From contig CANLAL010000002.1 of NCBI GenBank assembly GCA_947488045.1, positions 1 to 34,051 of the forward strand: a DNA stretch of 34,051 nucleotides, written 5' to 3'. Under the pieces are notes generated by a model, which was not told the origin of the DNA, searched no databases, and worked only from the letters and a program-made list of their open reading frames with translations. Shown in pieces: positions 1 through 34,051 of the stretch. The translations under genes and the position numbers were made by a program. Positions within the stretch are counted from its first letter, which is position 1. Each line of letters opens with the position of its first letter. This DNA comes from Alphaproteobacteria bacterium. Its GTDB lineage: Bacteria; Pseudomonadota; Alphaproteobacteria; 43-37.

Positions 1-790
1 ATTCTACTAGGGATTTTCCATTGATTTGGGCATGGATATCGGCGCCTTGAGAGATTAATCGGTCAATGAAGGCATCATCTCCATAAACGAGCGCATGATA
101 CAACAGAGGCCGCCCTTGTAAATCGATGAACTGAGGATCAATCGTTGCGCCAAGGCTCAAGAGTTTTGTGGCGGCATAGGATCTGTTTTCATTAAATAAA
201 TATTCTACTAGGGATTTTCCATTGATTTGGGCATGGATATCGGCGCCTTGAGAGATTAATCGGTCAATGAAGGCATCATCTCCATAAACGAGCGCATGAT
301 ACAACAGAGGCCGCCCTTGTAAATCGATGAAATGAGGATCAATCGTTGCTCCACGGCTCAAGAGTTTTGTGGCAGCATAGGATATGCTTCCATTCAATAA
401 ATATTCTACTAGAGATTCTCCATTGATATCAGCGCCTTGCGAGATTAATCGATCAATGAGGGCATCATCTCCATAAACGAACGCATAATACAACAGAGGC
501 CGCCCTTGTAAATCGATGAAATGAGGATCAATCGTTGCGCCAAGGCTAATGAGTTTTGTGGCGGCATAGGATTCGTTTTTATTAAGCAAAAATTGTACCA
601 GAGGAATACCGTCGATAGAGGCATTGATATCTCCACCTGCAGCAATGACCCGATCAATAAGCTCCTTATTCCCATGTATAACTGCATAGTAAAGCAATGG
701 CAGACCAGAAGCGTCAAGTTCTTGTGGGTTCACCCTTTCAATTGTTTCGAGCAAACGTGTCGCAGCATCAGCGCCTTGATGCTCCATGGT
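1..790. repeat. Tandem 201-bp repeat (two ankyrin units per copy) inside the ankyrin gene
   Basis: The unit starting attctactagggattttccattgat recurs at 1, 202 and 403. Copies 1 and 2 differ at only a handful of positions, copy 3 carries a 12-nt deletion, and a fourth more diverged unit follows. Confidence 0.85.
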
Positions 791-937
791 CTCTCTGATT
801 TTTTCCCAGGAAGGTAGAACAGATTTCACTTGAGTTAGCTCTACTTTTTTAAGGGCATCTTCAGCATGGACAAAAGAAGATATGGATAATAATAGACTGG
901 ATAAGTAAAGGGCATGGGCGAGCAGATGAGTCATCAT
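1..937 (-). CDS. Ankyrin-repeat protein with N-terminal Sec-type signal peptide (partial; C-terminus runs off the left edge)
   Basis: Hand translation of the minus strand from the ATG at 937-935 gives MMTHLLAHALYLSSLLLSISSFVHAEDALKK..., followed by repeated units such as GRPLLYHALVYGDDAFIDRLISQGADIHAQINGKSLVEYLFNENRSYAATKLLSLGATIDP (ankyrin-like G-x-P-L-L-x-x-A ... LI/LL-x-x-GA-D/T-I). The frame is open to position 1, so it is absent from the ORF track (no stop in window). Confidence 0.8.
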   Translation of the reverse strand, partial: MMTHLLAHALYLSSLLLSISSFVHAEDALKKVELTQVKSVLPSWEKIRETMEHQGADAATRLLETIERVNPQELDASGLPLLYYAVIHGNKELIDRVIAAGGDINASIDGIPLVQFLLNKNESYAATKLISLGATIDPHFIDLQGRPLLYYAFVYGDDALIDRLISQGADINGESLVEYLLNGSISYAATKLLSRGATIDPHFIDLQGRPLLYHALVYGDDAFIDRLISQGADIHAQINGKSLVEYLFNENRSYAATKLLSLGATIDPQFIDLQGRPLLYHALVYGDDAFIDRLISQGADIHAQINGKSLVE

Positions 938-1027
938 TTGAGGTTTTCCAAAGATAATGTTTATATTAAAGGCTAATCCAGTGATTTATATAGCATTTTT
1001 TAATCAATATTCAAGGGAAATATTCTA

Positions 1028-2620
1028 CTAAGCTGGAAAAATATTATAAGCGGCGTGAAGGAGGTGTTGTGTATAAGGGTGTTGCGGGGCGTTAAAGAGC
1101 GCCTCAGATGTTCCTGATTCCACGACCTTGCCCCCCCGAAGTACAATGACGTGATGACTGAGGGCTTGAACGCTTTTCAGATCATGGCTGATAAAGATGT
1201 ATGAAAGATGCCGCTGCCTTTGCAGTGTGGCAAGCAGGGTTAGCACATCTGCTTGAATAGATCGATCCAAAGCGGATGTTGGTTCGTCCAAAATAAGCAG
1301 GGCAGGGTCTAAAATCAGAGCGCGGGCAATGGCCACCCGTTGGCGTTGCCCACCTGAGAGAGCATGGGGGTAGCGATCTTTTAAAGAATGATCTAATCCC
1401 ACCGCGTGGAGCGCTTCGAGAATTTTAACCCTCCTGTCCTCACGGGTTAGCAGGGGCGAATGAAGGACAAGGCCTTCCTCCACGATTTGCTCCACAGTCA
1501 TGCGCGGGCTCAAGGAAGCAAAGGGATCTTGAAACACAATCTGCATCCGTTTACGCAAAGGACGCATCAAAGATTGTGAGAGGGTCCCAATGGACTTGCC
1601 TTCTAACGCGATGATGCCTTGAGATGAAATAAGGCGTAATATGGCCAAGGCCATCGTCGTTTTACCTGATCCACTTTCTCCCACAACTCCTAGAGTTTGC
1701 CCTTTGGCCAAAGTGAAACTAACACCGGCCACAGCGTGCATATACCCCGTGATGCGGCGAAAAAACCCTGTCTTGATGGGAAATTTTACGTTAAGGTCAC
1801 GCACCTGAAGGATGACGGGCGCTTTATTGTCCAATTTAGCTTTTTTGCATGTGGGTTCGCAGGCCATGAGATGCTGAGTATAGGGCTGGCTCGGGTTTGT
1901 AAAAACCTTTTCCACATCTCCTGACTCAACCACATGGCCATCTTTCATGACTATTACTGTGCGGGCCATTTTTCTTGCCACTGAAAGGTCGTGAGTGATC
2001 AATAAAAGAGCCATGTTAAAACGCTTTTGCAAATCTTTGATCAAGGTCAAAATTTCTGCTTGGGTGGTCACATCCAATGCGGTGGTGGGCTCGTCGGCAA
2101 TAAGCAACTCAGGCTTTCCTGCCAAGGCCATGGCAATCATAACGCGTTGGCGCTCTCCACCGGAGAGTTGGTGGGGATATGCTGCCGCTTTTCCCTCCGG
2201 GTTATTCAGCTGTACTAAATTTAACAGCTCAATCATCTGCCTATAATCATAAATCCCTTGGTGGAGTAAAAACACCTCTTTTATTTGTCGTTCTACTGTG
2301 TGAAGAGGGTTGAGGCTGCTCATGGGCTCTTGGAAAATCATAGCTATTTTTTTGCCGCGAATTTTGTTCAGCGCACTTTCCTTTAGGCCCATCAGCTCTT
2401 GCCCACAAAATCGAATGGATCCTTTTGGGTGTGTTGCTGTTGGATAAGGTAAGAGTTGCAGAATAGAAAGTGCAGTAACAGATTTTCCAGAACCACTCTC
2501 TCCAATAATGGCAATGGTTTCACCAGAGTAAATGTGAAAGGAAACATCCTGAATTGCAGATTTTCCAGAAAAATTAACACTTAAATTCTTAATACTCAGA
2601 AGAGGTATTTTTTCTGTCAT
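1028..2620 (-). CDS. yejF: Peptide/microcin-C-type ABC importer, fused double ATPase subunit (YejF-like)
   Basis: 530 aa with two NBDs: Walker A GESGSGKS twice, signature LSGGERQRV and LSGGQRQRV, Walker B LLIADEPTTALD and LLILDEPTSALD. There is a 4-nt overlap with the upstream permease gene. Confidence 0.9.
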   Translation of the reverse strand: MTEKIPLLSIKNLSVNFSGKSAIQDVSFHIYSGETIAIIGESGSGKSVTALSILQLLPYPTATHPKGSIRFCGQELMGLKESALNKIRGKKIAMIFQEPMSSLNPLHTVERQIKEVFLLHQGIYDYRQMIELLNLVQLNNPEGKAAAYPHQLSGGERQRVMIAMALAGKPELLIADEPTTALDVTTQAEILTLIKDLQKRFNMALLLITHDLSVARKMARTVIVMKDGHVVESGDVEKVFTNPSQPYTQHLMACEPTCKKAKLDNKAPVILQVRDLNVKFPIKTGFFRRITGYMHAVAGVSFTLAKGQTLGVVGESGSGKTTMALAILRLISSQGIIALEGKSIGTLSQSLMRPLRKRMQIVFQDPFASLSPRMTVEQIVEEGLVLHSPLLTREDRRVKILEALHAVGLDHSLKDRYPHALSGGQRQRVAIARALILDPALLILDEPTSALDRSIQADVLTLLATLQRQRHLSYIFISHDLKSVQALSHHVIVLRGGKVVESGTSEALFNAPQHPYTQHLLHAAYNIFPA

Positions 2621-3654
2621 CTGTTTGTCTTTCGTGGATCAAAGGCATCCCGCACGGCCTCACCGATAAAAGTGAGCAAACATAATGTTGCAGCCACACC
2701 AAAGAAAGCCACAACGCCCAGCCATGGGGCTTGCAGGTTGTTTTTTGCTTGACCAAGCATCTCTCCTAGAGAAGGTGATCCTGGGGGCAAACCAAACCCT
2801 AAAAAGTCTAAGGCTGTGAGGGTAGTAAGAGAACTGCTTAAAATAAATGGGATGTAAGTTAGAGTGGCTACCATGGCATTTGGTAAAATATGTCTGTACA
2901 TGATCACAGGCGTACTCACACCTAAGGCACGTGCTGCCCGCACATAATCGAAATTGCGTGCCCTTAAAAATTCCGCGCGTACTAATCCCACCAAACCCAT
3001 CCAACTGAAGAGTAGTAAAAACCCCAAAAGCCACCAGAAATTAGGTCGCACCAAACTACTTAAAATCATGAGAAGATAGAGGGGTGGAATGCCAGACCAA
3101 ACTTCCATAAATCGCTGGAACAAAAGATCCACTTTTCCCCCAAAGTAACCCTGCACGCTGCCCGCTAAAATACTGATGATGGAACTGATCAAAGTAAGTG
3201 TCAGTCCAAATAGTATGGTGATGCGGAATCCATAAATAAATCGGGCTAACACGTCTCGGCCCTGATCATCAGTACCCAATGGGTTTTCAAAAGTAGGTGT
3301 AGAAGGCGCCGGAGAAGGAAGCTCTAGATTCACTGTAGTATGGTGATAGGAAAAAAGTGGCCAGAGTGCCCAACCCTTTTTCTTTTTGAGTTGATTTTTA
3401 AAAAAGGGATCGCGGTAATTGGTCTCTGTATCAAAATCGCCATGGAAAGTGGTTTCAGGATACATTTGAAACACAGGAAAATATAAATGACCCTCATAAG
3501 AAATCAACAAGGGTTTATCATTGGAAATCACCTCAGCAAATAAAGTGATCACAAAAATGCACATGAAAATCCATAGGCTTATGAGGCCCCGCCGATTGGC
3601 CTTAAAGTTCTGCCATCGTTGCCGAGTGAGTGGAGTGAGGGTTAATACAGCCAT
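2617..3654 (-). CDS. yejE: ABC importer permease (YejE-like, DppC/OppC family)
   Basis: 345-aa polytopic membrane protein with an N-terminal extension typical of YejE and a binding-protein-dependent transport inner-membrane motif region. TAATG 1-nt overlap with the upstream gene and 4-nt overlap with yejF. Confidence 0.85.
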   Translation of the reverse strand: MAVLTLTPLTRQRWQNFKANRRGLISLWIFMCIFVITLFAEVISNDKPLLISYEGHLYFPVFQMYPETTFHGDFDTETNYRDPFFKNQLKKKKGWALWPLFSYHHTTVNLELPSPAPSTPTFENPLGTDDQGRDVLARFIYGFRITILFGLTLTLISSIISILAGSVQGYFGGKVDLLFQRFMEVWSGIPPLYLLMILSSLVRPNFWWLLGFLLLFSWMGLVGLVRAEFLRARNFDYVRAARALGVSTPVIMYRHILPNAMVATLTYIPFILSSSLTTLTALDFLGFGLPPGSPSLGEMLGQAKNNLQAPWLGVVAFFGVAATLCLLTFIGEAVRDAFDPRKTNR

Positions 3655-4766
3655 TAAACCTCCCTTTTCTCAAAGTCAACACGCGGGTCTACAAACATAT
3701 AGGCAATGTCCGAAAGTAAATGAATGACTAATCCCAATAGTGTGAAAATAAAAAGTGAACCAAAAACCACGGGATAATCCCGGCCTGTTACGGCTTCAAA
3801 TCCTAGAAGCCCTAATCCATCTAAAGAGAAAATCACCTCGATAAGAATTGAGCTCGTAAAAAATAATGCAATGAAAATAGCTGGAAAGCTGGAGATCACA
3901 ATCATCATGGCATTACGAAATACATGACCATACAAAACCCGATTTTGAGACAATCCTTTGGCGCGAGCAGTGAATACATATTGCTTGTTCATTTCCTCCA
4001 GGAAGGCATTTTTTGTGAGCATTGTAAGGCTTGCAAATCCACTCAACACGCTGGCAAAAACTGGCAATGCCAGATGCCAAAAATAATCTGTTATTTTAGA
4101 AAACAAAGGAAGTGTATTCCAATTTTCAGAGACGAGACCGCGTAGAGGAAAAATCTGCCAATAACTTCCACCGGCTAAAAACACGATCAAGAAAATGGCC
4201 AACAAAAATCCTGGGATGGAATAGCCTACGATCACTACCCAACTGGTCCATATATCAAAGGTTTGTCCGTCTCGCACAGCCTTGCGTATCCCTAAGGGGA
4301 TGGAAATGAGATAGATGAGCAAAGTGGTCCACAAGCCCAAAGAAATGGAAACAGGGAGTTTTTGCTTGATGAGAGAAATTACTGTGGCATCTTTAAAGTA
4401 ACTACTCCCTAGATCAAAGGTGAGATAGCTTTTGATCATGATCCAAAAACGCTCATGCGCGGGCTTATCAAACCCATATTGCTTTTCGAGTTTGGCGATA
4501 AATTCAGGATCTAATCCTTGTGCCCCAGCATATTTTGACTGTGCTCCTGAAAGACTATTGGTGCCAGATAAAGATTGAGTGCTTGTCAATTCTGCCCCAC
4601 CACCAGACCCACTTTCAAGTGACCCTCCTTCAATGCCTTTAATATTTACAAGCATCCTTTCAATGGGGCCTCCAGGGGCGGCCTGAATGATGAGAAAATT
4701 TACTAATAAAATTCCAAAGAGGGTAGGAACCATGAGTAAAACACGTCTGAGGATGTAGTTGAGCAT
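3654..4766 (-). CDS. yejB: ABC importer permease (YejB-like, DppB/OppB family)
   Basis: 370 aa. The start MLNYILRRVLLMVPTLFGILLVNFLIIQAAPGGP is typical of DppB/OppB/YejB permeases. Operon context. Confidence 0.85.
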   Translation of the reverse strand: MLNYILRRVLLMVPTLFGILLVNFLIIQAAPGGPIERMLVNIKGIEGGSLESGSGGGAELTSTQSLSGTNSLSGAQSKYAGAQGLDPEFIAKLEKQYGFDKPAHERFWIMIKSYLTFDLGSSYFKDATVISLIKQKLPVSISLGLWTTLLIYLISIPLGIRKAVRDGQTFDIWTSWVVIVGYSIPGFLLAIFLIVFLAGGSYWQIFPLRGLVSENWNTLPLFSKITDYFWHLALPVFASVLSGFASLTMLTKNAFLEEMNKQYVFTARAKGLSQNRVLYGHVFRNAMMIVISSFPAIFIALFFTSSILIEVIFSLDGLGLLGFEAVTGRDYPVVFGSLFIFTLLGLVIHLLSDIAYMFVDPRVDFEKREV

Positions 4767-4770
4767 ACGC

Positions 4771-6576
4771 TTATTTTTCCTTTAGCGTAGGGACGTTGGA
4801 CCACCAGGTCATTGTATCGACTCCATAAGGTGGAAATGTTTCAGGATGGCTAATATTATTCCAATGGGCGATGCGGGTATGAAAACTATAAAAGTTGGGG
4901 ACCAGATAATGGCCCCATAACAAAACGCGATCTAACGCACGGACTCGAGTCCTTAATTCCTCTGCAGATGAAGCAGAAATCACAAGCTCAACAAAATGAT
5001 CTACCACAGGGTCTTTGATGCCAGCAATGTTACTTCCACCAGGTAAGTCTGCTTCAGCAGAATGCCAATAATGGCGTTGCTCATTTCCCGGATTAAGGCT
5101 TTGGACTACCCCAGAAACAGCCATGTCAAAATTATAGCTTTCAAGCATTTTTACATATTGTGTAGGATCCACAATCCGCATCTGAGCTTTAATACCCAAA
5201 ATTTTAAGGTTGTTAATAAAGCCTTGTAAGACCCGCTCAAAAACACGTGTGTGTAACAAAAATTCAAAGGCAAATATTTGCCCCGATTTTTCATGGACCA
5301 ATTGGTTATTTTTCACATGCCAACCTGCTTGGGAAAGAAGAGCTTTAGCCTTTTTTAAATTCTCCCGAATACTGCTAGGTGGTGTTGTGGAAGGTGCTCT
5401 GAAGGGAGAGGTGAAAAGCTCAGGTGGTAAGTCTTTCCGAAAAGGTTCCAGAAGAGCAAGCTCTTCTCCTTTAGGAATGCCTCTGCTAGCTAAAGGTGAA
5501 CGATCAAAATAACTTTGAGTGCGTGTATAGAGATTGTGCCATAAATGAGTATTGCACCATTCGAAGTCAAAAGCCATTCCTATGGCCTCACGCACGCGTC
5601 GATCTTTAAAAAGGTCCCGCCGTGTGTTGAAGGAGAAACCCTGCATTATGGCTGGCGTTTTATTAGGAATTTCTAGTTTTAAAACTTTTTTTGCCTTCAC
5701 TGCAGGAAAGGTGTAACCCGTGGACCAGTTCTTGGCTATGTTATCCATGTGCATATCAAAGGTATGGTTTTTAAAGGCTTCAAAAGTGACTTCTTGATCT
5801 CTAAAATAATCATATCTAATATGATCAAAATTATGACGCCCCACATTGGTGGGAAATTTTTCTCCCCACCAGTTTTTCACACGGTCATAAGTAACATAAC
5901 GCCCCGCCTTAAATTTCCCGACTTTATAAGGGCCGTTCGCCAGAAGAGGTGTCAAATCTGCCCTTTCAAAGCCATGCTTTTCCATAAAAGTTTTCGAGAA
6001 AATGGGAAATTGCCCCACCATCACTGCCAGATCCCCATTCACTTGAGGGGTAAAACTAAACTTCACTGTGTGTTGATCTAAAGCCTGCGTTTTAGTGACG
6101 TCCTTGTAGGTGGCTTTGTATTGTGGCGTCCCTTTTTCAACGAGTGTGGTGAAGCTATAAATGACATCCTCCGCCGTAATGGGAGATCCATCATGATGAA
6201 TAGCCTCTGGCCTTAAGTAGTAAATGACCCAGCTGCGATCGGGTGCAACCTCTATCGTGTGTGCAAGGTAACCATAGCCTGTTGCGGATTCATCTTGAGA
6301 AGGCTGGATCAATGTCACAAAAATCATTTGAGAGCCCGCTGCAGCCATGCCCTTTAAAATGAAGGGATTGAAGGAATCGAAAGTACCATAACCAGAAAGA
6401 CGTAAGATTCCCCCCTTAGGAGCATGTGGATTTACATAATCAAAATGCTTAAAATCTTTAGGATATTTGAGCGTGCCATAGATGGAAAGACCGTGTGCAC
6501 CTTTTTCGTGGCCCGCATGAAGCGATGCTATGCCCATTAACCACATGGTTAGTAAAGATATAATAATCTTAGTCAT
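4771..6576 (-). CDS. yejA: Periplasmic solute-binding protein, family 5 (YejA-like)
   Basis: The track ORF is 4771..6669. The likely start is the internal ATG at 6576, which gives MTKIIISLLTMWLMGIASLHA as signal peptide. Size and order (SBP-permease-permease-double ATPase) match yejABEF. Confidence 0.8.
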   Translation of the reverse strand: MTKIIISLLTMWLMGIASLHAGHEKGAHGLSIYGTLKYPKDFKHFDYVNPHAPKGGILRLSGYGTFDSFNPFILKGMAAAGSQMIFVTLIQPSQDESATGYGYLAHTIEVAPDRSWVIYYLRPEAIHHDGSPITAEDVIYSFTTLVEKGTPQYKATYKDVTKTQALDQHTVKFSFTPQVNGDLAVMVGQFPIFSKTFMEKHGFERADLTPLLANGPYKVGKFKAGRYVTYDRVKNWWGEKFPTNVGRHNFDHIRYDYFRDQEVTFEAFKNHTFDMHMDNIAKNWSTGYTFPAVKAKKVLKLEIPNKTPAIMQGFSFNTRRDLFKDRRVREAIGMAFDFEWCNTHLWHNLYTRTQSYFDRSPLASRGIPKGEELALLEPFRKDLPPELFTSPFRAPSTTPPSSIRENLKKAKALLSQAGWHVKNNQLVHEKSGQIFAFEFLLHTRVFERVLQGFINNLKILGIKAQMRIVDPTQYVKMLESYNFDMAVSGVVQSLNPGNEQRHYWHSAEADLPGGSNIAGIKDPVVDHFVELVISASSAEELRTRVRALDRVLLWGHYLVPNFYSFHTRIAHWNNISHPETFPPYGVDTMTWWSNVPTLKEK

Positions 6577-6726
6577 ATGCCCCCTGCTTTGATAGGACGT
6601 AAAGTCTGATGGGGTGACTATGCCATAGGTTTCAAGGCGATTCAACGTTTTGAAAAACAATGGCGCCATTATGAGAAGTGGTCAAAGGTTAAAGTCAAAA
6701 TAAATTGCTCTCTAAGAAATTGCAGC

Positions 6727-7497
6727 CTAGTCTTTAAAATGAGCCGGCTGCTTATTCAAGAAAGCATTCATTCCTTCTTGCGGCGCGCTCAAGGCGAAAA
6801 GAGAGTGAAATAATCTCCGCTCAGCTTTTAGGCCCTCAGCCAATGGAGCCTCAAAGCTACGGTTGACAGATTCTTTAATAAGCATGAGTGTACTGCGTGA
6901 AAGACTCGCTATGTGCATTGCCGTGTTGAGGGTTTCCGTTTGTAGGGTTTTGAGGGGGACAACCCGAGACACTAATCCACAGCGCTCTGCTTCTGTCGCT
7001 TCCATAAAGCGACCTGTAAGGCATAGGTCCATGGCTTTGGCTTTACCGACGGCACGTGGCATGCGCTGCGTTCCACCCACACCTGGCATAAGGCCAATGG
7101 AAATTTCAGGCAGGCTAAAACGAGCCGTGTCAGAGGCAATGATAATGTCACACATGAGCGCTAATTCACATCCAGCTCCCATGGCCATTCCTGATACGGC
7201 TGCAATTGTAGGCAGTTGACATTGCGCCAAACGTTCCCAAATTGCCAAATAGTTATGGGCAATATTCTCTTTGTAGGTGCGATCTTTCAGCTCTCTAATG
7301 TCAGCGCCTACAGCAAAAGACTGATCTGATCCTTTAAGGATGATGACACGAATATCAGGTGTCTTTTCCAGCAGATCCAGTGCATCAGCCAGCTCTCTCA
7401 TCATGTCATTTGAAAGGGCATTGAGTACAGCCGGCCGGTTAAGAGTAATTGTGCCTATGGCATCTTGGATTGTGGTGATGATATATTGATAGGCCAT
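6727..7497 (-). CDS. Enoyl-CoA hydratase/isomerase (crotonase family)
   Basis: 256 aa. LNRPAVLNAL, FAVGADIRE and AAVSGMAMGAGCELALMCDIIIAS are classic crotonase motifs. Confidence 0.9.
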   Translation of the reverse strand: MAYQYIITTIQDAIGTITLNRPAVLNALSNDMMRELADALDLLEKTPDIRVIILKGSDQSFAVGADIRELKDRTYKENIAHNYLAIWERLAQCQLPTIAAVSGMAMGAGCELALMCDIIIASDTARFSLPEISIGLMPGVGGTQRMPRAVGKAKAMDLCLTGRFMEATEAERCGLVSRVVPLKTLQTETLNTAMHIASLSRSTLMLIKESVNRSFEAPLAEGLKAERRLFHSLFALSAPQEGMNAFLNKQPAHFKD

Positions 7498-7617
7498 TTA
7501 AGTGCTCCCCATTATTTTTTATAGCTCCCACATATTGTGGGTTTTGATTAAAATATGTTTTTAAAGATCAACATCAAAATCCATGGGGCTGTGAGGCCCC
7601 GGGACATGATGAGTTAT

Positions 7618-8082
7618 TTATTGAACGATTTTCCAGGTGCCGTCGGGCATACGGCAAGCTTTGCCATAGGCTTGTTCTGTTTTACCACCTACGGTGATGG
7701 TTTGTTGAAACTCACGACAATATTGATTTGTGGAGGGGTCTTGAAAAGTACGAACGGGCGTAATGACGCCTGAGTGTCCAGAATCAGGATTCCGCCAGGC
7801 CATAGCCTGCCCACTATGTGCTGTCTCCAAAGCTGCATTAGTTGTGCGCTCCGCATAAAGCTTATCCGCTTTATCTAAGGAAGAGCCGATTTGGTTCCCC
7901 ACATATGCACCGCCTAATGCGCCTACAGCTGTGGCAATAAGCTTTCCTGTTCCTTTGCCAAATTGGGCGCCTGCCACTGCTCCGCCAATGCCCCCCAAAA
8001 TGGTTCCCCCTTGCTCTTTATTCATACAGCCTGTCAGAGCCATGCTAAGTGACAAAGCCAATAGCGCAATATTTTTTTTCAT
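7618..8082 (-). CDS. 17-kDa surface antigen family lipoprotein (glycine-zipper plus C-terminal antigen domain)
   Basis: Trimmed to MKKNIALLALSLSMALTGC (lipobox LTGC). Glycine zipper GGIGGAVAGAQFGKGTGKLIATAVGALGGAYVGNQIG, and a C-terminal YCREF...CRMPDGTWKIV as in the rickettsial 17-kDa antigen family. Confidence 0.8.
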   Translation of the reverse strand: MKKNIALLALSLSMALTGCMNKEQGGTILGGIGGAVAGAQFGKGTGKLIATAVGALGGAYVGNQIGSSLDKADKLYAERTTNAALETAHSGQAMAWRNPDSGHSGVITPVRTFQDPSTNQYCREFQQTITVGGKTEQAYGKACRMPDGTWKIVQ

Positions 8083-8116
8083 ATCAAAGTGTCCCACTTT
8101 TAAAAAACATACCCTG

Positions 8117-8144
8117 ATTATACCTCTCAATGAGCAAAAAACAA
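8117..8144 (-). promoter_or_regulatory. Possible sigma70-type promoter of the 17-kDa-antigen gene
   Basis: The minus strand reads TTGTTT-16 nt-TATAAT about 35 nt upstream of the trimmed ATG. Confidence 0.3.
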
Positions 8145-8185
8145 TGGGGTTAAGAAAACGCAAGGTTCAGGTCTATTAACAATCT

Positions 8186-9217
8186 TTATTGTTCATCAGG
8201 ATGATCCAGTAGATATGAAACGGTCACATCATTGACAAACCCTCTCCAACTACCAAGACCGTAAGTGGAATAGTGTGTGCCAGCAAAAATAAATCCAACA
8301 GCAGGATAGGGTTCTTTTTCCATTGCTGAAACCAATTGCCATGTGCGTGCTTCCAAGAATTCATGGACATGGCTTGTTGGAATTTCGAGTCCACGTTCTT
8401 TGACTTCTTGCATAAGTGGGGTAAGCAGGTGCAAGCTTTTTTTGAAAAAATCAGAGCCTTTAGGGCCCGCAATAAAATGAGTATCAATCCAACCGTCTCG
8501 AATACACTGAATACGGTCATAATGTTGAAAATAGTGGTCCAGATAAACCAGCTGTTTGATGCCAATATCGGCGTAAATTCCACCAAAGAGTACAATGAGT
8601 TCTTGCCGCACAATATCAGAAGCAAATGAAAACAAGTTATCGTTAAAAAGTTTATGAAATAGGTCTTTTTGAATAAAACTGTCTTCGATTTCGCTTATGC
8701 TATGAATAATAACCGGAAGAGAGAAGAGCTCAATCAATGCAATGGTTTCTGGAATGAGTTCTGGGTCATTTGTCCAAAAATGATGGGTATAGGATAAGCC
8801 TCTATAAAATTCTAAAGAGTGCGCATAATTTCTCAATCGACTCAAGGGAACTTCTTGAGGTTCATGAGGATTTGTTAACCACATACGATGGGTGTGTTTA
8901 TCAATAACCTGGAGTGGCTCAGTGCCATTAATCTGTTCTTTAGATTCAAGGAATTTTATAAATTGAGGTTTGGGTGCGGACGTAACTGTTTCGCAAGACA
9001 AGTCATAAATGTCCCCAATAGGGCATAGCCAGCGGCTTGTGACAGTGTGCAGGCGCGCTAAGTAAGGGGTCATTATGTTGTTTTGAAGATTTGAGATTTC
9101 ATCGAAAAATTCCACGCCATATGACCAAGCTGGCTCTGCAAGAGTGAGATGAGCCAGTAATGGCAACGCCAGATTAAAAGTAAGTTTTGCTTTCTTAGAG
9201 TTTTGTAGGTTCGTCAT
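8186..9217 (-). CDS. Exported GT-A/toxin-type glycosyltransferase-like protein, single module (non-canonical D-I-G in place of DXD)
   Basis: 343 aa. Signal-like N-terminus KKAKLTFNLALPLLAHLTLA|EP. Motifs THRMWLT, HHFW and ASDIVRQELIVLFGGIYADIG. Paralogous to both halves of the upstream 637-aa protein. GGAGG lies 12 nt upstream of the ATG. Confidence 0.6.
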   Translation of the reverse strand: MTNLQNSKKAKLTFNLALPLLAHLTLAEPAWSYGVEFFDEISNLQNNIMTPYLARLHTVTSRWLCPIGDIYDLSCETVTSAPKPQFIKFLESKEQINGTEPLQVIDKHTHRMWLTNPHEPQEVPLSRLRNYAHSLEFYRGLSYTHHFWTNDPELIPETIALIELFSLPVIIHSISEIEDSFIQKDLFHKLFNDNLFSFASDIVRQELIVLFGGIYADIGIKQLVYLDHYFQHYDRIQCIRDGWIDTHFIAGPKGSDFFKKSLHLLTPLMQEVKERGLEIPTSHVHEFLEARTWQLVSAMEKEPYPAVGFIFAGTHYSTYGLGSWRGFVNDVTVSYLLDHPDEQ

Positions 9218-15470: not shown

Positions 15471-15980
15471 TCACTTATTTGTCCGGGGGGCCTGCTCTCT
15501 GGCAACTGCATCTGTCAGCGGTGGAGCAAGCGGAGGCAAACGTCTCGTGGGAAATGCCCCACCCCCCCCTGGGACGCCCCCTAATACTAGGCTTATATTA
15601 TGGAGTGTTTCCAACAGCGGTGATGGTCCCTCCCTCAAAAATGCACTTAAGCGCGCACGCACTGATAGTAATGAGCTCCATAAACTGCTCCCTTGGCCAG
15701 CAAAGGGAGATTGAAATTCCCCAGTGTTGAGCCCAGGATGTGGGGGGGGGAGACTAAGTCCTGACTCTGCAGCTCGAGAGTGGCCCCCTTCTGCAGCGGG
15801 GAAGGTAGAATCTAAAGGACTAGCTGGGCGCTCTCCCTGGGGAGGCGAAGATGCACTTGAACCTTTGGGAAAAGATGGACCATTTGCAGAAGAAAAGGGG
15901 TGCCCTCCACCGCCATATACGGCAGCTGTAAAACCAAGGGACGCAATCATGAGCGTATGAAGGGAAATAATCTTTTTCAT
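15471..15980 (-). CDS. Hypothetical secreted Pro/Gly/Ser-rich protein
   Basis: 169 aa. Signal peptide MKKIISLHTLMIASLGFTAAVYG, and the rest is low-complexity. The region is locally GC-rich, so all frames are open, and coding status is uncertain. Confidence 0.45.
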   Translation of the reverse strand: MKKIISLHTLMIASLGFTAAVYGGGGHPFSSANGPSFPKGSSASSPPQGERPASPLDSTFPAAEGGHSRAAESGLSLPPPHPGLNTGEFQSPFAGQGSSLWSSLLSVRARLSAFLREGPSPLLETLHNISLVLGGVPGGGGAFPTRRLPPLAPPLTDAVAREQAPRTNK

Positions 15981-16098
15981 GGGTAATGTCCTACAACCTG
16001 TATGGTTTTAATATTTACTTTGATTCAATATGTTAATTGATGCCTACATCAGGGTCATGGACCTGTCAACGGGATTATTTTACAACTGGATTGACGTT

Positions 16099-18309
16099 TT
16101 AAAACGTGTTGCTTCGGGGAAATCCTACAGGGGGCATGCGGCCCACTTGGCCCCGGTGGCCCAGCCAGGGGCTTAAATCTGTTTGGGTGCGTGTGCGTTC
16201 ACCTGCAGCCCAAACGAGTCCCTCAGTCAAAGAAATAAAGCGCAGGTCAGAAAGCCCACCATCTTTGTATTTTTGCAAAATCACACCGCGGCCTCGGCTC
16301 ATAATGGGGATTTCTTCAGTGGGAAAAATCAAAAGTTTTCGGTTTTGCCCGATGATGGCCACGTGGTCACCGGTGATCATGAGGCACAAGCGCAAGGTTG
16401 ACCCCTCTGAGGCATTATAAATCTGACGGCCTGATTTGGTTTGTGCTAACATGTCCGTTTCCTGAATGCGGAAACCGCGGTGGTCTGAGCCAATAATCAA
16501 TAATTGATGCCCTTCACCCCGGTAGGGTGCCATGTGTACGATCTGATCTTCCGGGCCCAAATCGATGACCAGTGAAAGGGGATCTCCATGGCCACGTCCT
16601 CGTGTGATGCGGTCAGCCAATACAGTAAAGCTGCGTCCTTGTGATGTGACAATTAAGATGCGGTCTGTGGTCATGCACGGCAAAATAAAGCGGGCCTCGT
16701 CACCCTCTTTATATTTAACATCGGTTAAGGCTTGCCCCTTGACGGCTCGGATCCACCCCATTTTGGAACAAATCACGGTAATGGCCTCGCGCTCAATGAG
16801 GGCGTCTGTGGGAATATCAGCGACAACAGGTGCCACCGTCAAAAGTGTGCGTCGGGGGCCATGGATCGTATCTTTTTCTAGCAGTTTGCGTAAAGCTGAA
16901 ACTTGTTCGCGAATCTTTTTCCTCTGCAAAGATTCGTCACCTAAGGTTTGAGTCAGGTCTTGGTGCTCAGCTGTCAGCTGGTCCAACTCTGTGCGTATGC
17001 TGATCTCTTCCAGCTTACGCAAGGCGCGTAAGCGCATATTTAAAATGGCTTCTACCTGAGTAGAGGTCAAAGAAAACTGCCTCATCAAAACTTGTTCTGG
17101 CTCATCCTCTTCTCGAATAATCCGGATCACTTCATCCATATTGAGGTAGGCAATAAGATAGCCCTGCAAAATCTCAAGACGTCGTTCGATTTGGCCTAGG
17201 CGGTTGCGGATGCGCCGTCCCAAAACCACGAAACGGTGATCGATGTACTCTTGTAAAACCTGCTTGAGAGACATCACCCTGGGTACGCCTCGGCTATCCA
17301 CCACATTCAGGTTGAGTGAAAAGCGAATTTCCAAGTCAGTCAGTTTAAAAAGAGATTCCATAAGCATGTCAGGATCAACAGATCTTGATTTAGGCTCCAG
17401 AACAATGCGCAAGTCTTCAGCAGATTCATCACGAATGTCTCCCAACAAGGGCAACCTTTTTTCATGCCATAAATCAGCAATCTTTTCGATCATTCGGGAT
17501 TTTGGAACTTGATAAGGAATCTGAGTGATAACCACTTGATATTGTCCAGATTTTCCTGGTTCTACTTCCCATTTGGCTCGCAGACGAAAACTGCCACGGC
17601 CAGCTAGATAGCTTAAGGCCATGCTCTCTGGCGATTCCACCAAAAGCCCACCGGTTGGAAAATCAGGGCCTTGTACAAATCCCATAAGGGATGCGTCACT
17701 ACAATCAGGGTGTTTGATCATATGGTCAAGGGCAGCGCACAGCTCCAAGGCATTGTGGGGTGGAATATTTGTGGCCATACCCACGGCAATGCCTGAAGCG
17801 CCATTTGCCAAAAGATTTGGAAAGGCCGCTGGGAAAACAATGGGCTCTTCCGTTTCTCCATCATAAGTGGGGCGAAAGTCCACCGTGTCGTCGTCAATAT
17901 TCTCCATAAGAGCTTCTGCGAAAGGAGTGAGCCTGGCTTCGGTATAACGAGCAGCTGCGGCATTATCCCCGTCAATGTTGCCAAAATTCCCGTGCCCCTC
18001 AATTAAGGGGTAGCGCACGGAAAAGTCCTGAGCCAAACGCACCAAGGCTTCATAAATAGCTGAATCACCGTGGGGGTGAAATTTACCCATGACATCACCC
18101 ACTACGCGGGCGCATTTTTTTGGCATATTTGTTGGCTGTAGCTTCAAAAGCCGCATGGCATAAAGCAACCGCCGATGTACGGGTTTTAAGCCATCCCGCA
18201 CATCCGGCAGAGATCGAGATAAAATTGTCGATAAAGCATAGGAAAGATAACGCTCACTCAAAGCCTGAGGTAGAGAAGTCTCTAAAACATTTTTTGCAGC
18301 GTCTGACAT
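16099..18309 (-). CDS. parC: DNA topoisomerase IV subunit A
   Basis: 736 aa. RSLPDVRDGLKPVHRRLLYAM, the active-site region AAARYTEARL, and a length typical of ParC rather than GyrA. Confidence 0.92.
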   Translation of the reverse strand: MSDAAKNVLETSLPQALSERYLSYALSTILSRSLPDVRDGLKPVHRRLLYAMRLLKLQPTNMPKKCARVVGDVMGKFHPHGDSAIYEALVRLAQDFSVRYPLIEGHGNFGNIDGDNAAAARYTEARLTPFAEALMENIDDDTVDFRPTYDGETEEPIVFPAAFPNLLANGASGIAVGMATNIPPHNALELCAALDHMIKHPDCSDASLMGFVQGPDFPTGGLLVESPESMALSYLAGRGSFRLRAKWEVEPGKSGQYQVVITQIPYQVPKSRMIEKIADLWHEKRLPLLGDIRDESAEDLRIVLEPKSRSVDPDMLMESLFKLTDLEIRFSLNLNVVDSRGVPRVMSLKQVLQEYIDHRFVVLGRRIRNRLGQIERRLEILQGYLIAYLNMDEVIRIIREEDEPEQVLMRQFSLTSTQVEAILNMRLRALRKLEEISIRTELDQLTAEHQDLTQTLGDESLQRKKIREQVSALRKLLEKDTIHGPRRTLLTVAPVVADIPTDALIEREAITVICSKMGWIRAVKGQALTDVKYKEGDEARFILPCMTTDRILIVTSQGRSFTVLADRITRGRGHGDPLSLVIDLGPEDQIVHMAPYRGEGHQLLIIGSDHRGFRIQETDMLAQTKSGRQIYNASEGSTLRLCLMITGDHVAIIGQNRKLLIFPTEEIPIMSRGRGVILQKYKDGGLSDLRFISLTEGLVWAAGERTRTQTDLSPWLGHRGQVGRMPPVGFPRSNTF

Positions 18310-18781
18310 GGGCGTTACGGTTCTTTATCCATTTAAGTAAAACTTTAGAGCCACCACTCTACTTTTTTAAGGTGTGGCTGTCTAGGTCCGTCTGACGAAT
18401 GCCCAATAGGAATATGGGGTCTTATTAAGCGCGGGGCTCTTCCTTAGAATACTGTTTATCAATCATAATTTGAGGATGCCCCAAACATCAAGTGGAGTTT
18501 TGATGGATAAAAAGAACGGTCGATTAAAAAAGATAAAAGTCTGGGAATTAAGATCGAGTCTCAAATGGAAATGCGGCTGTGTTATCAAATGAATAGCCAG
18601 AAATCAATACCTTTATATGAGCCTATATCAAACACTTTAAAGGAAACTTGTTATGGAAAAGTGTTTGCTTAATGTGATTAATGGTGGTTATTTCACTTTC
18701 ATTGACTCTCGTCAGTTTACAATCTTATAAAAAAGACCAAGAAAGTAAGACAGTCTCATTTTTAAGGGGTTGGCCTTAATC

Positions 18782-20568
18782 CTACTTCATAGGCAGAAAC
18801 CCTCCCACCTGGGCGTCCCATAAGGATTGATAAAGTCCCTTGTGCATTAAAAGTTTGGAGTGGTGGCCATCTTCAACAACCTTCCCTTGATCAAAAACCA
18901 AAATCCTGTCCATCCTTAACAAGGTCGAAAGCCGATGCGCAATCACAAGCGTCGTTTTGCCTTCCATTTGATTCCATAGATTGTCTTGAATTTGGCTTTC
19001 AGTGATGGAATCGAGTTGGGAAGTGGCCTCATCCAAAATCAAGATGGGGGCATTCTTGAGAATAGCCCGCGCGATGGCGATCCTCTGCCGTTGGCCACCA
19101 GATAATTTTATTCCCCGTTCACCCACAAGCGCATCATATCCTTGGTGTAATTTTATAATGAATTTATGAGCGTCTGCCTGCTTAGCGGCTTCGATCACCT
19201 CATTGTCCGTTGCATCTCGACGACCATAGCGAATGTTTTCCATCAAAGTGCGGTGGAATAATGACGGATCTTGGGGAATCAGTGCAATATGTGCACGTAA
19301 GGAGTCTTGGATAACTTCTTTAATATCCTGACCATCAATAAAAATTCTTCCCCCAGTGAGGTCATAAAGTCTTGAGAGGAGGTTAATGAACGTCGTTTTC
19401 CCGCCTCCCGAATACCCAACCAGTCCTACTTTTTGCCCTGCTGTTAGTGTGATCGTCAAATTTTCGAAGAGTGGGTCGCTGTTTGGGTATGAAAAAAATA
19501 TATGGTCAAAATGAATTTCTCCCCCTCGGGTAATAAGGACTTTTGCATCGGGAAGATCTTGAATCTCGGGGGAGGGGAGAATCACTTGAAGCGCTTCTGT
19601 TATACGTCCATAGTAATCTGAAAAGCTTGAAACGCGTCTTGTAAGATTCCAAAGCTCGCTGAAAAGCTGACTGTTAAGCATGAGAATTAAGGCAAAGTCA
19701 CCTATTGTAATCCACTTATCTTGGTAGCCTTTGAGCAACCAATAGAAACTAATGCCTTGGAGAATAATAAAAGAGGTACTGTAACTGACCCAAATCCAAA
19801 AGTAAGCCTTCTGCAGTTCTTGTTCTGCGCTTTGTGCATCATAAAAGGCCTGACCCATGATACTTTTTTCCTTAGGCTTGCCCGTAAACAAGCGAACCGC
19901 CAGGATGTTAGAGAGGGAATCAACAACTTTTCCTGTAAGGGTGGATTGACTTTGTGCCCACGCAGCTGCAAGGCTCGTAAAATATTTTGAGCATAAAAAG
20001 GCGGTTCCAAAGAAAAGGCTGGCCCAGGCCAAGGTGAGCAAGGCAAACCGTGGACTTGTGTTCCATAGTGTGACAATAGCAATGTTTAAAGCCACAAATG
20101 TATAAAGGAAGTCATCAATGATCAGTTGAAGAAGATCTGGTACACTGGAGGAAAGGTGATTAACCTTAGTCGCAAGTGCTCCTGCAAAGACATTTTGATA
20201 ATAAGAGTGTGTTTTCTCCAATAACAAATTGAAAGCTGACTCCTCAATCTTAAGACGTAATTGTGGAATCATTTTAATTTCTACACAGTAAGTATAGAGA
20301 CGGGCGAGGCCTTCTGCCAGAATGATAAGCCCATATAAAGCGCAATGGGATAAGTTAAATAGGAAAATAAATTGGCCGAGTCGACGACAGCAATCCGGTC
20401 CAGAATCACTTTTGTGATGAACGGTTTGGCAGAAAGTGAAAGCCCCCAGACAATAATACCCGCTAACATCACTGCAATTCCAGCGTGAAAAGGTCGCAAT
20501 TGACGAATAAAATATTGGAGGACTTGGCGACCGCTTATGTTATTTTTGTACATATTGACCCCTTTCAA
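18782..20568 (-). pseudogene. ABC exporter (fused TMD-NBD, MsbA/MdlB-like), interrupted by a frameshift near 20320-20335
   Basis: The 95-aa ORF 20281..20568 encodes TM1-TM2. The 496-aa ORF 18782..20272 encodes the remaining TMD plus the NBD (GYSGGGKTT, LSGGQRQRIAIARA, ILILDEATSQLD). The downstream frame stays open upstream of its ATG and reads ...LYGLIILAEGLARLYTYCVEIKMIPQLR, which continues the TMD. Confidence 0.7.
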
Positions 20569-20863
20569 CAGGAAGGTTGAGAGTCGTGTGTTTGTAGTAT
20601 AAGTGAAAAGCGCTGAAAGTAAACAGAAAGTAAAAACATCCTCTTATTGGACGTGAATATTTATAGTGTTTAAATGAAAGGTTATTTTGAAAAGTAATAT
20701 CAATGGAATGGACTGAAGTTGAAGTGGGGCTTCATTAACAGAGGCCGGTATGGTAAGGGGGAGATTTTAAGAATATCACCTAGAAATCATCAGATCAACA
20801 CAAGGGCAAGACGGAAGGATTTTAGCTAATACATTTTTCTCCCAACCATTCACTAAAAAAGGG

Positions 20864-21663
20864 AACGAAGGTTTTGAAAAATTGATTTTTTGAGCGCATT
20901 TTGCTAAGCTGTAGTTCTTAGAAACATTAAAAAAGGAATTTAAACCATGTCTCACGCGAATCCCCTCATTCTACACCGTCATCCTGAACTTGCTTCAGGA
21001 TCTCATTGCCCATCAGCAACAGATTCCGGGTCAATGCCCTGAATGACAGTACAATATGTCATCCTGAACTTGTTTCAGGATCTCAAGGCCGTATGAAGGA
21101 ATATGCTAAGTCATCTTCAGCATGACAGTTTACAAAAGGTTGTCATCCCCACGCGGATTAAGAAAAGGTCTAAGCCAGGGTTGCAAGGTGATTCGGGGCC
21201 ACAGGAGCTCACGCGTGTAAGTGTGATGCAGTCTGACCCTTACGTGTCATCCCGGGCTTGATCCGGGATCTTATACCGGTTCTCAAAGAGATGCTGAATC
21301 AAGTTCAGCATGACAGTTTATAAAAAGTTTTCATTTTACAAAAGGCTGTCATCCCCACGTGGATTAAGAAAAGCTCTAAGCCAGGATTGCAAAGTGATTC
21401 AGGGTCACAAGGGATCACGCGTGTAAGTGTGATGCAGTCTGACCCTTTACGTGTCATCCCGGACTTGATCTGGGATCTAACCTTGACCTTAAACACTTAA
21501 AATATATGGATATCCATAATGCACATGGATATCCCACTCAACCCCGCAGAAAGAAAGGAAAGTATATGCAAAAAAAAATAAAATACGAAAATGATATTAT
21601 TTTGGCCCAAAGCCACAGCCTGCAAGGAAAAAATCGGGATATCCCATGGATATCCAGGATATC
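20864..21663. repeat. Left arm of a large imperfect inverted repeat (outer about 95-nt block, MITE-like mosaic, inner about 195-nt block)
   Basis: The reverse complement of 29443-30182 aligns with this arm in the same block order. The inner block is about 95 percent identical by eye. ORF-track peptides from the two arms are near-identical (MDIHNAHGYPTQP...; GSDCITLTRV...). Confidence 0.85.
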
Positions 21664-21664
21664 C
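21506..21664. promoter_or_regulatory. GGATATCC palindrome array (2 boxes, then an about 100-nt A/T-rich spacer, then 3 boxes), left copy
   Basis: GGATATCC occurs at about 21508, 21527, 21637, 21648 and 21657. The first box is the perfect 12-mer palindrome ATGGATATCCAT. Confidence 0.35.
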
Positions 21665-21718
21665 ATAAACGCCAACAGAAAAGGATAGCAAAAGATGAAT
21701 AGATTTAAGAGAGCAACC

Positions 21719-23683
21719 TTAGAAAAAGCTTTGGGGGTCAATGTCCACGTGGCATGTGATCGTCCGTGGTAACTTGAATTGAGAAAGCCAGGTATTGATA
21801 TAGTTTTGAGGAGTCAACGATTTAGGTGTCTTGATTAAAAATCGCCATCTAAATTTTCCTCGAATTTTATATAAGGCTGCAGGGGCGGGGCCCAAAACCT
21901 TGACCGACTCCAGAATGGGGGCTTTGCGCGCGAGAGCTTTGACACATTTTTCAAGGAGCACTTCATCTTTGCTCGAAAGAATCAAGCTGGCCAATCGTCC
22001 AAAAGGTGGCCAGCCAAAAGCCTTCCGTTGTTCCATTTCTGCAGCCATGAATGCATCTCGGTCCGACAGCACAAGCGCTTCCATTAAAGGGTTTGTGGGG
22101 TCATAGGTTTGCAAAAAAACACGCCCCAGGGTGTGGTGTCGCCCCGCACGCCCTGCCACCTGCATGAGAAGTTGAAAGGTGCGCTCTCCTGATCTTAAGT
22201 CACCCCCGACTAAACCTAAGTCTCCGTCGATGATGCCAACGCAGGAAAGGCCCTTAAAGTCATGGCCTTTGGCAATAAGCTGTGTACCTACGATTACATC
22301 CACTTCGCCCTTTTGAATGCCGGCGACGGCTTCTTCTACAGCCTTGAGATTAGTGAGTTTATCCGAACTCATGATCAGGATCCGGGCATTAGGCAGCAAC
22401 GCTTGCACTTCATCACTGATGCGTTCCACCCCTGGGCCGCAGGGCAATAAGGTATCCTCTTCATGACAGGAAGGGCATGCTTTCGGGACAGGCGCTGTAT
22501 AGCCACAATGGTGGCATTGGATATGCTCCACGTGCTTGTGCTTGACGAGCCATGCGGCACAGTCTGGGCAGGCAAACCGGTGTCCACAAGAGCTACATAG
22601 AGTGACTGGTGCGTATCCACGGCGGTTGAGGAACAAAAGGGATTGCTCTCCAGCGGCAAACGTTTCCAAAAGGGCTTCGCGCAAGGGGGCGCTAATCCAA
22701 GATCCGCGCCCCTTATGGCCACGCATATCAATCAATTTGACAGAAGGGAGTTGGTTGAGATTGAAGCGATGTGGCAGGCTAAGATAGCCATATCGCTTGG
22801 AGTGAACGTTTTCCATAGTTTCCAAACAGGGGGTTGCAGAGGCAAGGACTACAAGAGCGCCTTCTAATTTTCCGCGAACAATGGCCATGTCCCGTCCATT
22901 GTAGATCACACCGTCTTCTTGTTTGTAGCTAGGGTCATGCTCCTCATCCACAATGATCACTTTAAGGTTCGGAAAGGGTAGGAATAAGCTAGACCTTGCA
23001 CCCACCACCACTCTGGCTTGACCATGAATGACCTGATGCCAGACTTTACGCTTTTGGGCAGGGGTAATTTCCGAGTGCCAGATGCATGGACGTTCTCCAA
23101 ACCGTGCTGTATAGCGTTCAATCCACTGGGTGCTTAAGGCAATTTCAGGCAAAAGTACAAGGGTTTGGAAGTCTTGTGCCATAGCTGCTTCAATAAGGTC
23201 AAAGTAAACCTCTGTTTTGCCTGACCCCGTCACACCATCAAGCACCGTCACGTGATAGGTGCCCAGTTGCGTGCGCAAGACATGTGCTGCCTCTTTTTGG
23301 TTTTCTGTTAATGCTTTAATATCAGGGGAAGTCGGTAATTTAGGAGAGTCCAAATGCTTAAGAGGGTCACCCAATAGTTTATCAGGTAGTAGCATTTTTA
23401 AGACCAGGCCTGGAGGATTCATGGTATAGGAAGCCATCCAGTGGATAAAATCCATTAAATGAGGCCGTAAATGGGGTAACTGATAGATCTTCTCAAGGGG
23501 TTTCATGTGTGAAACGCCTTCCCCAGCAAGATTCACAATAACACCATCTAATAATCGTGAACCAAAGGATACACGCACCCATTGACCTATATGAGGTGGG
23601 TTTTCTGAGTCCACTAAATAAGAAAAGTATCCGGCTAAAGGAACAGGTAGCAAAACACTCACAATGATCTCAGTGTCAGTCAT
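21719..23683 (-). CDS. priA: Primosomal replication-restart helicase PriA
   Basis: Trimmed to MTDTEIIVSVLLPVPLAGYFSYLV. Walker A GVTGSGKTEVY, DEEHD, Cys-rich zinc region CSSCGHRFACPDCAAWLVKHK...CHHCGY...CPSC. The ATG lies inside the last codons of ftsA. Confidence 0.9.
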   Translation of the reverse strand: MTDTEIIVSVLLPVPLAGYFSYLVDSENPPHIGQWVRVSFGSRLLDGVIVNLAGEGVSHMKPLEKIYQLPHLRPHLMDFIHWMASYTMNPPGLVLKMLLPDKLLGDPLKHLDSPKLPTSPDIKALTENQKEAAHVLRTQLGTYHVTVLDGVTGSGKTEVYFDLIEAAMAQDFQTLVLLPEIALSTQWIERYTARFGERPCIWHSEITPAQKRKVWHQVIHGQARVVVGARSSLFLPFPNLKVIIVDEEHDPSYKQEDGVIYNGRDMAIVRGKLEGALVVLASATPCLETMENVHSKRYGYLSLPHRFNLNQLPSVKLIDMRGHKGRGSWISAPLREALLETFAAGEQSLLFLNRRGYAPVTLCSSCGHRFACPDCAAWLVKHKHVEHIQCHHCGYTAPVPKACPSCHEEDTLLPCGPGVERISDEVQALLPNARILIMSSDKLTNLKAVEEAVAGIQKGEVDVIVGTQLIAKGHDFKGLSCVGIIDGDLGLVGGDLRSGERTFQLLMQVAGRAGRHHTLGRVFLQTYDPTNPLMEALVLSDRDAFMAAEMEQRKAFGWPPFGRLASLILSSKDEVLLEKCVKALARKAPILESVKVLGPAPAALYKIRGKFRWRFLIKTPKSLTPQNYINTWLSQFKLPRTITCHVDIDPQSFF

Positions 23684-24911
23684 TAAGTAGGGTCTTGAAT
23701 TTTCCCCAGAGGCTTGCAGAAGGAGAAATGACATCTCTTGCTGAGAACTGATCTGCAAACTCTCTGGCCGCATAAGCAATGATGCCTGCACATGTTGCAA
23801 ATGAAGGGGATGCATATAGTCCATCCATACCTTGGGCTTGACCAAGTCTCACTTGTTTGCCAAGAACGTGAGTGGCAAAATCCCGCATGCCCGTTAATTG
23901 ACTCGCGCCTCCTGTCAAAATCACCCGATTCATAAGGGCGATTTCCGGGTGGGTGATGAGCTTTTTCTTTAAGTGGATAAAAATTTCTTCAAGCCTAGGC
24001 TGAATAATTTGGTTGAGTTGGGCTTTTGTAATGCTTGATTCATTGCCACCCTCTGAGTCACCAATTTGTGGCACCAGAATGGACTCTCTCTCATCACTAT
24101 TGAGTGTTGCTGCAGAGCCATAAAGCGCCTTAATCCGCTCAGCATGTGCTAATGGAGTTGAGAGAATGCGAGAGATATCTTGGGTAATGTGATTGCCACC
24201 TAAGGAGACGCTCGTCACAAATGTCGGGCGTTGGTGCACATAGGTAATGAGTGAGGTTGATCCACCCCCCATGTCAATGAGAATAGAGCCAAGATCCATC
24301 TCATCCGGGACGAGTGTTGCAAGTCCTGAGGCATGCGGAGCAGCCACGAATGCAGCCACATCAAGATGCGCTGCAGAAAGGCAGGCAGTAAAATTGCGTA
24401 ATACGTTGGAAGGTGCTGTCATGACATGTATATGAGCTTTTAGCTTACTACCGTACATGCCCTTGGGATCTAAAATTCCCTTTTGATCATCGAGCTCATA
24501 AGATAATGAAACGGCATGTAACACCTCATGACCCCGTTCATGCATGACTTCCTGCACATGTTTCCAAAGTAGCCCAAGGTCATCTTGCCTTACAGGGTGG
24601 GAGGATAAAGGTATTTCGAGGGTGTGAATGTTTGATGAGATAATTGTAGCGGGTATGGCCACAAAAATTTTACGCACAGTTTCGTCCGCCTCGTGTTCAG
24701 CTGAGTTGACGGCTTCGGCTACAGCAGAAGTCATCGCTTCCATATCCACGATTATGCCACGTTTTAAGCCGCGTGCCATGTGTTGCCCAACACCAATAGT
24801 TTGTGTTTTGTCCTCATCTATGATACGGGCGATTGCACAATTAACTCGTGTGGACCCAATATCGAGGGCTGCAATAATGTCGTTCTTGTGAGATGGTTTT
24901 CTTTTGAACAT
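23676..24911 (-). CDS. ftsA: Cell division protein FtsA
   Basis: 411 aa, actin-like ATPase. ALDIGSTRV..., DMGGGSTS, GGASQLTGM. Position is after ftsQ. Confidence 0.93.
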   Translation of the reverse strand: MFKRKPSHKNDIIAALDIGSTRVNCAIARIIDEDKTQTIGVGQHMARGLKRGIIVDMEAMTSAVAEAVNSAEHEADETVRKIFVAIPATIISSNIHTLEIPLSSHPVRQDDLGLLWKHVQEVMHERGHEVLHAVSLSYELDDQKGILDPKGMYGSKLKAHIHVMTAPSNVLRNFTACLSAAHLDVAAFVAAPHASGLATLVPDEMDLGSILIDMGGGSTSLITYVHQRPTFVTSVSLGGNHITQDISRILSTPLAHAERIKALYGSAATLNSDERESILVPQIGDSEGGNESSITKAQLNQIIQPRLEEIFIHLKKKLITHPEIALMNRVILTGGASQLTGMRDFATHVLGKQVRLGQAQGMDGLYASPSFATCAGIIAYAAREFADQFSARDVISPSASLWGKFKTLLND

Positions 24912-24912
24912 T

Positions 24913-25776
24913 TTAAGTCTCTTTTGCTGTACCTTTTGTTTGTAGCTTTAACCCTGCCTCAGGAATCATTTTTAAAATAATACGTCCTTCTAGGCGTAAG
25001 TCCACAATTTTGATTACGAGTGTATCAAGAAGTTTTTTCTCCGCTAAATCATTTAACTTCATAAATGCAGTATCTAAGTCACTTTCTGGAAGGTAGACTT
25101 GAGTGCCATTGGTGAGAAGTAAATTCCATCGACGTTTCCCAATACACACAGCAGTTTTCACAAGCGAATGAACTGTAGGGTATTGCTCTAACTTTTGAAA
25201 TAAAGGTGGAGCGTTTTTAGCGGCAGCCTGCCCTGCGATTGAAGGGAGTTCCTTAAACTTTTCTGAAACCTTATCTGATAAGATTACGCCTTCCTTATCT
25301 ACGAGTCTCATGGCTTTACCTTCATGCCAAATTGCTATGGGCTCACGTTCAATGACATGGATCATGAGTTGATCAGGGAATTTTTTTTTCACAATGGCAG
25401 ACCATACCCAAGGTAATTGTTCAATGCGTCCTCTAATAAGATCGGGGTCTAATTGTAAGAGGGCTTGCTCCGGTGTGAGTTGAGCCGCTTTTAAAATAAC
25501 ATCAATATTTGTGTACTTTAAAGGCTTAATATCAACTGTTGTTACTACAAAGCCAGATTTTTTAAAAAATGATTCATTGCAGTTATGAATTTTTTCGCTA
25601 ATCCAATGGGGTGCATTGATGTACCAGAGGATAAAGCAAAGCCCCACAACGGAGATTGGGGACATAATTGGCCAAAAGAGCTGGCGTAACAAAACACGTG
25701 AGTATCTTTGTTTATTGGCAGCTTTCTTTTTTTTAGGAAGCATGCGACGGGGGATGGGTTTTAAATCTGGTCTCAT
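24913..25776 (-). CDS. ftsQ: Cell division protein FtsQ
   Basis: 287 aa. Basic N-terminus, a single TM segment (FWPIMSPISVVGLCFILWYI), a POTRA-like region, and dcw context. Confidence 0.85.
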   Translation of the reverse strand: MRPDLKPIPRRMLPKKKKAANKQRYSRVLLRQLFWPIMSPISVVGLCFILWYINAPHWISEKIHNCNESFFKKSGFVVTTVDIKPLKYTNIDVILKAAQLTPEQALLQLDPDLIRGRIEQLPWVWSAIVKKKFPDQLMIHVIEREPIAIWHEGKAMRLVDKEGVILSDKVSEKFKELPSIAGQAAAKNAPPLFQKLEQYPTVHSLVKTAVCIGKRRWNLLLTNGTQVYLPESDLDTAFMKLNDLAEKKLLDTLVIKIVDLRLEGRIILKMIPEAGLKLQTKGTAKET

Positions 25777-26735
25777 GAGAGTTCACCTATAGAAATGCCT
25801 AATCGTTTGATCTCCCATTCGAGCATCACTCCTGAATGATTCCACACACGATCGCGTACTTCTTCACCGAGGCTTTCAATGTCCATTGCTGTAGCATTGC
25901 CTTGATTGATTAAAAAGTTACAGTGAAGGGGGGATACAATGGCACCCCCTCTTTCAAGTCCACGACAGCCTGCCGCATCAATCAACTCCCATGCTTTGCA
26001 AGTGCTTGGGTTTTTAAAAGTGGATCCTCCTGTGCGAGATCTTACAGGTTGGGTTTGCTCACGCATTTCCAAGTAAGTCTGCATTTTTTTGGTGATCTCC
26101 TCTTGAGGAGTTATAGTCCCTTTCATGTGGACACTCGTAATAATATGTGTTGAGGGAAGTGATGCGTATCGATAAGAAAAGCCGCATGAAGCGCGATCAA
26201 GATGAAGAATATTGCCTTTTTCATCTACGGATTCAACTTCCGTAACAAGATCATTCATCTCTCGACCATAGGCCCCCGCATTCATTCGAATGGCGCCCCC
26301 AATAGTTCCCGGAATGCTCACTAAAAACTCGAGTCCACCCAAGGCATGCTCACGTGCGACTTCTGAGACCGTACGATCAAGTGCCCCAGCTCCTACCTGT
26401 AAAGTCTCATTGCTTACATGAATACTGGTAAATGATGGCCCGCCCAGTCTGACAGTCACACCCGGGATACCCCCATCCCGGATGATAACATTTGACCCTA
26501 CGCCTAATACTGTGAGTGATTCGCTATATTCATTAGCCAGTTGAACCAAAGTACAAAGATCGTCCACATCCTGTGGGCGGACGACTGTCTGCCCGTTCCC
26601 GCCCACACGAAACCATGTAAGTGGACCAAGTGGCGCATTAAAGGTCACTTTCCCCCGGATGTGGCTTGTCAGTGCATCCTGGAAAGGTCGATTATTTGGC
26701 CACATGGGTTTCCCCGGAGCTTTGCAGTAAGGCAT
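25773..26735 (-). CDS. murB: UDP-N-acetylenolpyruvoylglucosamine reductase
   Basis: 320 aa. APLGPLTWFRVGG, GVGSNVIIRDGG, GGSTFKNP. The start may be the internal Met at 26705. 4-nt overlap with ftsQ. Confidence 0.9.
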   Translation of the reverse strand: MPYCKAPGKPMWPNNRPFQDALTSHIRGKVTFNAPLGPLTWFRVGGNGQTVVRPQDVDDLCTLVQLANEYSESLTVLGVGSNVIIRDGGIPGVTVRLGGPSFTSIHVSNETLQVGAGALDRTVSEVAREHALGGLEFLVSIPGTIGGAIRMNAGAYGREMNDLVTEVESVDEKGNILHLDRASCGFSYRYASLPSTHIITSVHMKGTITPQEEITKKMQTYLEMREQTQPVRSRTGGSTFKNPSTCKAWELIDAAGCRGLERGGAIVSPLHCNFLINQGNATAMDIESLGEEVRDRVWNHSGVMLEWEIKRLGISIGELS

Positions 26736-28170
26736 TTAGGGCTGTCGGAAGTTGATTGGCCCACTGCGAAATACTTCCTGCCCCCATACAAACGATCATA
26801 GATCCAGCAGGGATAGGGCGCTCTGAAGTGGGGGCAAAAAGCATATGAAGATGAGCGGTTAGTTCAGTTTCATTTCCAACAGAATCAATAGGTTTGCTTG
26901 GATAGGCCCGTTTAAGGGCTTGAGCAAAGGCTATGTCATTAATTCCCTCAATGGGGTCTTCCCCCGCACTATAAATAGGACAAACCACGAGACGATCTGC
27001 CAGGTGGAGTGCATCCACAAATTGTTGAAACAAATGAGACAAACGGCTATATCGGTGTATTTGCAGGACTGCAATCACCTCGGACTTTGTGGCATAGCGT
27101 GCTGCCTTCAATACCGCATCAATTTCAACAGGGTGGTGAGCATAATCATCGATAATGACGGTGCCCGACACCTCACCCACACGGGTGAAGCGTCTTTTGA
27201 CCCCGCTAAATTGGGCCAGAGCTTGTAAAATGATGCCTGGCGCATATCCCATCTCAATCGCAACAGCCACCACAACGAGAGCATTTTGGATATTGTGCTT
27301 TCCATATAGTGGAAGCTGAATATCTTTTAGCGTCAACCAATTGAGGTTTTTAGCTTTAATGACAGGGGAAGTAGGATTAATCACCACATCGAAAGTAGCG
27401 CCTTCTGGGCACATACGGATATTGATTGCTTGAATATCGGCTCCCGGCTCCAACCCATAGGTCAATTTCCGCCGATCAGTCACGCGATTCGCGAGACTTT
27501 TAACAACAGCATGATCACTACACAAAATGGCCAGACCATAAAATGGGGTGTTGTGCACGAAAGTTTCGAAAGCGCTGACAAGCTTATCAAAGGTTCCGTA
27601 GTTTTCCATGTGCTCAGCGTCAATATTGGTGACAACGGCAATCGTAGGAGGAATCTTCAAAAAACTTCCGTCCGATTCATCCGCTTCTACCACAAACCAC
27701 TTGCCCGACCCCAGTCGGGCGTTTGTGCCATAGGCATTAATGATTCCACCATTGACGACCGTTGGGTCAGCGCCTGCGCTATCCATGAGCGCTGCACATA
27801 AGGAGGTGGTCGTCGTTTTTCCGTGGGTACCCGATATACAGATGGATTGGCGTAATCGCATGAGTTCTGCTAGCATTTCTGCACGACGGATGACGGGAAT
27901 GCTCAATGCACGCGCTTGGATAAGCTCAGGGTTATCTCCTTTGATGGCTGAGGATGTAACCACCACCGCTGCACCTTCCACATGAGCTGCTGCGTGGCCA
28001 ACAGAAACATGGATACCCTTTGCGCACAGCCGTTTTACATTAGCGTTGTTGGAGCTATCGCTACCAGTGACTGTAAAGCCTGAGTCACTCAGGACTTCAG
28101 CAATACCACTCATGCCGATACCACCAATACCAATAAAATGAAGCGGACCTGTTCCTGGGATATGACTCAC
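26692..28170 (-). CDS. murC: UDP-N-acetylmuramate--L-alanine ligase
   Basis: 492 aa. HFIGIGGIGMSGIAEVL, GTHGKTTTTSL, DDYAHHP. Confidence 0.93.
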   Translation of the reverse strand: MSHIPGTGPLHFIGIGGIGMSGIAEVLSDSGFTVTGSDSSNNANVKRLCAKGIHVSVGHAAAHVEGAAVVVTSSAIKGDNPELIQARALSIPVIRRAEMLAELMRLRQSICISGTHGKTTTTSLCAALMDSAGADPTVVNGGIINAYGTNARLGSGKWFVVEADESDGSFLKIPPTIAVVTNIDAEHMENYGTFDKLVSAFETFVHNTPFYGLAILCSDHAVVKSLANRVTDRRKLTYGLEPGADIQAINIRMCPEGATFDVVINPTSPVIKAKNLNWLTLKDIQLPLYGKHNIQNALVVVAVAIEMGYAPGIILQALAQFSGVKRRFTRVGEVSGTVIIDDYAHHPVEIDAVLKAARYATKSEVIAVLQIHRYSRLSHLFQQFVDALHLADRLVVCPIYSAGEDPIEGINDIAFAQALKRAYPSKPIDSVGNETELTAHLHMLFAPTSERPIPAGSMIVCMGAGSISQWANQLPTALNALLQSSGETHVAK

Positions 28171-28181
28171 TTATGCAATCC

Positions 28182-29291
28182 TTATTCTTTTGGAGAGTTC
28201 AATAGACTCTCGATGACCTTAACCATTTCGTGGGAGGCATTTGGCTTTTGCATTTGCCTTAGTTGTTGTGCCATTTCCCGTCGTTTCATGTTGTCTTTTA
28301 TCACATGTTCAAGGATTTTTGCCAACTCATTTTCATTTAAAGTGCTCTCTTTTACTACAAGAGCAGCTCCCCTTTTCGCCAGCTCTTGCGCATTGACCGT
28401 TTGATGATCATCCATGGCATTGGCATAAGGAATGAGCAAGGCTGGTGTGCCAACACACATGAGCTCGCTTAATGTGGCTGCCCCCGCACGGCAGATGGCT
28501 AAATCCGCTTGTGAAAGAAGAGCGGGTACCGTATCAAAAAATGACTGCACATGAGCTGTGATTCCTGCATTCGCATAAAGCGAGGTTACGGCGGTTAGAT
28601 CTTCTGGCCTAGCTTGATGATAGACGTTGAGCTTCTTACGTAAGGCCGGAGGCAACAGAGCAATGGCGGGTGCCACAACGTGGCTCATGATCCGGGCCCC
28701 TTGGCTGCCGCCCAAAATGAGCAACGTCACACATGATTCTGTTGGACTCCAATGAACATTCCTAAATACGGGCCGGACAGGGTTGCCGGTGTAGGTGCAC
28801 TTGGATAACCATCGAGATTTCAGGCCCTTGAGTGTCATAAAGCCTGTTGTAATGCAGGTGGCGAGGGGCGTAAAGAGCCGAGTGACACGGCCTGCATAGG
28901 AATTTTGCTCATGAAGCATTAACCTCGCACCCGCAAGCGCTCCTGCCAGAAGGGCTGGCGCAGAGACATACCCTCCAAAACCCACGACGAGCTGAATACG
29001 ATGCTTATGCATCCAGCGCCATAGGCATAGGGTTTGCCAAAGTCCTTTTACAGCAAAGAGGGCGTGCCCTTGGAGTCCATTTAAAGGTGCCAGTTGCGTA
29101 CGCTTAACAGGCGTTTTAGCCGAGAGTGTTTCTGGGAAGTGCGTGCGCTCATCGGTGATCACATGGGTAGGGTAACCTGCCTGCTGAAGTGCCTCATTGA
29201 GGGCAAGAGCAGGAAAGAAGTGCCCACCAGTACCGCCTGCCACAAGGGCAATGGTTGGTTTAGTCGAAGCTCCCGTCGTTTTTCGAATCAT
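28182..29291 (-). CDS. murG: UDP-N-acetylglucosamine--N-acetylmuramyl-(pentapeptide) pyrophosphoryl-undecaprenol GlcNAc transferase
   Basis: 369 aa. GGTGGHFFPALAL, ICRAGAATLSEL, and position upstream of murC. Confidence 0.93.
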   Translation of the reverse strand: MIRKTTGASTKPTIALVAGGTGGHFFPALALNEALQQAGYPTHVITDERTHFPETLSAKTPVKRTQLAPLNGLQGHALFAVKGLWQTLCLWRWMHKHRIQLVVGFGGYVSAPALLAGALAGARLMLHEQNSYAGRVTRLFTPLATCITTGFMTLKGLKSRWLSKCTYTGNPVRPVFRNVHWSPTESCVTLLILGGSQGARIMSHVVAPAIALLPPALRKKLNVYHQARPEDLTAVTSLYANAGITAHVQSFFDTVPALLSQADLAICRAGAATLSELMCVGTPALLIPYANAMDDHQTVNAQELAKRGAALVVKESTLNENELAKILEHVIKDNMKRREMAQQLRQMQKPNASHEMVKVIESLLNSPKE

Positions 29292-29442
29292 TGTAGGCTT
29301 ATCCTTGTTGTGGTTAATAGGCGCTTAAACTTAGTTCTAAGCAGTTTATCCATTGTTTCCAAGACTTTCAAAAGATTTATAGCTTGGCTTTGCTTTGTGT
29401 TGATAAAGCATCTTTTATGCTCCTTTTGGGTTATGTTGATGT

Positions 29443-29600
29443 GATATCCTGGATATCCCATGGATATCCCTGTTTTTTCCTTGTAGACTGTGGCTTTGGG
29501 CCAAAATGATATCATTTTCGTATTTTATTTTTTTTTGCATATACTTTCCTTTCATTCTGGGGGGTTGAGTGGGATATCCATGTGCATTATGGATATCCAT
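29443..29600. promoter_or_regulatory. GGATATCC palindrome array, right copy, about 150 nt upstream of murG
   Basis: Boxes at about 29443 (partial), 29451, 29462, 29572 and 29591, with the same A/T-rich spacer. Confidence 0.35.
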
Positions 29601-29627
29601 ATATTTTAAGTGTTTAAGGTCAAGGTT

Positions 29628-29766
29628 AGATCCCGGATCAAGCCCGGGATGATATCTTGCCAAAAGATCCCGGATCGCTTCCGGGATGACATCTCGCCAA
29701 AAGATCCCGGATCAAGCCCGGGATGACATATCGCCAAAAGATCCCGGATCAAGTCCGGGATGACAG
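29628..29766. repeat. Four head-to-tail 37-nt hairpin units (MITE/REP-like)
   Basis: The unit aaaagATCCCGGatcaagcCCGGGATgacatctcgcc has period exactly 37 (g of gatccc at 29629, 29666, 29703, 29740). Two more units lie at 29965-30030. Oppositely oriented single units lie at 20978, 21058, 21246 and 21453. Confidence 0.85.
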
Positions 29767-30220
29767 TAAAAAAGCCCAGATTGACACGAAAGGGTCAGAC
29801 TGCATCACACTTACACGCGTGAGCCTCTGTGGCCCTGACTCACTTTGCAATCCTGGCTTAGACCTTTTCTTAATCCGCGTGGGGATGACAACTTTTTGTA
29901 AGATGACAGACTTTTCTAAACTGTCATGCTGAACTTGATTCAGCATCTCTTTGAGAACCGGTATAAGATCCCGGATCACTTCCGGGATGACATCTCGCCA
30001 AAAGATCCCGGATCAAGCCCGGGATGACAGTAGGCTAATTGCAGAATAACGATGGAAAATGACAGGAAAATGGCGATTAAATGATTGAAAATGAGACATG
30101 GTTGACATTCCTTTTTTAATGTTTTTGAGGATTACAGCCTAACAAAATGCACTCAAAAAATCAATTTTTATAAACCTTCGTTTCACTTTGGTGTTTTTTA
30201 TGACAAAAGATGTGAAAAGA

Positions 30221-30925
30221 CTATTGACGAGGGTAACCGCGGACTGTTCGGGAACTTATGCCAGGCTCTTCTTGCAGAATCTCCATGTAGGCATCATTGA
30301 TCCGTACAATGCCTGCTTTTAAGTTGTATTCATAAAGATCCATTAAATCAGGATTAGAAGTAGACTCTTTTGCGGTTTCGCATAGGGCCCGTAATGCATG
30401 TTTATACGCCTGAATTGTGGCATGAGGCCACCGTCGTACCAATGCCATGTTTTCACGGCTGGTGGCACCGCACAAATCGGGATGTTCAAAGCAGCGTGAA
30501 ATGCTGACAGAATCTCTTGTGCTAAACGCTTGGTTAAGGACGCCCTCAGATAGGGCTGTATGCGCATCTGAGGACTCATAAAGTTGATCTAACAATTTGG
30601 AAATTGAAACGGGTTGACAAGATGTTGATGGCCGACCTGCCTCTGCCTTGATTGGGCCTTCTGATTCGTTCATATCTTCAGTGGTTATGATTTCTTGAGG
30701 AGAGTTTTCACTCTTATCAGAGTCTTCTATTGCTGAGTCTGATACAGGGGGGGAAGCCTCATGAGTGATTGGCTCCTCTTGTTCATCTTCCATTACAGTG
30801 GAAAGCCGACCAACTTTCTGTGGATAGAGATGAGTATCTGTCTTGCGCTCACCTTCATGCCCTTGACCATAAGTTAGACTTGATAAAAGTAACCCTGCTG
30901 TAATAGTGATGGCGAATTTTTTCAT
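30221..30925 (-). CDS. Hypothetical secreted protein (signal peptide, acidic disordered region, Cys-containing helical C-terminal domain)
   Basis: 234 aa. MKKFAITITAGLLLSSLTYG signal, an E/D/S-rich stretch, then a 4-Cys C-terminal half. I recognise no family. Confidence 0.6.
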   Translation of the reverse strand: MKKFAITITAGLLLSSLTYGQGHEGERKTDTHLYPQKVGRLSTVMEDEQEEPITHEASPPVSDSAIEDSDKSENSPQEIITTEDMNESEGPIKAEAGRPSTSCQPVSISKLLDQLYESSDAHTALSEGVLNQAFSTRDSVSISRCFEHPDLCGATSRENMALVRRWPHATIQAYKHALRALCETAKESTSNPDLMDLYEYNLKAGIVRINDAYMEILQEEPGISSRTVRGYPRQ

Positions 30926-31210
30926 GTTTCATAGCCTTGTTTTGCAATATAGAGATATCTTCGCCTTGCTATTATTAAGAAAGGATTAAAGAGCGCCTTA
31001 GTCATTGTCACATTTCTGCTTAGGAAGGAGTCAGAGGGCTCAAAATTTGGTCGCTTAAAGTTCTTATTTAAGGAGCTTGCCACTCCTTTTTGCTCTGGTT
31101 TTCAGCCCCTTTTGTGAGGGGTAAAAAACGGGCGGTCATCCCCCTTGCCAGCAATAGATGAGTATGCTAACAGATGGGCGTAAACTTTACGAGTACAGCT
31201 CATTTTAAGG

Positions 31211-31759
31211 GTGAACGGGGATATGAATCAGGTTGCGCAGCGTTACGCGCGGGCATTATTTTCTCTCAGCGTTGAGGCAAAAAAGGTGGACCTGGTGCGC
31301 CAGGAAATAAACCGGCTTAGTTTATTGGCAAAAAGCTCTCCGCAGCTTAACACCTTTATGGCAGCAAAGCGATTTGGCCGCAAAGCCCATGCGGATGCGC
31401 TGGAACAGTGGGCGACAAAAGAAAAGGTGAGCCCTTTGCTTCAGCGGTTTCTTACCTTCGTTTGTATGCATGGACGGGCTGAGCATTTGGGACAAATCGC
31501 GCAGGCCTTTGAAAGCCTTGCGTGCCAAGCCGAAAACCAAATGCGTGCTCAAGTGACATCAGCTGTTTCTCTAACCAAAGATCAGCAAAAATTGGTGACA
31601 GAGGCATTGGCGCACGCGTTTAAAAAAGAGATCTTTTTGGATCAAGCAGTGGATGAGCATCTGCTGGGCGGAATGACCATTCGCACGGGGTCCATGTTAA
31701 TTGATGGTTCGTTAAAATCGAAGCTGGCTCAGCTTCAGCAGGTTATGAGAGAGGGTTAA
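31211..31759 (+). CDS. atpH: F1Fo ATP synthase subunit delta (OSCP)
   Basis: 182 aa with a GTG start (an ATG five codons in is also possible). [12 protein letters not shown] is the typical OSCP start, the end is [20 protein letters not shown], and the gene precedes atpA. Confidence 0.9.
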
Positions 31760-31763
31760 TACG

Positions 31764-33296
31764 ATGGAACTTCGTGCGGCAGAAATTTCTGCAATCTTGA
31801 AAAAGCAAATTGAAGAATTTGATCTGAAGGCGGATGTTTCAGAGGTAGGTATGGTTCTTTCCGTGGGTGATGGTATTGCCCGCGTTGAGGGGCTTGACCA
31901 TGTGCAGGCCGGTGAAATGGTAGAATTTTCCAGTGGCGTTCGGGGTATGGCTCTCAATCTTGAAGTGGACAATGTGGGTATCGTGCTTTTCGGCGATGAT
32001 CGCAAAATCTTCGAAGGCGATATTGTTAAGCGCACTAAGACGATTGTAGACACACCCATTGGAAAGGGTTTGCTCGGTCGTGTGGTAGATGCCTTGGGTA
32101 ACCCCATCGATGGTAAAGGTCCACTTAAAAATGTGAAGCGTGGCCAGGTTGAGGTGAAAGCTCCAGGCATTATTGCCCGTAAGAGCGTTCATGAGCCCAT
32201 GCAGACAGGTTTGAAAGCCATTGATACTTTGGTCCCTGTGGGCCGTGGTCAACGTGAGCTCATCATTGGTGACCGAGAGACGGGTAAAACCGCTGTGGCC
32301 ATTGATGCCATCTTGAACCAGAAAACCATCAATGAAGGTAAAGATGAATCTCAGAAATTGTTTTGTGTGTATGTGGCCATTGGTCAAAAGCGCTCCACGG
32401 TGGCTCAGATTGTCCGCACACTGGAAGAAAAGGGCGCCATGGATTACACCATTGTGGTGGCGGCCACGGCTTCTGACCCCGCGCCTTTGCAATTTTTAGC
32501 ACCTTACACGGGCTGTGCTATGGCGGAATACTTCCGTGACAATGGGATGCATGCCCTGATTGTGTATGATGATTTGTCTAAACAAGCTGTGGCTTATCGT
32601 CAAATGTCTTTGCTTTTGCGTCGTCCACCAGGACGAGAAGCTTATCCCGGTGACGTGTTTTACTTACACTCTCGCTTGCTCGAGCGTTCGGCCAAGATGA
32701 GTGATGCCCAAGGTGCAGGTTCCATGACGGCATTGCCGATCATCGAAACCCAAGCGGGTGACGTTTCTGCTTACATTCCCACCAACGTCATTTCGATTAC
32801 GGACGGCCAGATTTTCTTGGAAACGGATTTGTTCTATAAAGGTATCCGCCCGGCCATCAACGTGGGTCTTTCAGTGAGCCGTGTGGGTTCTGCTGCGCAG
32901 GTAAAGGCTATGAAGCAAGTGGCGGGTTCCATTAAGCTGGAATTAGCGCAATATCGTGAAATGGCCTCCTTTGCTCAGTTTGCCTCTGACTTGGATGCTT
33001 CTACGCAAAAATTGCTTCAGCGGGGTGAACGGTTGACTGAGTTGCTCAAGCAGGCGCAGTTTTCGCCATTGACCATGGAACAGCAAGTGGCGTCTATTTT
33101 TGCGGGTGTGAAGGGATATCTCGACACGATTCCGGCCAAACAGGTCAACCGTTTTGAGCAAGAATATCTCAAGCAGCTGAGCAATAGCGCGCCGGAGATT
33201 TTGAATGCAATCCGTGATGAAAAGCAGATTTCTATAGATACGGAAGCCAAATTACGGGCCTTTTTGGAAAAATTTGTGCAGGATTTTGTGAGCTAA
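31764..33296 (+). CDS. atpA: F1Fo ATP synthase subunit alpha
   Basis: 510 aa. [13 protein letters not shown]alker A, and highly conserved throughout. Confidence 0.97.
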
Positions 33297-33299
33297 AGC

Positions 33300-34051: not shown

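What the first reader, a model, noticed from the sequence alone, without database searches (positions are those of the whole stretch)
20864..30182. Inverted repeats of about 0.75-0.8 kb bracket the entire 7.8-kb priA-ftsA-ftsQ-murB-murC-murG block
Region 20864-21663 is the imperfect reverse complement of 29443-30182, and the blocks occur in the same order. There is an outer block of about 95 nt (..aacgaaggttt..attgattttttgag.gcattttg...aacattaaaaaaggaat...aaccatgtctca), a mosaic of MITE-like units, and an inner block of about 195 nt that is about 95 percent identical. The inner ends of the arms lie about 55 nt beyond the priA stop and about 150 nt upstream of the murG start, so six essential genes sit exactly between the arms. 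No transposase lies within or beside the arms. Arms this long are substrates for RecA-mediated inversion. Inversion would flip an essential cell-wall, division and replication-restart operon relative to its surroundings while keeping identical flanking sequence. If the arm carries the murG promoter, the left copy would also fire convergently into the 3' end of priA. The dcw cluster is broken at exactly these arms (no ftsW upstream of murG, no ftsZ after ftsA), which suggests the repeats took part in the rearrangement that created this block.
Basis: partly seen in the sequence, partly recalled or inferred. Interest (0 to 1): 0.7.

Follow-up and report, generated by a model that had tools for sequence, protein, structure and literature searches.

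The report
Dispersed repeats flank inverted cell-division operon
Two inverted copies of a small non-coding repeat found at several places in this uncultured alphaproteobacterium's assembly bracket six essential cell-wall, division and replication-restart genes, and that block is flipped compared with its relatives; it is an old, fixed, repeat-associated inversion, not a switch or a transposon.

Summary
Window 20864-21697 is the collinear, imperfect reverse complement of 30182-29409, and the two arms bracket priA-ftsA-ftsQ-murB-murC-murG.

The arms are not unique to this locus. They are two members of a dispersed mosaic repeat: an outer block O, a variable run of 27-nt hairpin units and M units, and an inner block I. 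The same O-to-I architecture lies at two unrelated loci in the same metagenome assembly. A third locus carries the hairpin units and I without O.

Three relatives lack the arms. In the two whose contigs reach the atp operon, the block points the same way as atpHAGDC, with priA next to atpH. Here the block is inverted relative to atp and to an upstream ECH gene.

Third-codon GC skew of the block genes has switched sign (-0.11 here; +0.14 and +0.34 in relatives). It now matches other minus-strand genes. The inversion is therefore real, old and fixed, not a fast flip-flop.

The loss of ftsZ after ftsA and the ftsW|murG break both occur in arm-free relatives, so the arms did not create the block.

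Most likely, recombination between inverted repeat copies flipped the block. That causal step is inferred. The arms are far less diverged than the age of the inversion predicts.

This is an ordinary kind of event involving a new repeat family.

The parts
20864..21697 (+). Left arm: one copy of the dispersed mosaic repeat, read O to I on the + strand, with its I end facing the 3' end of priA.
   Evidence: for arm-to-arm homology. for homology to copies in L125 and L126.
20864..20954 (+). Left-arm O (outer) block. It has a weak promoter-like TTGATT-N17-TAAGCT, then the near-invariant AAAAAGGAAT-N7-ATGTCTC (ribosome-binding site plus start codon).
   Evidence: Four-copy alignment; homology starts at ACGAAGGTTT. 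The promoter reading is by eye and was not listed by the scan.
20955..21478 (+). Left-arm variable mosaic. Hairpin units lie at 20978-21002, 21058-21082, 21246-21270, 21290-21314 (minus strand) and 21453-21477. The M unit is duplicated (21126-21271 = 21332-21478, 90%).
21479..21697 (+). Left-arm I (inner) block, with five GGATATCC boxes.
21566..21688 (+). Small ORF inside the left I block (MQKKIKYENDIILAQSHSLQGKNRDIPWISRISINANRKG), reading toward priA.
   Evidence: Thirteen homologous predicted peptides on other contigs; about 12 cluster representatives among 1.84 billion.
21508..21664 (-). Two terminator-like hairpins on the minus strand of the left I block: 21664-21637 followed by CGAUUUUUUC, and 21534-21508 followed by AUAUAUUUUA. 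The first starts 55 nt downstream of the priA stop.
   Evidence: Predicted folding energies -13.7 and -15.8 kcal/mol.
21719..29291 (-). The bracketed block: priA 21719-23683, ftsA 23676-24911, ftsQ 24913-25776, murB 25773-26705, murC 26692-28170, murG 28182-29291. It is inverted relative to the atp operon and the ECH gene when compared with relatives.
   Evidence: for gene families and for gene calls. for synteny. for GC3 skew.
29409..30182 (-). Right arm: a second copy of the repeat, read O to I on the minus strand, with its I end facing the murG start. Its parts are I 29409-29627, four tandem 37-nt hairpin units 29628-29765, M 29772-29891, a hairpin pair 29922-29992, a hairpin 30003-30029 and O 30092-30182.
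29415..29540 (-). Small ORF inside the right I block (MQKKIKYENDIILAQSHSLQGKNRDIHGISRISHQHNPKGA), co-directional with murG.

Best explanation
The two arms are members of a lineage-specific, non-autonomous, dispersed mosaic repeat. Its layout is an outer O block, then a variable run of 27-nt hairpin units and about 105-nt M units, then an inner I block with GGATATCC boxes and a small ORF. One copy lies at each end of the murG-to-priA block, in inverted orientation.

In the ancestor, the block pointed the same way as the atp operon and as replication. Homologous (RecA-type) recombination between inverted copies of the repeat at its two ends flipped the 7.6-kb block.

The inverted state became fixed long ago. 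The arms have since been kept similar by gene conversion or by repeat turnover. Today the arrangement is a structural relic. It could still recombine rarely, because the arms share a 74-nt exact run and 210 nt at 94%.

Shown: the repeat family, the inverted orientation, and its age and fixation. Inferred: that recombination between the arms caused the inversion.
For: (a) The arms are collinear inverted repeats lying exactly at the block ends.

(b) The same composite occurs at other loci of the same assembly. L125 9783-10101 carries O+P+I, and L126 5528-6016 carries O+M+P+I. L127 149-456 carries a hairpin pair plus I. Block identities to the arms are 75-97%. In the I block, the right arm is closer to L126 (96.8%) than to the left arm (94.0%). 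The arms are therefore family members, not a private local duplication.

(c) Synteny. In L002 (79% FtsA identity) and in the P0003/L124 clade (59%), the order is (murG-)murC-murB-ftsQ-ftsA-priA followed by atpHAGDC, all co-directional. In blastn against L002, ECH and atp align plus/plus while priA-to-murG aligns plus/minus.

(d) Pooled GC3 skew of five block genes is -0.112 in the window, +0.144 in L002 and +0.344 in L124 (Fisher p = 3.7e-9 and 4.7e-22). The atpH+atpA control is unchanged (p = 0.76). The block is indistinguishable from other minus-strand genes of the window (p = 0.50). At shared four-fold sites, block genes show 69 cases of L002-G/window-C against 31 of the reverse. Control genes show 18 against 20.

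(e) The relatives carry no arm sequence at the corresponding junctions.

(f) The only two copies of the repeat in the 34-kb window sit in exactly the two gaps that bound the inverted segment, out of roughly 11 intergenic gaps of at least 100 nt. My rough estimate is about 1 in 100 by chance, including the required inverted orientation.

(g) In the outgroup L124, hairpin units of the same GTCAT type already sit just downstream of priA. That junction therefore carries such units in the outgroup as well.
Against: Age mismatch. Full re-equilibration of GC3 skew implies on the order of one substitution per silent site since the inversion. Four-fold-site divergence from L002 is 1.2-2.4. The arms differ by only 6% in I, 8.5% in M and 19% in O. 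Either they were homogenised by gene conversion or are under constraint, or the present copies arrived after the inversion.

The left flank of the block is not conserved among relatives. The left breakpoint therefore cannot be pinned to the arm.

The orientation is known from a single contig. No read-level or population data are available.

I did not prove that the other repeat-bearing contigs belong to the same organism. The case rests on the shared assembly, GC of 42-45% and housekeeping gene content.
Confidence: 0.6

Rival explanations
1. The inversion happened first, by an unrelated mechanism. Copies of the dispersed repeat later inserted independently into the two new junctions, which are long, permissive intergenic gaps. 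Their inverted orientation is then a coincidence.
For: The arms are much less diverged (6-19%) than the age of the inversion implied by full GC3-skew amelioration. The right arm's I block is closer to the L126 copy than to the left arm, as expected for independent insertions. The region upstream of murG differs even between close relatives, so it is a rearrangement-prone site.
Against: It needs two independent insertions at exactly the two ends of the inverted block, both with the I end facing the block. I estimate that at roughly 1 in 100. In the M unit the arms are each other's closest relatives (91.5% against 84-86%), and they share unique linker sequence.
Confidence: 0.25
2. The repeat is a non-autonomous derivative of an insertion sequence. 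Intramolecular replicative transposition of one copy into the far end of the block generated the second, inverted copy and the inversion in a single event.
For: In L127 an IS630-like helix-turn-helix transposase fragment lies directly upstream of hairpin units plus an I block, in the same orientation. The O block has a conserved ribosome-binding site and ATG, as the 5' end of a lost gene would. The core of the I block has imperfect 24-nt inverted ends (pair I19).
Against: The composite has no terminal inverted repeats, and I could not recognise target-site duplications. IS630-family elements are generally regarded as cut-and-paste, not replicative (my own knowledge). The arms are not each other's closest relatives in the O and I blocks. 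No full-length element or homologue of the fragment was found.
Confidence: 0.07
3. The arms make the block a reversible, possibly regulated, invertible segment. Flipping would toggle the essential operon between head-on and co-directional orientation, or between promoter contexts.
For: The arms retain a 74-nt exact run and 210 nt at 94% identity. That should be enough for occasional RecA-dependent recombination (my inference; no threshold was measured here). Because the arms are symmetric, the block keeps the same neighbouring sequence in either orientation.
Against: No recombinase gene lies in or beside the arms. The arms are about 0.8 kb of diverged mosaic, not short recombinase sites. GC3 skew of the block equals that of long-term minus-strand genes, so the block has spent nearly all its recent history in one orientation.
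Confidence: 0.04
4. The inverted orientation is a metagenome mis-assembly across the repeats.
For: The contig comes from a short-read k-mer assembly. Another contig of the same assembly breaks inside a copy of the repeat.
Against: The longest exact run shared by the arms is 74 nt, below k=141. Third-codon skew of all the block genes has shifted to the inverted orientation, which an assembly error cannot produce.
Confidence: 0.02

Closest known systems
Neisserial intergenic mosaic elements (NIMEs): arrays of 20-bp dRS3 palindromes (ATTCCC-N8-GGGAAT) flanking 50-150-bp RS repeats (PMC1797815)
   Same: Both are non-coding intergenic arrays. Short palindromic units separate repeat segments of about 100 nt. 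Unit number varies between copies. Both are dispersed at many loci, often beside operon ends, and both are proposed recombination substrates. The hairpin unit here (GTCAT-CCCGGG-CTTGA-TCCGGG-ATC) has the same design as dRS3. Its partner hairpins in other phyla include ATTCCCGC...GCGGGAAT, which fits the dRS3 consensus.
   Different: The organism is an uncultured alphaproteobacterium. The unit sequence differs. The array is bounded by fixed O and I end blocks, which NIMEs as described in that paper do not have. No dRS3-targeting phage or recombinase was seen.
Chromosomal inversions by homologous recombination between inverted dispersed repeats such as IS copies, rrn operons and prophages (Achaz et al. 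2003, as cited in PMC12863080; general knowledge)
   Same: Two inverted homologous copies lie at the ends of a segment whose orientation differs between related genomes. No site-specific recombinase is needed.
   Different: The repeats are small non-coding mosaics, not IS elements or rrn operons. The segment is a 7.6-kb essential operon, not a large inversion symmetric about the origin or terminus. The event put essential genes head-on to replication and was still fixed.
Bacterial MITEs, Correia elements, and REP/BIME clusters
   Same: All are short, non-autonomous, multi-copy and intergenic. They have hairpin-forming ends and may carry promoter-like or terminator-like sequence. The I-block core has 24-nt imperfect inverted ends.
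   Different: The whole O-to-I composite has no terminal inverted repeats and no recognisable target duplication. Copy sizes range from about 320 to 830 nt because of internal unit gain and loss.
Programmed invertible segments (Hin/Gin/Fim-type invertons, shufflons)
   Same: A DNA segment is bracketed by inverted repeats.
   Different: There is no invertase, the arms are about 0.8 kb long and diverged, the content is six housekeeping genes, and the skew evidence argues against frequent switching.
Composite transposon
   Same: Two inverted repeat copies flank a gene block.
   Different: The arms carry no transposase. The enclosed genes are core genes in the same order in arm-free relatives, so the block is not mobile cargo.

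Membership tests
Repeat-mediated (homologous-recombination) chromosomal inversion | Two homologous sequences in inverted orientation at the ends of the segment | tested here: met
   collinear arms of 834 and 774 nt, with block identities of 86-94%.
Repeat-mediated (homologous-recombination) chromosomal inversion | Orientation of the segment differs from related genomes, with the breakpoints at the repeats | tested here: inconclusive
   The orientation difference is clear. The right-hand breakpoint falls between the block and atpH, where the right arm lies. The left flank is not conserved in any relative, so the left breakpoint cannot be mapped.
Repeat-mediated (homologous-recombination) chromosomal inversion | The repeats existed before the inversion | tested here: inconclusive
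   Arm divergence of 6-19% is far below the age implied by skew amelioration. Gene conversion could explain the gap, but it was not shown.
Repeat-mediated (homologous-recombination) chromosomal inversion | Both orientations detectable, or RecA dependence demonstrated | not testable with these tools
   No reads, and only one contig carries these genes.
Dispersed non-autonomous repeat (MITE- or NIME-like) | Multiple copies at unrelated loci | tested here: met
   Five sequenced copies lie on four contigs of assembly ERZ27280207. Thirteen I-block ORF homologues were found.
Dispersed non-autonomous repeat (MITE- or NIME-like) | No transposase encoded within the element | tested here: met
   All ORFs in the arms are under 65 aa on the left and at most 82 aa on the right, with no family hits.
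Dispersed non-autonomous repeat (MITE- or NIME-like) | Terminal inverted repeats and target-site duplication (MITE definition) | tested here: not met
   Four-copy alignments of both ends show defined boundaries. The two termini are not complementary and no flanking direct repeats appear. Only the I-block core has 24-nt inverted ends, at 75% (pair I19).
Dispersed non-autonomous repeat (MITE- or NIME-like) | Short palindromic units separating repeat segments, with variable unit number (NIME definition, PMC1797815) | tested here: met
   The 27-nt hairpin units flank M units and spacers. Copies carry from one unit (L125) to six (right arm).
Site-specific invertible switch (inverton) | Recombinase (invertase or integrase) gene within or adjacent | tested here: not met
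   NCBIfam and Pfam scans of all flanking ORFs. The only hit is a sub-threshold Phage_int_SAM_1 match (E = 0.001, 19.7 bits against a cutoff of 22.3) in a 234-aa protein that has a signal-peptide-like N terminus and no room for a catalytic domain.
Site-specific invertible switch (inverton) | Frequent switching between orientations | tested here: not met
   Block GC3 skew of -0.112 equals that of other minus-strand genes (-0.085, p = 0.50).
Composite transposon | Flanking elements supply or respond to a transposase, and the enclosed genes are mobile cargo | tested here: not met
   No transposase was found. The enclosed genes are in the same order in arm-free relatives.

The most novel reading that the evidence does not exclude
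The O-to-I composite may be a functional, portable operon-boundary cassette. Read inward, it would supply a promoter-like region, a leader and a conserved small ORF. Read outward, its GGATATCC hairpins followed by U-runs would act as an intrinsic terminator. With one copy at each end in mirror orientation, the essential murG-priA operon would keep the same upstream and downstream signals in either orientation. That would make an otherwise costly inversion of essential genes tolerable, and perhaps reversible. A second possibility is that the 27-nt hairpin unit belongs to a cross-phylum, dRS3-like family recognised by a still unidentified recombinase.
Probability: 0.08. Interest if true: 0.6.

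Novelty: new member of a known kind. Interest (0 to 1): 0.3.

Why it matters
This is a clean small-scale case of an essential cell-wall, division and replication-restart operon flipped to head-on orientation and then fixed. The likely substrates are still in place, and codon-position skew serves as an internal clock. It also defines a previously undescribed mosaic repeat family in an uncultured alphaproteobacterial lineage whose nearest named FtsA match is Caedimonas, at 43% identity. The hairpin units of that family resemble neisserial dRS3 and recur across many phyla. None of this changes current understanding, because repeat-associated inversions and intergenic mosaic repeats are both well known.

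Tried and rejected
- **Pattern scans for the I and M blocks.** The I-block 29-mer gave no hit in GTDB species representatives or in JGI metagenomes. The M-block 30-mer gave no hit in JGI metagenomes. These collections therefore say nothing about dispersal of those blocks. Dispersal came to light only through the small ORF.
- **Arms against other collections.** The left arm gave no match against plasmids or phages in distant blastn.
- **Rfam.** A scan of 20400-30400 at E <= 1 returned only two chance-level hits.
- **Literature search by hairpin sequence.** It returned only unrelated primer hits.
- **Coding test on the I-block ORF.** All 5 differences between the arms downstream of the ATG are synonymous. 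The four-copy alignment shows these are two shared haplotypes (left arm = L125, right arm = L126), not independent events. Other family members vary freely in the middle of the peptide. I therefore do not claim protein-level selection.
- **Parent insertion sequence.** The IS630-like fragment in L127 found no homologues. Two context look-ups (P0128 and P0132) were not on record.
- **Element ends.** I could not recognise target-site duplications or terminal inverted repeats of the composite.
- **Relatives' junctions.** No arm-like sequence turned up at the L002 or L124 junctions, even with 7-nt words.
- **Tandem-inversion-duplication origin.** I considered a local inverted duplication of the priA-downstream region and rejected it as the main model. 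The arms belong to a dispersed family and are not each other's closest relatives in the O and I blocks.
- **Arm-borne murG promoter.** I do not favour it. The best consensus matches lie in the unique spacer.


Full report
**1. The observation**

The inverted repeat is real and collinear.
- The repeat finder reports inverted pairs of 210 nt at 94% (21454-21663 / 29443-29652) and 204 nt at 91% (21245-21448 / 29789-29992).
- It also reports 137 nt at 90% and 98 nt at 86% (20857-20954 / 30092-30189).
- blastn of each arm against the window extends the inner match to 245 nt (21454-21697 / 29652-29409, 90.6%).
- blastn also joins the outer part into one gapped alignment, 20864-21259 / 30182-29772. 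It finds no further copy in the window.
- A global alignment shows the same order of blocks in both arms.

The genes between the arms are priA, ftsA, ftsQ, murB, murC and murG, all on the minus strand. To the right lie a 234-aa ORF of unknown function and atpH-atpA. To the left lie a split ABC exporter and parC.

The window is part of ENA metagenome contig ERZ27280207:k141_2268476, 43.2 kb long.

**2. Anatomy of an arm**

Reading from outside toward the block, each arm has three parts.

(i) An O block of about 90 nt.
- It carries a weak promoter-like TTGATT-N17-TAAGCT. This is my reading; the consensus scan does not list it.
- It also has an almost invariant AAAAAGGAAT-N7-ATGTCTC.

(ii) A variable mosaic.
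- It is built from 25-27-nt hairpin units, GTCAT-stem-CTTGA-stem-ATC. There are ten in the window, all inside the arms, with none expected by chance.
- It also contains an M unit of about 105 nt.
- M is duplicated in the left arm. The right arm has four tandem 37-nt hairpin repeats.

(iii) An I block of about 220 nt.
- It holds all nine GGATATCC octamers of the window, against 0.35 expected.
- It has a 40-codon ORF preceded by a ribosome-binding site.
- On the opposite strand it has two hairpins followed by U-runs, at -13.7 and -15.8 kcal/mol. These would terminate transcripts leaving the block.
- In the left arm the first of these hairpins starts 55 nt after the priA stop.

**3. The arm is a dispersed repeat**

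Exact-pattern scans for the I and M blocks found nothing in GTDB representatives or JGI metagenomes.

A protein search with the I-block ORF found 13 related predicted peptides on other contigs. All three that could be traced lie in the same assembly.

| Locus | Contig | Blocks present | Size | Position |
|---|---|---|---|---|
| L125 9783-10101 | k141_4065695 | O + one hairpin + I | about 320 nt | upstream of an unrelated 323-aa gene |
| L126 5528-6016 | k141_4131463 | O + M + hairpin + I | about 490 nt | upstream of coaBC |
| L127 149-456 | k141_1874302 | hairpin pair + hairpin + I (no O block) | about 310 nt | at a contig start, convergent with truA |

The block coordinates come from blastn. 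Four-copy alignments define sharp boundaries. Homology begins at ACGAAGGTTT and fades about 35 nt after the last GGATATC box.

Pairwise identities:
- I block: right arm-L126 96.8%, left arm-right arm 94.0%, left arm-L125 88.6%.
- O block: the arms are 81% alike, no closer to each other than to the other copies.
- M unit: the arms are each other's nearest, at 91.5%.

The arms are therefore ordinary members of a family with mosaic relationships, not a private duplication. A full-library search finds only about 12 cluster representatives of the ORF among 1.84 billion proteins, so the family is narrow.

I infer that the other contigs belong to the same organism. The grounds are the shared assembly, GC of 42-45% and housekeeping gene content. 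This is not proven.

**4. The block is inverted relative to its relatives**

FtsA has only two close relatives in the protein collection: P0002 at 79% identity and the P0003 cluster at 59%.
- In L002 the order is murG (split)-murC-murB-ftsQ-ftsA-priA, a few small genes, then atpHAGDC, all on one strand.
- In the P0003/P0121 clade (including GCA_001897475.1) the order is murE-murF-mraY-murD-ftsW-murG-murC-murB-ftsQ-ftsA-priA, a LysR gene, then atpHAGDC.
- More distant relatives at 43% identity, including a Caedimonas MAG, have the canonical ...ftsW-murG-murC-murB-ddl-ftsQ-ftsA-ftsZ.

In blastn of the window against L002, the ECH gene (6750-7499) and the atp operon (31662-34051) align plus/plus. 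priA-to-murG (21717-29252) aligns plus/minus.

With two outgroups agreeing, the window's orientation is the derived one. None of these relatives carries arm sequence.

**5. An independent check, and a clock**

On the coding strand, GC skew at third codon positions is positive for plus-strand genes and negative for minus-strand genes in all three genomes. It therefore tracks the replication strand, not transcription.

| Gene set | Window | L002 | L124 | Test |
|---|---|---|---|---|
| Five block genes, pooled | -0.112 | +0.144 | +0.344 | Fisher p = 3.7e-9 and 4.7e-22 |
| atpH + atpA (control) | +0.22 (212 G / 136 C) | +0.24 (232 G / 142 C) | not pooled | p = 0.76 |
| Other minus-strand genes of the window | -0.085 | - | - | block vs these, p = 0.50 |

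At identical four-fold codon families, the block shows 69 cases of L002-G/window-C against 31 of the reverse. The controls show 18 against 20.

Three things follow.
- The inversion is not an assembly artefact. The arms also share no exact run longer than 74 nt, below the assembler's k of 141.
- It was the block, not the atp side, that changed strand.
- The block has sat in its present orientation long enough to equilibrate fully. I estimate that at roughly one substitution per silent site. This rules out a switch that spends comparable time in both states.

**6. What the arms did and did not do**

The missing ftsZ and ddl, and the ftsA-priA-atp linkage, are traits of the whole clade. They are present where the upstream dcw genes are intact and no arms exist.

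The ftsW|murG break is shared with the arm-free L002 and P0123 genomes, whose upstream neighbours differ from each other.

The arms therefore did not carve out the block. Their link is to its inversion. The only two repeat copies in the window occupy exactly the two gaps that bound the flipped segment, in mirror orientation. I estimate this at roughly 1 in 100 by chance among about 11 usable gaps.

The simplest mechanism is RecA-type crossing-over between inverted family copies. That is the standard route to bacterial inversions (general knowledge; see PMC12863080, which cites Achaz et al. 2003).

Hairpin units of the same GTCAT type lie just downstream of priA in the outgroup L124. That junction therefore carries such units in the outgroup as well.

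**7. The main difficulty**

The arms differ by only 6% (I), 8.5% (M) and 19% (O). Silent sites between the window and L002 are saturated, with four-fold-site divergence of 1.2-2.4, and the block's skew has fully re-equilibrated.

Neutral arms as old as the inversion should be far more diverged. Three explanations are possible:
- gene conversion among the arms and other family copies keeps them similar;
- the arms are under constraint;
- the present copies arrived after the inversion.

I cannot separate these with one contig. I therefore give the causal model 0.6 and the later-insertion model 0.25.

**8. Other models**

- Composite transposon: excluded, because there is no transposase and the gene order is conserved in arm-free relatives.
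- Site-specific inverton: not supported. No recombinase is present. The 234-aa neighbour has only a sub-threshold SAM-like hit and a signal-peptide-like N terminus. The skew argues against frequent switching.
- Transposition-coupled inversion: a minor possibility. L127 shows an IS630-like helix-turn-helix fragment (HTH_28 E = 4e-5, HTH_Tnp_IS630 E = 6e-4) directly upstream of hairpins plus I. This hints that O-to-I composites are internally deleted derivatives of an insertion sequence. No full-length element or homologue was found, and the composite has no terminal inverted repeats.

**9. Comparison with known systems**

In architecture the arms most resemble neisserial intergenic mosaic elements. 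Those are arrays of 20-bp dRS3 palindromes (ATTCCC-N8-GGGAAT) separating 50-150-bp RS repeats. They vary in unit number and are proposed recombination substrates (PMC1797815).

The resemblance may be more than formal.
- The exact hairpin pattern TGTCATCCCGG-N4-GATCYGGGATCT occurs in more than 118 stretches of GTDB genomes from many phyla.
- It does not occur in IMG/VR viral contigs.
- In 54 of 121 matches an inverted partner hairpin ending in ATGAC follows within 140 nt. Its stems vary and include TCCCGC...GCGGGA, which fits the dRS3 consensus.
- The 70-nt pair at 21245-21315 is 82-84% identical to copies in Treponema and Rhodothermia MAGs.

I found no name for this family. It has no Rfam match and the literature search by sequence found nothing.

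**10. Verdict**

They are an ordinary dispersed repeat, they did not create the block, and the inversion is ancient and fixed.

This is a new member of a known kind of event. The new repeat family and its cross-phylum hairpin unit are by-products worth noting.

Noticed in passing
window 21245-21315 and 29922-29992; GTDB loci L003-L120: The 27-nt hairpin unit TGTCAT-CCCGGR-CTTGA-TCCGGG-ATCT is conserved almost to the base in more than 118 stretches of genomes from many phyla, including Treponema, Fibrobacter, Patescibacteria, Balneolaceae, Thermotogae, Bacteroidota and several proteobacterial classes. It is absent from IMG/VR. About 45% of matches have an inverted partner hairpin ending in ATGAC within 140 nt, with co-varying stems that include the Neisseria dRS3-like ATTCCCGC...GCGGGAAT. 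No Rfam family matches. This looks like a cross-phylum hairpin-pair element or recombinase target.
   Followed up: partly
L127 1-460 (ERZ27280207 k141_1874302): The contig starts inside a copy of the repeat. An IS630-like helix-turn-helix transposase fragment (Pfam HTH_28 4e-5, HTH_Tnp_IS630 6e-4) lies directly upstream of a hairpin pair and an I block. The O-to-I composite may be a deletion derivative of an insertion sequence. A protein search with the fragment found nothing.
   Followed up: partly
window 18782-20568 (minus strand): The MsbA-like ABC exporter left of the left arm is split into a 95-aa N-terminal ORF (20281-20568) and a 496-aa ORF (18782-20272). This is a frameshift or stop, so either a pseudogene or a sequencing error.
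   Followed up: no
L002 5684-6747: In the closest relative, murG is split into 309-aa and 64-aa ORFs. In its sister contig (P0123) murG is intact at 358 aa. The genes upstream of murG differ between these two close relatives, so this junction is rearrangement-prone across the clade.
   Followed up: partly
L124 13395-13700 (GCA_001897475.1, just downstream of priA): The outgroup carries GTCATTCCCGC-type hairpin units and half-units, plus a glutamate/arginine-rich 41-codon ORF (called in the near-identical L123), at the same junction where the window has its left arm.
   Followed up: partly
window 21508-21664 and 29451-29598: All nine GGATATCC octamers of the window lie in the two I blocks (0.35 expected). 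Three of them are spaced 10-11 bp apart. They could be a protein-binding array as well as hairpin stems.
   Followed up: partly
window 13744-14910 (plus strand): A 388-aa protein with a signal-peptide-like N terminus, made largely of Thr/Ser-rich tandem repeats (TTSRTSTTMTPHATTG...). It has no family hit and sits in a region absent from L002.
   Followed up: no
window 30221-30925 (minus strand): The 234-aa ORF between the right arm and atpH has no homologue in L002. It has a signal-peptide-like N terminus and only a sub-threshold Phage_int_SAM_1 hit (E = 0.001, residues 164-200). It is probably not a recombinase.
   Followed up: partly
whole window: By third-codon GC skew the plus strand is the G-rich, presumably leading, strand. 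Most genes in the window, including opp, parC and now the dcw/priA block, are on the minus strand and so head-on to replication.
   Followed up: partly
window 14930-15280 (plus strand): The L31 ribosomal protein ORF is 116 aa from its first start codon, but the family match begins at residue 44. The true start is probably internal.
   Followed up: no
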